Assembly (NCBI GenBank): GCA_963662795.1
Contig: OY759746.1
Location: forward strand, 3,424,001-3,488,000
Source of the DNA: Spirochaetia bacterium
GTDB taxonomy: Bacteria; Spirochaetota; Spirochaetia; CADAEX01
Direction: 5' to 3'
DNA: 64,000 bases
The translations under genes were made by a program, and so were the position numbers. Positions 1-64,000 of this stretch are shown one piece after another. The notes under the pieces are model-generated. The model was given only the letters and a program-made list of their open reading frames with translations, was not told the origin of the DNA and ran no database searches. The first letter of the stretch is position 1. Each line of letters opens with the position of its first letter.

Positions 1-405
1 GAATCATCAGATTTTCAGCATGAGCGGTATAAAAAATACCCGTTTTTAGGCAGTGAAATAGGAGATATTCTTGCAGCAGCTGATCTTGTTGTCTGCCGCT
101 CAGGCGCCGGGACAATCCTTGAACTTGCCGCCGTCGGGAAAGGGGCAATTATAATTCCCCTTAGAGGAAAAGGGACCAGGGGAGACCAGGTTTTAAATGC
201 TGATTTCATGAAGAATAACGGTGCGGCTGTTGTAATGGATGATGATGAAATAAATCCGCAAATACTGTATAATACTGTCAGGAAATTATTATCTGACAGG
301 AATAGAATCAGGAGTATTGAAAAAGCTGTTAAATTGCTTGACAGGGCAGACTCTTCATATCTGATTGCTGAAAAAATATTAAATCTTGCCGGAGATGGAA
401 ATTGA
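1..405 (+). CDS. murG: UDP-GlcNAc:lipid I N-acetylglucosaminyltransferase, C-terminal part (5' truncated by window)
   Basis: Frame 1 is open from base 1 and reads ...GDILAAADLVVCRSGAGTILELAAVGKGAIIIPL...RGDQVLNA, the MurG C-terminal signature; it continues into the 208..405 ORF. Confidence 0.9.
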   Translation, partial: ESSDFQHERYKKYPFLGSEIGDILAAADLVVCRSGAGTILELAAVGKGAIIIPLRGKGTRGDQVLNADFMKNNGAAVVMDDDEINPQILYNTVRKLLSDRNRIRSIEKAVKLLDRADSSYLIAEKILNLAGDGN

Positions 406-896
406 ATAACATACCGCTTGTCCCGATAGATATTTTTTTTATCATTGTAATTCTTTTTTTTACAATAAGATGTATTATTAAAGGGTTTATAACAGAACTG
501 ATGTCTGTTGCCTCTGTTGTCGGAGGTATTACCGCAGGCTTCTTCTTTTCACCGGCGTTAAGCGCTGCGATTGACAAATATATCGGTATTTCAGGGTGGA
601 ACAGGCTTATATCTTTTTTGGTTATTTTTCTTACCGTTTACATTGTCCTTAAACTTATCGAGAGAGGATTTTACAGCCTGATAGAACGGGTCAGCCTTGA
701 AAGGCTTGACCGGTCTCTCGGTCTTTTCCTTGGTCTTTTTGAAGGTATTGTGATAGTACTTATCATAATTACTGTAATCGATGTTCAGCCGGTTTTCCCT
801 TCTGAAAAGATTTTATCAGGCAGTCTTATAGCAGAATATGCAAGAAAAATAATTATTCTTATTCCGGAACCAAACACAATTCCGCCTCTGATTTAG
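402..896 (+). CDS. cvpA: CvpA family (colicin V production) membrane protein
   Basis: Four hydrophobic segments, KGFITEL and LDRSLGLFLG motifs; TTG start overlaps murG stop. Confidence 0.8.
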   Translation: MNNIPLVPIDIFFIIVILFFTIRCIIKGFITELMSVASVVGGITAGFFFSPALSAAIDKYIGISGWNRLISFLVIFLTVYIVLKLIERGFYSLIERVSLERLDRSLGLFLGLFEGIVIVLIIITVIDVQPVFPSEKILSGSLIAEYARKIIILIPEPNTIPPLI

Positions 897-920
897 GCGT
901 ATCAAGGGAGCTTTTACTGG

Positions 921-2129
921 ATGTTTGATAACATAATTGGACACACCTCCGTTATGGAGCAGATGAAAAAAGAAATAAGCACTAATGCTTTTCCGCCCGC
1001 AGTTCTTTTATCAGGACCGCTATACACAGGAAAACAGACAATCGCACTTGAAACAGCCAGGGTCATAACCTGCAGCGAAAAAGCAAACTGGAATTGTAAA
1101 TGTGAATCATGCAGAATGAACCGTGTACTTTCCAATCCATCTATCCTTCTAATGGGATCTGATTTGTTCATACCTGAAATATCTACCGCAAAAAAACTGC
1201 TTGAGAGAAAAAGAGAGGCTGTAAGCTGCTTTCTTTTTATCAGGAGTGTGAGAAAGCTTCTAAGACGGTTTGATCCGGTTTTTACTGAGGAAAATGACAC
1301 TAAATATAAAAAAATATCTGCATTGGTTAATACAGTCCAGGATCTGTTAAATGATTTTGATCCTGAATATCTAAAGGGTGAAAATGTATTTGATATAGAT
1401 TTAAAAAAAGCTGATATAATCCTTGAGCATTGTAAAACAATAATCAAGGATTATAATTTCAGCAGCATACCTGTTGATCAGATACGCAAAGCTGTTTACT
1501 GGCTCAGGTTTTCCGGTTACAGCAGCAAAAAAGTCATTATTATTGAAAACGCTGAAAATATGAATGACAGTTCAAGAAACGCACTTCTTAAAATACTTGA
1601 AGAACCGCCGGGAAATACATTTTTTATCCTTCTTACAAGCCGTCCCGGAGAAATTATTCCTACAATCAAATCAAGGCTCCGCAAATATGAACTTGCAGGA
1701 AGGACAATCGCAGAAAATAAAATTGTCATTGAAAAAATATTCAGGGAGGAATCTGCAATTTTTACTGACCTGAAAAATTATCTGAATTCTTCAATACCTG
1801 AAATTGAAATAATTAAAAAAGCTGCAAAACAGTTTATATTTGATCTTTTTGATAATTCAAGAGAGGAAGAGGGAATAGGCCCTGAAGTCCGGAATATTTT
1901 AAAAGCGCAATATTCACAATATTTTCCTGAATTTCTTGAAGAACTTTCAAGGCTTTCTTCAGAGCTTTTAGGCAGCAGTGAATTTATTGATGATTCACCC
2001 GGCAGACTTTCTTTAATCAGCCATTTTGGGTATCTTATAAATGAAAGCTACAAAGGGTTTGACATATTAAATATAAATCACGAACTTCTGGCAGAATCAA
2101 TGTTTCTGGAGCTTAAAAAAAGAATATGA
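921..2129 (+). CDS. holB: DNA polymerase III clamp-loader delta' (HolB)-like subunit
   Basis: Walker A-like SGPLYTGKQT, Cys cluster CSEKANWNCKCESC, IIIENAENMNDSSRNALLKILEEPP, TIKSRL. Confidence 0.8.
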   Translation: MFDNIIGHTSVMEQMKKEISTNAFPPAVLLSGPLYTGKQTIALETARVITCSEKANWNCKCESCRMNRVLSNPSILLMGSDLFIPEISTAKKLLERKREAVSCFLFIRSVRKLLRRFDPVFTEENDTKYKKISALVNTVQDLLNDFDPEYLKGENVFDIDLKKADIILEHCKTIIKDYNFSSIPVDQIRKAVYWLRFSGYSSKKVIIIENAENMNDSSRNALLKILEEPPGNTFFILLTSRPGEIIPTIKSRLRKYELAGRTIAENKIVIEKIFREESAIFTDLKNYLNSSIPEIEIIKKAAKQFIFDLFDNSREEEGIGPEVRNILKAQYSQYFPEFLEELSRLSSELLGSSEFIDDSPGRLSLISHFGYLINESYKGFDILNINHELLAESMFLELKKRI

Positions 2130-3325
2130 GAAATTTCCTGAAGAAAGCAATCAAACGGATACCCCGACTGGATGTTAATCAGATCATAAAATTGGTAACA
2201 GTATTGTCAGATGAATATGAGCTTCTTGAAATAGTTCTTGATTCAATGACCACCGGAGTAATTGTAGCTGATAAAAGTGATAATCTGCTGTTTCTCAATA
2301 AAGCTGCCCACCGTATGCTGAATCTCTACACTCTGAATGAAAATGTCGAACGCAAAGTCTGGGAAGTAGTAAAGGATCCCTCAATCAATAATTTTCTTTG
2401 CAAATATCTTGCAGGGGAAGATGATACCAAGCCTGTAAGTATTTTTGTCGGTGCAAATGAGAGTGAGTCCAGGCTTCTTGAATTCAGAATCGTCCCACTG
2501 GTTAAAACAAATTCCATCATAGGCAATGTAGTCACAATAGAAGATGTTACAGACAAAAAAATAAAGGAATCAAAACTGAGGAGGGCGGAAAGTCTTGCAT
2601 CACTTACCACCCTTGCCGCAGGTGTCGCCCATGAAATAAAAAACCCTCTCGGCTCCATCAGCATCTATCTTCAGTTGATGGAAAAAACAATTTCCAGAAA
2701 CAGCGAGAACGATATCTGCAGCAGCATAAAGAACAATATTTCAGTCATCAAGGAAGAAGTGGAACGTCTTAATAAAATTGTTGTTGATTTTTTATTCGCG
2801 GTAAGACCAATTGATCTTGATTTAAATAATGAGAATTTAAATAAAATAATACTTGAAACGCTGGAACTGTTTACTCCGGAACTGGTAAAATCAGGAATTA
2901 TAGTCGATACAGATTTATGTCCAAAGATCCCTGACCTTAAACTTGATAAACGGTATATCAAACAGGTGCTTATAAATCTTATTAAAAATGCTGAACTGGC
3001 TATGAGCAAGGGCGGCAGTTTAACTATTACCACTGAGTGCAGGGATAACCAGGCAGTGCTCAAGGTAATTGATACAGGAACGGGAATACCGGATAATATA
3101 CTCTCGAGAATTTTTGAACCTTATTTTACTACAAGGGATTTCGGATCAGGAATTGGTCTTACTATTGTTTATAAGGTTGTTAAAGAACACAAAGGCGATA
3201 TTTCAATTAAAACGAAAGAAAATAAAGGAACTACCTTTATTATAACTTTTCCTCTGCCGCAGACAGAACAGAGACTTATAGAATATGAAGGGGACGGTGA
3301 TGAAATTCTCAATCCTGATAGCTGA
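2126..3325 (+). CDS. Cytoplasmic PAS-domain sensor histidine kinase (NtrB/Hk2-like)
   Basis: PAS-like N-terminus (VLDSMTTGVIVAD..FLNKAA), H-box AHEIKNPL, N-box NLIKNA, G1 DTGTGI, F FEPYFTT, G2 GSGIGL; no obvious TM helix. Confidence 0.92.
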   Translation: MRNFLKKAIKRIPRLDVNQIIKLVTVLSDEYELLEIVLDSMTTGVIVADKSDNLLFLNKAAHRMLNLYTLNENVERKVWEVVKDPSINNFLCKYLAGEDDTKPVSIFVGANESESRLLEFRIVPLVKTNSIIGNVVTIEDVTDKKIKESKLRRAESLASLTTLAAGVAHEIKNPLGSISIYLQLMEKTISRNSENDICSSIKNNISVIKEEVERLNKIVVDFLFAVRPIDLDLNNENLNKIILETLELFTPELVKSGIIVDTDLCPKIPDLKLDKRYIKQVLINLIKNAELAMSKGGSLTITTECRDNQAVLKVIDTGTGIPDNILSRIFEPYFTTRDFGSGIGLTIVYKVVKEHKGDISIKTKENKGTTFIITFPLPQTEQRLIEYEGDGDEILNPDS

Positions 3326-4655
3326 TGACGAAAAAAATATAAGAACAGGCCTTGGACAGGCTTTGAACGAAGAAGGCTATAGAACCTATCTCGCGGCGGA
3401 CGGAGCAGAAGCTTTTTCCATTTATTCGAAAAACAGTATTGATCTCGTAATAACAGATCTTAAAATGCCTGAAATCTCAGGAGAGGAACTCCTTAAAAAA
3501 ATTACCAATGAGAATAAAAACATACCTGTAATAATATTGACCGGACACGGTACTATTGAAAAAGCTGTTCAGACGATGAGGGACGGTGCCTATGATTTTA
3601 TAACAAAACCGCTCAATCTCGACCATCTTTATCTGATAATAAAAAGAGCTCTTTCCAACCGGGAACTTCAGATTCAGCACAAGGCGCTACAGGAAGAGGT
3701 TGAAAAAATAAAGAACAGGAGCAGATACCTTAATCTGGTAGGAAAAAGCAATTCCATGAAAAAAGTTGTAGAAACAATTGATCAGGTGGCAGCTACCAGG
3801 GCATCAGTTCTTATTACTGGTGAAAGCGGCGTTGGGAAGGAAGTAGTTGCAGATGTAATACATAATCTTTCAGACAGAAAGGATAAACCTTTTATTAAGG
3901 TTCATTGTGCAGCTTTATCCGAATCTCTTCTTGAAAGTGAACTTTTCGGACATGAAAAGGGTGCATTTACCGGGGCGATAGCGAAAAAAAGGGGCAGGTT
4001 TGAACTTGCCCATAACGGCACAATTTTTCTCGATGAAATCGGGGAGATAAATCAGTCTGTACAGATAAAACTTCTGCGTGTTCTTCAGGAAAGAACATTT
4101 GAGAGGGTCGGTGGAGAAGAAACTGTAAGTGTTGATGTCAGGATTATTTCTGCGACAAACAAGGATCTTGCAAAAGAAGTTGAAAAAGGCAATTTCAGGG
4201 AAGATCTTTATTACAGGTTAAATGTTGTAAATCTGCATATACCGCCGTTAAGGGAAAGGCAGGAGGATATTCCTCTGCTGATTGCGGTTTTCCTTAAAGA
4301 AATTACAGAAGAAAACGGTAAAAAAATTGACGGCATAGATACCAAAGCACAGGCCGCTCTTTACAACCACAAATGGAAAGGAAACATAAGAGAACTTAGA
4401 AACTGCATAGAAAGTTCTGTTGTAATGTCAAAAGGCAATATAATACTTTATGAAGATCTTCCTGTTTCAATTAAAGATGAATCAAACGATAATAATATAA
4501 TTATCAAGACAGGAACTCCGTTATCCGATGTAGAGCGTATTGTAATCAACAGCACCCTTAACATTCTTAAAGGCAATAAAAGCAAAACAGCCGAAGTTCT
4601 CGGTATAGGAAGAAAAACGCTTCACAGAAAGCTTAATGATTATAATATTGAATAA
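3300..4655 (+). CDS. Sigma54-dependent response regulator (REC-AAA+-Fis HTH; NtrC/Rrp2-like)
   Basis: ILIADDE and [10 protein letters not shown] receiver, GESGVGKE Walker A, GAFTGA loop, FLDEIGE Walker [29 protein letters not shown]. Start refined to ATG at 3300. Confidence 0.93.
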
Positions 4656-4700
4656 TCAGGATGGTCTGATAAAAACCCGAAGTGAAATCAGCCTGCAAAA

Positions 4701-5507
4701 TCAAACTGCGCTTTCATCAAAATAATAATTGCCGGTAAAAATATACTCAGGTTTTGAAGTAACATAGACATGATTGTCCTCCCTGTCCCATTCAACGTAT
4801 GCGGCATTGTTTTGAATCATTACCAGATTTTCATTCTCATAACCGTTAAGTGATGCTGCAATGGAAGCAATTGAACATATGAGTGAATTGTCAATATTCC
4901 TTAACGGTATCCAGTGCCTCAAACTTATACTGTTGCGGGCGGAAGGAAAGACAAATACAGGCAGGCTGTCAGAATAGGCAGGGCTTTTAATAATCCTTGC
5001 ACTTAGCTCTTTCAGTTCTTTAGCCGGTTTGTTTTCAGGAAAAAAAACCAGCGCGTGTTTTATAAGATCAATTTTTGTGTATGTGTAAGTATGATTATCA
5101 ATAACAAGGTTTTCAATAATACCTGTGTTGAAGGAAGGCTCTCCAACAGAAATACGAAAATTAGTACTGTCTATTATCTGGACAGAAAGAGCGATGTCAT
5201 TATTGATTATTTTTATTACTTTGCTGTTAATTGATATTGTATCAAAAATAAATCTTGTTGCGATAAGCGTTGAATCAGTTAAGCATGAATACAGTTTTCC
5301 GTCAGGCGAATAGGTTTTTATAACAATTTTTTCCCGATCTGCGGAGATGACAAAAATGATTCCTTTGGAACCGACTCCTGTATGCCTGTCGCAAATATTC
5401 ACTGCTGCTTTTGACAGCAGTGAATTGTTAAACAAATTTATATTTCTTATATCTGAAAGGATAAAATCATTTTTTAATAAATGTATTTTATAAAAATTAA
5501 TATCCAC
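4701..5507 (-). CDS. Divergent diaminopimelate epimerase (DapF)-like protein
   Basis: FYKIHLLKNDFI, ICDRHTGVGSKGIIFV, YSPDG and C-terminal VYVTSKPEYIFTG align with the DapF scaffold; catalytic loops are degenerate; directly downstream of lysC. Confidence 0.65.
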   Translation of the reverse strand: MDINFYKIHLLKNDFILSDIRNINLFNNSLLSKAAVNICDRHTGVGSKGIIFVISADREKIVIKTYSPDGKLYSCLTDSTLIATRFIFDTISINSKVIKIINNDIALSVQIIDSTNFRISVGEPSFNTGIIENLVIDNHTYTYTKIDLIKHALVFFPENKPAKELKELSARIIKSPAYSDSLPVFVFPSARNSISLRHWIPLRNIDNSLICSIASIAASLNGYENENLVMIQNNAAYVEWDREDNHVYVTSKPEYIFTGNYYFDESAV

Positions 5508-5518
5508 AGTTTTTAAAG

Positions 5519-6856
5519 TTATTTAAAAAAACTCTTGTGAAGCTTTTTAATTGTTTCATTAATTTCATCCTGGGGAAGAACCATGGAAAGGTTTACCTCG
5601 GATGCTCCCAAAGAAATCATTTTGACAGATGCAGGATACAGGGTTTTAAATATGTCTGAAATCAATGAAGAGTCTTTCCATATATTTTTTCCTACAAGGC
5701 AGATAATACCATTGTTATATTCAACTGTAGTTTTACCGATCTGTTCAAGCTCAGTCAATATAAGGCCGATGTTGCGTACATCTTCTATGGTCATGGATAC
5801 AGAAACCTCTGAAGTTGAAATAAGATCTACCGGTGTTTTGTATTTACTGAAAATCTGAAATATCTTTGATAAAAAGCCGTAAGCATTCAGCATTCTTGAA
5901 GAAGTGATGTTAATAAGCGTAATGTTCTTTTTCCCTGAAATACCGGTTAAACCTGTTCCTGAAGTTTTATCAATAATTGCAGTTCCAGGGGAATCAGGAT
6001 TTTTTGTGTTTTTAACTATAACAGGTATTTTTTTCTCAACTGCCGGCTGGATAGTTGAAGGATGAACAACCTTTGCACCAAAAAAAGCAAGCTCTGCAGC
6101 TTCAGCATAGGATATACTTTCGATCCGTTTTGCATCGCTTACAATTCTGGGATCAGTAGTAAGAATGCCGTCTACATCTGTCCAGATCTGCACCTCTTCA
6201 GCATCAAGCGCTGAGCCGATTATTGCGGCAGTGTAATCTGAACCGCTGCGGCCCAAAGTAGTTATATGTCCTTCTTCTGATGAACCGATAAAACCCTGAG
6301 CAATAACTATTTTACCCTTTTGCGGCTTTACAAACTCACGAATTTTTGGATTTGTTATTTTGAATATTGGAGCGGCATTTGAAAAATTGTCATCAGTAAT
6401 AATGAAATCCCTTGAATCAAGAAGTTCCGCATTGATCTTTCTCTCAATAATTCTGTGATATATAAGCAGTGTTGAAAGTCTTTCACCAAACGAAAGCAGC
6501 GTATCCGAACTTTTCGGTGAGCATTCCTGCAGAAGATACAGCCCCCTTGAAAGGGAGGAAAGCTGATCAAAAAGTGTATTCAGTGATTTTAAAGCAGCTG
6601 CAAGATTTTCACCTGTCAAAAAGGCTTCTGCAGCGTCAATATGTACTTTTTTAAGGATATCAATTGTTTCGATTATTCCATCTTTATCTTTCTGGAATGA
6701 ACAATTGGCTATATTTATAAGACGGTCAGTTGTTTTGGCCATTGCTGATGCAACAAGAACAGGAGCCCTGTCTATCATGCTGTTTGTTATGTCAATGGCT
6801 TTATCCATCCAAAAACTGTCCTGTACTGAAGTCCCGCCAAATTTAATTACAATCAT
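5519..6856 (-). CDS. lysC: Aspartate kinase (with C-terminal ACT domains)
   Basis: KFGGTSV, SFGERLS, TTLGRSGSDYTA, IWTDVDGILTTDPR, AFFGAKVVHP, ISTSEVSVS. Confidence 0.93.
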   Translation of the reverse strand: MIVIKFGGTSVQDSFWMDKAIDITNSMIDRAPVLVASAMAKTTDRLINIANCSFQKDKDGIIETIDILKKVHIDAAEAFLTGENLAAALKSLNTLFDQLSSLSRGLYLLQECSPKSSDTLLSFGERLSTLLIYHRIIERKINAELLDSRDFIITDDNFSNAAPIFKITNPKIREFVKPQKGKIVIAQGFIGSSEEGHITTLGRSGSDYTAAIIGSALDAEEVQIWTDVDGILTTDPRIVSDAKRIESISYAEAAELAFFGAKVVHPSTIQPAVEKKIPVIVKNTKNPDSPGTAIIDKTSGTGLTGISGKKNITLINITSSRMLNAYGFLSKIFQIFSKYKTPVDLISTSEVSVSMTIEDVRNIGLILTELEQIGKTTVEYNNGIICLVGKNIWKDSSLISDIFKTLYPASVKMISLGASEVNLSMVLPQDEINETIKKLHKSFFK

Positions 6857-6946
6857 ATTTCTGCCTTCTCAATTAAATGTGTGTCTAATTGATTGTTGCT
6901 AACATATATGAGATATTATGTCAATAATTATACAGGAAGGGCTGTT

Positions 6947-7747
6947 ATGCTTAACGATATTGAAGAAAAAACTGAAAAAGCATTTAAATCCTGCAGCACA
7001 GGAAATATGAATGGAATAAGGACCGGAATAATCCTTGGTTCCGGACTTTCAGGTGTAAGAAATTCAATTAGCGGACAGGAAATACCGTTTTCTGAAATTG
7101 AAGGATTTCCTGCTCCAGGCGTAAAAGGGCACTCGGGAATACTTAAAATCTCACAGCAATGCGCTGTCCTTGCCGGAAGATTCCATTACTATGAGGGACA
7201 TGGTCTTGACGATGTAGTTCTGCCTGTTTTTCTCCTTAAAAAACTTGGAGTTGAGAATATTATTATTACCAATGCGGCAGGCGGAATAAACAGATCATAT
7301 TCACCCGGTGAGCTTGTCCTCATCAGTGACCATCTTAATTTGACAGGTGTTAATCCTCTTATAGGAAAAAATATTGAAGAATACGGACCGAGGTTCCCGG
7401 ATATGAGCAGCGCCTACAGCAAATCTCTTATTGAAAAAGCTCTTGAAATAAAGCCAGGTCTTAAGAAAGGTGTTTATGCCGGACTTACCGGTCCGTCTTA
7501 TGAAACACCGGCAGAGGTCAGGATGCTGGCAGCTATTGGCGCAGATCTGGTTGGAATGTCTACAGTAAATGAGGTTATTGCAGCGCGCTATCTCGGTATC
7601 AACGTACTTGGAATATCATGCGTAACAAACATGGCTTCGGGAATACTTGAAAAACCGCTTGATCACAGCGAAGTAATTGATACAGGTAAAAAAGCGGAAG
7701 CTGAATTGACCGGACTTGTTCTGGAACTCATCAGGAGATTAATTTAA
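6947..7747 (+). CDS. punA: Purine-nucleoside phosphorylase (trimeric type I)
   Basis: GIILGSGL, GRFHYYEG, ITNAAGG, GPRFPDMS, GPSYETPAE, VGMSTV; GGAAGG SD before ATG 6947. Confidence 0.9.
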   Translation: MLNDIEEKTEKAFKSCSTGNMNGIRTGIILGSGLSGVRNSISGQEIPFSEIEGFPAPGVKGHSGILKISQQCAVLAGRFHYYEGHGLDDVVLPVFLLKKLGVENIIITNAAGGINRSYSPGELVLISDHLNLTGVNPLIGKNIEEYGPRFPDMSSAYSKSLIEKALEIKPGLKKGVYAGLTGPSYETPAEVRMLAAIGADLVGMSTVNEVIAARYLGINVLGISCVTNMASGILEKPLDHSEVIDTGKKAEAELTGLVLELIRRLI

Positions 7748-7753
7748 CCATTC

Positions 7754-10159
7754 ATGCGCGCCAATGAAAGAATAACCGGGAATACTCTTGAAATTATAAG
7801 AAAAGCAATAAATGAAGCAGACGGCAATGAGGTCATGTTCTGCGGCAGACTTGATTCCAAAGGAATGATTGAGTCTGTCATTATCGCTGCAAGGGGCAAT
7901 GAAGAAGCAGTCCCCGCAATCGAGTCTTTTATTGAAAAAGGCGAGGTTGTAATCCACAACCATCCTGACAGCGTTTTAAAACCCAGCAATGCGGATTTGA
8001 GAATTGCTTCAATTCTTGGTTCCCAGGGAACAGGTTTTATAATAATCGATAATACCGCGGAAAATATATATGTAGTTGCAGAACCTCTTGTATCCAAAAA
8101 AAGAAAGAAAATAAGAACAGATAAACTCGCGGATAAAATTTCTCCGGACGGTGCGCTGTCAAAACTGTTTGAATATTATGAACCCAGGGATTCCCAGATA
8201 GAGATGCTTATATCTGTCGCGGAATGTTTTAATAGTGAGAACATGCTTATTGCGGAAGCAGGTACAGGAGTCGGCAAGTCTATTGCCTATCTGCTTCCTG
8301 CTTTTCAGCAGGTAATCAACAATGATGAAAGGGTGGTTATTTCCACCAACACAATCAATCTTCAGCATCAGCTGCTTGAGAAAGATATTCCGCTTGTTAA
8401 AAGTATTTTAAAAACTGATAAAAAAGCAGCCCTGATCAAGGGAAGGTCCAACTATCTCTGTTTAAGAAAATATTATGAATATATCAATGAAAATTCTCTT
8501 TTCAGAGACGGGGAAGATAAAGGAATCAGCCTTATAAGGGAATGGGCTTCTGTAACAGAGACAGGAGACAAGGCCGACCTGCCTGTTGTTCCTGATTATA
8601 CTGTCTGGAATGATATATGCTCTGAATCTGACTACTGTCTCGGGCTTTACTGTCAGTACAGGGAAAAATGTTTTGTGATAAAAGCACGAAAAAATGCATC
8701 ATCAGCTTCTATCCTTGTTGTTAACCATCATCTTCTTTTTTCTGACATGGCGGCAAGAAGTTCCGGAGCCGGTTTTAACGGAACAGCTGTGCTTCCCGCT
8801 TTCAGGCATGTTGTTTTTGATGAAGCGCATAATATTGAAACAGCTGCAACTTCATACTTTTCCATGATACTTTCAAAAGGATATATATTAAAAACCTTTA
8901 AAAAAATCTACAGCAGATACCGCGGCAAGGTTTCAGGACTATACCTTTTCCTTGAGGCCGGTACAATTCAGCATCAAACCAGGGTTGCTGAACTTCCGCA
9001 GATGATTTCAGATACACTCGGCTTATATGATCTGCTTGAGAGTGAAGCTGAGAAAAAAATAACAGAAAGACAAAATATTAAAATTGAAAAATCCCTTTTT
9101 TTTGATGATATATATTCAGCACTTTTTGCCTTTAAAAAAAACATGCTCAGGATATATAATCTGCTTGATGATATTTCACAGGATCTTGATATTTCACCGG
9201 ATGAAGATTCAAGGATATATGAGCTTGCCCTTATAAAAGGAAAAATTAAAGGATTGATCTCCACTGCTGAAATTATACTTGATGCAGATGAAGACTATGT
9301 TAGCTGGATAGAAAAAGGGAAAAGCACTGTTTTTACACTGACCCCGCTTGATGTAAGCAAGGTGCTGAGAGATACAGTCTATGAAAAAATCTGCAGTATA
9401 GTTTTTACATCCGCGACTTTAAGTATAAGGGAGTCCTTTGATTTCTGGAAAAAAAGAATAGGCCTTACTCTCCAGAACAGGGAAATTACTGAAAAAATAT
9501 TCAAGTCTCCTTTTGATTACAGAAAAAAGGTATTGCTCGCTGTCCCTACTGATATAAAAGATCCTTCTGATCCGTTATATACCAGCGAACTTTCAGCATT
9601 TGCCCTTAATATTATAAAAATATCTGAAGGTGGAGCTCTTCTTCTTTTTACATCTTATTCAATGCTTATGGATGTTTACAGCAGAATAAAGGATGATGTC
9701 ATAAATACAGGAATTACAATTCTGAGGCAGGGCGAGTTTGACAGATTCAGGATACAGAAAATATTCAATGAAGATAAAAAAAGTGTTCTCCTTGCAACAG
9801 ATTCATTCTGGGAGGGAATAGACAGTCCTGGTGAGACTTTAAAAATAGTTATTATCTGCCGGCTGCCCTTTAAAGTACCATCAGACCCTGTAATTCAGTC
9901 AAGACTTGAAAAAATTGAAAAAGAGGGCGGGAATCCATTTGCAGATTACTCACTCCCTGAAGCTGTTATAAGGCTGAGGCAGGGATTCGGACGGCTTATG
10001 AGGAGAAAAACTGATACAGGTATTGTTATTGTAACAGACAACAGAATAGTAAAAAAATCCTATGGACAGGTTTTTATTGCTTCACTGCCGGAAACTTCAA
10101 AATGTATAAGTGATATGGGGCAGATAGAAGAAAAAATTGAATCATTTCTTTACAGCTGA
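7754..10159 (+). CDS. DinG/YoaA-family Fe-S SF2 helicase with N-terminal JAB/MPN (RadC-like) domain
   Basis: Q-motif PRDSQ, EAGTGVGKS, KGRSNYLC plus Cys cluster, FDEAH, TSATL, SFWEGID, RQGFGRLMR; N-terminal E...HNHPDSVLKPSNAD. Confidence 0.88.
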   Translation: MRANERITGNTLEIIRKAINEADGNEVMFCGRLDSKGMIESVIIAARGNEEAVPAIESFIEKGEVVIHNHPDSVLKPSNADLRIASILGSQGTGFIIIDNTAENIYVVAEPLVSKKRKKIRTDKLADKISPDGALSKLFEYYEPRDSQIEMLISVAECFNSENMLIAEAGTGVGKSIAYLLPAFQQVINNDERVVISTNTINLQHQLLEKDIPLVKSILKTDKKAALIKGRSNYLCLRKYYEYINENSLFRDGEDKGISLIREWASVTETGDKADLPVVPDYTVWNDICSESDYCLGLYCQYREKCFVIKARKNASSASILVVNHHLLFSDMAARSSGAGFNGTAVLPAFRHVVFDEAHNIETAATSYFSMILSKGYILKTFKKIYSRYRGKVSGLYLFLEAGTIQHQTRVAELPQMISDTLGLYDLLESEAEKKITERQNIKIEKSLFFDDIYSALFAFKKNMLRIYNLLDDISQDLDISPDEDSRIYELALIKGKIKGLISTAEIILDADEDYVSWIEKGKSTVFTLTPLDVSKVLRDTVYEKICSIVFTSATLSIRESFDFWKKRIGLTLQNREITEKIFKSPFDYRKKVLLAVPTDIKDPSDPLYTSELSAFALNIIKISEGGALLLFTSYSMLMDVYSRIKDDVINTGITILRQGEFDRFRIQKIFNEDKKSVLLATDSFWEGIDSPGETLKIVIICRLPFKVPSDPVIQSRLEKIEKEGGNPFADYSLPEAVIRLRQGFGRLMRRKTDTGIVIVTDNRIVKKSYGQVFIASLPETSKCISDMGQIEEKIESFLYS

Positions 10160-10177
10160 AATTATACGGCTGATATC

Positions 10178-10219
10178 AATAAAAAAGGCTGATGGAATTA
10201 ACCTACAGCCTTTTTTATT
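10178..10219. terminator. Bidirectional intrinsic terminator between convergent helicase and groES
   Basis: AATAAAAAAGGCTG...CAGCCTTTTTTATT inverted repeat with A and T tracts on each side. Confidence 0.8.
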
Positions 10220-10238
10220 TCAGTGATTGTGAAACTTT

Positions 10239-10505
10239 TTATTCAACAATAGCAACAATATCTGCAGCTTTAACAATCAGATAGTCTACATTTTCGATTT
10301 TGATGGAAGTTCCGGCATATTTGTCATACATAATTTTCTGCCCGACTTTTACCTTGATTGCATCTTTATCATCGCCGATAGCGGAAACAACACCTGTCTG
10401 TGTTTTCTCCTGTGCAGTCTGCGGTATAAACAGGCCTCCTTTTGTTTTCTCTTCTGACTCCGTAATCTTAACTAACACCCTGTCGCCTAATGGTGTGATT
10501 TTCAT
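10239..10505 (-). CDS. groES: Co-chaperonin GroES
   Basis: ITPLGDRVLV, TKGGLFIP, KVGQKIMYDKYAGT; AGGAGG SD upstream. Confidence 0.95.
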   Translation of the reverse strand: MKITPLGDRVLVKITESEEKTKGGLFIPQTAQEKTQTGVVSAIGDDKDAIKVKVGQKIMYDKYAGTSIKIENVDYLIVKAADIVAIVE

Positions 10506-10567
10506 TTGTATCCTCCTGAAAGACTGTTAAATTATTTGATTTAAGTTAATATAAAAATAACAATAAA

Positions 10568-10596
10568 AATATACGAATCTTGTTAATAATGGTCAA
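10568..10596 (-). promoter_or_regulatory. Putative sigma70 promoter of groES
   Basis: Minus strand TTGACC-17 bp-TATATT. Confidence 0.55.
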
Positions 10597-10816
10597 GATA
10601 AATAATACCGCAGGATTTCTGTAAAATCTGTAAGATTTGAAATAATACTTCCTGATTTATTATAAATTGTGTCATAAGTAATCAGTATTAAGGATAAAAT
10701 TAATTAGTGCGTATTAATGACACATGAAGAAATCCGGTCATAATAATATATTTTTTAATTATTTAATAAATGCTTGTATTATAAGGAATTATTAAATATC
10801 GATTAAAAGTTCAGAT

Positions 10817-10832
10817 TGGCACACATATTGCA
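10817..10832 (+). promoter_or_regulatory. Sigma54 (-24/-12) promoter
   Basis: TGGCAC-ACATA-TTGCA matches the TGGCAC-N5-TTGC(A/T) consensus with exact GG-N10-GC spacing, 30 bp upstream of the sigma gene ATG. Confidence 0.8.
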
Positions 10833-10861
10833 AATATATAGTTGTTTGGGAGGTGCAATAT

Positions 10862-11734
10862 ATGTCAGCAACTATTACTAAAGTCAAAAAAGCAAAAAAA
10901 ACCGGTGATGAGAATACACTTTCGATCTATTTGAAAGAAATAAACAATATTCCTCTTTTATCAAGAGAAGATGAAGAAAAATATGCAAGGCTTGCTGCTT
11001 CAGGTGATAAAAGCGCAAGAGACATTCTTGTGAAGTCAAACCTCAGGTTTGTAGTAAATGTAGCAAAAAAATACAAAAATCAGGGCATTCCGCTTTCAGA
11101 TCTCATAAATGAAGGTAACATTGGTCTTCTTAATGCGGTTGAGAAATATGATGTAGACAGGGGATACCATTTCATATCTTATGCAGTCTGGTGGATTAAA
11201 CAGGCTATACTTAAAGCAATTGGTGAAAAATCCAGAATGATAAGACTGCCGCTTAACAGGGCAGGAGAGCTTGTGCAGATCGAAAGACTTAAAAAGGAAT
11301 ATATTGCATTAAACGGCAGTGATCCTGATCTCAGGGATATTGCTTCAGATTTAAGTCTTACAGAAGAACATGTAAGGGAGATGATAAATATTTCCCGCGA
11401 ACATATATCAATTGATACACCTGTTTCATCAGGTGAAAGAGATTCTGCCAAAATATCTGATTACATTGAAGATACACGCTACAAACAGCCTGATGAATTT
11501 ATAATTGACAGATCACTTAAAGAAGAGATAAATAAACTTCTTGCCACATTATCCGGTAAAGAAGCAGATATAATTGAACAGCGGTTTGGCCTTAACGGTG
11601 AGACTCCACAGTCGTTAAAGGAAATTGGCGACAGATTCAATCTTACAAAAGAAAGAATCAGGCAGATAGAAAAAAAAGCTCTTGAAAGACTGAAACACGT
11701 TTCAAGAAAGCAGTATCTTGAAGCCTATATTTAA
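10862..11734 (+). CDS. Sigma70-family RNA polymerase sigma factor lacking region 1.1 (RpoD/RpoS-like alternative sigma)
   Basis: Region 1.2 IYLKEINNIPLLSREDE; region 2 NLRFVVNVAKKY..DLINEGNIGL..SYAVWWIKQAI; region 4 SLKEIGDRFNLTKERIRQIE; GGGAGG SD 8 nt before ATG 10862. Confidence 0.92.
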   Translation: MSATITKVKKAKKTGDENTLSIYLKEINNIPLLSREDEEKYARLAASGDKSARDILVKSNLRFVVNVAKKYKNQGIPLSDLINEGNIGLLNAVEKYDVDRGYHFISYAVWWIKQAILKAIGEKSRMIRLPLNRAGELVQIERLKKEYIALNGSDPDLRDIASDLSLTEEHVREMINISREHISIDTPVSSGERDSAKISDYIEDTRYKQPDEFIIDRSLKEEINKLLATLSGKEADIIEQRFGLNGETPQSLKEIGDRFNLTKERIRQIEKKALERLKHVSRKQYLEAYI

Positions 11735-11802
11735 TATCCAATAATAATTATTCTGTGTTTATCGATAACCTTTGGTGATATATGTTATTGCCAGGGGTTA
11801 TC

Positions 11803-11831
11803 TTGACATATAATTGATAATATTTTAGTCT
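11803..11831 (+). promoter_or_regulatory. Putative sigma70 promoter of ppdK
   Basis: TTGACA-17 bp-TAGTCT. Confidence 0.55.
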
Positions 11832-11917
11832 AATATCTGTAAAAATCTCAAATAAATACTACTGGTAATAAGCAATTATTCAATCTGGTAGAAAACAATC
11901 TGGAGGTCAGTAAAATA

Positions 11918-14578
11918 ATGTCTATGGAAAAATTTGTTTACTTTTTTGGTGGCGGAACATCAGACGGTAAAGCTGAAATGAAACAGCTGCTTGGCGGTAA
12001 AGGCGCTAATCTTGCAGAAATGACTAATATGGGAATTCCGGTTCCTCCCGGTTTTACAATTTCAACAGAGGTCTGTAAAGTTTATTATGAAAACAATAAA
12101 ACCTATCCTGAAGTTGTCAGAAAACAGGTAAAAGAAAACCTTGAAAAACTAGAAAAACTTCAGGGTAAAAAACTTGGCGATCCTTCTGATCCCCTGCTGG
12201 TATCAGTAAGGTCAGGCGCAGCTGTTTCCATGCCTGGAATGATGGACACAATCCTTAACCTTGGACTTAATGACAAGGCAGTAGAGCAGCTTGCTGTAAA
12301 AACTGGGAATCCAAGGTTTGCATGGGATGCTTACAGACGTTTTATTCAGATGTTCGGTGATGTCGCAATGGGTGTTCCTCATCATGATTTTGAAGCTATT
12401 CTTGAATCTGTAAAAAAAGAGAAAGGTGTCGAAAATGATATCGAGCTTACAGCAGATGATTTCAAGAAAGTCGTAAAACTATATAAAGAAGCTTACAAAA
12501 ATTTTTTAAAGGAAGATTTTCCCCAGGATCCCATGGTTCAGCTTTGGGCAGCGATAGATGCGGTTTTCGGCTCATGGAATAACACAAGAGCTATAAAATA
12601 CAGGGCCATTAACGGCATTGTTGGTCTGCTGGGAACTGCTGTAAACGTACAGACTATGGTTTTCGGTAACTACGGGGATACTTCAGGCACAGGCGTTTGT
12701 TTTTCAAGAGACCCTTCAACAGGTGAAAATTATTTCTACGGCGAATATCTCATGAATGCTCAGGGAGAAGATGTCGTAGCAGGTATAAGAACTCCTGAAA
12801 CATTGAAATCGCTTGAAAAAGAAAATCCTGAGATGTACAGGCAGCTTGTTGGTTTCAAGGAAAAACTTGAAAATCATTTCAAGGATATGCAGGATATAGA
12901 ATTTACGATTCAGCAGGGTGTTCTTTATATACTTCAGACAAGAAACGCTAAAAGAACAGGTCCTGCAGCTATCCGCTGCGCTGTAGAAATGGTTTCTGAA
13001 GGTATGATCAGCAAAGAGACAGCTGTAAAGAGGGTAACACCCGAGCAGCTTGATCAGCTTCTCCATCCGATGATTGACCCCAAATTGAAAAAAACACTTA
13101 AAGTTCTTACAAAAGGACTTAACGCTTCCCCAGGCGCTGCCTGCGGACAGGTAGTATTTACTGCAGATGAGGCAGAACACTGGGCAAAAGATGGCAAAAA
13201 AGTACTTCTTGTAAGAAAAGAGACATCACCGGAAGATATCGGCGGTATGGTTGTTGCCCAGGGTATTCTTACATCAACAGGAGGTATGACAAGTCATGCA
13301 GCTGTTGTTGCCAGAGGAATGGGGACACCTTGTGTTGCCGGCTGTAAAGATCTTTCAATTACCGGAAAATCAATCAAGGTAAAAGGACTTGAAATCAAGG
13401 AAGGCGATTATATTACCATCGACGGTTCAACAGGAGAAGTTTTCAACGGTAAAATTGATCTTGCAAAACCGAAATTCGACGACAGACTGACAAAATTCCT
13501 CACATGGGCAGATGAAATCAGATGGTCTGCGGAAAGAAAAGGCCTTCCAAAAGGTTTTCTCGTCAGGACCAATGCAGACCAGCCGCATGATGCAGTAATT
13601 GCAAGAGAATTCGGCGCGGAAGGTATCGGACTCTGCAGAACTGAACACATGTTCTTTGACGCGGAAAAGCTTGAAATATTTCAGCAGATGATTGTTGCTG
13701 AAGATGTGGAAACAAGGAAAAACGTACTTAAAAAACTTATTGTTCTTCAGCAGAAAGACTTTGAAGGTATTTTTGAAGCAATGAACGGCCTTCCTGTTAC
13801 AATCAGGCTTCTTGATCCGCCGCTTCATGAGTTTGTGCCTAAAACACCGGAAGATACAAAAGCTCTTGCAGGTAAAATCGGTATTCCTGTAGAAAAACTT
13901 CAGTCAAAGATTGATTCGCTTCATGAACTCAATCCGATGCTTGGCCACCGCGGCTGCCGTCTGGGTGTAACATATCCTGAAATATATGATATGCAGGTTG
14001 AAGCAATCATGAGAGCTGCATGTGAGCAGACAAAGAAGGGCGTAAAAGTAATTCCTGAGATTATGATACCTCTTATCGGAACATATCAGGAATTGAAGAT
14101 GCTCAGGTTAAATGCTGAGAAAGTAATTGCATCTGTATTTGAAACCATGAAGATGAAGGTCGATCATAAAATAGGTACAATGATTGAAATACCGAGAGCT
14201 GCTATTACAGCGGATGAAGTTGCAAAATATGCTGATTTCTTTTCCTTCGGTACAAACGACCTGACACAGATGACCTATGGTTATTCAAGAGATGATATCG
14301 GCTCCTTCCTGCCTGATTATATTGAGAAGGGAGTTCTTGAAAGAGACCCGTTCCAGGCTATTGATCAGAATGGTGTAGGTGTACTTGTAAAAATGGCTGC
14401 TGATAAATCAAGAGCCATTAAGCCCGATATCAAACTTGGTATCTGCGGCGAACATGGAGGAGAATCCTCTTCAATAGAATTCTGCTACAGAACAGGACTT
14501 AATTATGTTTCATGTTCTCCCTACAGGGTTCCTCTTGCAAGACTCTCTGCAGCTCAGGCCGTACTTAAAAATAAGTAA
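11918..14578 (+). CDS. ppdK: Pyruvate, phosphate dikinase
   Basis: LGGKGANLAEM, SVRSGAAVSMPGMMDT, phospho-His motif GGMTSHAAVVARG, GIGLCRTEHMF, SFGTNDLTQ, GICGEHGG. Confidence 0.97.
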   Translation: MSMEKFVYFFGGGTSDGKAEMKQLLGGKGANLAEMTNMGIPVPPGFTISTEVCKVYYENNKTYPEVVRKQVKENLEKLEKLQGKKLGDPSDPLLVSVRSGAAVSMPGMMDTILNLGLNDKAVEQLAVKTGNPRFAWDAYRRFIQMFGDVAMGVPHHDFEAILESVKKEKGVENDIELTADDFKKVVKLYKEAYKNFLKEDFPQDPMVQLWAAIDAVFGSWNNTRAIKYRAINGIVGLLGTAVNVQTMVFGNYGDTSGTGVCFSRDPSTGENYFYGEYLMNAQGEDVVAGIRTPETLKSLEKENPEMYRQLVGFKEKLENHFKDMQDIEFTIQQGVLYILQTRNAKRTGPAAIRCAVEMVSEGMISKETAVKRVTPEQLDQLLHPMIDPKLKKTLKVLTKGLNASPGAACGQVVFTADEAEHWAKDGKKVLLVRKETSPEDIGGMVVAQGILTSTGGMTSHAAVVARGMGTPCVAGCKDLSITGKSIKVKGLEIKEGDYITIDGSTGEVFNGKIDLAKPKFDDRLTKFLTWADEIRWSAERKGLPKGFLVRTNADQPHDAVIAREFGAEGIGLCRTEHMFFDAEKLEIFQQMIVAEDVETRKNVLKKLIVLQQKDFEGIFEAMNGLPVTIRLLDPPLHEFVPKTPEDTKALAGKIGIPVEKLQSKIDSLHELNPMLGHRGCRLGVTYPEIYDMQVEAIMRAACEQTKKGVKVIPEIMIPLIGTYQELKMLRLNAEKVIASVFETMKMKVDHKIGTMIEIPRAAITADEVAKYADFFSFGTNDLTQMTYGYSRDDIGSFLPDYIEKGVLERDPFQAIDQNGVGVLVKMAADKSRAIKPDIKLGICGEHGGESSSIEFCYRTGLNYVSCSPYRVPLARLSAAQAVLKNK

Positions 14579-14597
14579 TTTCTCTTTATGTGAAAAT

Positions 14598-14626
14598 AAA
14601 GGCTGTCCTTTGCAGGACAGCCTTTT
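14598..14626 (+). terminator. Intrinsic terminator of ppdK
   Basis: AAAGGCTGTCCT-TTGC-AGGACAGCCTTTT perfect stem plus T tract. Confidence 0.85.
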
Positions 14627-14656
14627 CTGTATCTGCAATATCTTCAATATCATAAA

Positions 14657-15394
14657 ATGAAAGATAACCTTATATTTATTTATAAAAAATTAATTGAAAA
14701 TTATGGACCTCAGGGATGGTGGCCTTTACTGTTTGAGGAAAGAAAAGATTTTTCAGACAGCAAAGGATATCATAAAAATTTTACAATCTTTACACAGACA
14801 AAAACCGACAGATTCGAAATAAGCACCGGAGCTGTACTCACGCAAAATACAAACTGGAATAATGTGTACAACAGTTTAACTGAATTTAAAAAATCTTCGA
14901 TAACAACACCTGAAAGTTTTCTTGGAGCTGATATAGATATAATTAAAAATATTATAAAAAAAACCGGGTATTACAATCAGAAATATATCAAACTGGTCAA
15001 TCTGATATCATTTCTGCAAAACAATAATTATTTGGAATTTCCTGATGATCTGTCACGTGAAGCTCTACTTGATATATGGGGAATAGGGGAGGAGACTGCG
15101 GATTCAATATTGCTGTATGCGTTTAACAGAAAAGTATTTGTGATAGATGCATATTCAAAAAGAATTGCCTCCCGCCTTGACTCAAGTCTGAAATTAAAAA
15201 CCTACAAGGAGTATCAAAATTATTTTACAGAAAATATTCCGGATGATCTTGAAATATATAATCAGTATCATGCCTTGATTGTCAAACATTGTGTGGAGAT
15301 ATGCAGGAAAAGGCCAGACTGTGACAAATGCATATTATTTCCATACTGCGATAAGGCAATAAAAGGGAGTAAACCTTATAAGATTGATAAGTAG
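14657..15394 (+). CDS. HhH-GPD superfamily, endonuclease III-related DNA glycosylase with 4Fe-4S motif
   Basis: YGPQGWWP, GAVLTQNTNW, HhH LLDIWGIGEETADSILLYA, VIDAY, C-terminal CRKRPDCDKCILFPYC. Confidence 0.85.
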   Translation: MKDNLIFIYKKLIENYGPQGWWPLLFEERKDFSDSKGYHKNFTIFTQTKTDRFEISTGAVLTQNTNWNNVYNSLTEFKKSSITTPESFLGADIDIIKNIIKKTGYYNQKYIKLVNLISFLQNNNYLEFPDDLSREALLDIWGIGEETADSILLYAFNRKVFVIDAYSKRIASRLDSSLKLKTYKEYQNYFTENIPDDLEIYNQYHALIVKHCVEICRKRPDCDKCILFPYCDKAIKGSKPYKIDK

Positions 15395-15437
15395 ACAGAA
15401 GATATATTATCGGAAGTAATGATAATGTTTATTTATT

Positions 15438-15725
15438 CTATTTCTTCTCGCTGACCTTGTGATATATATAGATTACAGTTATGGAAATAACAAGCGGCGG
15501 AAAAATATTTACTACTCCGTTTATCATGGTCAATGCGCTTATTATATTTGTAAAATAGTATTCTATAATTGCGCCAAGAAAAGAACCGATAATTGAAACA
15601 ATAAGAACGCCCCAGAAATTTCCTATAAACGCTTTATTGTAGACATAATAAAAAACAAGAGCTGATGCAAATCCTATAAGAATATAAATAATTCCGATGT
15701 TGAAATAATATGAAAACATGCGCAA
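15438..15725 (-). CDS. Small membrane protein (GlsB/YeaQ/YmgE-like)
   Basis: Three hydrophobic helices with GNFWGVLIVSIIGSFLG; the start may be ATG at 15719. Confidence 0.55.
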   Translation of the reverse strand: MRMFSYYFNIGIIYILIGFASALVFYYVYNKAFIGNFWGVLIVSIIGSFLGAIIEYYFTNIISALTMINGVVNIFPPLVISITVIYIYHKVSEKK

Positions 15726-15740
15726 CCTATCCTTGTTTGA

Positions 15741-16400
15741 CTAAAAAGTTCCATAGTCTATATAGCCAAGCCATACCGGCTTGCTGTAAATATTGTATAC
15801 CCTGTCGTATTTACCGTATGAAAAAACAAATAATGAAAGTGTAACATCCGCAACCGGCACATCAGAATCACTTTCAGACATATCATCATATATAAATGAT
15901 TTATAATAATCAGTATCAGCCGGATCTGTAACTACCCTGTATAATTTCGTATTATTATAATCAACTGTGGGTATTGTATCAGAAGCTATGTAAGTAAAAT
16001 CAATATTTATCACAAAACTTTCATCCCTGTCATTATAATCTATGGGTATCATAGGATAAGGAGTTTTTGAATCAGTATTATTTACAGTATTTATTCTTTT
16101 AAACCCAAGATTCGCCAGGTCCGACGGCTCAGGTTCCTCAACTGAAAAAAGATTATTATAATCAGCTGCGTTTTCAGCCTTGAAATTAGCCTTATTATAA
16201 AATTTATAATAAAGCTCATACCCCTGAAAAACATCAGAATCATTATCGCTGCGGTTATAAATCTTTATATTACCGGAAGAACCAGTTAAGGCAGATACTT
16301 CGGGTGCATAAATATATGGATAATCATTAAGCCCGCAACCCTGAATAAGGAAGAAAAATAATGCGGGCAAAAAGATAATAATTCTGTTAAGGGGTATCAT
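15741..16400 (-). CDS. Putative lipoprotein
   Basis: Signal peptide ending FFFLIQG-C (lipobox); start refined to ATG 16400, overlapping the cyclase stop. Confidence 0.7.
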   Translation of the reverse strand: MIPLNRIIIFLPALFFFLIQGCGLNDYPYIYAPEVSALTGSSGNIKIYNRSDNDSDVFQGYELYYKFYNKANFKAENAADYNNLFSVEEPEPSDLANLGFKRINTVNNTDSKTPYPMIPIDYNDRDESFVINIDFTYIASDTIPTVDYNNTKLYRVVTDPADTDYYKSFIYDDMSESDSDVPVADVTLSLFVFSYGKYDRVYNIYSKPVWLGYIDYGTF

Positions 16401-18783
16401 AACCTCCCTTGATATCAAGAAGCTCATAAATCAATACCGGTTTATTTTTTCCTTTTACCCTTATATTGTCAAGTTCTCTGACTATTACTTTATCCTTTAC
16501 AAGAGGATAAGTAAATTCGCTTATAATTATCTGTGTAGCATACTGCTTGTTGGTTCCTTCAAGACGCGCCCCGAGGTTGACGTTATCGCCCATAAGCGTA
16601 TAATTCATCCTTCCAAGAGAGCCCATGTTCCCGACAGTCATTACCCCTGAATTCAGACCGATACCGATGTTGATTCTCTTTTCAGGCGGCCAGCCTTCAT
16701 TGAGTTTGCGGAGTGCCTCCATCTGCTTTAAGGCGCATTTGCAGGCAAGAAGCGCATGGTCTTCCTGGGGAAGCGGAGCGCCCCAGAAACACATTATTTC
16801 ATCGCCTACATACTTATCAAGAGTACCCCTGAATTCAAGTATAATATCTGTCATGGAAGTAAGATATATATTTAAATGGTTGACAAGTTCCTGGGGAGTC
16901 ATTGTTTCTGATAAAGTTGTAAATCCCCTGATATCTGAAAAAAATACAGTAAGGTTTTTATCCACTCCTCCCAGCTCCGGAGGATTTTCAAGAATCTGAT
17001 CAACAACAGCGGGGCTTACATATCTTCCAAACATGTTTTTTATCCGTTTCTTGTCTTTTTCCTCAGTCATTACCCTGTATACAACGATGGAAAGAAATGT
17101 AAAAAACACACCGATTGCAGAAGGCGCAAAATCAACAATATAATTCATGGAATCAAAAATAATGCTTGTTGAGATAAAAAACACAAGAACAGAAAAAATG
17201 GAAAAAACCGCAGCCCAGAGTGTTGAAAGTCTTGAGGTTAAAAAAGCTGTGCACATTACAAGAAAAAATAAAATTGAAATATTTATCCAGGACGGAACTT
17301 CTTTAAGGAATTTATTCATCAGGATTGTATTAAGTGCGTTGGCGTGGATTTCAACACCATACATCAGTCCATAGGGAGTTGTTTTTTCATCTGCTGCTAT
17401 ACCTCTTGCAAACGGACCTGTCATCAGTATTTTGTTTGCCACCGCCATGGTTTTGGGCCATGTAGAAGAATCAAACGGCGGGGACTTTGCCGCATAACCT
17501 GAATACGATCTTATTGGATATGTCTGATGTCCGCCTGGATCAGCAGTAGAGGGATTTCCCATGAAATTTATCAGCATCTGTCCATTTTCATCAATGGGAA
17601 TTATAACTTCTTCAAGTACTTTTTTTATTTCAGGTTTTATTATGGCACCATCTTTGCTGTATTTTGCAGGTTTTTCAACCACCTGATAAGGGACCCATTC
17701 CTGCTTTTCCAAATCAAAATATTGAGGTGAAGGTATTTTGATGTATTCTCCGATTCTGACTTCTATATCCTCAGGTTTTTTGTTGAAGTACTCAAGGGCA
17801 AGAGACAATGTTATGGCAGGGACAAACGTATCTTTATATTTTTTTACAGTATAAAAATAAACTTCCTCCCCTCCTGTCGTAAGAGCTTTAACCGGAGGTG
17901 AATTTTTTATAACAGTCTCTTTTAATTCTGATATCCGTTCTTCCGTCAGCGGATATTGTATCGGATGATCCTTGCCGTTAATATCTGTCCATCCCAGTCT
18001 TTCAAATATTGTCTCATCAATTTTATAATCAGTTGTTATATCATCAATATTTATAACATCAACCAAAATCGACGATTTCGATATCATACCCTGTCTGCGG
18101 TATATCTTGTCAAAATCTTCCTTGAAATTGGCATGACCATAACCCTTGCTTACCCTGGCAAGCGGCTGAAGAGGAGGCTGGAGACCTGAATAGGAAGTGA
18201 CATTGTGCCAGTTTCCTTTTACATTTTTAATCCTGCCGTAGGTATTGTAAAGTATTTCCTGTCTGCCGATATAATCCTCTGCTATAGCTTCTGATGGAGG
18301 AACTTCATCAAGTACAGTCTCAAGAAAGACCCGCCCGCTCTCCTTAATTGCCTCAACAAGAAGGGCATCATCATAAGCCTTGCTGGTATCCGGCTCAATA
18401 AAAAAAACGTCTATAAACAGCGCCCGTTCCCTTTCTTCCTGATTTTTAATTCGTGAAAAGGTTTTTACCAGATCAGCGTGCCGATACCTGGGAAACGGCC
18501 ATTTGCCGAATTTATTAAGGCTTCTGAAATCAATCCCGACTATAAGTATGTCAGGTGATATATTGGGATTTTGTATTGATTGAGTAACACCTTCCTGAAT
18601 ATAGGTTTTCTGTGAAATATTTTTAAGATAAAAGTTTACATCAATCATTTTGAGTTTTAATTTATTTGTGATATCTGTAAAGTTTTCAGCGAATAGAATC
18701 AGCGAAAATATTAAAACAGCAATTAACATTCCGAAGTATTTGGTCTGCATTAAAAATTTTGCGCTGAATGCTTTTTTACCCAT
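16387..18783 (-). CDS. CHASE2-domain class III adenylate/guanylate cyclase
   Basis: N-terminal TM; CHASE2 motifs (IVGID..SLNKFGKWPFPR, TTPYGLMYGVEIHANALNTIL); three TMs; catalytic FSDIRGFT, DKYVGD, NYTLMGDNVNLGARLEG, VKGK. Confidence 0.92.
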   Translation of the reverse strand: MGKKAFSAKFLMQTKYFGMLIAVLIFSLILFAENFTDITNKLKLKMIDVNFYLKNISQKTYIQEGVTQSIQNPNISPDILIVGIDFRSLNKFGKWPFPRYRHADLVKTFSRIKNQEERERALFIDVFFIEPDTSKAYDDALLVEAIKESGRVFLETVLDEVPPSEAIAEDYIGRQEILYNTYGRIKNVKGNWHNVTSYSGLQPPLQPLARVSKGYGHANFKEDFDKIYRRQGMISKSSILVDVINIDDITTDYKIDETIFERLGWTDINGKDHPIQYPLTEERISELKETVIKNSPPVKALTTGGEEVYFYTVKKYKDTFVPAITLSLALEYFNKKPEDIEVRIGEYIKIPSPQYFDLEKQEWVPYQVVEKPAKYSKDGAIIKPEIKKVLEEVIIPIDENGQMLINFMGNPSTADPGGHQTYPIRSYSGYAAKSPPFDSSTWPKTMAVANKILMTGPFARGIAADEKTTPYGLMYGVEIHANALNTILMNKFLKEVPSWINISILFFLVMCTAFLTSRLSTLWAAVFSIFSVLVFFISTSIIFDSMNYIVDFAPSAIGVFFTFLSIVVYRVMTEEKDKKRIKNMFGRYVSPAVVDQILENPPELGGVDKNLTVFFSDIRGFTTLSETMTPQELVNHLNIYLTSMTDIILEFRGTLDKYVGDEIMCFWGAPLPQEDHALLACKCALKQMEALRKLNEGWPPEKRINIGIGLNSGVMTVGNMGSLGRMNYTLMGDNVNLGARLEGTNKQYATQIIISEFTYPLVKDKVIVRELDNIRVKGKNKPVLIYELLDIKGGYDTP

Positions 18784-18831
18784 TTAAAGTTCCTCCTGAA
18801 TCTGCCAGGGACAGCTTTATCAAAAAATATA

Positions 18832-18860
18832 TTCCTTCCGGAATTTTATCCTGGAAGGAA
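18832..18860 (-). terminator. Stem-loop upstream of the cyclase (terminator or leader structure)
   Basis: TTCCTTCC...GGAAGGAA inverted repeat followed on the minus strand by TATATTTTTTG. Confidence 0.55.
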
Positions 18861-18868
18861 GTTATAAT

Positions 18869-18897
18869 ATTTTACCAGTCGTTACAGGCATATTCAA
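18869..18897 (-). promoter_or_regulatory. Putative sigma70 promoter (extended -10) for the cyclase
   Basis: Minus strand TTGAAT-17 bp-TAAAAT with TG one base before the -10. Confidence 0.5.
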
Positions 18898-18956
18898 AAG
18901 ATTGCCGGATAAATGAATATATGCTTTAAATACTAATTATTCTAAAAACATAGAAA

Positions 18957-19664
18957 CTATTTATCAATCTTGCCTGCAGATTTGAGATAAATTATACGGT
19001 CTCTGGCAAAATTTGTCCAATCACTATTTGTATATTTTGATGTTATAAGATTGTAGTAATCTGCAGATGTCTTATAGTCACCCTTTTCCTCATAAAGTCT
19101 TCCCAGGGAAAAAATAACATGTGATATATCCGGGTATTCAGATGCGTAACTGCTTTCAATTTTTTTATAGGTATCTATTGCTTTATCATTCTGATCAGTA
19201 TTTTCATAGCAGACTGCCGCATTATTAAGAGCTATGGGAGCAAGGTAGGTCTTTTTATATTTATCTGCAAAATCGTTAAATATGTCAGAAGCTTTGTCAT
19301 ACTGTTTATCCTGAAAAAGGATATCTCCTTTCATGAACAATGCCCTCTGTGCAGCATAAAATGTACTGTATTTGTCAATAACATCATCAAGAGATTTTAT
19401 AATCTCTGTAATTTTCTCAGATTTGCCTGAATCATCACTTTCCATTCCTGCAACAGCAAGATAGCTGTCTTCAATCTCTTCAATCAGAACTGTTGCCTTT
19501 TCGTTTATTGAAGATCTGATTTCATTATAAACAGTAGCGCCAATTGCAAATGCCAATATTCCTGCAATTAAAATAATCAGCAGTTTCCATTTGCTGGATA
19601 AAAAATCTGAAATGGATTTTAATAATTTCTGCTTAAATGTTAATTCTTCATGATGCTGCATCAA
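18957..19664 (-). CDS. Membrane-anchored TPR protein (YfgM-like architecture)
   Basis: Single N-terminal TM, then TPR-like repeats (ALFMKGDIL, ALNNAAVCYE, VIFSLGRLYE). Confidence 0.7.
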   Translation of the reverse strand: MMQHHEELTFKQKLLKSISDFLSSKWKLLIILIAGILAFAIGATVYNEIRSSINEKATVLIEEIEDSYLAVAGMESDDSGKSEKITEIIKSLDDVIDKYSTFYAAQRALFMKGDILFQDKQYDKASDIFNDFADKYKKTYLAPIALNNAAVCYENTDQNDKAIDTYKKIESSYASEYPDISHVIFSLGRLYEEKGDYKTSADYYNLITSKYTNSDWTNFARDRIIYLKSAGKIDK

Positions 19665-19665
19665 T

Positions 19666-20619
19666 TTACTCCTTGATTTCTTCTTTAATTTCCAGCTCTT
19701 TAATCAATCTGGATAAATATGTTCTTTGAATACCAAGTACAGAAGATGTTCTGCTCCGGTTCCATTCATTTGCCTTAAGAGCTTTTATTATATAGTTTTT
19801 TTTGAATTTGTTGATAGCCGTTTTCAGCGGTAAAATAATATTTTTTCCATAATTTTTAAATTCAATATCTTCCGGTTTTATCGTTTTCCCTTTCATTGTT
19901 ACTGAAAGACGTTTTATATAGTTTTCAAGTTCCCTTACGTTGCCGGGCCAGTCATAAGAGTATAATTTTTCCATCGCACTACTGCTAAAAACAATTCCCC
20001 CGCTCATGCGGCCGGAAAAATAATCGATGAGCTGAGGAATATCATCCTTTCTGTTTTTAAGTTCGGGAATATGAAGAAGAAGAACATTGAGCCTGTAATA
20101 TAGATCTTTTCTGAAATTACCTGCTGCAACTTCAGCTTCTATATCCTTGTTTGTCGCGGATATTATCCGTATATCAATTTTAACCGGATTTTCAGAACCA
20201 AGCTGATCCACCGTGCTGTTTTCAATTACACGCAACAGTCTGGATTGGGTATTAAGAGGCAGTTCTGTAATTTCATCAAGAAAAACTGTACCGGTATCTG
20301 CCGCGATAAATTTACCTTTTCTGTATGAAGAAGCATCGGTAAATGCACCTTTAAGATGGCCGAAAAGCTCACTTTCAATCAGAGATTCAGGTATTGCGGC
20401 ACAATTAATTTTTACAAAAGGTTTTCCGGACCTCAGACTGTTTTTATAAATAAGATCTGCAAAAAGTTCCTTGCCTGTACCGCTGTCTCCGGTTATAAGA
20501 ACAGGGGCATCAGACGAGGCAATTTTAAATGCAAAATTCCTGCAATCCTTGATAAGACTGCAGGAACCTATTATTTTGTCTGAATAATCTTGTGGTAAGT
20601 TATCTGTCTTGTTTTTCAC
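19666..20619 (-). CDS. Sigma54-dependent activator (AAA+ and HTH) without an N-terminal sensory domain
   Basis: [59 protein letters not shown]; only ~15 aa precede the AAA+ domain. Confidence 0.88.
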   Translation of the reverse strand: MKNKTDNLPQDYSDKIIGSCSLIKDCRNFAFKIASSDAPVLITGDSGTGKELFADLIYKNSLRSGKPFVKINCAAIPESLIESELFGHLKGAFTDASSYRKGKFIAADTGTVFLDEITELPLNTQSRLLRVIENSTVDQLGSENPVKIDIRIISATNKDIEAEVAAGNFRKDLYYRLNVLLLHIPELKNRKDDIPQLIDYFSGRMSGGIVFSSSAMEKLYSYDWPGNVRELENYIKRLSVTMKGKTIKPEDIEFKNYGKNIILPLKTAINKFKKNYIIKALKANEWNRSRTSSVLGIQRTYLSRLIKELEIKEEIKE

Positions 20620-22309
20620 TCTGTTTCATAAAATCACCAAGTGTTGCCATTGGCGAATCTTCTTCAGACTGTATATATTTAGAAATCTCTGCTCTCTCTG
20701 CGGATTTTTTATATTCTTTTATTGAGAGAGAAAGTTTTTTCTTTTTTGAATTAATTTCAGTAATAACAGCCTTGATCTTATCACCGACATTGTATTTATT
20801 CATTTCAGCATCAAGATCTTCGTTATATTTGTCTGAAATATTGCTTTTATTTATAAGTCCTTCTATTTCACCCTGAACCTTAACAAAAAGACCGAAATCT
20901 GTTTTACCGCTGATTTCACCTTCAATAAGACTTCCGCGTGTAAAAGATTTTGCAAGAACATCCCAGGGATTGTCACTAAGCTGCTTAACACCAAGCCTTA
21001 TCCTTCTGTTTTGTGTATCAACATGAAGAACAACAACATTTATTGTTTCGTTCGGTTTTAATACTGAAAAGGCGTTTTTAACCTTTTTTGTCCAGGACAT
21101 ATCATCAATATGTAAAAAACCTGTAATCCCCTCTTCCAGTTCGATAAAGGCTCCTGCATTTGTTACCTTTAATATTTTTCTCTCAAGCTGCATACCTTCA
21201 GGATACTGGTTCTGAATTGTATCCCATGGATTTTCAAGGAGCTGTTTTATACCGAGAGATATTCTTCCCTGCTGTATATCGTAAGAGAGGATCATGCATT
21301 CAACTTCATCTCCGACAGAGAAAAGTTCTTTCGGATGGTTGATCTTTTGTACCCATGAAAATTCCGAAATATGGGCCATCCCCTCTATACCCTCTTCCAG
21401 CTCTATAAAAGCGCCGAAATCGGTTAACTTTGTAACTTTACCCTTAACAACAGTACCGGCACTGTATTTATCAGCAAAAGTATCCCACGGATTTTCAGAG
21501 AAATGCTTTAATGAAAGGTTTATTTTATTGTTTTCCCTGTCGAGATTTATCAGCTTTAAAGTAACCTGCTGACCTTTTTTTACATAATCCTTTGGTTTTG
21601 CTACATGTCCCCAGCTCATATCGTTTATATGAAGCAGGCCGTCAAAACCGCCAAGATCAATAAAAGCGCCGAAAGAAGCAATACTTTTAACAGTTCCTTC
21701 AACAGTATCTCCGACTTTTGCGTTATTGAAGAATTCTTCTTTTTTCCTTGCAAGTTCTTCAACCAAATATGCTTTTCTGTTAAGTACAATATTTATTTTT
21801 TTGTCGCTGTAAAGTCGGTCTATATAGAATTTATATGTATTATCAATATACTCTGAAGGCTCTTCCGCTTTACCGGCATCAATTTTTGAAATAGGCACAA
21901 AAGCCTTTACACTGTATCCAAGCAGTACTTCAAACCCGCCCTTAACATCTTTAAGAACTTTTGCATCTACCGGTACTTTATCCTGATAAGCTTTTTTAAG
22001 ATTCTTCCAGAATTCTTTTTCATCATATTTTCTTTTTGATACAATAATCTGTCCGTCTCTGCTTTCTTTTTTAACAAGAACCACATTGACTGTATCGCCT
22101 ATTTTAGGGGGAGAATCAAATTCCAGCATGGGGATTTTGCCTTCAGACTTATATCCGATGTCTACAAAAACTGTCTCGTCAGTAACCTGTATAATGTTAC
22201 CTTCTACGACATGCCCCTCTTCCAGCTCATCGAGAGATTTTAAATATTCTTCCTGGAGGTTTGTCTGGCTGTTAATTTCTTCGCTGTTAATGATTTCTCT
22301 CTCATCCAT
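20600..22309 (-). CDS. rpsA: 30S ribosomal protein S1
   Basis: Six S1 repeats (VDIGYKSEGKIP, FGAFIDLGGFDGLLHINDMSW, FGAFIELEEGIEGMAHISE). Confidence 0.96.
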   Translation of the reverse strand: MDEREIINSEEINSQTNLQEEYLKSLDELEEGHVVEGNIIQVTDETVFVDIGYKSEGKIPMLEFDSPPKIGDTVNVVLVKKESRDGQIIVSKRKYDEKEFWKNLKKAYQDKVPVDAKVLKDVKGGFEVLLGYSVKAFVPISKIDAGKAEEPSEYIDNTYKFYIDRLYSDKKINIVLNRKAYLVEELARKKEEFFNNAKVGDTVEGTVKSIASFGAFIDLGGFDGLLHINDMSWGHVAKPKDYVKKGQQVTLKLINLDRENNKINLSLKHFSENPWDTFADKYSAGTVVKGKVTKLTDFGAFIELEEGIEGMAHISEFSWVQKINHPKELFSVGDEVECMILSYDIQQGRISLGIKQLLENPWDTIQNQYPEGMQLERKILKVTNAGAFIELEEGITGFLHIDDMSWTKKVKNAFSVLKPNETINVVVLHVDTQNRRIRLGVKQLSDNPWDVLAKSFTRGSLIEGEISGKTDFGLFVKVQGEIEGLINKSNISDKYNEDLDAEMNKYNVGDKIKAVITEINSKKKKLSLSIKEYKKSAERAEISKYIQSEEDSPMATLGDFMKQSEKQDR

Positions 22310-22327
22310 TTTGGAAAAACTCCTAAT

Positions 22328-22969
22328 TTACGACCTGTGTTTGTTTATTTCAGACATTACTTTCTCACAAACTTCATCTATGGTCAAGTCCGAACTATTT
22401 AAATAAATTGCATCCTCAGATATTTTTAATTTTCCGAATTCCTTGTTGTGATCAATCATGTCTCTGTCGTTTATGCCTGATTTTATTTCTTCGAGAGATT
22501 TTTCACTGACCCCCTGGTCGAGTCTTCTTTTTGCTCTTTTATCAATGGAAGCATCTAGATAAATTTTAACTTCCGCATCTGTAAAAACTACAGTCGTCAT
22601 ATCGCGGCCTTCAGCAATTATATCCTGATTCCGGGAAACCCTGTGCAATTGGCTGTTTATTTTATTTCGCACTTCCCTGATCGTAGAGACCTGTGCGACA
22701 AGAGAATCAACCCTGTCTGAATGCAGCTCATCTTCCACCTCTTTGCCGTCAAGATAAACACGCTTGTCAATAATGTCTATTTTATGTTTATCTGCCTCTT
22801 CAATCACTGAATCTGTATTATTTATATCAATATTATTCCGGATAAGCGCGAGGGTAAGCGCCCTGTAGAAGTTTCCTGTATTCAGATAAAAAAAACCTGT
22901 TTTCAGGGCAAGGCTTGAGGCAATGGTGCTTTTGCCGGCCCCCGCAGGCCCGTCAATTGCTACTATCAT
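22328..22969 (-). CDS. cmk: Cytidylate kinase
   Basis: IAIDGPAGAGKST-like P-loop, AEGRDMTTVVF, KIYLDAS; start refined to ATG 22969 with GGGAG SD. Confidence 0.93.
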   Translation of the reverse strand: MIVAIDGPAGAGKSTIASSLALKTGFFYLNTGNFYRALTLALIRNNIDINNTDSVIEEADKHKIDIIDKRVYLDGKEVEDELHSDRVDSLVAQVSTIREVRNKINSQLHRVSRNQDIIAEGRDMTTVVFTDAEVKIYLDASIDKRAKRRLDQGVSEKSLEEIKSGINDRDMIDHNKEFGKLKISEDAIYLNSSDLTIDEVCEKVMSEINKHRS

Positions 22970-23723
22970 TATTTTCTCCCTTTTCAAGAAGCCATTTAAC
23001 TTCTTTGTCTCCAAGGTGTCTGTAGCTTCCCGGCACTATGCCTGACAGTTTGACGCATCCGATTCTGGTTCTCTGCAGTTTTTTTATTTTTATCCTGTAG
23101 TGCGAAAATATATTACGGATCTCCCTGTTTTTGCCTTCTGTAAGAACAAGGCTTATGCGGTAAGGAGTTTTGTAATTATATTTTTTTATTTTATATAATT
23201 CACCGTTTATCCTAACCCCTTTCATCAGTTCCTGGAGGATATCTTCGGGTACTGAATCCCTGGTTTCAACCACATATTCCTTTTCAATCTGTGAAGAAGG
23301 ATGTGATATCATTCTTCCGAAATTGCCGTCATTCGTCATAAGGAGAAGTCCTGTTGACATATAATCCAGTCTGCCTATTGAAAAAAGCCGGTAGCTTTTA
23401 AAGTCCCTGAAAAAGGACAAAAGGGTAATTCTTCCTTCCGGATCTGCATTTGAACAGATAACCTGCGGAGGCTTGTTGAAGGCAAGATATATCTGTTTTC
23501 TTGTCGGGTAAACTTCCCTCCCCTTGTAATATACAAGGTCGCCGGGATAAACTTTTTCACCCATTTTACTGATAACCGTACTGTTGATTCTTACATGCCC
23601 TTCCGCAATAAATTCTTCACATTTTCTTCTGGATCCAAGACCGCAATTGGCAAGATATACCTGCAGTCTTAATCCTTTATTATTTTCTGAGGACTCCTGT
23701 TCAGCCTCTTTTCTTTTACCCAT
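22953..23723 (-). CDS. rluB: rRNA pseudouridine synthase (RluB/RsuA family)
   Basis: S4 domain RLQVYLANCGLGSRRKCE, catalytic GRLDYMSTGLLLMTNDG, EGKNREIR. Confidence 0.85.
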   Translation of the reverse strand: MGKRKEAEQESSENNKGLRLQVYLANCGLGSRRKCEEFIAEGHVRINSTVISKMGEKVYPGDLVYYKGREVYPTRKQIYLAFNKPPQVICSNADPEGRITLLSFFRDFKSYRLFSIGRLDYMSTGLLLMTNDGNFGRMISHPSSQIEKEYVVETRDSVPEDILQELMKGVRINGELYKIKKYNYKTPYRISLVLTEGKNREIRNIFSHYRIKIKKLQRTRIGCVKLSGIVPGSYRHLGDKEVKWLLEKGENNDSSN

Positions 23724-24255
23724 TCAGTTCAAACCTCTTTAAATCTGTATCACTTAATTTCGGAAGATCTGAAATGCTTTTCAGTTTAAAAAAAGTCAGA
23801 AATTCCTGTGTTGTTCCGTATGTTACAGGCTTTCCGGGTGTATCCTTTTTACCTGTTTCCTTAACAAGTTTTCTTCCCATTAATAATCTAAGCATTCCAT
23901 CGGACGATACTCCCCTGATATTCTCAATTTCAGCGCGTGTAACAGGCTGTGAATATGCTATGATTGAAAGAGTTTCCATGGCAGCCCTTGAAAGCCTGTT
24001 CTCATTTTTCTTCCCGTATTTACCTTTCAAATAATCCCAGTATTCAATCTTGGGTGCAAACTGATAACCGCCCCCTATTTCAAGCAATTCAAGTCCCCTA
24101 TCCGGCTGGGAGAACTTTTCCTTAAGATTAGCCAGTGCCTGTAAAACAGCTTCCTTTGAAAAGTCTGTAATTTTTATTAGAGAATTCAGGTCAACAGGAT
24201 CGCTTTCAAGAAAGAGAATTGCTTCAAGTAATGCTTCTTCTTTTTCCAATTTCAT
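23716..24255 (-). CDS. scpB: SMC-Scp complex subunit ScpB
   Basis: LEAILF, LSRAAMETLSIIAYSQPVTRAEIENIRGV, YGTTQEFL. Confidence 0.95.
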   Translation of the reverse strand: MKLEKEEALLEAILFLESDPVDLNSLIKITDFSKEAVLQALANLKEKFSQPDRGLELLEIGGGYQFAPKIEYWDYLKGKYGKKNENRLSRAAMETLSIIAYSQPVTRAEIENIRGVSSDGMLRLLMGRKLVKETGKKDTPGKPVTYGTTQEFLTFFKLKSISDLPKLSDTDLKRFELNG

Positions 24256-25013
24256 TAACCTTCCCTGGATGTTTCAACTTTATTTTGATATTTCCGGATT
24301 CTGATATCTCCGAACATTCTGTTCTGGTAAACAGATATGATTTTGTTTTTTACAGAATCAAGTATTGCCAGAAAAGAACAGACAAATTCCATAACAGATG
24401 TGTTGTTTTTTATCAATTCAGTAAAGAGTATTTCCTGATTTTTTTCAAGCATTTCATTCATTAATGTTATTTTTTCGTTGAGAGTTACTTCTTCGTAGAT
24501 ATCAAGTATCTGTTCATTTGAGAGATTGCTGATAATTGAAGAAAAAGTCTGAAGGAGATCCCATATATCAATTTCTTCCCATAATTCATCATCATTTACA
24601 AATGGTAAATTACGCTGATTGCTGGTTCTCTCAATTATCCATTCAGATTCTTTTTCCTTGTCGCTCATTATTTCAGAAAGTTTTTTAAACTTCTGATATT
24701 CTATCAGCCTTTCAACAAGTTCGGCTCTCGGATCCTCAAATTCATCATCAATATCCACCTCTACGGGAAGAAGCATTCTTGATTTTATATAAAGCAGTGT
24801 TGCAGCCATTGTATAAAATTCGGATAGATTATCCAGATTTTTTTTTGTAGCATATTCAAGAAAGACCAGGTATTGTTCCACAATTTCGGAAATTGGAATA
24901 TCATATATATTTATTTCTGATTTTCTTATAAGAAAAAGCAATAAATCAAGAGGCCCTTCAAACTCACCTAGTTTAAATTTATGGGAAACGTTTTCTGTCT
25001 GTTCAGACACCAT
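24255..25013 (-). CDS. scpA: Segregation/condensation protein ScpA
   Basis: FEGPLDLLLFLI, MAATLLYIKSRMLLP, DPRAELVERLIEY; start refined to ATG 25013. Confidence 0.93.
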   Translation of the reverse strand: MVSEQTENVSHKFKLGEFEGPLDLLLFLIRKSEINIYDIPISEIVEQYLVFLEYATKKNLDNLSEFYTMAATLLYIKSRMLLPVEVDIDDEFEDPRAELVERLIEYQKFKKLSEIMSDKEKESEWIIERTSNQRNLPFVNDDELWEEIDIWDLLQTFSSIISNLSNEQILDIYEEVTLNEKITLMNEMLEKNQEILFTELIKNNTSVMEFVCSFLAILDSVKNKIISVYQNRMFGDIRIRKYQNKVETSREG

Positions 25014-25017
25014 GTTA

Positions 25018-25656
25018 TTATCCTGTATATTTGTATTTTTCAATATATCGGCAAGATTTGTAAAGGTAAACACCCTGATTGTCCTGTTTCTCTGTAAACA
25101 TCAAATATTTTTGTAATGTTAAAGGATCGGTGAGTGTATTATCAAGTTCAAGCAAAGGTATAAGGACAAATTGCCTTTCTTTTATCCCGGGATGAGGCAG
25201 GGTAAGCTTTGCAGTATTTAATACTTCATCTCTGAACAGGAGTATGTCTATATCTATTGTCCTGGGCCCTTTAGGCAGGGAGGGATCTCTTGTTCTTCCA
25301 AGCTCTTTTTCAATAGCAAGGACTGTTTTCAGCAATTCATCCGGATAAATAGAGGGAGAAGCTTTCCCGCGGAATACAGTATTTATAAAATCAGGCTGAT
25401 CTTTGTAATAAAGAGGCCTGGATATGTATAAAGATGCTGTCTCAAGTTCTTCAAAGTGTTTTTTAAGGAGAAAAAACGCATCTGCAATATTCTTTTCTTT
25501 ATCACCCAGGTTGGACCCTATTCCGAGGAAAACTACATTATAGCCTTGAGTATGACCGGCAATATCGCCGGAATTACAGTCTGCAGGCAGATCAGAAAAG
25601 TTTTGAATCTTCAGTTTTATTTTCTTCCTTTTCTCCCTTTTTTTCAGGTACGGCAT
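25018..25656 (-). CDS. folK: 2-amino-4-hydroxy-6-hydroxymethyldihydropteridine diphosphokinase
   Basis: [40 protein letters not shown]; start uncertain because it lies within recA. Confidence 0.9.
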
Positions 25657-26707
25657 TTTCTTTCTTTACGGGAACCGGGAAAAATATATCTCTGACTTTT
25701 TTTTCGATTTCCTGCATTATCGGAATATTGTTATCAATAAAATCCTTTACATTATCCCTGCCCTGCCCTATTTTTTCTTCTCCGTATGCATACCAGCTGC
25801 CGCTTTTCTGGATAATTCCAAGGTTTACAGCAGCATCCAGTAAACACGATGTCGCAGAGATTCCTTTGCCGAATATAATTTCGAGATCCACCTTTCTGAA
25901 AGGAGGAGCCATTTTATTTTTGACAACTTTAACCCGCACCCTGTTGCCGATAGCTTCTTCTGATGTTTTTTCTATAGTTTCAATTTTTCTTACTTCAATT
26001 CTCATTGAAGAATAAAACTTAAGAGCCTTGCCGCCTGTTGTTGTTTCAGGGTTTCCAAACATAATGCCGATTTTCATTCTTATCTGATTGATGAAGATAA
26101 TGCATGTATTTGATTTTGAGAGAATTGATGTAAGTTTTCTGAGAGCCTGGCTCATAAGCCGTGCCTGAAGGCCCATGTGGGAATCTCCCATATCTCCTTC
26201 AATTTCAGCCTGGGGAGTCAGGGCCGCAACTGAGTCCACAACAATAATATCAACTGCGCCGGAACGGATAAGAGATTCTGTTATCTCAAGAGCCTGTTCA
26301 CCGGTGTCAGGCTGCGAAATCCAGAGGTCATCGGTATTAACTCCGAGATTTCTCGCATAAACAGGGTCGAGAGCATGTTCGGCATCAATAAAAGCTGCAA
26401 CCCCCCCTTTTTTCTGTGCTTCGGCAATTGCATGGAGCGCAAGGGTCGTTTTCCCGGAAGATTCCGGTCCATATATTTCAACTACCCGCCCTTTGGGATA
26501 TCCGCCGATCCCCAGAGCCGCATCGAGGGTTATTGAACCGGATGATATTACCTGTATATTTGTATTTACAGGTCTTTCTCCAAGTTTCATCAGGGATCCT
26601 TTTCCAAACTGTTTCTCAATCTGAAGCCGGGCTGCTTCAAGCGCTTTTTGCTTGTCTGAATCGTTATATTTAATTTCAGGAACCTGAATATCAATTTTTT
26701 TAGCCAT
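25592..26707 (-). CDS. recA: Recombinase RecA
   Basis: [47 protein letters not shown]; start refined to ATG 26707 with GGAGGA SD. Confidence 0.98.
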
Positions 26708-26799
26708 TATTAAATCCTCCTGCCGAATTAAACCATAATATATACAATATACTTCAATCAATTTTGCATATTTACTTTGCAGTGGTCAATAAGGCATAA

Positions 26800-27426
26800 T
26801 TGCTGAAGATGATGAAAAAAATATTTCTGATATCTTTAGTTTTGGTTTCAGCAGAAGCATTTCTGCCTGTTATCCGGATATTGAAAAGCCAGGAGGCTAT
26901 GTACAAATGGATTGAAACATCAACCGGAGATCAGGATGCAATTGTACTCGAAAGCTTCAGGGCGATGGATCTGGATGAAAGAATTGCTGCAGTTGATTCA
27001 CTTGCAGGGAGGAAAGAACGCGATTTCGGTTTTCTGATTGAAGAATTATATTATTCAAATAATTATAAAACAACTGAAAAGGAATATCTGTTTTACCTGA
27101 TTCTTGAAAAACTTGTTATAGATGCCGTAACAGCGGCTGATACCGGTGATTGTTTTCTTCTTTTATGCAGCGATATTGCAGCTTACAGGCAGTCGATATT
27201 AAGAAAAAAAATAATTGAGAGAACAACTTTTATGAACACCGCTGATGCTGAGAATATATTGCTCAAAGAAGCTGTGTTTCTTGAAAAGACCGGCCTGCGT
27301 GATAGTTATTTTAACAGCGAAATGATTGAAGAGTGCAGAATATTCATGAGGGAAGCTGAAAAAATCGGTTCTGTGATACTAAAGGATTATATCCACAGAA
27401 TCTATGTCGCAGTCAGAAATCTTTGA
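26800..27426 (+). CDS. Hypothetical protein with N-terminal signal/TM segment
   Basis: 208-aa ORF fills the gap between recA and dtd; [14 protein letters not shown] signal-like start; true start may be a downstream ATG. Confidence 0.6.
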
Positions 27427-27862
27427 ATGAATCAACAAGAATTGTAACAGGACCGTCATTTATATAATCGACTGCCATAACCGCGCCGAATTCGCCAATT
27501 TCGGTTTTTATCCCTTTATTTTTTACTATTTCAACCAATTTACGATAATACAGGTTTCCTTTTTCCGGAGCGGCAGCGCTGTTGAATGAAGGTCTTCTCC
27601 CTTTTCTGGTATCACCGTATAGGGTAAATTGAGAAATAATCAATATTTCACCCATGCAATCGAGAAGGGAAAGGTTCATTTTATCGTTTTCGTCGTTGAA
27701 AATTCTCAGGTTTAAAATTTTATCTGCCGTATATTCACAGTCTGAATCGGTATCGTCGCTATGGACACCTATATAAACAACAAGACCTTTAGATATACTC
27801 CCCTTCAGTACCCCGTCTACAGATACTGAAGCTTTTTTTACCCGCTGAACTACGGCTCTCAT
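27413..27862 (-). CDS. dtd: D-aminoacyl-tRNA deacylase
   Basis: [28 protein letters not shown]. Confidence 0.95.
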
Positions 27863-28932
27863 TTAATATAATTCCGCAGTGTGACCGCTTTCATGCTGAT
27901 ACCGTTTTCAGTTTGAAGCTGCCCTATGGTATCATAGGAGAACTCTTCATCAAGTATTACCGGAAAATCAGCAGTAACTGTAATTATCCCGTCAAGTACT
28001 TTACCGGATTCATACCCTATAAGGAGATCGAAAGTTTCGGAATTTTCAAATATTTTTATATTTGTAATTTTTCCTGACCATTTTACATAGCAGCCGTTAT
28101 AAAGATATGGAGAGACTGCAACTTCTTTATAATGGATTGTATTTTTAAAATACCGGAAATCCGGTTCCCGTAAATATCCCGAGAGAAGCCGCGCTTTTTC
28201 CTTAACAGATTCTGAGGCATTTGAATTAAGCAGTCTGTTGATTTCTATTCTCGCTTCGTTATCTTTATTGTCCAGGAAAAGTTTTTTTGCATCTTCAAAA
28301 GATTCGACAATTTCGCGACCTTCAAGTTTAATCCTGAATTCACCTGTCCCGATGATCTCCTGAAGATTTCTGCTTATTGTCAATTCCGAAAGAATACTGT
28401 TGTTTTTACTGAATTTTAAAAGTAAAAATTTAGTTGTAAAAAATATTCCTGTTGAAAAAGAAAGAATAATTATTAAAATAATCAGATATCTCAGTATTCT
28501 GTAAGTAATTATGCTTTTTTTGAAGGGAAGAAGTCTGTGGATATTCTTAGACAGGAAATCTTCCGGAACTCTTTCAAGTGCTTCCGATTTTTTGATTATA
28601 TCAAGGGATTTTTTCGCGAACCTGTTTTTAGGGTCCCTGTCGAGTATATCAAGCCAAATGCGGATTGCTTCTGAAGGTTTGTTATATTTCAAATGAATGA
28701 CTGCAAGACCAAGCAATGTTGTACTGTTGGCAGGATTTATCTGGAGAGACCTCCTTAGATAGGAGTTCGCACCGTTATAATCTCCGATAAACAGACACGA
28801 CATTCCAAGATAGAAATAAAAATATTCATTATCCCTGTTTCCGAATACTTCCGGCTCAAGAATCCTTATAACCTGCGGGTAATTTCCAAGTTTAAACTGT
28901 TTTTCAGCACTTTTTAATAATCTGGTTTTCAT
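27859..28932 (-). CDS. TPR-containing bitopic membrane protein
   Basis: N-terminal TPRs ([20 protein letters not shown]), one TM ([17 protein letters not shown]), and a C-terminal region with YVKWSGKI. Confidence 0.7.
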
Positions 28933-29876
28933 TTGCCTGCTTGTCCGGAAGATGAACCGGCTGAATTTCCGGCGGGTTTTGAATTGCTGACCGAAGCATC
29001 ATTAACAGCTGATGCAGACCCTGATTTAGCTGAAATGCTTTTTTCAAGTAAAACTATTTTATCCTCAAGGTTTTTAATAGTCTGTGTCTGCATCTCAAGC
29101 TGTTTTTTTAAAACATTGTTTGTTTCCCGCAATGAAAGGAGAAGAGAATTGGTATCCTCCGCGGACAGTACGGAAAGCTTTTTCTGATAACTTAAAATAG
29201 CCTGGTTATATTCCTTTTCTTTTTTTATAAAAAGCTCTCTTTCCTTAAGCGATTCTTCATGACTCCATTTGAGGAGTTTAACAAGTTCCTGTTCTCTTTT
29301 TCCAAGATTTATAAGCTCAATTTTATAATTTGCTGCTTCATATTTATAGCTGTCCTTGTATTTATCTGTAACTATCCTGTAAACATTAAGAGCTTCATCT
29401 GTATGTCCAAGGTTGTAAAGAGATTCCGCGATCCAGTAAAGAGCATTGCCCTCAAGAGGATTATTATCAGTTTTTTCAATGAAAAGATTGAGTTTATCAA
29501 TGGATGACTCATAATTGCGGTTTATAAAATCAATTCGCCCCATTTGATAAACCGATTCCGGATATTCAGGTGATTCCCTGAAATTAACAGCTAAATAATC
29601 AAATACTTTTTCGGCTTCCATGTAGTCTTCCAGAGCCATATAACATTTACCTATCATTAAAAAACTTGAGCTTTTAAGATATGAAGGGCTTAAATCTGCG
29701 GATTTACGGAATTGCTGAAGTGCTGATTCATATTTTGAATCATTAAAATTTTCGCTGCCGCTGTTGAAATATTGCAGATACAGCGGTACTTCATTCTTTT
29801 CGTCAGCGTAGATGAAAAATGACTGCATCGTCAATATATTAAAAAAAAGGCAGATTAAAAATATTTTTTTACACAA
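28929..29876 (-). CDS. Exported TPR/coiled-coil protein (CpoB/BamD-like TPRs)
   Basis: Signal peptide, TPRs (SVYQMGRIDF, NALYWIAESLY), C-terminal coiled coil and Ser/Ala-rich tail. Confidence 0.65.
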   Translation of the reverse strand: MCKKIFLICLFFNILTMQSFFIYADEKNEVPLYLQYFNSGSENFNDSKYESALQQFRKSADLSPSYLKSSSFLMIGKCYMALEDYMEAEKVFDYLAVNFRESPEYPESVYQMGRIDFINRNYESSIDKLNLFIEKTDNNPLEGNALYWIAESLYNLGHTDEALNVYRIVTDKYKDSYKYEAANYKIELINLGKREQELVKLLKWSHEESLKERELFIKKEKEYNQAILSYQKKLSVLSAEDTNSLLLSLRETNNVLKKQLEMQTQTIKNLEDKIVLLEKSISAKSGSASAVNDASVSNSKPAGNSAGSSSGQAGK

Positions 29877-29927
29877 AACAACAATCCCCCTGCCATAGAT
29901 TATCGGCAGTTTGAATTTTTTTCATAA

Positions 29928-30611
29928 CTACCCTGATATGGGTTTTCTGCCGCTGTTTTTTAAAACTCCGACCTCTTCTGCGGGATTTTCTGAATTAAAA
30001 AAAGCCGAAGCAGTAATTAAAACATCCGCTCCTGCATCAATCAGCATCCCGGCAGTTTCCCTGCTAACGCCGCCGTCAACAAGAATTTTGAATTTCAAAT
30101 TCTTTATTTCTCTCAGTTTATCAAGTTCTCCAATTTTTTTGATGCAGGATAATATCATTTTCTGTCCCGAGAAACCGGGATTCACTGTCATTACCTGTAC
30201 AAAATCCACAATATCAATAATTTCTGAAAGTGCAGAAACAGGAGTAGACGGGACAAGGCAGATACCTGCTTTTACCCCTTTTTCCTTAATGCTGTTTAGT
30301 GTCCGATTAATATGGATATCGTTTTCTATATGAAAAGACAGTGAATCTGCACCGGCTGCAATATAATCATCAATAAATTTTGAAGGTGAGTTTACCATTA
30401 GATGAACATCAAGCGGCAGTTGTGTGATTTTTTTAATATCTGAAGTAAATTTATTGCCGAATGTAATTTGCGGAACAAAGTGACCGTCCATAACATCAAT
30501 ATGCAGAACATCAATACCGGATTTCTCGCAAAGCGAAACAGCATCCCTTACCGATGTTAAATCAGCCCCCAAAACAGAAGCAGAAACAAGAATATTTTTA
30601 TTAGAATTCAT
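29928..30611 (-). CDS. rpe: Ribulose-phosphate 3-epimerase
   Basis: LHIDVMDGHFVP, DVHLMV, MTVNPGFSGQ, VDGGV. Confidence 0.95.
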   Translation of the reverse strand: MNSNKNILVSASVLGADLTSVRDAVSLCEKSGIDVLHIDVMDGHFVPQITFGNKFTSDIKKITQLPLDVHLMVNSPSKFIDDYIAAGADSLSFHIENDIHINRTLNSIKEKGVKAGICLVPSTPVSALSEIIDIVDFVQVMTVNPGFSGQKMILSCIKKIGELDKLREIKNLKFKILVDGGVSRETAGMLIDAGADVLITASAFFNSENPAEEVGVLKNSGRKPISG

Positions 30612-30664
30612 GTACTTTTTTTATCAAATTATTGTCATAAAAGCAATTACGAAAAAGCTCTTAA

Positions 30665-30692
30665 TTGACTATTTTGCGCTGGCAAGTATAAT
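30665..30692 (+). promoter_or_regulatory. Putative sigma70 promoter for the TPR-greA-VWA unit
   Basis: TTGACT-16 bp-TATAAT, 12 bp before ATG 30705. Confidence 0.6.
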
Positions 30693-30704
30693 GTTAATGA
30701 CTAT

Positions 30705-31652
30705 ATGGAAAAAAGCATACCTGATGTAAAAGAGAACATTGCATCATTGCTTCAGATTTCCAGGGATTGCCTTAAAAAAGGCGATCTGGATAAGGCAAAA
30801 TCTGAAATAGAAAAAGCACTGTCAATAGATTTTAATGAAACTCAAGTAATAAATGCCCTGAAATTCACAAATTTCTGGATTGAGCGGAAAATCCGTTTCC
30901 AGAATGTGGCAGGACACTATGAAAGAGGGATATTTCTCTTTAAACAGTGGAAATCTTTTATACTTTTTGCCAACAAATTCCAGGTTGAAGATGAACTGAC
31001 AATTTATGCGCTGAAATACTGGGTATTTAATCAGTCTCTCTATCACTTCAACGAAATACTTGAAAGCGGAACTGACGATCCTGAACTTCTGATTAAAATA
31101 GGACTATGCTATAAAAACCTTGGAGATTACTGCAGGGCCCTTGAATACCTCGAATCAGCTTTGCAGATACGAAGTGAAGATGCCGAACTTATGGCTGAAA
31201 TTGCAGACTGCTATGCGTTTATTAATGAAGTTCGTGCCTCAAAAATATTTTTCAGGGAAGCTTTTTTTATTGATCCGCAGAGCATTGATCTATATTCGCT
31301 TGAATCCCTTCTGGTTAAAAAACTTATCAGCCGAGTGAAGGCACTTGGTTTTGAGGACAAACTGCTTAAAGAATGGATTCCCATATATGGTGTTTTATTT
31401 GGTGTGTTCAACGTTAAGAGAGAACTCAAGGCACTTGAACTTGGCAAACTGAAACAGTCAATTAATACTCTTGAACATCAATATGAAGAAGACCCTGACA
31501 GCCGGGAAATGCTTGTCCCGGGACTGATAAACAAATATTTCTGGCTTATCGATTATTATGTGAGCATCAGCGACAGCAAGGACAGGATTGAAGATGTACT
31601 CAAAAAAATCAGCAAACTAAATCCTTCTGTCTATGAACTTTACTCAAACTAA
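30705..31652 (+). CDS. TPR-repeat protein
   Basis: TPR motifs (LLIKIGLCYKNLGDY, LMAEIADCYAF), FFREAFFIDP; upstream of greA. Confidence 0.75.
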   Translation: MEKSIPDVKENIASLLQISRDCLKKGDLDKAKSEIEKALSIDFNETQVINALKFTNFWIERKIRFQNVAGHYERGIFLFKQWKSFILFANKFQVEDELTIYALKYWVFNQSLYHFNEILESGTDDPELLIKIGLCYKNLGDYCRALEYLESALQIRSEDAELMAEIADCYAFINEVRASKIFFREAFFIDPQSIDLYSLESLLVKKLISRVKALGFEDKLLKEWIPIYGVLFGVFNVKRELKALELGKLKQSINTLEHQYEEDPDSREMLVPGLINKYFWLIDYYVSISDSKDRIEDVLKKISKLNPSVYELYSN

Positions 31653-31700
31653 GGTTGTTATAGTAACCATAATCTTGTAAAATACATACTGGAGAAAAAA

Positions 31701-34388
31701 ATGAGTTCAAATTTACTGGAAAAGATAAATCAACTGCTTAATGAAGAAAAATGGACACGCGCAACAATAAAAAGCTATTCAATCAATAATTTCAAGGAAC
31801 TTGATCTGATAATTAAGGAATCTGCCGGAGACGAATCACGGGAGGATGTTCTTGATATTTGTGAAGAACATCTGAGTCATTCCAAAAACAGTATAATTGC
31901 TCTATATATTTCAGGGATATTGTCCCTTTCAAGACATATTATAGATGATTCAAATTTGATGATACTGATAAATATATTTTCCGACAACCACAAACTGAAT
32001 ATTGTCGAATATCTGTGCGGAAGAATTCTTGATTACGGAGAAAATAAATTTGCGCTCAGAACTCTTGCAGACTGTTATGAAAATGAAGGCGAGTTAGAGA
32101 ACAAAATCGCAATCCAGGAAAGACTGATAAAAGTTGACTACGATGAAGCGGATATAGTCAAACATCTTGCTGAAAAATATGATTCAGACGGTAACAGGGA
32201 TAAGGCTGTTGAATATTATAAAAAAGCTGTGCACCGGTATGCCAATAAAAAAATGTTTTCCAATGTAAAGGAACTCTGGACTAAACTTCTTGATTACTGC
32301 CCCGATGAAATTGATTTTTTCTATCACCTTAATAAAAAAATTGCAAAATATATAAGCGAAGACAGAGCGGTACAGCTGCTTGAAGAATTGTATGAACATT
32401 ATAAGAAAAAACAGAATTGGGATTATGCGATAGATATCTTAAAAAACATTCTTTTAATGGATCCTTCAAATAACGATATAAGAAGTGAAATAATCTACTG
32501 CTTCAGACAGAAATACAGTTACCACAGCCAGCTTGAAGAATATATCAAGGTTTCAAATCTTACACAGAAATGGCGCAATATTCATGAAGCAATTGCAGAT
32601 TTCGAAAAACATATTTCATTTGAAAGCAATAACTTTGTTTTTCACCGCTCCTGGGGAATCGGACTGATTACAAGCATAAAAGGGGATAATGTTGTTATTG
32701 ATTTCATAAACAAGAAAAAACACAGCATGTCGCTTAAGATGGCTGTCAACGCCCTCACAATGCTTGGTAAGGATCATATATGGGTTTACAAGAGTACACA
32801 CAAAAAGGATGAACTGAGAAAACTCATTAAAAAAGATATTCCATGGACACTGAAAACAATTATAAAAAGCTTTGATAATTCTGCAGATATGAAGAGAATT
32901 AAAAGTGAGCTTGTTCCCGGAATACTGACTCCCGGAGAATGGACATCCTGGAGCACCGAGGCAAGAAAAATATTAAAAACTGACTCGGATTTCGGCAATT
33001 TGCCTGATAAGGTTGATTTTTTTGTGGTAAGGGATAAGCCGATTACGTTTGAAGAAAAAACATTTAACAAGTTCAAGGCAGAAAACAGTTTTTTTGCAAA
33101 ACTTAAAACTCTCCTTGATTTTGTCGATGAAGTATCGGTTGAATCGGATTTCTTTCCTGAAATGCTTCAATATTTCACAAATTACCTGAAATCATACAAT
33201 TCTGTTAATGAATATATTATTTCCAGTTATATTCTTGTAGATGAGATTTCCACGAAATTTCCCCATCTAAACCCCGGAATTAATATTACTTTTAATGAAT
33301 TATTTGAACAGACTGAAGATATAAAATCAGTATTCAATAAAATAGCTGACTCTGATCTTAAAAAAATATTTCTCGAAAAAGTTAAATTATATAATCCGCA
33401 GTGGCCGGCTGTCTATCTTGCAATATTTCCGGAATATCTTAATAAAAGCATAATTGACGCGCTTCTTATTGAAGGGCATAAAAATGAATTAACTGCACTT
33501 GCGGTTAAGATACATGAAAATTATAAGGAATACAGGGAAGCATTTATGTGGATTTTGAAAAACATGGATGAATATCCGGTTTTTCAAAAAGCTTTTCCGG
33601 GAGAAGAGAAAATTCTGGTCAATGCAATTCATCTTCTTGAAATTACTGACAGGGAAATTGCCAACAAGAGAGATGTAAGCAATAATAAAAAAATAATAAG
33701 ACAGATAAATAATTATCTGTTCAAGGATAACAGGCTTGAGAAATTTATTCTTGAAGCTGAAAAAGACAGGATTATCCGGATGGTATCCTTGATTGATGAT
33801 ATTGGAGGCGTGGACCCTCTTCTCAAGATAGATATCAAGAAAAAAGTAAAAAATATACATCCTGATATTAAATTAATCGGTATTGAGGAAGAAGTAGAGA
33901 CTGTTTCCAGAGGAATTATCGTTACAACTGAAAGCCTTGAAAACAAAAAGAAAGAGCTTAAAAACATCCTTGAGGTTGAAATCCCTGCCAATTCAAAGGA
34001 AATTGGAGCTGCAATACAGCTTGGGGATTTACGTGAAAACGCTGAGTACAAGGCAGGAAAGGAAAAACAGGAAATGCTTAATTCTGCCGTAGGCAAACTT
34101 AAAGAAGAAATTGAAAGATGTCAGATTTTTGATCCTGCAAATGTGAGGACTGATAAAGTTTCTTTCGGTACAAAGGTTGTCCTTATAAACAAACAGACAG
34201 GCGAAGAAGAAAGTTATACAATACTTGGGCCCTGGGAATCATCTCCTGAAAAAAATATTATTTCTTATCTTGCCCCGTTTGGAAATGAACTTCTTGATGC
34301 TGGTGCCGGCGATGAACTTGACTTCACTATCAATGATTCAAAATATGAATTTAAAGTTAAAGAGATATTAAAATCTGAAATAATCTGA
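31701..34388 (+). CDS. greA: Transcription elongation factor GreA with long N-terminal extension (spirochaete type)
   Basis: C-terminal GreA domain AIQLGDLRENAEYKAGKE, VSFGTKV, YTILGPWES, ISYLAPFG; ~735-aa N-terminal TPR-like region including FVFHRSWGIG. Confidence 0.9.
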   Translation: MSSNLLEKINQLLNEEKWTRATIKSYSINNFKELDLIIKESAGDESREDVLDICEEHLSHSKNSIIALYISGILSLSRHIIDDSNLMILINIFSDNHKLNIVEYLCGRILDYGENKFALRTLADCYENEGELENKIAIQERLIKVDYDEADIVKHLAEKYDSDGNRDKAVEYYKKAVHRYANKKMFSNVKELWTKLLDYCPDEIDFFYHLNKKIAKYISEDRAVQLLEELYEHYKKKQNWDYAIDILKNILLMDPSNNDIRSEIIYCFRQKYSYHSQLEEYIKVSNLTQKWRNIHEAIADFEKHISFESNNFVFHRSWGIGLITSIKGDNVVIDFINKKKHSMSLKMAVNALTMLGKDHIWVYKSTHKKDELRKLIKKDIPWTLKTIIKSFDNSADMKRIKSELVPGILTPGEWTSWSTEARKILKTDSDFGNLPDKVDFFVVRDKPITFEEKTFNKFKAENSFFAKLKTLLDFVDEVSVESDFFPEMLQYFTNYLKSYNSVNEYIISSYILVDEISTKFPHLNPGINITFNELFEQTEDIKSVFNKIADSDLKKIFLEKVKLYNPQWPAVYLAIFPEYLNKSIIDALLIEGHKNELTALAVKIHENYKEYREAFMWILKNMDEYPVFQKAFPGEEKILVNAIHLLEITDREIANKRDVSNNKKIIRQINNYLFKDNRLEKFILEAEKDRIIRMVSLIDDIGGVDPLLKIDIKKKVKNIHPDIKLIGIEEEVETVSRGIIVTTESLENKKKELKNILEVEIPANSKEIGAAIQLGDLRENAEYKAGKEKQEMLNSAVGKLKEEIERCQIFDPANVRTDKVSFGTKVVLINKQTGEEESYTILGPWESSPEKNIISYLAPFGNELLDAGAGDELDFTINDSKYEFKVKEILKSEII

Positions 34389-34390
34389 AT

Positions 34391-36079
34391 ATGAAAAAAA
34401 ATATTTTTTTTATTGCGATATTTATACTTTCTGTATTTTTCCTGACAGCTTCCATATCAGCAGAACCTGTTGATATGGTTGTTCTGCTTGACACATCGGA
34501 AAGTGTGCTTCCCATTTATAATAATCTTGTTAACTACATTATCAAAGATGTACTTATGAATCACGTCAGGTTTGGTGATACATTCCACCTGATAAGTTTT
34601 GATTCTACGCCATCACTTATTATTTCCAGCAAGCTGAAAGATCAGGATGATATTGAATATGTATTGAATGAACTTTTTCTGCTGCATCCTCTCGGAAAAT
34701 ATACCGATATTATCATGGCCCTGAAATATTTAAGACAGTATGTATCAGAGGTTTCAAGCGACGGGAAAAGAGAAATTATAATACTTACTGACGGTATACA
34801 TGATCCTCCGCCTGAAAGTCCCTACCAGATAATAAATGATCCTGCAACAGGTATTAACCTTCTTGAACAGGAAATGAAAAAGCTGACAGAATCGAACTGG
34901 AAACTGAGTTTTGTCGAATTGCCTAAAAGCAGTGAAGATATTACAGGAGAAAATTCAGCAGTCAGTCAAGGTAAAGACGGAAGAACATCTGATAACAGCA
35001 ATCAGAATGATAAAGATAAGATCCTGTCCATAGATATAAAATCCGGAGGACAAAACGGAAATACCGGCAAAGAGCAAGCCGGGAACAGTATATTCACTTA
35101 TGTGGAAAAAAACAGCAAAATCTATAAAAGCGACTTTAATGATAATATAAACAATGAGAGCGGCGCAATTGTTACAGGGTCTCCGAGGATAACATATCCT
35201 GATAAACTTGGTAAAATAAATTATCATTTCACATTACCTCTTTTGATAGAAAATTTTTATTCATATCCTGTCTTATTAAATCTTGATAAAGTTTTAATAA
35301 ATTCTTCACAAGTCAATATTCTCGATGAACCTGAAAATATCGCAATTTCTCCCAATAAGAGTAAAAAACATTCAATAAGCCTTACCCTGCCCTATGGTTT
35401 TTCAACAGGCAAAACAAAATTAAAAATAGATCTGGAATTTACTGATGACAACAGGGCGTTCCCCGCATCTGCCGAAATAGAGCTTAATCTGAAAAGCTCG
35501 GTATTTGATATGATAATTAAAGCACGCAGTTATATTTTTAAAATATTTTTCATATTGCTTATAATTCTGACTATTGGATTTTTTATTTTATTCCTGAGAT
35601 ATTATATGGGTGTTTCTGTAAGCGAATCCTATAAAGTTGTCAAAAAGGATATTGAAACATCCATAAAGGAAGGAGCACGAAGACCTGTTGTCATGAAGGT
35701 TGAAGGACAGAACGATAATCTGATTGGGAACAGGAATGTTCATTCCTTTAAAAACGGTACAATTAAAACCATCGGCGGGGGCAGTTCCTCATATCTGATT
35801 TTTCTTTACAGAATAAAGGGCACTATTGCTGAATTACGTTTGGAAGATGATAAATATTCATTTAAACCGGTTGAAACTCTTTATTTTCCTGAGACCGGGG
35901 GAAGTGTCATTAATGATGCATTAAACGTAAAAATAAAAATAAAAACAGATAAGGGCCATATTATCAATATTAGATTTATGGAATACATATCCCCGCTTGA
36001 AAAGATAAACTCAATTATGCATCTAACTGATCATCGGGGTTTTCCTGAAGAAAGAAAAACCTGGCTGAACGCTGATTGA
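34391..36079 (+). CDS. VWA (MIDAS) domain membrane protein
   Basis: Signal peptide, VVLLDTSESV (DxSxS), GKYTDI, IILTDG, one TM near aa 385-405. Confidence 0.8.
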   Translation: MKKNIFFIAIFILSVFFLTASISAEPVDMVVLLDTSESVLPIYNNLVNYIIKDVLMNHVRFGDTFHLISFDSTPSLIISSKLKDQDDIEYVLNELFLLHPLGKYTDIIMALKYLRQYVSEVSSDGKREIIILTDGIHDPPPESPYQIINDPATGINLLEQEMKKLTESNWKLSFVELPKSSEDITGENSAVSQGKDGRTSDNSNQNDKDKILSIDIKSGGQNGNTGKEQAGNSIFTYVEKNSKIYKSDFNDNINNESGAIVTGSPRITYPDKLGKINYHFTLPLLIENFYSYPVLLNLDKVLINSSQVNILDEPENIAISPNKSKKHSISLTLPYGFSTGKTKLKIDLEFTDDNRAFPASAEIELNLKSSVFDMIIKARSYIFKIFFILLIILTIGFFILFLRYYMGVSVSESYKVVKKDIETSIKEGARRPVVMKVEGQNDNLIGNRNVHSFKNGTIKTIGGGSSSYLIFLYRIKGTIAELRLEDDKYSFKPVETLYFPETGGSVINDALNVKIKIKTDKGHIINIRFMEYISPLEKINSIMHLTDHRGFPEERKTWLNAD

Positions 36080-36102
36080 ATTAAAAATCAGTTTCCCTGA
36101 TG

Positions 36103-37434
36103 TTATAATTCCTCAAGCGCTGCAAGGGCGGCATTCCTTACAGACAGAGATTGCGATTTATCTTCAGAAATTGTTTTAATTTTATCTTTAAGACTGCTTA
36201 TTTTATTAATTCTGATACCTCGTATTCCTGATATTTTAACTACGACAGAACTGTGTCCAAGCATTCTTTCGAAAAATATTTCAAGCGAGGGATCCTCTAT
36301 TTTTGACAGCTCGCCGCAGAAACTTTCAAGCAGGGTTTTATTTGCAGAATTCCATTCTTTTTCAAGTACCTTATCTATCATTTTGATTGAATCTGAAACA
36401 TTTTTTTCAATGCTTAACATAAAGGCGAGTTTTCTGATTTTAAAGCTTGTTCGCGGGTCTTCTGTTTTGGATATGATATAATCCATTGCCTTTTTGCCGC
36501 CTGTCTCAGCAAGTGCTTTTAATGCTTCAAGGCGTATAATTTCTTCAGGGTCATTCTCTATACGATAAATAAGAATATCAACATAACTGTTGTTTTTCCG
36601 GCTGCCTGCAGCAGTTGCTGCTTCTTTTCTGATTCTCCAGTTTTCATCTTTAAGTGATTCAAGAATAATATCATCTGCTTCCTTTCTGTCATATTTGCCT
36701 ATTGCAGCTAGCGCATAAATCCTTATATACGGGTCTGTTTCACTAAAGGCAGAAAGAAGAAAATCAAAGTTTTCTTCAGCGGCAATCTGTCCCAGTGAAT
36801 TAATTGCGTATTGCCTGTATGTTTTTTCCATCTCTTTATCAGAGCCGATATTTCTTAAGAATTCAGAACTTGAAGGATCTTTTAATTTACCAATATCCAG
36901 AAGAATCTGGAGTTTTACTGCGTCTGTTTCTTCTTTTTCATATACTTCAATGAGCTTTTCCGTATATTTTTTGTCTCCTGTTTCACATATGGCTTTAACA
37001 GCTTCTATCCTGTAATCAGGTTCGTTATCATCCAGAAGTACAGGATATAGCTCTTCAGCTGAACTTTTATCAAGTACCGAAACATATCTTATAGCATTTA
37101 CCACTACAGTTTTATTTTCATCATTTCTGTTCTGAATTTTCTTGACAGCTTCATCCATTAATAAATCAGATTCAATAACTGTAAAATAATTGATTATGTC
37201 TTTTTGAATAGAGATATTCCTGGTTGTTCCAAACAGCTTTATTAATTCAGCGTTATAGGTAGTGTCCTTTTCTTCTGTAAGTTCTTTTATAAGTTCTGAT
37301 ATTTCACTGTTCAGCCCGTATGCAAGCTTATCCTCTCTGGTTTTCCTTAGTGACGGGATATCATCATTATCCTGCGGAATTATGAGATGAACAGGTAATA
37401 TTAACAAAACAAGCAGCAGCACGGATGGTCTCAT
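36103..37434 (-). CDS. Exported HEAT-repeat protein
   Basis: Signal peptide; repeats such as DPYIRIYALAAIG, DENWRIRKEAATAAG, DPEEIIRLEALKAL. Confidence 0.8.
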   Translation of the reverse strand: MRPSVLLLVLLILPVHLIIPQDNDDIPSLRKTREDKLAYGLNSEISELIKELTEEKDTTYNAELIKLFGTTRNISIQKDIINYFTVIESDLLMDEAVKKIQNRNDENKTVVVNAIRYVSVLDKSSAEELYPVLLDDNEPDYRIEAVKAICETGDKKYTEKLIEVYEKEETDAVKLQILLDIGKLKDPSSSEFLRNIGSDKEMEKTYRQYAINSLGQIAAEENFDFLLSAFSETDPYIRIYALAAIGKYDRKEADDIILESLKDENWRIRKEAATAAGSRKNNSYVDILIYRIENDPEEIIRLEALKALAETGGKKAMDYIISKTEDPRTSFKIRKLAFMLSIEKNVSDSIKMIDKVLEKEWNSANKTLLESFCGELSKIEDPSLEIFFERMLGHSSVVVKISGIRGIRINKISSLKDKIKTISEDKSQSLSVRNAALAALEEL

Positions 37435-38993
37435 TCAAACCTCCTTTTCCTGAAGAAAATAAAATCTACTTTGAGAATAGCATAAATAACAAGTACTGAC
37501 GCTGTAAAAATTATTGCTGCAAAAATAAAATAAAACAGAAGCTCAATGCTTAAGCCTTTTCTCCATATCTCTCCCAGATAAATGCGTGAGTATAATAGTG
37601 CTGCGGAAGGAATAAAAACCGAGACAGTAATTTTCAATTTATTTATAATCATTTTTCTGAAATTATAGTCCCTGTATGAAGATTTAATATCTAAAAGCAT
37701 TAAAAAAGCCCCGGCGCTGAAAGCAAGAGAATTCGCAACTGCAAGACCGCAGACTCTAAGAGGTGTTTCTTTTAGTATAAGCGAGAGAACTACATCAAAA
37801 ATACATACAATTAAGGCATATATAAAAGGTTTTCTGTAATTATGGACCGAATAATAAAATCTCTGCATAAAATTAAAAAAACCAATAATAAAAAGCCCGG
37901 GAGCAAAACCTTTTAATACAAAAGAGGTAAGATAGGTATTTTCTGGAGTAAATGAACCTCTCTGCATCGCTATCGAAACAAGCTCAGGCCCCATAATAAA
38001 AATAAAAAGACTTGAAGGAAGGAGCAGCGAAAAAAGGTTTATTACACCTGTATTCATTGTTTCAAGAAGTTCCGGCCTTTTCCCTGCTGCGGCAAATTTG
38101 CTCATTCTTGGGAATAAAACAGTAATTATTGATGCTGAAAATATTCCAAAGGGAAGCTGCCAGAAAACAATTGCATAACTTAAAGCGGATGAACTTCCGG
38201 TTTCAAGACCGGAAGCAAACCGCATTGCAATCTGATGACTAATGGCAAAAATTGAGGCAGTTGCTACAACCGGAAACCAGTTTTTCATAATTTTTTTAAA
38301 ATAATTATTGCTGAAATCTGTATCCGGTTTGAAGTCAAAACCTTCCCTGAGATAGACGGGAAGCTGAAATACAATTTGCAGAATACCGCCGGTCAATACT
38401 CCGACAACCATCGAAAAAATTCCCATGCTCCTGTAAAAGAAAACAACGCTTGTAATAACAGTTATTGAAAAAAGAATCGGTGTTATGGAAGGAATAAAAA
38501 AGTAATTTTTTGAATTCAGTACAGCCATTATTACAGCGCTTATGCTGATGAGAAGCAGATAACTGATAAACCATTTAAAAAGAGAAACTGCAAGATTCTG
38601 CAGATACGGGTCTGTAAATTCGAACAGTATTCTGTTAATTAAAAAATCAGAAAAAATAATAGAAAGAATGCAAACCGGAACAAGTATTAAAACCTGAAAA
38701 GTAAGAATATTTCTTACAAGTTTTTTTGTTGATGACGTCTCTTTTTCTTTTACCAGGGATTCTGTAAGAACAGGGATGAAAGCTGATGAAAGGGCCCCCT
38801 CTGCCATCAGTTTCCTTAAATTATTGGGGACTGAAAAAACAGAGTTAAGTACATCCGCCTCACCTGTTGCGCCGAAATAAGCTCCGATAACGGCAACCCT
38901 TAGAAATCCGAGTATGCGTGATATAAAAGTGCATATCATAACTAAAATAGCAGATAAAGATGTTTTTTGTATATTAGCAGAGTTTGTTTTCAT
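37431..38993 (-). CDS. murJ: Lipid II flippase MurJ (MviN)
   Basis: SRILGFLRV, PNNLRKLMAEGALSSAFIPV, QLPFGIF, many TMs; start refined to ATG 38993. Confidence 0.93.
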   Translation of the reverse strand: MKTNSANIQKTSLSAILVMICTFISRILGFLRVAVIGAYFGATGEADVLNSVFSVPNNLRKLMAEGALSSAFIPVLTESLVKEKETSSTKKLVRNILTFQVLILVPVCILSIIFSDFLINRILFEFTDPYLQNLAVSLFKWFISYLLLISISAVIMAVLNSKNYFFIPSITPILFSITVITSVVFFYRSMGIFSMVVGVLTGGILQIVFQLPVYLREGFDFKPDTDFSNNYFKKIMKNWFPVVATASIFAISHQIAMRFASGLETGSSSALSYAIVFWQLPFGIFSASIITVLFPRMSKFAAAGKRPELLETMNTGVINLFSLLLPSSLFIFIMGPELVSIAMQRGSFTPENTYLTSFVLKGFAPGLFIIGFFNFMQRFYYSVHNYRKPFIYALIVCIFDVVLSLILKETPLRVCGLAVANSLAFSAGAFLMLLDIKSSYRDYNFRKMIINKLKITVSVFIPSAALLYSRIYLGEIWRKGLSIELLFYFIFAAIIFTASVLVIYAILKVDFIFFRKRRFE

Positions 38994-40098
38994 AATCACC
39001 TGAAAAGCTTTTTTTAAAATCATTAAATGTATCTGTTAATATGCTTTCCCTTATTTTTTCCACAAAATCCCTGATAAAAGAAAGGTTGTGTTCTGTTGCA
39101 AGCATAGGTCCCAGTATTTCATTTGTTTTAAACAGATGGCGCAGGAATGCTCTGGAATAGTTAGTGCAGGTAAAACATCTGCATTTTTTCTCAACAGGAT
39201 TGAAATCATCAGCAAATATTTCTTTTTTAATTGATATTTTACCATTCCATGTAAAAAGTGTCCCGTTTCGGGCAATTCTTGTCGGATAAACACAATCAAA
39301 CATGTCTATTCCGTTTTCTACTGCCTCAAGAATATATTCAGGGGTACCAATTCCCATGAGATAATGAGGTTTATTTTTATCAATTACTGATGCTGTTTCA
39401 GAAAGATGTTCTTTGAAAACATCGAATGATTCTCCGACAGACAAACCGCCTATTGCGATTCCCGGAAAATCAAGGCTGCTTATATATTCCGCGCTTTCCT
39501 TTCTGAGATCTTTAAAAAAATTACCCTGTACTATGCCGAATAAATTACCGCCCCATTCATCCCGGCAGCCAAGCCAGTATTCCCTGCTTTTTAAGGCCCA
39601 GTCATGAGTAGTTTTCATTGCGCTGTAAGCTTTTTTCCAGGTTATGTCGGGGGGTGTGCATACGTCAAGCGGCATAAGTACATCGCTTTTGAATGTTTTC
39701 TGAAGATCAACAACATTTTCCGGGGTCAGGGTATGGTATGATCCGTCTATATGGGATCTGAAATAAATACCTTCTTTTTTTATTTTTCTGAAAGGTGCAA
39801 GTGAAAATATCTGGAATCCTCCGGAATCAGTCAGAATATTGTGTTCCCAGGAGATGAATTCATGAAGACCTCCGGCTTTTTTTATTATCTCAGCCCCGGG
39901 CCTGAGATAAAGGTGGTAAGTGTTGCCAAGTATAAGATTTACTCCTGAATTAGAAAGGGTCTTATGTTTTACTGCCTTGACAGAACCGTTGGTTCCTACC
40001 GGCATAAAAACCGGTGTGCTTATTTTACCGTGCGGCAGATCAAATTCAGTAACTCTTGCCGAACTGTTGCTGCAATTTTTTAGTATCTTGAAATTCAT
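38974..40098 (-). CDS. tgt: tRNA-guanine transglycosylase
   Basis: TPVFMPVGT, NTYHLYLRPG, TDSGGFQ, FGIVQG, AIGGLSVGE, DMFDCVYPTR, Zn CRCFTC; start refined to ATG 40098. Confidence 0.96.
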   Translation of the reverse strand: MNFKILKNCSNSSARVTEFDLPHGKISTPVFMPVGTNGSVKAVKHKTLSNSGVNLILGNTYHLYLRPGAEIIKKAGGLHEFISWEHNILTDSGGFQIFSLAPFRKIKKEGIYFRSHIDGSYHTLTPENVVDLQKTFKSDVLMPLDVCTPPDITWKKAYSAMKTTHDWALKSREYWLGCRDEWGGNLFGIVQGNFFKDLRKESAEYISSLDFPGIAIGGLSVGESFDVFKEHLSETASVIDKNKPHYLMGIGTPEYILEAVENGIDMFDCVYPTRIARNGTLFTWNGKISIKKEIFADDFNPVEKKCRCFTCTNYSRAFLRHLFKTNEILGPMLATEHNLSFIRDFVEKIRESILTDTFNDFKKSFSGDYENKLC

Positions 40099-40118
40099 TC
40101 GGTTATTGTCCTGTAATA

Positions 40119-41204
40119 TCAGGTTTTTGCATATCTGAACATTGCTATGCTCATAAAAATAAAAAAAACAAATGTTCCCCATGCTCCGGCGAAAGGAGGA
40201 ATATATCCAATTTTTGCAAAGAGCATCAAAACCATCTGCATTATATAATAAAATACAGATAATAACAGGCTTGAAAGAAGACTCATGAGAAGAATGTTTT
40301 TTCTTAAATTCCCTCCGATCGATGATGCAATAATTGAAACAATCAGGCAGGTAAATGGAAATGAGAAACGTTTATAGTACTCAGCAAGCTGGCTCTTGTG
40401 TGGAAGTCCGGCACTTTTGAGTGTTTTAATCCATTTTGCCGCCTGAATATAATTCATTTCATCAATGTTTTTTACAATTCTTCGAAATGTAGATGGTGGA
40501 AGATTGTATGATTTATCTTCAATTATTGAAATATTTTCAAGTTTGTATTCACTTGTCAGCTGATCAAAAGTATATTTCCTGCAGTCAGTTAATACCCAGT
40601 ATTCATTTTTTTCATTCCATTCTGCCCATTTGCAGTCTATCCTTTCCGGATTTCTGATATTTGCACTTCTGTCTATTATCATAAGGGATGTCAGGGTTTT
40701 AGCAGAATCATTATAAAAATCTGCGCTATAAATAATTTCACGGCTGTTGTTCATGACTGTAATGTTATTATTACTGAATGTAGTTTTTGTTCTCAGAAGT
40801 TCTGAAGTCAGCTCATTTTTACGGCTGTATGTATTTATAACAACAGTCTCGTGAAAAAAAAATGTAAATATACTAAGAAAAAGTCCGCATATAATAAGCG
40901 GTATTGTAAATCGATAAATTGAGATACCTGATCCAAAAACAGCTATGAGTTCATTTCTGGAATAAAATGTACCCAGAGTATAAGATACGGAAAAAAGAAC
41001 AGATACCGGCAGTGCATAAAATATGCATTTGGGTGCATACAAAAGAGAAACCTTCAGTATTTCGATAAGGGGAACATTGTTGTTTATATAACGCCAGAGA
41101 TTGGAGAATAAATCAAGAAGTTCAATAATCATCAGGAAAAAAAGAATCGAAACAATAAAAGTTTCAAAAAAAGATTTTAATGTCATTCTGTCCAGTAAGT
41201 TCAT
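40119..41204 (-). CDS. lptG: LptF/LptG family permease (LptG)
   Basis: NELIAVFGSGISIYR motif, 3+3 TM layout; start refined to ATG 41204, overlapping the lptF stop. Confidence 0.82.
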   Translation of the reverse strand: MNLLDRMTLKSFFETFIVSILFFLMIIELLDLFSNLWRYINNNVPLIEILKVSLLYAPKCIFYALPVSVLFSVSYTLGTFYSRNELIAVFGSGISIYRFTIPLIICGLFLSIFTFFFHETVVINTYSRKNELTSELLRTKTTFSNNNITVMNNSREIIYSADFYNDSAKTLTSLMIIDRSANIRNPERIDCKWAEWNEKNEYWVLTDCRKYTFDQLTSEYKLENISIIEDKSYNLPPSTFRRIVKNIDEMNYIQAAKWIKTLKSAGLPHKSQLAEYYKRFSFPFTCLIVSIIASSIGGNLRKNILLMSLLSSLLLSVFYYIMQMVLMLFAKIGYIPPFAGAWGTFVFFIFMSIAMFRYAKT

Positions 41205-42481
41205 CTTGTAAATCTCATAAAGAAAACTCCCGAAGATAACAGCAGAATTACCATGTTTGGAAACCACATTGCAATAAGCGGGGGAAAATTGCTTCTTACC
41301 CCGAGTGTATGGGCGGCAAAAAGCATACACCAGTAAAAAACAGAAACAATCAATCCAATCCCGAAACCTACAGATCTGCCACTTCTTTTGGAGAAAAGCC
41401 CTGCAGGATATGAGAACAGAACAAAGAGCAGACATGCCGCAGGAAGAGAAAATTTCTTGTTGTATTCGAGTTTGTAAATCTGAAGCTGTCTGTCTCTTAT
41501 TATTTCCTTTCCTGTATTTGAATAATTTGTGAAATTACGGATAAGTTCGTCCTGTGCCTTTTTTTTCTTTTCTGCAACAGTTTTTAGCGATGATAATTCA
41601 ACAAGATTTTCTGTGTATTTAATATAATTTTGATTATTTGAATATTTGATATTAAATAGTTTTTCATCAAGATTTTTTTCTTTTTCTTTAATTGATTTGT
41701 AAACATCAAAGGAACTCATCTCCCGCGGACCAGGGTTTCTTACCGCAAGACTTAAGTCACTAAGCAGAATATTATAGATCATTTTTTCCGCTGTAAACCA
41801 GTTGTAATCATACTCTTTTTTCTGATCTGAAAAATGGCTGAAAATATCAGACAAGGTAAGTGAAATTATTCCACGCCCCTCTTTGTCATCTTCAATATAG
41901 GCTTTTCGGGCAGTAATAAATCTCTTGTCTCCTTCATTTGTTCTGTCAATAATTATTATATCATCAATATTTTTACCTTTGACCTGTCCCGTAATAAGGA
42001 CGGTATCCATATACCGTTTAGCTGTAAATGATTCAAGTTCAAGTTCAGGATTGGAATATATCAGTTTCCGGTAGAGTTTTGTATAGTTCATTGTACCGAC
42101 AGGAAGGAGATAATCATTTATCATAAAAGATGCAAGCGTCAACAGCAGCCCTATAAGGATCAAAGGGGTAAATATCTGCTTATGGCTTATCCCTGATGAC
42201 TGCATGGATAATATTTCATTATCTGATGCCATTCTGGAAACAGCCATAAGACAGCCGACAAGTGAAGCAAAAGGAAATGTAAGGGAAAGCATTGTGGGCA
42301 TAAAATATATCAAAAGCAGCAATACATCTATAGCAGGTATTTTTTTGGATAAAATATATTCTGCAAGCAGCAGTATCTGATTGGCAAAAAAAATAAAAAA
42401 GAAAAAAACAAAGCATACAAAAAAAGAGAGTAGAAATTCATATGAAATGTATCTGAAATAGATTGGAATATATTTCTTCAT
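41201..42481 (-). CDS. lptF: LptF/LptG family permease (LptF)
   Basis: RMASDNEILSMQSSGIS, KKFSLPAAC, AMWFPN; 3+3 TMs. Confidence 0.82.
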   Translation of the reverse strand: MKKYIPIYFRYISYEFLLSFFVCFVFFFFIFFANQILLLAEYILSKKIPAIDVLLLLIYFMPTMLSLTFPFASLVGCLMAVSRMASDNEILSMQSSGISHKQIFTPLILIGLLLTLASFMINDYLLPVGTMNYTKLYRKLIYSNPELELESFTAKRYMDTVLITGQVKGKNIDDIIIIDRTNEGDKRFITARKAYIEDDKEGRGIISLTLSDIFSHFSDQKKEYDYNWFTAEKMIYNILLSDLSLAVRNPGPREMSSFDVYKSIKEKEKNLDEKLFNIKYSNNQNYIKYTENLVELSSLKTVAEKKKKAQDELIRNFTNYSNTGKEIIRDRQLQIYKLEYNKKFSLPAACLLFVLFSYPAGLFSKRSGRSVGFGIGLIVSVFYWCMLFAAHTLGVRSNFPPLIAMWFPNMVILLLSSGVFFMRFTR

Positions 42482-42517
42482 GATGTTTTTCCGGTCTGAT
42501 TTTTTTGTCGTTCCCTG

Positions 42518-42961
42518 TCAAACTCCGGTAGATCCGAATCCTCCGTCCCCTCTTTCTGTCCGGTTTAGAGATACTTCATGAGTGAAAAGAGCTGTAACTA
42601 CCGGAGCAATAATCATCTGGGCAATCCTGTCTCCTCTTCTGATAATGAAATTTTCTTTTCCAAGGTTGATCATTATTATCTTTATTTCTCCCCTGTAATC
42701 AGAATCTATGGTTCCGGGTGTGTTAACCAGTGTTATGCCGTATTTTACCGCAAGACCGGATCTGGGACGGATCTGGGCTTCATAGCCATCCGGTATTTCG
42801 ATTCTAATACCTGAAGGGATTAATTTTCTTTCTCCCGGAGAAATTATTTCATCTTCTTCCACTGCAGCAAAAAGGTCTGCCCCTGCTGAACCGGCTGTTG
42901 CATAATGAGGGATTAAATCCGGTGATTGACAAAAGCATTTAATTGAAACCTGTTCAGCCAT
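42518..42961 (-). CDS. dut: dUTP diphosphatase
   Basis: [39 protein letters not shown]. Confidence 0.96.
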
Positions 42962-42965
42962 ATAT

Positions 42966-44243
42966 TTATCCTTTGATAGCTATATTATAGTCATTGTTTT
43001 TAATTTTTCCAGCATCACCGTAAACAAGTACATTAAATTCCTTATTTATGAGGTTAGCGCTGATAAACTGGTTAATATCTTCTCTCGTAACGCTGTAGAG
43101 CATCTCCATTGATTCTGTAAAATCAAAGCATCTCCCGCTGAAAATGTAATGGCGGGCAAGTCTTTTCATTCTAAGTTCCATATCTTCCTGGGAGAGGATA
43201 AGCCCCCCTTCAAGGTGGGTTCTTGCGTCTGCAATCTCGGAAATTGAAATTGAATCAATAAGAATATTATTAAGTTCTATATTCAATTTATCCATAAAAT
43301 CCGGCAACAATTTTGGTATTGTGTTTGCATAGATATTCCACATGGAATAATAATTATAAATTGATCTGAAAGAATATATTGTATAGCAGTATCCGTTTTC
43401 TTCGCGCAGTTTTTGAAACAGACGGGAACTCATTGATTCCCCCATAATTGTGCTGAAAAACAGGAGATTATAATAATCCTTCATCCCTGCCGGAGACGGA
43501 AATGCAGCTCCGGCATGAAGATGTATCTGTTTTGACGGATATTTATGGTATTCATTATTATATCTGTATTCGGGTTTTGTCCGTCTGGACAGTACATCTG
43601 CAGAGTTCAGCTTTGAATTGGAAGAAGGAAGTGAAACATTAAGCAGATTGACAAGCAGTACTTCATCAATGGAACCGGCAGCAGATATTACAAGATTAGC
43701 AGGAATATATCTTTCAGAGTAATACTTATATAAAGATTTTTTTTTGATATTTTTAATATCTTTGACTTCGCCTGTTATCTTGTAGCCTATCGGGTGAGGC
43801 AGCCACATATTTTCAATAAAGAGATCATAACTGTTTTCTTCCGGCAGTTCCAGGTATTCATTTATTTCACTGATTACTACATTTTTTTCTTTATTAATTT
43901 CCTTGTTATCAAACAAAGGTTTAAAAATAATTTCTGTTAAAAGGTCAATTACATATTTGATGTGCTTGGTAGGAAATGTGCAGTAAAAACAGGTTAATTC
44001 TTTTTCTGTGAATGCATTAAAATTGCTTCCAATACGGTCAAATGATTTGGCTATCTCGGAAGTTGATCTGGATGCAGTTCCTTTAAAAAGAATATGCTCG
44101 ATAAAATGGGCATACCCTTTTTCTTCTGAATTTTCATCTACTGAACCGTTCAGGAACCAGAATCCTATAGAGCATACAGATGTATGCTCTATTTTTTCAG
44201 AAACAAACCTGGCGCCTGAATCCAGTTCAATATAGTTTATCAA
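42966..44243 (-). CDS. M16 (pitrilysin) family zinc peptidase
   Basis: Inverted zinc motif [23 protein letters not shown]; TTG start overlaps pnp stop. Confidence 0.9.
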
Positions 44244-46468
44244 TTATTTCTCCGGGAAAAGCCACCCCCTGGGCTGTTTCTTCTCCCGGAATTTCCGTGG
44301 AAATCACGTTTTTCTCTATGATCCCTTGAATCACCGTCTCCCTGCGGATGCGGAGCTGCCAGTCTTCTTTTACTTGCTGCTTCCGGATCAACTGCATCAA
44401 TATGGCTGAGGTTAAGTCTGCCCATTCTGTCAACTTCCATAAGCTTAACCAGAAGTTCCTGGTTTTCACTTACTACATCGGTTACAGCATTTACATGATC
44501 AAAAGAGAGCTTGGAAATATGACAAAGCCCTTCTTTGCCGGGAAGTATTTCAACAAAAGCGCCGAATTCCATAATTTTCTTGACTATACCGTTATATATC
44601 TTACCCGGTTCAGGTTCTTCTATTACTGACAGGATAAGCTGTTTTGCTTCTTCAGCCTTTTCTTTATTTTTACCGAAAATTATGATTTTACCCTTATCGT
44701 CAATATTAACTGTGGATTCTGATTTTTCTGAAATACCTTTTATTGTTTTCCCGCCTGTACCTATTACAGCGCCTATTTTGTCAGCATCTACTGTCATGGT
44801 AAGGATTTGAGGAGCAAGTTCAGAAATTTCTGTTCTTGCTTTTGACAGGGTCGCGTTCATTATGCCAAGTATATGGAGACGGCCGACTCTGGCCTGCTCA
44901 AGGGCTCTTTTCATTAGATCTGATGTTACATTGGATATTTTGATATCCATCTGGAAAGCGGTTATACCGTCTTCTGTTCCTGCAACTTTAAAATCCATAT
45001 CCCCAAAATGGTCTTCTTCTCCAAGAATATCGCTTAAGATTTCAGTTTTGCCATCTTCAGAGATAAGTCCCATTGCAATACCTGCAACCGGTTTTTTTAT
45101 CGGAACTCCTGCATCAAGTAAGGCAAGAGTACTTCCGCAGACTGTCGCCATTGAAGATGACCCGTTGGATTCAAGTATTTCAGATACTACCCTGATAGTG
45201 TATGGGAACTTTTCTTTTTCAGGAATAACTGCGGAAATTGCCCTCATTGCAAGATGGCCATGGCCAATTTCCCTTCTTCCTGTAGAAAGGTTTCCCTTTT
45301 CTCCTACGCTGAAAGGAGGAAAATTATAATGGAGCATAAAATTATTATAATGCTTGTCCCCGTCTATATCGTCAAACATCTGTTCGTCGGAAACTGTACC
45401 AAGCGTTGTTACAGCCAGGGCTTGTGTTTCTCCCCTTGTAAAAAGGGCAGAACCGTGTGTTCTTGAAAGAACTCCTACTTCACATTCAATTGGTCTTATC
45501 TGATCAGTTTTTCTGCCGTCAGATCTTTTATTTTCTTTTATAATTGCCTCACGCAGAATTTTATATTCAAGATCTTCAATTACTTTTGAAACACCTGATT
45601 TAAGCGTTGCCTGTTCATCTGGATATTTATCTTCAAAATATTTCAGCGTTGTACTTTTTACTGCGCTTTTAGCTTTGTTCCTCTCAATTTTACCCGCAAG
45701 AAAACATGCTGCAAGATACTGCTCATAAGCATAATCCCATACTTCACTGTATAAAGGAAAATCATTTTTTTCTGATTTCAACAGTGCCTTTTCCTTGCCG
45801 GCTATTGAAGCAAGTTCTTTCTGCATATCGCATATAATCTTTATATATTCACTGGCTTTATCAATAGCCTGAATCATTATATCTTCAGAAACTTCGTGTG
45901 CTCCGCCTTCAACCATGGTAATACCGTCAGAAGTGCCTGCAACAATAATTTCAAGCTTGCTTTCTGCTATCTGCTGAAAGGTAGGATTGACAATAAATTC
46001 ATCATTTAAATAACACATTCTTACAGAACCGACAGGCCCGTTAAACGGTATATCTGAAACAACAACAGCCGCAGAAGCAGCAATCATTGCAACAATGTCT
46101 GGAGGATTTATCTGATCAGATGAAAGTACGGTCGGGACTATCTGAATATCCCTTTTGAATTCCTTGTAAAAGAGTGGTCTCATCGGTCTGTCAATCAATC
46201 TTGATACAAGTATTTCCTTATCCTTCGGCCTTCCTTCCCTTTTCAGAAATCCACCTGGTATTTTACCTGCTGCATAGTATTTTTCGTTATATTCTACCTG
46301 CAGCGGTACATAATCCAGTCCATCGATTTCATTTTCTGAATAGCAGACAGTTGCAAGAACTGTTGACCCTTCAAATGTTGCCATAACTGAACCGCTTGCC
46401 TGTTTAGCGACTTTTCCTGTTTCTATAATTAATTCTTTTTCACCTATCGGTATTGTAATTTTAGGCAT
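44240..46468 (-). CDS. pnp: Polyribonucleotide nucleotidyltransferase
   Basis: [52 protein letters not shown] and S1 domains. Confidence 0.97.
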
Positions 46469-46485
46469 CTATAAATTTCCTTTCC

Positions 46486-46755
46486 TTATTTTCTGAGATT
46501 TAACTGCTGAAGAATTGTTCTATATTTTTCAATATCAATTCTTTTCAGGTATTTAAGGAGTTTTCTTCTTTGCCCTACAAGCTGCAGAAGGCCCCTTCTT
46601 GAATTATGATCTTTTTTGTGCACCTGAAAATGTTCAGTTAATTGATTTATTCTTTTTGTAAGCAGCGCAATCTGAACTTCACTCGATCCTGTATCTTTTT
46701 CATTTGCTCCAAATTTTTCGACAATTTCCAGTTTTTCTTCTTTTTTCAAAGACAT
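46486..46755 (-). CDS. rpsO: 30S ribosomal protein S15
   Basis: [36 protein letters not shown]. Confidence 0.97.
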
Positions 46756-46768
46756 TGTTATTCTCCTT

Positions 46769-47533
46769 TCACAATAACAGTTGCTGTTCAGCTGTTTTCA
46801 ACCATTTAAAAATATTTTTATCAATAATCACTTCCGTTTTGAAAGTTTTATCGCCTAATAATATGGACATGTTATATTTTCCTGCATCAGGCAGAACCTG
46901 CCTTATCGCATTCTTATAAATATAGCAGTAATATTCATCCTGAAAAATTTCAGGAATGTTCAAATCGACTGCGTGTCCGAATTCAAGATATTCATAAGCC
47001 TGATCCAGTTTTCCATCCTTGATCAGATCTCTTATTGCTGTACTGCTCACCGAAAATCCGTAAAACGACTGTCTTTTTACTATTTCGTAAATTCCAGTCC
47101 CTTTAAAATAATTTTCTTCAAGGTCAGCTGCAGTAGTGTCATTATTGTTCCCGCATTTAAAATCTTCACCGCTTACCATTTTTACAAGATTCAAATGTTT
47201 TCTTATGCAGGAAATAAAATAATTACCTGTCAGTTTACTAAAATCGCTGGAAAAGTCAATCAGTACGGTAGTTGTAACTCCCGCCATTTTAAGTGAATCA
47301 ATTTTCTGTTTCAGCGTATATATATCACCGGGATAATTTTCTTTATGATAATACCATGCCGGATTCTTAATAAAAGTAAAAACCACTTTTTCTACGCTTT
47401 TTTCGGTAAAAAGCTTATTTATCAGGAATCTGTGACCCAGATGCATCCCGTCAAAAACTCCAACCGTAACAGCTGACGGAGAAGAAATATAATAATCCTT
47501 ATCAGTAAAATCTTTCCAGTTAACTACTTTCAT
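46769..47533 (-). CDS. ribF: FAD synthetase (RibF) family protein, with adenylyltransferase domain and reduced C-terminal domain
   Basis: [25 protein letters not shown]; start refined to ATG 47533. Confidence 0.8.
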
Positions 47534-48416
47534 TACAGGCACTCTTATCCGAAGAAACAAATAAATATCTCATTTCTGCAATACTGTTGTCAATAAGTGC
47601 TAAAAAAATCCCTTTTTCAGAAAAAAATGAAAATATTCCTGCCGGAAATTGATTTTCAGCGCCTTTTTCAGAAAGCTTTTTACCATTTAATATTTTTTCT
47701 GTTAATATTTTATCAGCTGTAATTACAGGTATTCCGCATCTTTTAAGTCCCTCCCCCGGAGCAATAACATCTATTTCAGTTATTTCATCCGGCAGTTTTG
47801 CCTCTTCAAGATGAAAATCGCCAATTTCAGTTCTAATGAGTTTTTTCAAAAATGCTGCTGAAACGCACTTTTTGGCAAGATCAGATGCAAGTGTTCTGAT
47901 ATAAGTGCCTGATGAGCAGTTTACAGTGAAATCAAGAATATTTTCTTCAAAACTGTTGATTTTAATAGATTTAACAGTAACTTTCTTTTCTTTCAGGTCG
48001 GCAGTTATCCCTTTTCGCGCAAGTTCATAGGCCCTTACTCCGTTTACATGGACTGCAGAATATAAAGGCGGCCGCTGTTTTATGATTCCTGTAAAATACT
48101 TCAGATTGTCTTTAATTAACTCATATTCAGGAATGGCAGCTTCTTCTGTAAAAGTTCCTGTAATATCAAGTGTATCAGTCGATTTACCGAATTCTGCAAA
48201 AGCCCTGTACGTTTTCGGGAAAGAGGAAAACAGGTTGAACACCCGGGTCATCTGTCCTGTAAGTATTATTACAAGTCCTTCAGCAAAAGGATCAAGAGTT
48301 CCCGAATGGCCAAGTTTCTTAATTCCAGTTCTTTTTTTTATTATTCTTATTATATCAAAAGTAGATATGCCAGCCGGTTTATTTACTAATAAAAAGCCGG
48401 AAATCTGTTCATTCAA
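47520..48416 (-). CDS. truB: tRNA pseudouridine(55) synthase
   Basis: NKPAG, GHSGTLDPFAEG, PPLYSAV, CSSGTYIR. Confidence 0.95.
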   Translation of the reverse strand: MNEQISGFLLVNKPAGISTFDIIRIIKKRTGIKKLGHSGTLDPFAEGLVIILTGQMTRVFNLFSSFPKTYRAFAEFGKSTDTLDITGTFTEEAAIPEYELIKDNLKYFTGIIKQRPPLYSAVHVNGVRAYELARKGITADLKEKKVTVKSIKINSFEENILDFTVNCSSGTYIRTLASDLAKKCVSAAFLKKLIRTEIGDFHLEEAKLPDEITEIDVIAPGEGLKRCGIPVITADKILTEKILNGKKLSEKGAENQFPAGIFSFFSEKGIFLALIDNSIAEMRYLFVSSDKSACNESS

Positions 48417-48760
48417 TGCAGATTATCCTCGATAAACCTGTTCATCTCAAATCCGTCTTTCAATGAAGAGTCATAAAAAAACCTGAGTTTTGGAGTTAAT
48501 CTTGTTTTAAGTTTTTTCCCTATCAGGCCCTGTATGAAGCCGGCTCCATGATTCAATGCTTCTATACTATTAAGGGCCTGTTTTTCCGGACAGTAACCTG
48601 ATACTGAAATTCTGGCAAAGCTCATATCAGGAGAGAGTTTTACATTTGAAATATAGATAAGTTTATTTATTCTGGGATCTTTGATTTTGTCCTGCAGAAT
48701 AAGTTTCCCCAGCTCTTCCTGTATTATTTTTTCGGCCCTTTGAAGCCTGAATTCACCCAT
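48413..48760 (-). CDS. rbfA: Ribosome-binding factor A
   Basis: IKDPRI, SPDMSFARI, TPKLRFFYD; located between infB and truB. Confidence 0.92.
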   Translation of the reverse strand: MGEFRLQRAEKIIQEELGKLILQDKIKDPRINKLIYISNVKLSPDMSFARISVSGYCPEKQALNSIEALNHGAGFIQGLIGKKLKTRLTPKLRFFYDSSLKDGFEMNRFIEDNLH

Positions 48761-51490
48761 TTATCCTTCCAGTTTTTTGAATACTTCTTTCATTTCATAT
48801 ACTTCAATAATATCGCCAACCTGTATATCGTTGAAATTTTCAAGTCCTATACCGCATTCGTAGTTTTTCTCTACTTCCTTGACATCATCCTTAAACCTTT
48901 TCAATGATGATATCTTACCGGAAAATATTTCAACACCTTCACGGAACAGATGGACAATTCCGTTCCTTTTTACTTTCCCGCCTGTAATGTAGCATCCTGC
49001 AATTGCGCCTATCTTCGGCACTTTAAATACATCGCGTACTTCCGCTGTTCCAAGTGACTCTTCCTTTAAATCAGGAGCAAGTAGGCCTTCCATGGCAGTT
49101 TTTATATCTTCTACAGCATCATAGATAATATTGTATTTTCGTATTTCTACCTTTTCCTGTTCAGCCAGCATCTGCGCTTTGGCAGTAGGTCTCACATGAA
49201 AACCAACTATAATTGCATTTGATGCTGATGCTAGATTTACATCGTTTTCTACGATCGCACCGGCAGAAGAGTGAATTACATTAAGTCTTATTTCTGAAGT
49301 AGAAAGTTTTTCAAGGGCAATTTTCAGTGCTTCAACTGACCCCTGTACATCTCCCTTTATTATTGTTTTAAGCTCCTGTATGGCCCCTTCGCTGATTGAA
49401 TCGTAAAGATTATCCAGGGTAACTTTTTTGACATTTTTGGCTACGCCGATTTTTTCGAGTTCCTGTCTTTTTGTCCCGATCATTCTTGCGGTTTTTTCCG
49501 AATCTGTTACCTGAAAAGGATCGCCTGCATTAGGCATACCTGTAAACCCCAGTATTTCTATCGGTGTTGAAGGAGGAGCACTGTCAATTTTTTCGCCCCT
49601 ATCGTTAAATATAGCCCTTACTTTACCGGCATATACACCGGCAATAAAAGCATCACCGACATTAAGTGTTCCTCTTTCAATCAGAACTGTAGATACAATT
49701 CCCCTTCCGTGATCAACGCGGGATTCAATTATTTTACCTTCTGCGCGGCAGTTCGGGTTTGCTTTTAATTCAAGCACTTCGGATTGTATAAGTATATTTT
49801 CCAAAAGATTATCTATACCAATCTTTTTAAGGGCAGAGATCTCGCAAAAAATTGTATTTCCTCCCCAATCTTCAGGTATAAGATCATAGGTTGAAAGCTG
49901 ATGCTTGACCCTGTCTACATTTGCTTCAACAACATCAATTTTATTTATTGCAACAATAATCGGAACTCCAGCCTCTTTTGCATGGTTAATTGCCTCAATT
50001 GTCTGCGGCATTACACCGTCATTTGCAGCAACAACAAGAACTACAATATCTGTAAGCTGTGCACCGCGTGCCCTCATAAGGGTAAACGCTTCATGTCCGG
50101 GTGTATCAAGGAAAACAATATTTCTGTTGTTGGACTGGACTTTATATGCTCCGATATGCTGTGTTATACCGCCGTGTTCTGATGCGGCAATATCAGTAGA
50201 TCTTATCGCATCAAGAAGTTTTGTTTTACCATGATCGACATGTCCCATTACAGTTACAACAGGAGGTCTTTCAATTATATCGCTATCATCACCTTTTTCT
50301 GTCTCTACAAGTGTTTCATCATACAGCGATACAATATTTACTTTACAATTGTATTCAGAAGCTATAATTTCTACTGTTTCAGCGTCAATCTGCTGATTGA
50401 TGCTGACCATCATTCCCATAGACATAAATCTGGAAATAAGCTCAGAAGCCTTTAGATTCATTTTTTTTGCGAGTTCAGAAACTGTGATAACTTCCATTAT
50501 GTCAATTTCTTTTGGAACAGGATTGATCTTTTGAATTGATTTTTTCTTTACCTGAAAATTCTTTTCAAGATCATGTTCCTTCTTTGTTTTCTGGTAAACA
50601 GTCTTTTTCTTTGCCTTGAAAAATTTCTTTGCTGCCGGTTTGGTTGCAGATGATTCGCCTTTTAAATCATCCTTTCCGCCAGGCCGTTGAGGAGAAGAAC
50701 CAAATCTTGGCGGTCCGCCGCCAGGCCTTCTGTTATCAAAACTACGGGGTCCCCCAGGGGTAAATCTCTGTGCCCCTCCCTGTGCTCCAGGTGCGCCGTA
50801 TCTGGGAGGACCGCCCGGCCTCTGCGGAGAAGAACCATATCTCTGCGGAGTACCTCCTGGACGCGATTGTGAACCGTACCTGGGCGGCTGATCCGATCGC
50901 TGCTGTCCGTATCCCGGATAGGTGCCCTGTCTCTGGTTGTCGGTTCTGGGAGTATAAGGTCTGCTTACCGGCTGGCTACCGGCAGGATTTGGACGATCTC
51001 CGTCAAACCGCTGTTTTGTTCTGTATGTTCTTTCATGACCGGCCGTTTGAGGAGACGATTCCCTGTTTTCAGTATTCCTGGCTTTTGCCCCCCCCTGGAA
51101 AGTTCTTGAAGGAACCTTTCCCCTGCTTACAGGTTTTTCCTCATTCGCAGAAGACTCTTTTTCAGGAGATTCTTTTGCAGAAGTTTCTTTAACAGAAGAT
51201 GCAGCATCTGCTGAAGTATTATCTGTTCCCATAGGTTCTTTATGAGGTTTTCTGATTTCTGTATTTAAATCAGCTGTATTGTCTGAAGACGATTCTTTGT
51301 TCTCTTCGTGGTCCCTGCTCTTTCCTGTTTTTTTAACAACAACTACCCTTTTTTTAACAACAACTACTTTCTTCCTGTTATCAGTCTGCTCCTGCTTGTC
51401 TTTTGCTTCCTGATTTTCCGAAGATATTTTTCGCTGTTTTATCAAAGCTGTTTTGGGTTTTTCTGTTGTCTTTTCCTGATCTTCAGTCAT
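48761..51490 (-). CDS. infB: Translation initiation factor IF-2
   Basis: [43 protein letters not shown]. Confidence 0.97.
51329..51368. repeat. 21-bp-period tandem duplication within infB (VVVVKK twice)
   Basis: TTTTTAACAACAACTAC occurs twice, 21 bp apart. Confidence 0.7.
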
Positions 51491-51533
51491 TTATAAATTC
51501 CTCTCCTGTACCTGGGACATAACTTTTAATTTT

Positions 51534-53111
51534 TCATTTTTCTGAAACTTCTTCATTGTCATCATTAATTTCGTCTTCATTTTCATCATCATCTTCTTCA
51601 AAACTAAGACCTACCCCGCAGTTAGGACACACTGTCATTTCAACAGTTATTTTACTGCCGCAATCCGGACATAAATATGAATCTTCATCAGTTTCCTCAT
51701 CAGAAATATTGTCCGAATCTGCAAGGTCCTTTTCCTCAATCCCATTATTATAGGAATCTGATTCACCGTCATTTTCAGGAATGTAGTCATCAGAATTCTG
51801 ATCATTCTCTTCTATAATTTCAACATTTTCATCAATAATTGCCTTGATTGATTCAATATCCTGCTGGGTTATTCCATCAAGGGCGGCAATTTTTTCAATA
51901 TCTATTGCAAGAAATGTTTCAATCAATTCTATACCATGCTGACGCAATAGTTCAACAAGTCTTTCATGAATTCCCGGTAATTCTTCAATTCTGGTAATTT
52001 CTTCAGTTTTTTCTTCAATTTCATCCCGGAACAGGGCAGATACAGCTTTTTTGGTATCAGCCGAAATATCCATCTGATCAAACTGTTCAATTGTTTTTAC
52101 ATCAATGTTCCAGTCAACAAGCCTGTTGGCAAGTCTGACGTTGAGTCCCTGTTTCCCTATGGCAAGTGAAAGCTGGTTTTCGTTGACAACAGCAAGAGCC
52201 TGTCTCCTGGCTTCATCAAGTATGATTACAGATTCAACATCAGCAGGAGAAAGAGCGTTTTTTATGTAAACCCTCGGGTCAGTATCATATTTTAAAACAT
52301 CTATCTTTTCCCCTTCCATCTCCTTGACAACGGTCTGGATTCTCACCCCTTTAAGACCTACACAGGCGCCTACCGGATCAACATCATCCCTGTGCGAATA
52401 TACTGCCATCTTTGTCCTGTAACCAGGCTCACGAACTAATTTGAAAATTTCCACAGTTTTATCATAAACTTCCGGAACTTCGAGTTCAAAAAGTTTTTTT
52501 ACAAAATCTGTATGTGTTCTGGAAAGAATAATATTAAGTCCTGATTCCTGTTTTTCCACTTCATATATAATTGCCTTTATTCTGTCATTTGGCCTGTATA
52601 TCTCTCTTGGAGACTGAAATCTTTTAGGAAGGATTCCTTCTATTTTCCCAAGATCGACATAGATATTGCCGTTCTTTTCCCTCTGGTAATAGCCGATAAT
52701 CATTTCACCGGTTTTTTCAATAAACTCTGAATAAAGTGTATCTTTCTGAATTTCACGAATTTTCTGTTTTGCCCGCTGTTTTGCGCTCTGCACAGCAACA
52801 CGCTCGAAATCTTTAGGATTGATTTCTATTAAAAGTTCGTCGCCTATTTCACACTCAGCATTATAGGCAAGCGCATCTTCTATTGCAATTTCAAGAACAT
52901 CATCAATTACATCATCCACAATCTTTTTTCTGGAAAATATGGTAACTTCAGTTTCTTCCTCATTAAATCTGATTATTACATTCTCAACAGTACCATATTT
53001 TTTTTTGTAGGCTGCAATAAGAAATTCTTCAATTGTTTTAAGTACAAGCTCTCTCGGGATTCCTTTTTCCTGTTCAAACATTCTTATCGCTTCAGATAGG
53101 TCAGAAGCCAT
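51534..53111 (-). CDS. nusA: Transcription termination/antitermination factor NusA with acidic C-terminal zinc-ribbon extension
   Basis: ILSRTH, FELEVPEV, REPGYRTK, DPVGACVG, LAIGKQGLNVRLA; C-terminal CPDC..CPNC. Confidence 0.96.
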   Translation of the reverse strand: MASDLSEAIRMFEQEKGIPRELVLKTIEEFLIAAYKKKYGTVENVIIRFNEEETEVTIFSRKKIVDDVIDDVLEIAIEDALAYNAECEIGDELLIEINPKDFERVAVQSAKQRAKQKIREIQKDTLYSEFIEKTGEMIIGYYQREKNGNIYVDLGKIEGILPKRFQSPREIYRPNDRIKAIIYEVEKQESGLNIILSRTHTDFVKKLFELEVPEVYDKTVEIFKLVREPGYRTKMAVYSHRDDVDPVGACVGLKGVRIQTVVKEMEGEKIDVLKYDTDPRVYIKNALSPADVESVIILDEARRQALAVVNENQLSLAIGKQGLNVRLANRLVDWNIDVKTIEQFDQMDISADTKKAVSALFRDEIEEKTEEITRIEELPGIHERLVELLRQHGIELIETFLAIDIEKIAALDGITQQDIESIKAIIDENVEIIEENDQNSDDYIPENDGESDSYNNGIEEKDLADSDNISDEETDEDSYLCPDCGSKITVEMTVCPNCGVGLSFEEDDDENEDEINDDNEEVSEK

Positions 53112-53128
53112 TTATTTGATCCTCCAAA

Positions 53129-53575
53129 TTAATAATCTAATTTTGCCTTTCTAATTTCTTCATATTTTAATTCAGTTAAAATACCATCTTCTGTCTCTAG
53201 TTTTACGCTGATTTCATCTGCATCCTTGATTAAAAACATTTCCCAGTCATCAGAATCGTTGACAATTATTTTAACCTTTTTCCCCTTGAAAACAGAGAAT
53301 TCGTCTGCAGTTTTGAGGTTTCTGCTGATTCCGGGAGAAGATACTTCAATGAAAAAATCACGATTATCAGTGTATGCCTCAATGCGTCTTTTTACAGCCT
53401 TGTGAATTTTACTGCAGTCATTGATTGATATTCCTTCCGGCGAATAAAGAACAATGTGAATATGCAATCCTTCATGGAGCATTCTGGAATTTACCTCCAA
53501 AAGGCTGAATCCGGAAGCCTCAACAACAGGAGCAATTACATCATAATTTTCATCTTTTCGTTTAATAAATTCCAT
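53129..53575 (-). CDS. rimP: Ribosome maturation factor RimP
   Basis: GISINDC, EVSSPGISR, IRKAKL; directly upstream of nusA. Confidence 0.9.
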   Translation of the reverse strand: MEFIKRKDENYDVIAPVVEASGFSLLEVNSRMLHEGLHIHIVLYSPEGISINDCSKIHKAVKRRIEAYTDNRDFFIEVSSPGISRNLKTADEFSVFKGKKVKIIVNDSDDWEMFLIKDADEISVKLETEDGILTELKYEEIRKAKLDY

Positions 53576-53605
53576 TTACCCGCCGCAATCATAAAAAAAC
53601 TGCAT

Positions 53606-53633
53606 AAAAAAAGAGCCGATTTTTTCCGACTCT
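53606..53633 (-). promoter_or_regulatory. rimP-leader-like terminator hairpin
   Basis: Minus strand AGAGTCGG-AAAAAA-TCGGCTCT followed by a T tract, about 30 nt upstream of rimP. Confidence 0.65.
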
Positions 53634-53685
53634 CCCCAGCATTCGAAACAATAAAACTATATATAAAATAACAGAACTGATTTAT

Positions 53686-54411
53686 TTAATCAAGTGCAAT
53701 AGTCAATATTATAATATTTTTAAAACCATAATTAATCAGAAGTTCAGAGCAATATCCTGCTGTCGCTCCGGTTGTAAAAACATCATCAAGCAGAATAACA
53801 GTCTCTGAACACTTAAGACATGCGGCTGCATTTTTCCGCTGTATACTTATTCTCCCGCGAAGCTCGGTTTGCCGCTTTTCATAGTCAAGTTCTTTCTGCT
53901 GATGAGTTTTTCCTTTTTTGAAAAGAAAAAATGCACTGATGCCGTAATTTCGTGAAAGTATTTTACAGATATGCCTCATGTGATCCCAGCCGTATTTTTC
54001 AATACGTTTTTGGCTGCAGGGAGCCGGTACAACCGGTATATTTAAATAGTGATCATAGTAAATCCTGTAAATTGATTCCGCAAAAAACCATGATGCATGT
54101 TTTTTACCGTTGAATTTATATTCATGTATTGCTTTCCTTACAAATTTGTTTCTGTAGTCCCATAATGAAATATTGTATTTAAATAAATATTTTCTTCCCC
54201 TGCAGATAGAGCATATATCTTTTTCCGAAACAAGCCTGCGGCTGCAGATATTACAATAATTACCTGAAGCCGCAAGACTATATGCTGACGGAAATATCTG
54301 CAGACAGCTGCTGCATAGTGCTTTATTATTTTTATTGCCATTTTTAAGGAGCTCAGCGCATATAATGCACTGTCGGGGGAAAAAGAAATCGAATAGAAAA
54401 GTGAAAATCAT
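53686..54411 (-). CDS. comF: ComF family protein (zinc ribbons plus PRTase-like domain)
   Basis: CxxC motifs (CIIC, CSSC, CNIC, CSIC), YKFNG, LLDDVFTTGAT. Confidence 0.85.
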   Translation of the reverse strand: MIFTFLFDFFFPRQCIICAELLKNGNKNNKALCSSCLQIFPSAYSLAASGNYCNICSRRLVSEKDICSICRGRKYLFKYNISLWDYRNKFVRKAIHEYKFNGKKHASWFFAESIYRIYYDHYLNIPVVPAPCSQKRIEKYGWDHMRHICKILSRNYGISAFFLFKKGKTHQQKELDYEKRQTELRGRISIQRKNAAACLKCSETVILLDDVFTTGATAGYCSELLINYGFKNIIILTIALD

Positions 54412-54440
54412 ACATGAATTTAACAGGTCGAAAAGACTTC

Positions 54441-57038
54441 CTACTTCAGTCTTTTCTGCCAGTTGTGGATATAATTCAATGCTTCAAGCGGAGTCATTTT
54501 ATTTATGTCAACTGCAGATATTTCTCTTGAGACAATATGCTCTTCTGAAAAAAGCTGGGTCTGTAATTCAGGAGATTTTCTTTTTTTGGCTGATTCAGGA
54601 TTTTCTTCACCGGATGATGGTTTTTCATAAAATTCCAGCAGTTCTTCTGCCCTCAGTATTACACTGTACGGTATACCTGCAATTTCCGCTACATTTATGC
54701 CATAGGATTTATTTGCCGGCCCTTTTTTGATTTTTTTCAAAAAAACAAGTTTCCCATCTTCCTCTACTGCGTTCATGGAAAGATTCTCCATTTCCGGCAT
54801 ATCAAGGTTTACAAGTTCGTGATAATGTGTCGCAAAAAGTGTTTTTGCCCCGATTTTTTTGATAATGTATTCGCAGATACTTCTTGCTATTGACAATCCG
54901 TCCTTGGTGCCGGTTCCCCTGCCCACTTCATCCATTATAATAAGGCTTTTATCTGTCGCGGCTCTCAGTATGTATGATGCCTCTGACATTTCTACAAGAA
55001 ATGTAGATTCGCCTCTTGCAAGATTATCAGACGCTCCCACACGACAGAATAGTTTATCTATCAGCCCTATTTCGGCGCTGTCTGCAGGCACAAAAGCGCC
55101 GGACTGTGCCATAAGAACAATCTGGGCTGTTTGTCTTAAAAAAGTGGATTTTCCAGCCATATTGGGGCCTGTCAGCAGTATGAACGTTTTTTTCCGGTCA
55201 AGAGATACATCATTAGGTATAAATTCCCCCTGGGGCAGATTGGCTTCTACAACAGGATGTCTTCCGTTTTTAATAAAAACTGAACTACTGTCATTAAGCT
55301 TAGGTCTTGTATAACCGTGTACTGTCGCCGAATATGAATATGACTGCAGGCAGTCCAGTTCTGAAAGATTCTCCGCTATATTTCTGAATAATGGAATATG
55401 TATTTTCAGTGAATCTTTTATTTCAAAAAACAACTCTTTCTCAAGTGCAGATATTTTTTCAGCGGCGTTGTTAAGCTCGTTTTCAAGTGTTCCAAGCTGT
55501 TCCGTAGTATATCTCTCAGCACCTACAAGAGACTGTCTTCTTATGAAATGGTCAGGAACCTGATCTATATAGGACTTTGTAACTTCAAGAAAATACCCGA
55601 TTATCTTGTTATACCTTATTTTCAGATTTGCGATACCCGAATTTTCTTTTTCTTCCTCAATGTATCTGTCAAGTATTTCCTGACTGTTGTCCCTTATATC
55701 CCTTAACGAATCAAGCTCGCTGCTGTAACCGGTTTTTATGAGATTCCCTTCTGTCAATATAACCGGAGGATCATCATATATTGCTTTATCAAGATCTTCC
55801 ATAATCCGGTCTGCTGCATCTGAGATTAAAGTATCTGAAAAGAACGGGAAAAGAGTTGAACCGCTGTATTGGGTAATTGTCTGCGCAATTTCATTGAATA
55901 CAATTATTGTATTTTTAAGACCCAGCAGGTCTTTTGCATTTACTTTATCGAGAGCCAGTTTTGATGTAAATCTTCCCAGATCGTTGAGCTGTGAAAGGCA
56001 GGAACGTATCTTTGTAAGAAGAAGCTGATTTTTATAAAAAAATTCAACGTTATCCAGTCTTTTATTAATCAGGTCCAAATCCTTGAGAGGATTTTGAAGC
56101 CATTTCTTGATCATTCTTCCGCCCATTGAGGTTCTGGTATAATCAAGAACGCTCAGCAGGGTGTATTTTGAAGACCCGTCATTCATGTTTTTAATAATTT
56201 CCAGGTTTTTAATTGTTTTCCCGTCTATTTCAAGCGTGTTTTTTTTATTTGTTCTTTCAATATTTGTTATATGTGATAAAAGTGAACCGGAATTTTCCCT
56301 TAAATAATCAATAATTAATCCGGCACATACTATCTCAGGCGAATCATCGTCAATACCGAATCCTTTAAGTGTAGAAACATTAAAATGCTTTTTCAGAGTA
56401 TCAAATGAATTTTCAATATTAAAATACCAGTCAGGATATCTGTTGATTGTAATATTTCCATATTCTGAGATAATTTTTTTTATACCGTTATTTGTCTCAA
56501 TTAAAGATTCCTGGATTATGATTTCACTTGGAGATATTTTAAGAAGTTCGCGTGAAATGTTTTCTTCAAGCATGCCTGAATCAGATGCAAATGATATCAC
56601 AGAAAATTCACCGGTTGAAATATCCACATATGCCATGGAAATAGTGTTTTTAACTTTACCGATTGCTGCAAGATAGTTGTTTTTTTTATTTTCAAGATAG
56701 TCTTCATTGACTATTGTGCCTGGAGTAATAATTTCAACTACTTCTCTTTCTACTATTTTTAAACCTTTCGGCGGGGTATTTGAAAGTTGTTCGCATATTG
56801 CTATTTTTCTGCCTGTTTTAAGCAGTTTTGCAATATATGACGATGCTGCATGATATGGAACACCGCACATTGGAATGTTGTGTCTCTTGGTAAGAACTAT
56901 ATCAAGAATTGAACTTACTTCTCTTGCATCACTGTCAAACATCTCATAAAAATCACCGAGTCTGAAGAAAAGAATTGAGTCCGGATGCTGACTCTTGATT
57001 CTTTTATATTGCAGCATTACAGGGGTGTCAAAAGACAT
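54441..57038 (-). CDS. mutS: DNA mismatch repair protein MutS
   Basis: TPVMLQY, FFRLGDFYEMF, GPNMAGKST, GESTFLVEM, DEVGRGT, FATHYHEL, SYGINVA. Confidence 0.97.
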   Translation of the reverse strand: MSFDTPVMLQYKRIKSQHPDSILFFRLGDFYEMFDSDAREVSSILDIVLTKRHNIPMCGVPYHAASSYIAKLLKTGRKIAICEQLSNTPPKGLKIVEREVVEIITPGTIVNEDYLENKKNNYLAAIGKVKNTISMAYVDISTGEFSVISFASDSGMLEENISRELLKISPSEIIIQESLIETNNGIKKIISEYGNITINRYPDWYFNIENSFDTLKKHFNVSTLKGFGIDDDSPEIVCAGLIIDYLRENSGSLLSHITNIERTNKKNTLEIDGKTIKNLEIIKNMNDGSSKYTLLSVLDYTRTSMGGRMIKKWLQNPLKDLDLINKRLDNVEFFYKNQLLLTKIRSCLSQLNDLGRFTSKLALDKVNAKDLLGLKNTIIVFNEIAQTITQYSGSTLFPFFSDTLISDAADRIMEDLDKAIYDDPPVILTEGNLIKTGYSSELDSLRDIRDNSQEILDRYIEEEKENSGIANLKIRYNKIIGYFLEVTKSYIDQVPDHFIRRQSLVGAERYTTEQLGTLENELNNAAEKISALEKELFFEIKDSLKIHIPLFRNIAENLSELDCLQSYSYSATVHGYTRPKLNDSSSVFIKNGRHPVVEANLPQGEFIPNDVSLDRKKTFILLTGPNMAGKSTFLRQTAQIVLMAQSGAFVPADSAEIGLIDKLFCRVGASDNLARGESTFLVEMSEASYILRAATDKSLIIMDEVGRGTGTKDGLSIARSICEYIIKKIGAKTLFATHYHELVNLDMPEMENLSMNAVEEDGKLVFLKKIKKGPANKSYGINVAEIAGIPYSVILRAEELLEFYEKPSSGEENPESAKKRKSPELQTQLFSEEHIVSREISAVDINKMTPLEALNYIHNWQKRLK

Positions 57039-57043
57039 CGTAT

Positions 57044-57559
57044 TTAATTTTTAGGATTCATTTTTTCTATTACCATATCTGTAATATCAACAGAATGGCT
57101 CCACCAGATAAGATCAGGATCTTTGGAATTCATTATAACAGAATATCCCTCGGTTTCAGCAATGTATTCAATTTTATCAAGTATCTCGCCAAGAAATTCA
57201 GCCGACATCATCAGCCGTTTTTTTCTTTCTTCAATATTTGCAAGTTTTAATCTGCTGTATTCTTTGAGATACTGCTGTTTTTTATTGATCTGTTCATCCA
57301 TTTTCAGGACATTCATTTCGTCATTAAGATTGGAGTAATATAGTTTCCGTTCTTCAAGTGATGTAATATCATTTTTAATTGCAGATACTCCTTCTTCATA
57401 ACTTTTTATAAGTCTTTCAATCTCCTGAAGAGCTCTTGAATCACCTGATATTGATGAAATTACTTTCGAATAGTTTATAATACCTATTTTGGTTATCTGC
57501 TGTGGGAAAACCGATAAAGCAGTGAATAAAAGCACTAAAAGTAATATATTTTTTTTCAT
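57044..57559 (-). CDS. skp: OmpH/Skp family periplasmic chaperone
   Basis: Signal peptide, KIGIIN, coiled coil, IAETEGYSVIM..VDITDMVI; directly downstream of bamA; AAGGAG SD before ATG 57559. Confidence 0.82.
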   Translation of the reverse strand: MKKNILLLVLLFTALSVFPQQITKIGIINYSKVISSISGDSRALQEIERLIKSYEEGVSAIKNDITSLEERKLYYSNLNDEMNVLKMDEQINKKQQYLKEYSRLKLANIEERKKRLMMSAEFLGEILDKIEYIAETEGYSVIMNSKDPDLIWWSHSVDITDMVIEKMNPKN

Positions 57560-57582
57560 ATACGGCTCCTTATTGTTTTTCA

Positions 57583-60147
57583 TCAGAAAAAGCTGGGTGT
57601 AAAGCCAATTACAAAATCCAGCGCCATTGAATTGCTGAAAAGAGGCCCATCATACCATACAATTTCATTATCAATATATTGATATCTTTTTGTAAAGTAA
57701 AAACCAATTGGCATGCCCGGGATTGTCAGACGGAAACCTCCGCCAAGTGAAAAATAATAATCGTTTTTATCCCTGTCCTTAAAAGAATCTTTATCCGACC
57801 AGATACCTGTCCAGCTGTAAAACCAGTCCCACCAAAGAAATTTCTGGATAATCGGCATTCTAAGTTCGAGCCAGTTATCCCAAAGTACCTGCCCGTCATA
57901 GACTCTATCCCAGCCCCTGGCCATTGTGAGTCCGTCAATATAAAACATATCGTCAGTGGTAATATCAAGTGAACCGTCGAACTGTTTCCAGATACGTGAA
58001 AGTGAAGAATTGGCAGCAAAGATGGTTTTAAATTCCCAGTTTTTGAATACAGGTATAGTAAGCAGTGTTTTAAAGTACTGTCCCTTTGAAGTAGTTGAAA
58101 TATAATTTCTGGCTGAAGGCATGATGCCTCCCGTATAAGTAAGCGACTGTTTGAGATAAAAACCCCTTGTAGGGTTGTATGTTAAATCTCTTGTGTCCCA
58201 GTATGCGCTGTACCAGGTTTTATTGATTGTCTGCCAATTCTGAAAATTTTCCCGTACTGTTTCATTATACGGTCTGTATATTTCATCATTATAGTCAATC
58301 CAGGACCTTGTCAAAGTATAGCCGGTTGATGTGTTAAACCTCCCAATTGGAGTGTGCCAGGTATACCCTGTGTTGAGGCCTAAAGAAACATCCCATGATT
58401 CATATTCCATGAGAAAACTCGAAGAGACCTCCTCTCCATGCCTAAGAGCATATTCATAATCTGTAATTGCATCGGAATCTGTTGAAGGGATACCGGTATC
58501 AGGGTCTACAAGTATCCCTGTATACGGATCAGGGACATGCCCTTCATCATTATCGCTATCAGGAAAAACAGGGGCAAGAATATCCTGAAGTGCTTCCCCG
58601 GTCGTCTTGTGCTGAAGGGAAAGGGTAACCCCTCCAGTCCATCTTTTATTTGCAAGCCATTTTTCAGTAAAGCCAAGTGAAACTTTCTGTGAGTCTCCTG
58701 AAAACTCTGTACCGATGCTCAATTCCTGTCCATTCCCCAGGAAATTCCTGTCTGTCCATTTGATAAATGACATGATAGGAATATCTCCTGCAGATGCTGT
58801 AAAAGTCAGTCCGAATGACACATCAGTTGTTTTTCCTTCCTCAACATTAATTATAAGATCCATCAGACCGTCTGTACTTCCCTGCGGAGTATCGGGTTCA
58901 ATTGTGGAAAAATACTGAAGATTATAAAGACTTGACATTCCTTCCACAATTTTTTTCTTGCTGAAAACATCACCAACTTCAAGGGGAAGTTCCCTGAGAA
59001 TGACCTTGTCTTTTGTTTTATCATTACCCCGTATAGTTATATTTTCTATATGTGCCCTGCCCTGTTCAATAATCCTGACATTATAAAAAACTGTAGATTC
59101 ATCTTCATTCCTTGTTTCATCTTTTTTTATAACATTAAAAATATATCCGTCATTGTAATAAAGATCAGCAATTTTGGAAAAATCAGCTTCAAGCTGTGTT
59201 TTATCGAGTATTTCCCCTTTTTTAAGTTTTACCAGATTATTTAATTCCTCATCTTTAAATATGACATTTCCGTTGAAAATTATTCCGTCAAATTTATACT
59301 GCTTTCCTTCGCTTATAGCAAAGGTAATGACAAGATTGGTTTTATTGCCTTCCGCATCTTCTTTAAGATCCTGGAATACATCTGTAACTTTTGCATCTAT
59401 AAATCCATTTTCGCCGTAATAAGTGGCAATTTTTTGTTTGTCTTCCTGTATTTTTGATTCAAGAAAAAGACCTTTTGAAAAAAGTGATTGTTTTTTTGTA
59501 TCAATAACCCTTCTCAAGGTGCTGTCAGAAGCAAAAGCATTTCCTTTAAACTGGATTTCGCCGATTTTAGTCTGGTTTCCCTCTTCAATGTTGAATGTTA
59601 TATCAACTTCATTGTCATTGTTTTTTTCACCGATTTCTCCATTAACAACAACGTTCGGAAATCCTTTCTCTATATAAAGATTGAAAATATTTTCTTCATC
59701 AATTGTAATTTTTGTTTTATTAATAAGGTCGCCGGGTTTTAAAAGGACTGTGTCAAGAATTTGGTTTTTCCTGATGTTTTTATTTCCTTTTATCTGTAAT
59801 TTTTTGACAACAGGACGTTCTATCATATTGAATTCAATTATTACAGTATTTTGCGGATCAAATTTAGACAGATTATCATTGCCCTGTATTGCGTTTGGGA
59901 CAATATCATCAAAATAGTCAAGTGCAAAAAGCTTTCCCTGGATATCCCAGAATAGATCGTCAGTAAAGGTTTTACCGATAAACGGGGCAGTAATTGCTGT
60001 AAGTTCACTTTCTGCAATATTTTTTAATCCTTTAAACCTTATATCCTGTATAACCTTATCGGTATACCATTCAGCATAAAGCATTGAATTTAAAAGGCTG
60101 AAACAGATTAAAAAGAATATCAGAAAAGCCTTTCGATTTAATTTCAT
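57583..60147 (-). CDS. bamA: Outer membrane protein assembly factor BamA
   Basis: Five POTRA-like repeats (IRFKGLKN, IKGNKN, FKGNAF, FNGNVI, IRGNDKTKDKVILRE), NFLGNGQ, ARGW loop motif, C-terminal aromatic residue. Confidence 0.93.
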   Translation of the reverse strand: MKLNRKAFLIFFLICFSLLNSMLYAEWYTDKVIQDIRFKGLKNIAESELTAITAPFIGKTFTDDLFWDIQGKLFALDYFDDIVPNAIQGNDNLSKFDPQNTVIIEFNMIERPVVKKLQIKGNKNIRKNQILDTVLLKPGDLINKTKITIDEENIFNLYIEKGFPNVVVNGEIGEKNNDNEVDITFNIEEGNQTKIGEIQFKGNAFASDSTLRRVIDTKKQSLFSKGLFLESKIQEDKQKIATYYGENGFIDAKVTDVFQDLKEDAEGNKTNLVITFAISEGKQYKFDGIIFNGNVIFKDEELNNLVKLKKGEILDKTQLEADFSKIADLYYNDGYIFNVIKKDETRNEDESTVFYNVRIIEQGRAHIENITIRGNDKTKDKVILRELPLEVGDVFSKKKIVEGMSSLYNLQYFSTIEPDTPQGSTDGLMDLIINVEEGKTTDVSFGLTFTASAGDIPIMSFIKWTDRNFLGNGQELSIGTEFSGDSQKVSLGFTEKWLANKRWTGGVTLSLQHKTTGEALQDILAPVFPDSDNDEGHVPDPYTGILVDPDTGIPSTDSDAITDYEYALRHGEEVSSSFLMEYESWDVSLGLNTGYTWHTPIGRFNTSTGYTLTRSWIDYNDEIYRPYNETVRENFQNWQTINKTWYSAYWDTRDLTYNPTRGFYLKQSLTYTGGIMPSARNYISTTSKGQYFKTLLTIPVFKNWEFKTIFAANSSLSRIWKQFDGSLDITTDDMFYIDGLTMARGWDRVYDGQVLWDNWLELRMPIIQKFLWWDWFYSWTGIWSDKDSFKDRDKNDYYFSLGGGFRLTIPGMPIGFYFTKRYQYIDNEIVWYDGPLFSNSMALDFVIGFTPSFF

Positions 60148-60159
60148 AAAAACTCCTGC

Positions 60160-63100
60160 TTAGTATGAAAATCTCCAGGACAACTGGAGAGAAGTATCAA
60201 CTAAAGATTCATAAAAATCATTTATCCTTGGATATAAAGTAATATCAAGTAAAAACAGAGGAGTGTCAACTTCAAGACTTAGTTCTGTTTCCAGATATAA
60301 CCCCATAAAATCCGGTACATCATAATAATTATATTCATATGTGTCAAAATCCAGAGAGTTAAATCTCAATAAACCTTCAAGAAAAAAGTATTCTCCGAAA
60401 TATTTTCCCATAAAAATAGAAGTATTGTTAAAATAACTATTAAAACCAGACTGTGCCACCTCGGTAGTATTTTTTTCGGTAAGGACATCGTTTAAAAGAG
60501 CATTTTCTATAAACTGAGTTCTAATAAAAAAAAGATCAAGATTAAGCATGTTCCGCATCTGGTTTTCAAAAGGACGCAACAGTCCCATTAGCTGTGTACC
60601 ACTTGTCCCGGCACCCAGCAGCGCTGAACCGAATGTTATGTTTTCACCTCCGAACTGACTGTAAATACCCTGACCAAGAAGAGTATAAATATCATTTTCA
60701 TTAAGCGGAGGGGTTGATTCAAATCGTGGAGAAAAATTGCTCAAAGGATTATCATCAAGTATCAAAGCTATTTTTACTTCCTTGTTATCTGTGGTTCTTT
60801 CCCTTATTTCTGCCCGTGCGGTTATACGCGGATCAAATTCATCCTGGTTTTCATCAAATGAGATTGCTCCTTCTTTCAAAAAAAAGTTCTGGCTGAAATA
60901 AAAAATTTCCCCCCCCAGAATTTTAATATTACCGGTCATTTCAAAAGTGCCGGCAGATTTGTTGCTTTTTATCTTTAATTTTTGTCCTGCCGCCGCAAAA
61001 GTTCTTAAAACCGGAACCCTTACGGAAGGCCAGAAAAATTCCACGCCGGTGCCTGACACGATATCAAGATCAACAATGAAATTTGACCTGCTTTCTTTTT
61101 TATCTATTTTTACTTTTTTGTCTGTGAGTGTTATTATGCATCTGCTTGCAGCTACTTTACCTGTAATCTTAGTCTGACGCCTTCTGCCTTCTATCTCAAC
61201 CTGACCTGAACCATAACCGTCTACATCTACAGCGGAAAATGTATTTTTTATCCATAAACTGCTGCCGGGAGCAGTTCTTGCTTTTAATAAATATTCTCTG
61301 GGAAGCCAATGGTCAATAACAAAATCAATAGCAAGGTATATCTGTTCATTCTGAATCTGTATTAAAGTTTCAGGTATGTAAAACTGCTTTCCTTCAAATT
61401 TGATCACAGTACTGAAAGGGCCTATTGTTTCAGGCGTTATGGCAGATCTGGCAATTGCCGAGCCGGCATAAAGGTTTCCCCATATGTCAGGATCATTAAA
61501 TTTACCTGTAATATAAAGGCTTCCTGAAGCGGTTCCGTCATAAGGATTGAAAAAAGGATTATTCAAAAGGGTTCCGACTGCATTCAGCTGAATTGTAATA
61601 TCATCAAATGCAGCGCTAATATTACCGCCGCCGATATTTCCATGAAGATACCCATTCAATGGCAGAGGCTTCTGAAGTGTTATATTAAATTCACCATTGT
61701 CATAAAAATATGCCGAGATTGAATTACCAGGCCCTCCGGTAACAGTAAAAAGGTTCTCTGTATTTGAGAAATCAAGGGACCAAAAATCATAACCAAGTAA
61801 TTTATTTTTTATTTCACTTAAGGTTATATTTCCGCTTTTAATTTCTGACAACGGTATTTCAAACATTTTTCGCTGTGGCTTATTTTCATTTAATTCACCT
61901 TTAATTGTTAAATTACCTATTACGGATTCCGACGAAAATGATTTCTGTATATTTATGCCGGATTTAAATAAATAGGAGCTGTTTGCCCAGTCAATGTATC
62001 CTGATCCACTGTCAATAGTATTGAAATTATATTTAAGATCAATATTTTTTATATCAATTTTACTGTTATCAGCTTCGAACTGCAGATTGATGGAAAATGG
62101 ATATTCTTCCCAAAGACCATCTGTTACTTTTAAATTCGTAAAAAGAGAAGGATTCATTTCAGTTTTAATATATTCAGCTGTGCCTGAAATCCTTCCTGAA
62201 ATATTTTTGGATGTAAACCGCTGTAAAATGGCATCTGTGAGATTTAACGAGAAATTGAGGCGGTTGTTTTCCGAGCTTAGCCAGGAGTGATACTTTTCTT
62301 TGCCGGAAGCGCCTGACAAAGTAGTCCAGCCGTACCAGGTTGTAAGGTTTTTTACAAAAAAATCACCTCCACCAGTAAGTGTGGAGTAATTATCCTTATA
62401 ACTAAGGCGGTTTAATCTTAAATTATTACCATTAATTAACGAACTGAAAATAATTACAGATTTTTCCTTCCCGGAGGCAAAAGGGTTAATTATTTCATCA
62501 ATTCTATTACTGCGCATTATTATTTTGTATATTCCTGATTTATCAACCTGTCCTGATACACGTAATGATAATTCGGGGGTCATTCCTGTGAGCGGTACCG
62601 GGAGATTCTCTGAAAAAAGAGATATTATTGTTTTATCCTTATCTGCAAAAAAGGTTAAATAAAATCCATAATTACCGCTAATGATTACGCCGGCGCCTGG
62701 AAAAATATTGCCTTTAAAATTGTATATCTGATTATTTATGATAAACTGGGAATTCAGATCAAATTGTGATCCATATACCATGTTTATATTTATATAACCT
62801 GCACCTGTATGATTTTTATAATTTAATAATAATTCACTGATCGATATATTTTTTTCATTTGCATATAAAACGGCTGAAAAATATTCTTCTTTTGCATTAA
62901 GGTTCGAGAACCTGATGTTATCTGAAGATAAATTAAATCCATTAAAATCAGTTGAAGCTTTAATAGATCCGTCAATTAAAAAATTATGGCTGGAATATAA
63001 CTTTTTGCTTATTTCTGAATCAGGATATATGAACTCCAAAATATAATCAAAACCGAAATTATCAAGTTTTATTTCGGATTCCAATCCCGTTTTTCCTCTT

Positions 63101-64000
63101 GCGGTATAAAGTCCGGCAAGAGTTAATATGCCGCCTTCAGGTGTTTGTGCATTTAGATTAAAGGAATAGCTTCTGTAATTGTTGTATGAAACCTTTATCC
63201 GGACTGATTCAAGGGATTTGGTTCCCCAGGAAAGGTCTGCATCTGCAATTACGCTGTTACCGGAAACGGCAGTGAAAAATACGCTGCCGGTCAATCTGCC
63301 CTTGTTTGTATATTGTATATTCTGAAACTGTATTTTCCCTTCAGGCAGCAGTGATTTGATGTCGATCTTTCCGGTATATTGAATATTGCCTTTATCTGAA
63401 TAAATATTTAAACTGTTAAAATCAATATCTTTTTCATTTCCTGAAAACATAGCTGTAAATTCGTTTTTAAAAGGGAGAATATTCCTGTCCAAAGAAGTTG
63501 AGACCAAGCCGCTGTATTTTAATTTATTTTCCTGATTATCAGGAGCCCATGAAACGTTTATTTTCCCTGTGTATGATGATTTTGTTAAATATGAGATGTA
63601 TGAATTATCAGAAAGCAGGATATATCTGCCGGGAAAATAATTTTCAAAGGTTGCAGAACCGGAATATATATTGTTTATTTTGTCATATGCCAGTTCAATA
63701 TCAACAGGAGCTCTGTCTTTAACCTTCCTGATCTGAAAATTTCCATTTTGATACTGAATATTTAAATGCTGTTTTTTAAGTTGAAAATATCTGGTTTTCA
63801 GATTGCTTATCTGCAGATTATAATCATGTTTACCATAAATATTATCAATAATTCCATCAATTTTAATATCTGATGTAATTTCACTGTCCTGATCAAATGG
63901 TAATCCTTTAACAGTGATACTGGATTTCATATTGAATTCTGTAGAACCTTTATTGACAGAAAAGTCAATAAATATCCTGTTAAGTGTATAGCTTCCATTT
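60160..64000 (-). CDS. tamB: TamB/AsmA-like (DUF490) translocation and assembly protein, 5' truncated by window
   Basis: Long beta-rich ORF with C-terminal FDPRITARAE, FESTPPL..DIYTLLG, MGKYF and WRFSY; frame open to the window end; directly upstream of bamA. Confidence 0.8.
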   Translation of the reverse strand, partial: NGSYTLNRIFIDFSVNKGSTEFNMKSSITVKGLPFDQDSEITSDIKIDGIIDNIYGKHDYNLQISNLKTRYFQLKKQHLNIQYQNGNFQIRKVKDRAPVDIELAYDKINNIYSGSATFENYFPGRYILLSDNSYISYLTKSSYTGKINVSWAPDNQENKLKYSGLVSTSLDRNILPFKNEFTAMFSGNEKDIDFNSLNIYSDKGNIQYTGKIDIKSLLPEGKIQFQNIQYTNKGRLTGSVFFTAVSGNSVIADADLSWGTKSLESVRIKVSYNNYRSYSFNLNAQTPEGGILTLAGLYTARGKTGLESEIKLDNFGFDYILEFIYPDSEISKKLYSSHNFLIDGSIKASTDFNGFNLSSDNIRFSNLNAKEEYFSAVLYANEKNISISELLLNYKNHTGAGYININMVYGSQFDLNSQFIINNQIYNFKGNIFPGAGVIISGNYGFYLTFFADKDKTIISLFSENLPVPLTGMTPELSLRVSGQVDKSGIYKIIMRSNRIDEIINPFASGKEKSVIIFSSLINGNNLRLNRLSYKDNYSTLTGGGDFFVKNLTTWYGWTTLSGASGKEKYHSWLSSENNRLNFSLNLTDAILQRFTSKNISGRISGTAEYIKTEMNPSLFTNLKVTDGLWEEYPFSINLQFEADNSKIDIKNIDLKYNFNTIDSGSGYIDWANSSYLFKSGINIQKSFSSESVIGNLTIKGELNENKPQRKMFEIPLSEIKSGNITLSEIKNKLLGYDFWSLDFSNTENLFTVTGGPGNSISAYFYDNGEFNITLQKPLPLNGYLHGNIGGGNISAAFDDITIQLNAVGTLLNNPFFNPYDGTASGSLYITGKFNDPDIWGNLYAGSAIARSAITPETIGPFSTVIKFEGKQFYIPETLIQIQNEQIYLAIDFVIDHWLPREYLLKARTAPGSSLWIKNTFSAVDVDGYGSGQVEIEGRRRQTKITGKVAASRCIITLTDKKVKIDKKESRSNFIVDLDIVSGTGVEFFWPSVRVPVLRTFAAAGQKLKIKSNKSAGTFEMTGNIKILGGEIFYFSQNFFLKEGAISFDENQDEFDPRITARAEIRERTTDNKEVKIALILDDNPLSNFSPRFESTPPLNENDIYTLLGQGIYSQFGGENITFGSALLGAGTSGTQLMGLLRPFENQMRNMLNLDLFFIRTQFIENALLNDVLTEKNTTEVAQSGFNSYFNNTSIFMGKYFGEYFFLEGLLRFNSLDFDTYEYNYYDVPDFMGLYLETELSLEVDTPLFLLDITLYPRINDFYESLVDTSLQLSWRFSY

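Follow-up and report, generated by a model that had tools for sequence, protein, structure and literature searches.

A conserved sigma54-type promoter and candidate enhancer upstream of a short sigma factor gene in Spirochaetia

The sigma locus and its promoter box

The window, that is, the whole 64-kb stretch of DNA that was analysed, carries a gene for a group-2-like sigma70-family factor of 290 amino acids, which runs on the plus strand from an ATG at 10862 to 11734 and belongs to a conserved spirochaete clade. Upstream of it lies TGGCAC-ACATA-TTGCA (TGGCACACATATTGCA; 10817-10832, plus strand), with its GG at 10818-19 and its GC at 10830-31, followed by a GGGAGG Shine-Dalgarno (SD) sequence at 10848-10853 (+). 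This GG-N10-GC arrangement has the spacing and orientation of a sigma54 -24/-12 promoter, and C(-12) at 10831 places the predicted transcription start near 10843, in agreement with the earlier estimate. Pfam recognizes sigma regions 1.2, 2, 3 and 4 above cut-off and no region 1.1; just 22 residues lie N-terminal to the region-1.2 motif. The -24/-12 element, the SD and a factor of about 290 residues lacking region 1.1, as described in the original prediction, are thus all found (10817-11734). A weak terminator-like hairpin (11699-11724, +) falls within the final codons of the sigma gene, and no Rfam family matches within the window.

The exact motif TGGCAC-N5-TTGCW occurs twice in the 64-kb window against a shuffle mean of 0.07, and two copies were reached by one of 100 shuffles. 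The other copy, TGGCAC-N5-TTGCT at 17643-17658 (+), lies antisense within a CHASE2 adenylate or guanylate cyclase gene (16387-18783, minus strand). It scores 11.9 bits versus 21.7 bits for the box at 10817, no enhancer pair of the kind described below was found near it, and it is probably a chance match.

The protein closest to the 290-residue sigma is 98% identical and comes from a Spirochaetales MAG; the window also encodes the long GreA that is a hallmark of spirochaetes. Three of the genes originally cited to set this genome apart from the reduced Borrelia genome, lysC, folK and ppdK, pass their NCBIfam cut-offs. The two genes read as lptFG are LptF/G-like and score below the cut-offs, and Borrelia has genes similar to LptF/G, so this pair is a weak argument against Borrelia. 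No rpoN was found among the 51 open reading frames scanned in the window; in a published table, all 15 Spirochaetota genomes carry it.

GTDB genomes were scanned with a 39-sequence alignment, which confirmed at least 577 relatives, and the best 80 of these at least 577 (60-76% identity) were used for comparison. All 80 are metagenome assemblies, with some near-duplicate pairs among them, and going by the record titles the hosts are mostly environmental spirochaetes. These titles include Spirochaetaceae, Sediminispirochaeta, Marispirochaeta, Salinispira, Alkalispirochaeta and Oceanispirochaeta, as well as Treponemataceae, Treponema sp. and Rectinemataceae. Two loci were dropped because a contig end lay too near the gene, which leaves 78 untruncated loci.

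Upstream of the sigma gene, TGGCAY-N5-TTGC is present with at most one mismatch in all 78 of these loci (58 perfect, 20 with one mismatch), versus no perfect and 83 one-mismatch boxes among 10388 control tiles (220 nt each) taken from these loci. The ten core positions of the box have a pairwise identity of 0.91, compared with 0.30 for the spacer and upstream flank, which indicates that the motif, not the region, is conserved. The distance from C(-12) to the start codon is 22-48 nt in 75/78 loci, with a mode of 23-24 nt (33/78); the remaining three comprise one miscalled start and two genes without an ATG call. In the commonest arrangement the SD begins at about +1 or +2 of the predicted transcript. 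It therefore sits just inside the message, as expected if the box makes the sigma mRNA. Before other open reading frames at these loci, sigma54 boxes are scattered (7/1346). Retention of the box by orthologues had been set in advance as a test of the original prediction, and the box is lost from none of the 78. Taken together, it is very probable that sigma54 transcribes the 290-residue sigma gene from the box at 10817-10832.

The neighbourhood is conserved as well, with groES near the sigma gene in 59, ppdK in 60 and dinG in 52 of the best 80 relatives. In the window, groES (10239-10505, minus strand) is the divergent neighbour, a synteny marker and a possible target of the sigma. It stands alone, with no groEL adjoining, and has its own conserved sigma70-type promoter at 10568-10596 (-), in which TTGACC starts at 10596 and TATATT extends to 10568. 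The pattern cTTGAC(C/G)...gTATATT recurs before groES, with CTTGAC in 42/48 and TATATT in 46/48 loci, while a CIRCE element was found before groES in 0/48. This promoter is unlike the TTGACA-type motif of ppdK (11918-14578, +), the downstream neighbour and second synteny marker. It could be read by the short sigma or by RpoD and is a candidate promoter class for the former. The DinG/YoaA-like helicase (7754-10159, +) has an extra N-terminal stretch of about 120 residues without a Pfam match, whose HNHP motif we take to be JAB/RadC-like. In 50/80 relatives the gene directly upstream of sigma encodes an uncharacterised protein of about 220 residues whose N-terminus is TPR-like and whose C-terminal part carries a SEC-C motif (for example 1080-1766, plus strand, at locus L075). 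This gene often ends at the distal dyad described below, and no trace of it was found in the window.

Tandem dyads and an AT-rich element

Enriched words upstream of the box resolve into a 17-bp dyad, TG(G/T)GTCA-WWW-TGAC(C/A)CA, which occurs twice in the window and forms a candidate enhancer. The distal copy (TGTGTCATAAGTAATCA; 10668-10684) scores 11.2 bits, and 10.3 and 11.5 bits with half-trained matrices from which the window was left out. The proximal copy (TGCGTATTAATGACACA; 10708-10724), 40 bp away, has the top dyad score in the window at 14.3 bits. With spacing left unconstrained, the dyads are exactly 40 bp apart in 53 of the 58 sequences with two sites, out of 79 sequences including the window. 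Among the 78 loci from the best-80 set, 67 have a pair at 40 or 41 bp above threshold versus none of 3371 control tiles, and nine other spacings yield 0-5 loci each. The pair threshold of 20 is missed by 11 loci, four of them narrowly (18.4-19.9). The first matrix had been trained on the loci tested, so the search was repeated on held-out halves, where the two best sites lie 40 or 41 bp apart in 31/39 and again 31/39 loci. Although the end of the SEC-C gene can overlap the pair, 22 of the 25 loci without that gene have it too, which argues that the pair is not a coding artefact. Elsewhere in the window, including the regions before the kinase-regulator pair and the second activator discussed below, just one weak extra pair was found, at 8130 in dinG. 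Judged by its distance, the pair would suit an upstream activator site, for which about 80-150 bp from the promoter is expected.

Between the dyads and the box lies an AT-rich quasi-symmetric element, TAA-N4-TT...AA-N4-TTA, at 10767-10791. It exceeds 8 bits in 65/78 sequences, 13 missing this threshold, compared with 2% of shuffles, and in most cases it lies 44-54 nt before the box. Judged by the IHF consensus, its shape and location make it a candidate bending site of the IHF/Hbb type. Binding of such a protein at 10767-10791 is on balance the favoured reading.

The layout varies within the set. The loci from Treponemataceae and Rectinemataceae (L048, L049, L059, L062, L066-L068, L075 and L076) have a weaker pair that is about 100 nt more distant, some 150-280 nt from the box, and most of them have a weak AT-rich element. 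This arrangement is possibly a step towards looser enhancer dependence.

Neither the dyad pair nor the AT-rich site figured in the original prediction. Together with the box, and with spacing and conservation that are read directly from the DNA, they compose a complete canonical sigma54 promoter layout. The conserved box, the enhancer pair and the IHF-like site lend strong support to the original proposal that sigma54 drives a sigma factor gene outside Borrelia.

The sigma factor and two candidate activators

The presence of regions 1.2, 2, 3 and 4 without region 1.1 makes the sigma group-2-like, in the sense of the definition given in PMC6719511. It scores 266 against the NCBIfam RpoS model TIGR02394 (cut-off 378.7) and 254.7 against the RpoD model TIGR02393 (cut-off 354). 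A FastTree phylogeny was built from 165 of 169 sequences (four dropped for short coverage), including 20 of 81 spirochaete loci but no Borrelia or named Treponema tips, and rooted on Pseudomonas RpoS. It places the sigma in an 85-member short-sigma clade whose sister group is formed by the short SigA proteins of Bacteroidota and Gemmatimonadota (support 0.947), with the RpoD-like group standing separately; an Atlas search agrees with this placement. The core clade is surrounded by a large radiation of short sigma70 proteins (P0125-P0270), at 85 of the 165 tips, which suggests that many short-sigma paralogues exist.

Residues of regions 2.4-3.0 set the sigma apart, with L117, K118, N132 and G/N135 where RpoD has T, R, H and E. 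Position 135 is G in the window sigma and N, G or A in 23/23 core members, neither the lysine equivalent to K173 of RpoS nor the glutamate of the RpoD E458 type being found there; R133 is invariant in the clade. Two assignments can thus be rejected. Gammaproteobacterial RpoS has the group-2 domain make-up in common with the sigma, which falls under the TIGR02394 cut-off, lacks the K173-type lysine and stands separate in the tree. A primary sigma of the RpoD type (group 1) is opposed by the missing region 1.1, the score under the TIGR02393 cut-off and the absence of E135. The closest relationship is to the short RpoD/SigA of Bacteroidota and Gemmatimonadota, of about 287 residues, likewise without region 1.1, with a common region-2 signature and forming the sister clade. 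The best matches in the plasmid collection are of this type and 42-43% identical. The Bacteroidota protein, which is the primary sigma of its phylum, differs from the spirochaete sigma at K118, position 135 and K263.

The original prediction named two candidate activators nearby, and both exist. The first is a receiver-AAA+-HTH enhancer-binding protein of the AtoC/ZraR class (3285-4655, +) with an intact GAFTGA motif, preceded by a PAS-HisKA-HATPase sensor kinase (2126-3325, +) whose PAS_8 match is barely above cut-off and which is also found upstream of the response regulator in relatives. They lie in a cvpA-holB-kinase-regulator run that corresponds to the hk2-rrp2 arrangement. We call them Hk2/Hpk2-like and Rrp2-like on our reading of domain make-up and gene order rather than from an alignment to the Borrelia proteins. 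GAFTGA or GSFTGA is found in 21/22 Rrp2 orthologues from the best-80 set, with one truncated, and the gene lies within 10 kb upstream of sigma in 23 of the 50 loci that have at least 9 kb of upstream DNA. The second candidate (19666-20619, minus strand) consists of AAA+ and HTH domains only, with GAFTDA and the helix GIQRTYLSRLI. It follows rpsA, and its 28 closest homologues have 317-349 residues, GAFTDA or GSFTDA and no sensory domain; it is possibly constitutive or regulated by a partner.

A proposed relay, its alternatives and related systems

In the proposed mechanism, the PAS kinase (2126-3325) would determine how far the Rrp2-like activator (3285-4655) is phosphorylated. Two activator dimers would occupy the tandem dyads, which lie about 110 and 150 bp upstream of the box, and would oligomerise there. 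With the DNA bent at 10767-10791 by a protein of the IHF/Hbb type, the GAFTGA loop of the activator would open the closed complex formed with sigma54 at 10817-10832. The resulting mRNA, starting at about 10843 and with a short leader, would encode the 290-residue sigma, which would redirect RNA polymerase to a second promoter set, most likely a general stress regulon. That a two-tier sigma cascade of this form is conserved across Spirochaetia is held with good confidence, while control of a stress regulon by the sigma is put at even chances. The original prediction presented the cascade as a system of this genome; the probable sigma54-driven sigma gene is not peculiar to it, being common to the Spirochaetia sampled.

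The best-surviving alternative, which falls slightly short of even, accepts the cascade but denies its homology to that of Borrelia: RpoS would be a different paralogue, sigma54 control would have been gained independently, and the likeness would reflect convergence. The gene contexts differ, Borrelia rpoS reportedly following flgI-flgJ (PMC1976401) and the window-type sigma gene following groES or the SEC-C gene. According to the same source, Borrelia Rrp2 did not bind the upstream DNA and rpoS needs no enhancer. There Rrp2 acts enhancer-free and BosR is needed, whereas conserved tandem dyads and an IHF-like site lie at the window locus; on sequence grounds, the enhancer independence of Borrelia does not appear to extend to it. 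The origin of Borrelia RpoS is described as disputed, and a published tree groups it broadly with proteobacterial homologues (PMC6719511). No Borrelia protein is named among the best 120 homologues of the sigma, and no Borrelia RpoS turned up among profile representatives, plasmid and phage collections or solved structures. Against these differences stands what the two systems have in common: the PAS kinase gene hk2 directly upstream of the NtrC-type rrp2, a group-2-like sigma70 gene immediately preceded by a -24/-12 promoter (PMC1976401, PMC7649798, PMC6719511), and the domain make-up. Furthermore, the reported K122 of Borrelia RpoS lies 43 residues after the conserved I79, where the sigma clade has R in 23/23 core members and RpoD-like proteins have K or R in 0/53. 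This argument is weak, since it assumes no indel and since the feature is also seen in the Bacteroidota-type clade (17/23). Common ancestry of the window-type and Borrelia cascades is put at even chances.

It is unlikely that the sigma, instead of being a switchable stress factor, is produced under most conditions as a second sigma of housekeeping-like type. Such a role would fit its sister clade with the short Bacteroidota SigA (support 0.947) and its strong conservation (60-76% over the best 80 of at least 577 genomes), but the sigma54 promoter and enhancer imply signal-gated expression, and the sigma lacks the RpoD residues of regions 2.4-3.0. The treponemes bear on both sides. TP1012 of Treponema pallidum, a 35-kDa sigma numbered beside groES (TP1013), is listed with other abundant proteins in a published table (PMC5015957). 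In T. denticola, tde0937 is reported to be induced by heat (2.8-fold), oxygen (21.8-fold) and osmotic downshift (14-fold), unlike the other sigma70 gene, tde1346, and a role as global stress regulator was proposed for it (PMC2965109). The gene tde0937 lies three locus numbers from groES, and the peptides encoded by its published primers, GDEDAK and QGLPLM, match two motifs of the sigma family. This neighbourhood and the two hexapeptides mark TDE0937 as a probable counterpart, and TDE0937 and TP1012 are probably orthologues of the window sigma. RpoS homologues are said to be missing in T. denticola (PMC2965109), and Rrp2 was called unstudied in that species in 2025 (PMC12070737). The passages of these two papers that were available link tde0937 to neither sigma54 nor Rrp2. 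Autophosphorylation of T. denticola Hpk2 reportedly rises without oxygen (PMC12070737), whereas tde0937 rises with it, which opposes a simple kinase-on model; Borrelia Hk2, for its part, is described as dispensable and able to act as a phosphatase (PMC7649798).

The two candidate activators, whose domain make-up is directly observed, are not equal as the original prediction had left them. Applied to E. coli zraP-zraSR, the spirochaete dyad matrix picks out two sites (14.5 and 12.2 bits; next best -3.6), both between the divergent -24/-12 boxes of zraP and zraS. The recognition helix of ZraR reads GITRKTL, that of the window Rrp2 GIGRKTL and that of the second activator GIQRTY. A GIGRKTL-type helix is in register in 16/21 Rrp2 orthologues and in shifted register in four more, and xIQRTY is found in 120/120 homologues of the second activator. 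The matrix sites and the ZraR-like helix make the Rrp2-like protein the likeliest activator. Because many proteins of the NtrC family have an RKTL helix, this feature can tell the two activators of the window apart but cannot set the Rrp2-like protein against activators encoded elsewhere in the genome, and it favours the Rrp2-like protein without amounting to proof.

A sigma54-dependent promoter served instead by the 19666-20619 protein, by another activator elsewhere in the genome or by several together is improbable. The second activator belongs to a family that is conserved in spirochaetes and whose more distant members are mostly GAF-bearing, of about 502 residues; the short form has no regulatory domain and could be constitutive. 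Its GAFTDA does not exclude function, because the functional activator FlgR has the same motif (PMC3162934). Its xIQRTY helix, however, is unlike the ZraR-type helix that accompanies the dyad. It is also no conserved neighbour of sigma within 10 kb, since its tblastn matches in the best-80 loci all overlap the Rrp2 gene. Activation of the sigma promoter by the Rrp2-like protein (3285-4655) is thus likely. Finally, it is very improbable that the box matches by chance or survives here as a relic, with the sigma gene read from a sigma70-type promoter: a sigma70-like match (10/12) at 10717-10744 (+) and the lack of rpoN among the window ORFs speak for it, but that match overlaps the proximal dyad, the sigma70 scan gives five sites where 9.4 are expected by chance, and the box, dyads and AT-rich element are all intact in the window, with an intact GAFTGA activator nearby.

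The Rrp2-RpoN-sigma relay may, in a joint reading that is tentative and rated somewhat below an even chance, be ancestral to Spirochaetia. Its full form, with 40-bp enhancer, IHF/Hbb site and box, would have been kept by free-living spirochaetes and treponemes, switching on a stress sigma with kinship to the SigA of Bacteroidota. The RpoS of Borrelia would be a diverged orthologue, its enhancer lost and its control rewired for host switching, and TDE0937 and TP1012 would be unrecognised counterparts and direct Rrp2 targets. The RpoN-RpoS cascade has been studied as a Borrelia virulence switch; if the present reading is true, the circuit is older than tick-borne life. The conserved promoter and candidate activator site suggest that two-step gene switching of the Lyme bacterium type reaches much further across the spirochaetes. 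For spirochaete Rrp2, a concrete target gene and binding motif are hereby proposed, whereas no such site was found at Borrelia rpoS. The treponemal targets of Rrp2 and RpoN, the DNA recognised by Rrp2 and the origin of Borrelia RpoS become testable.

In the open full-text literature, outside which subscription papers and older genome scans mostly lie, no description of a promoter and enhancer of this kind beyond Borrelia was found. For B. burgdorferi and T. pallidum, sigma54 sites were reportedly predicted in the genome scans of Studholme and Buck (2000), which may have noted the T. pallidum box; the box alone may thus have been predicted before for a treponeme. The breadth of the box across Spirochaetia and the 40-bp enhancer look undescribed so far.

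Several known systems resemble parts of the relay. Other sigma54-to-sigma links (FliA, sigma32) likewise have sigma genes behind sigma54 promoters: COG1191 and COG0568 genes in general (PMC12316311) and the sigma32 gene (PMC3162934). The passages available from these two papers name no spirochaetes for COG0568 and no such gene or enhancer. The T. denticola Hpk2-Rrp2 pair (TDE1970/TDE1969) matches the window in joining a PAS kinase to a predicted sigma54 activator, and both T. denticola and T. pallidum have a sigma70-family gene near groES. The ZraSR system of E. coli is comparable in its AtoC/ZraR-class activator (44% identical between ZraR and the window Rrp2), its similar helix and its two dyads that match one matrix. 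It differs in that the zraP-zraS dyads are 31 bp apart, not 40, and that its targets are envelope or metal-stress genes, in contrast to the sigma factor gene controlled by the proposed spirochaete relay.
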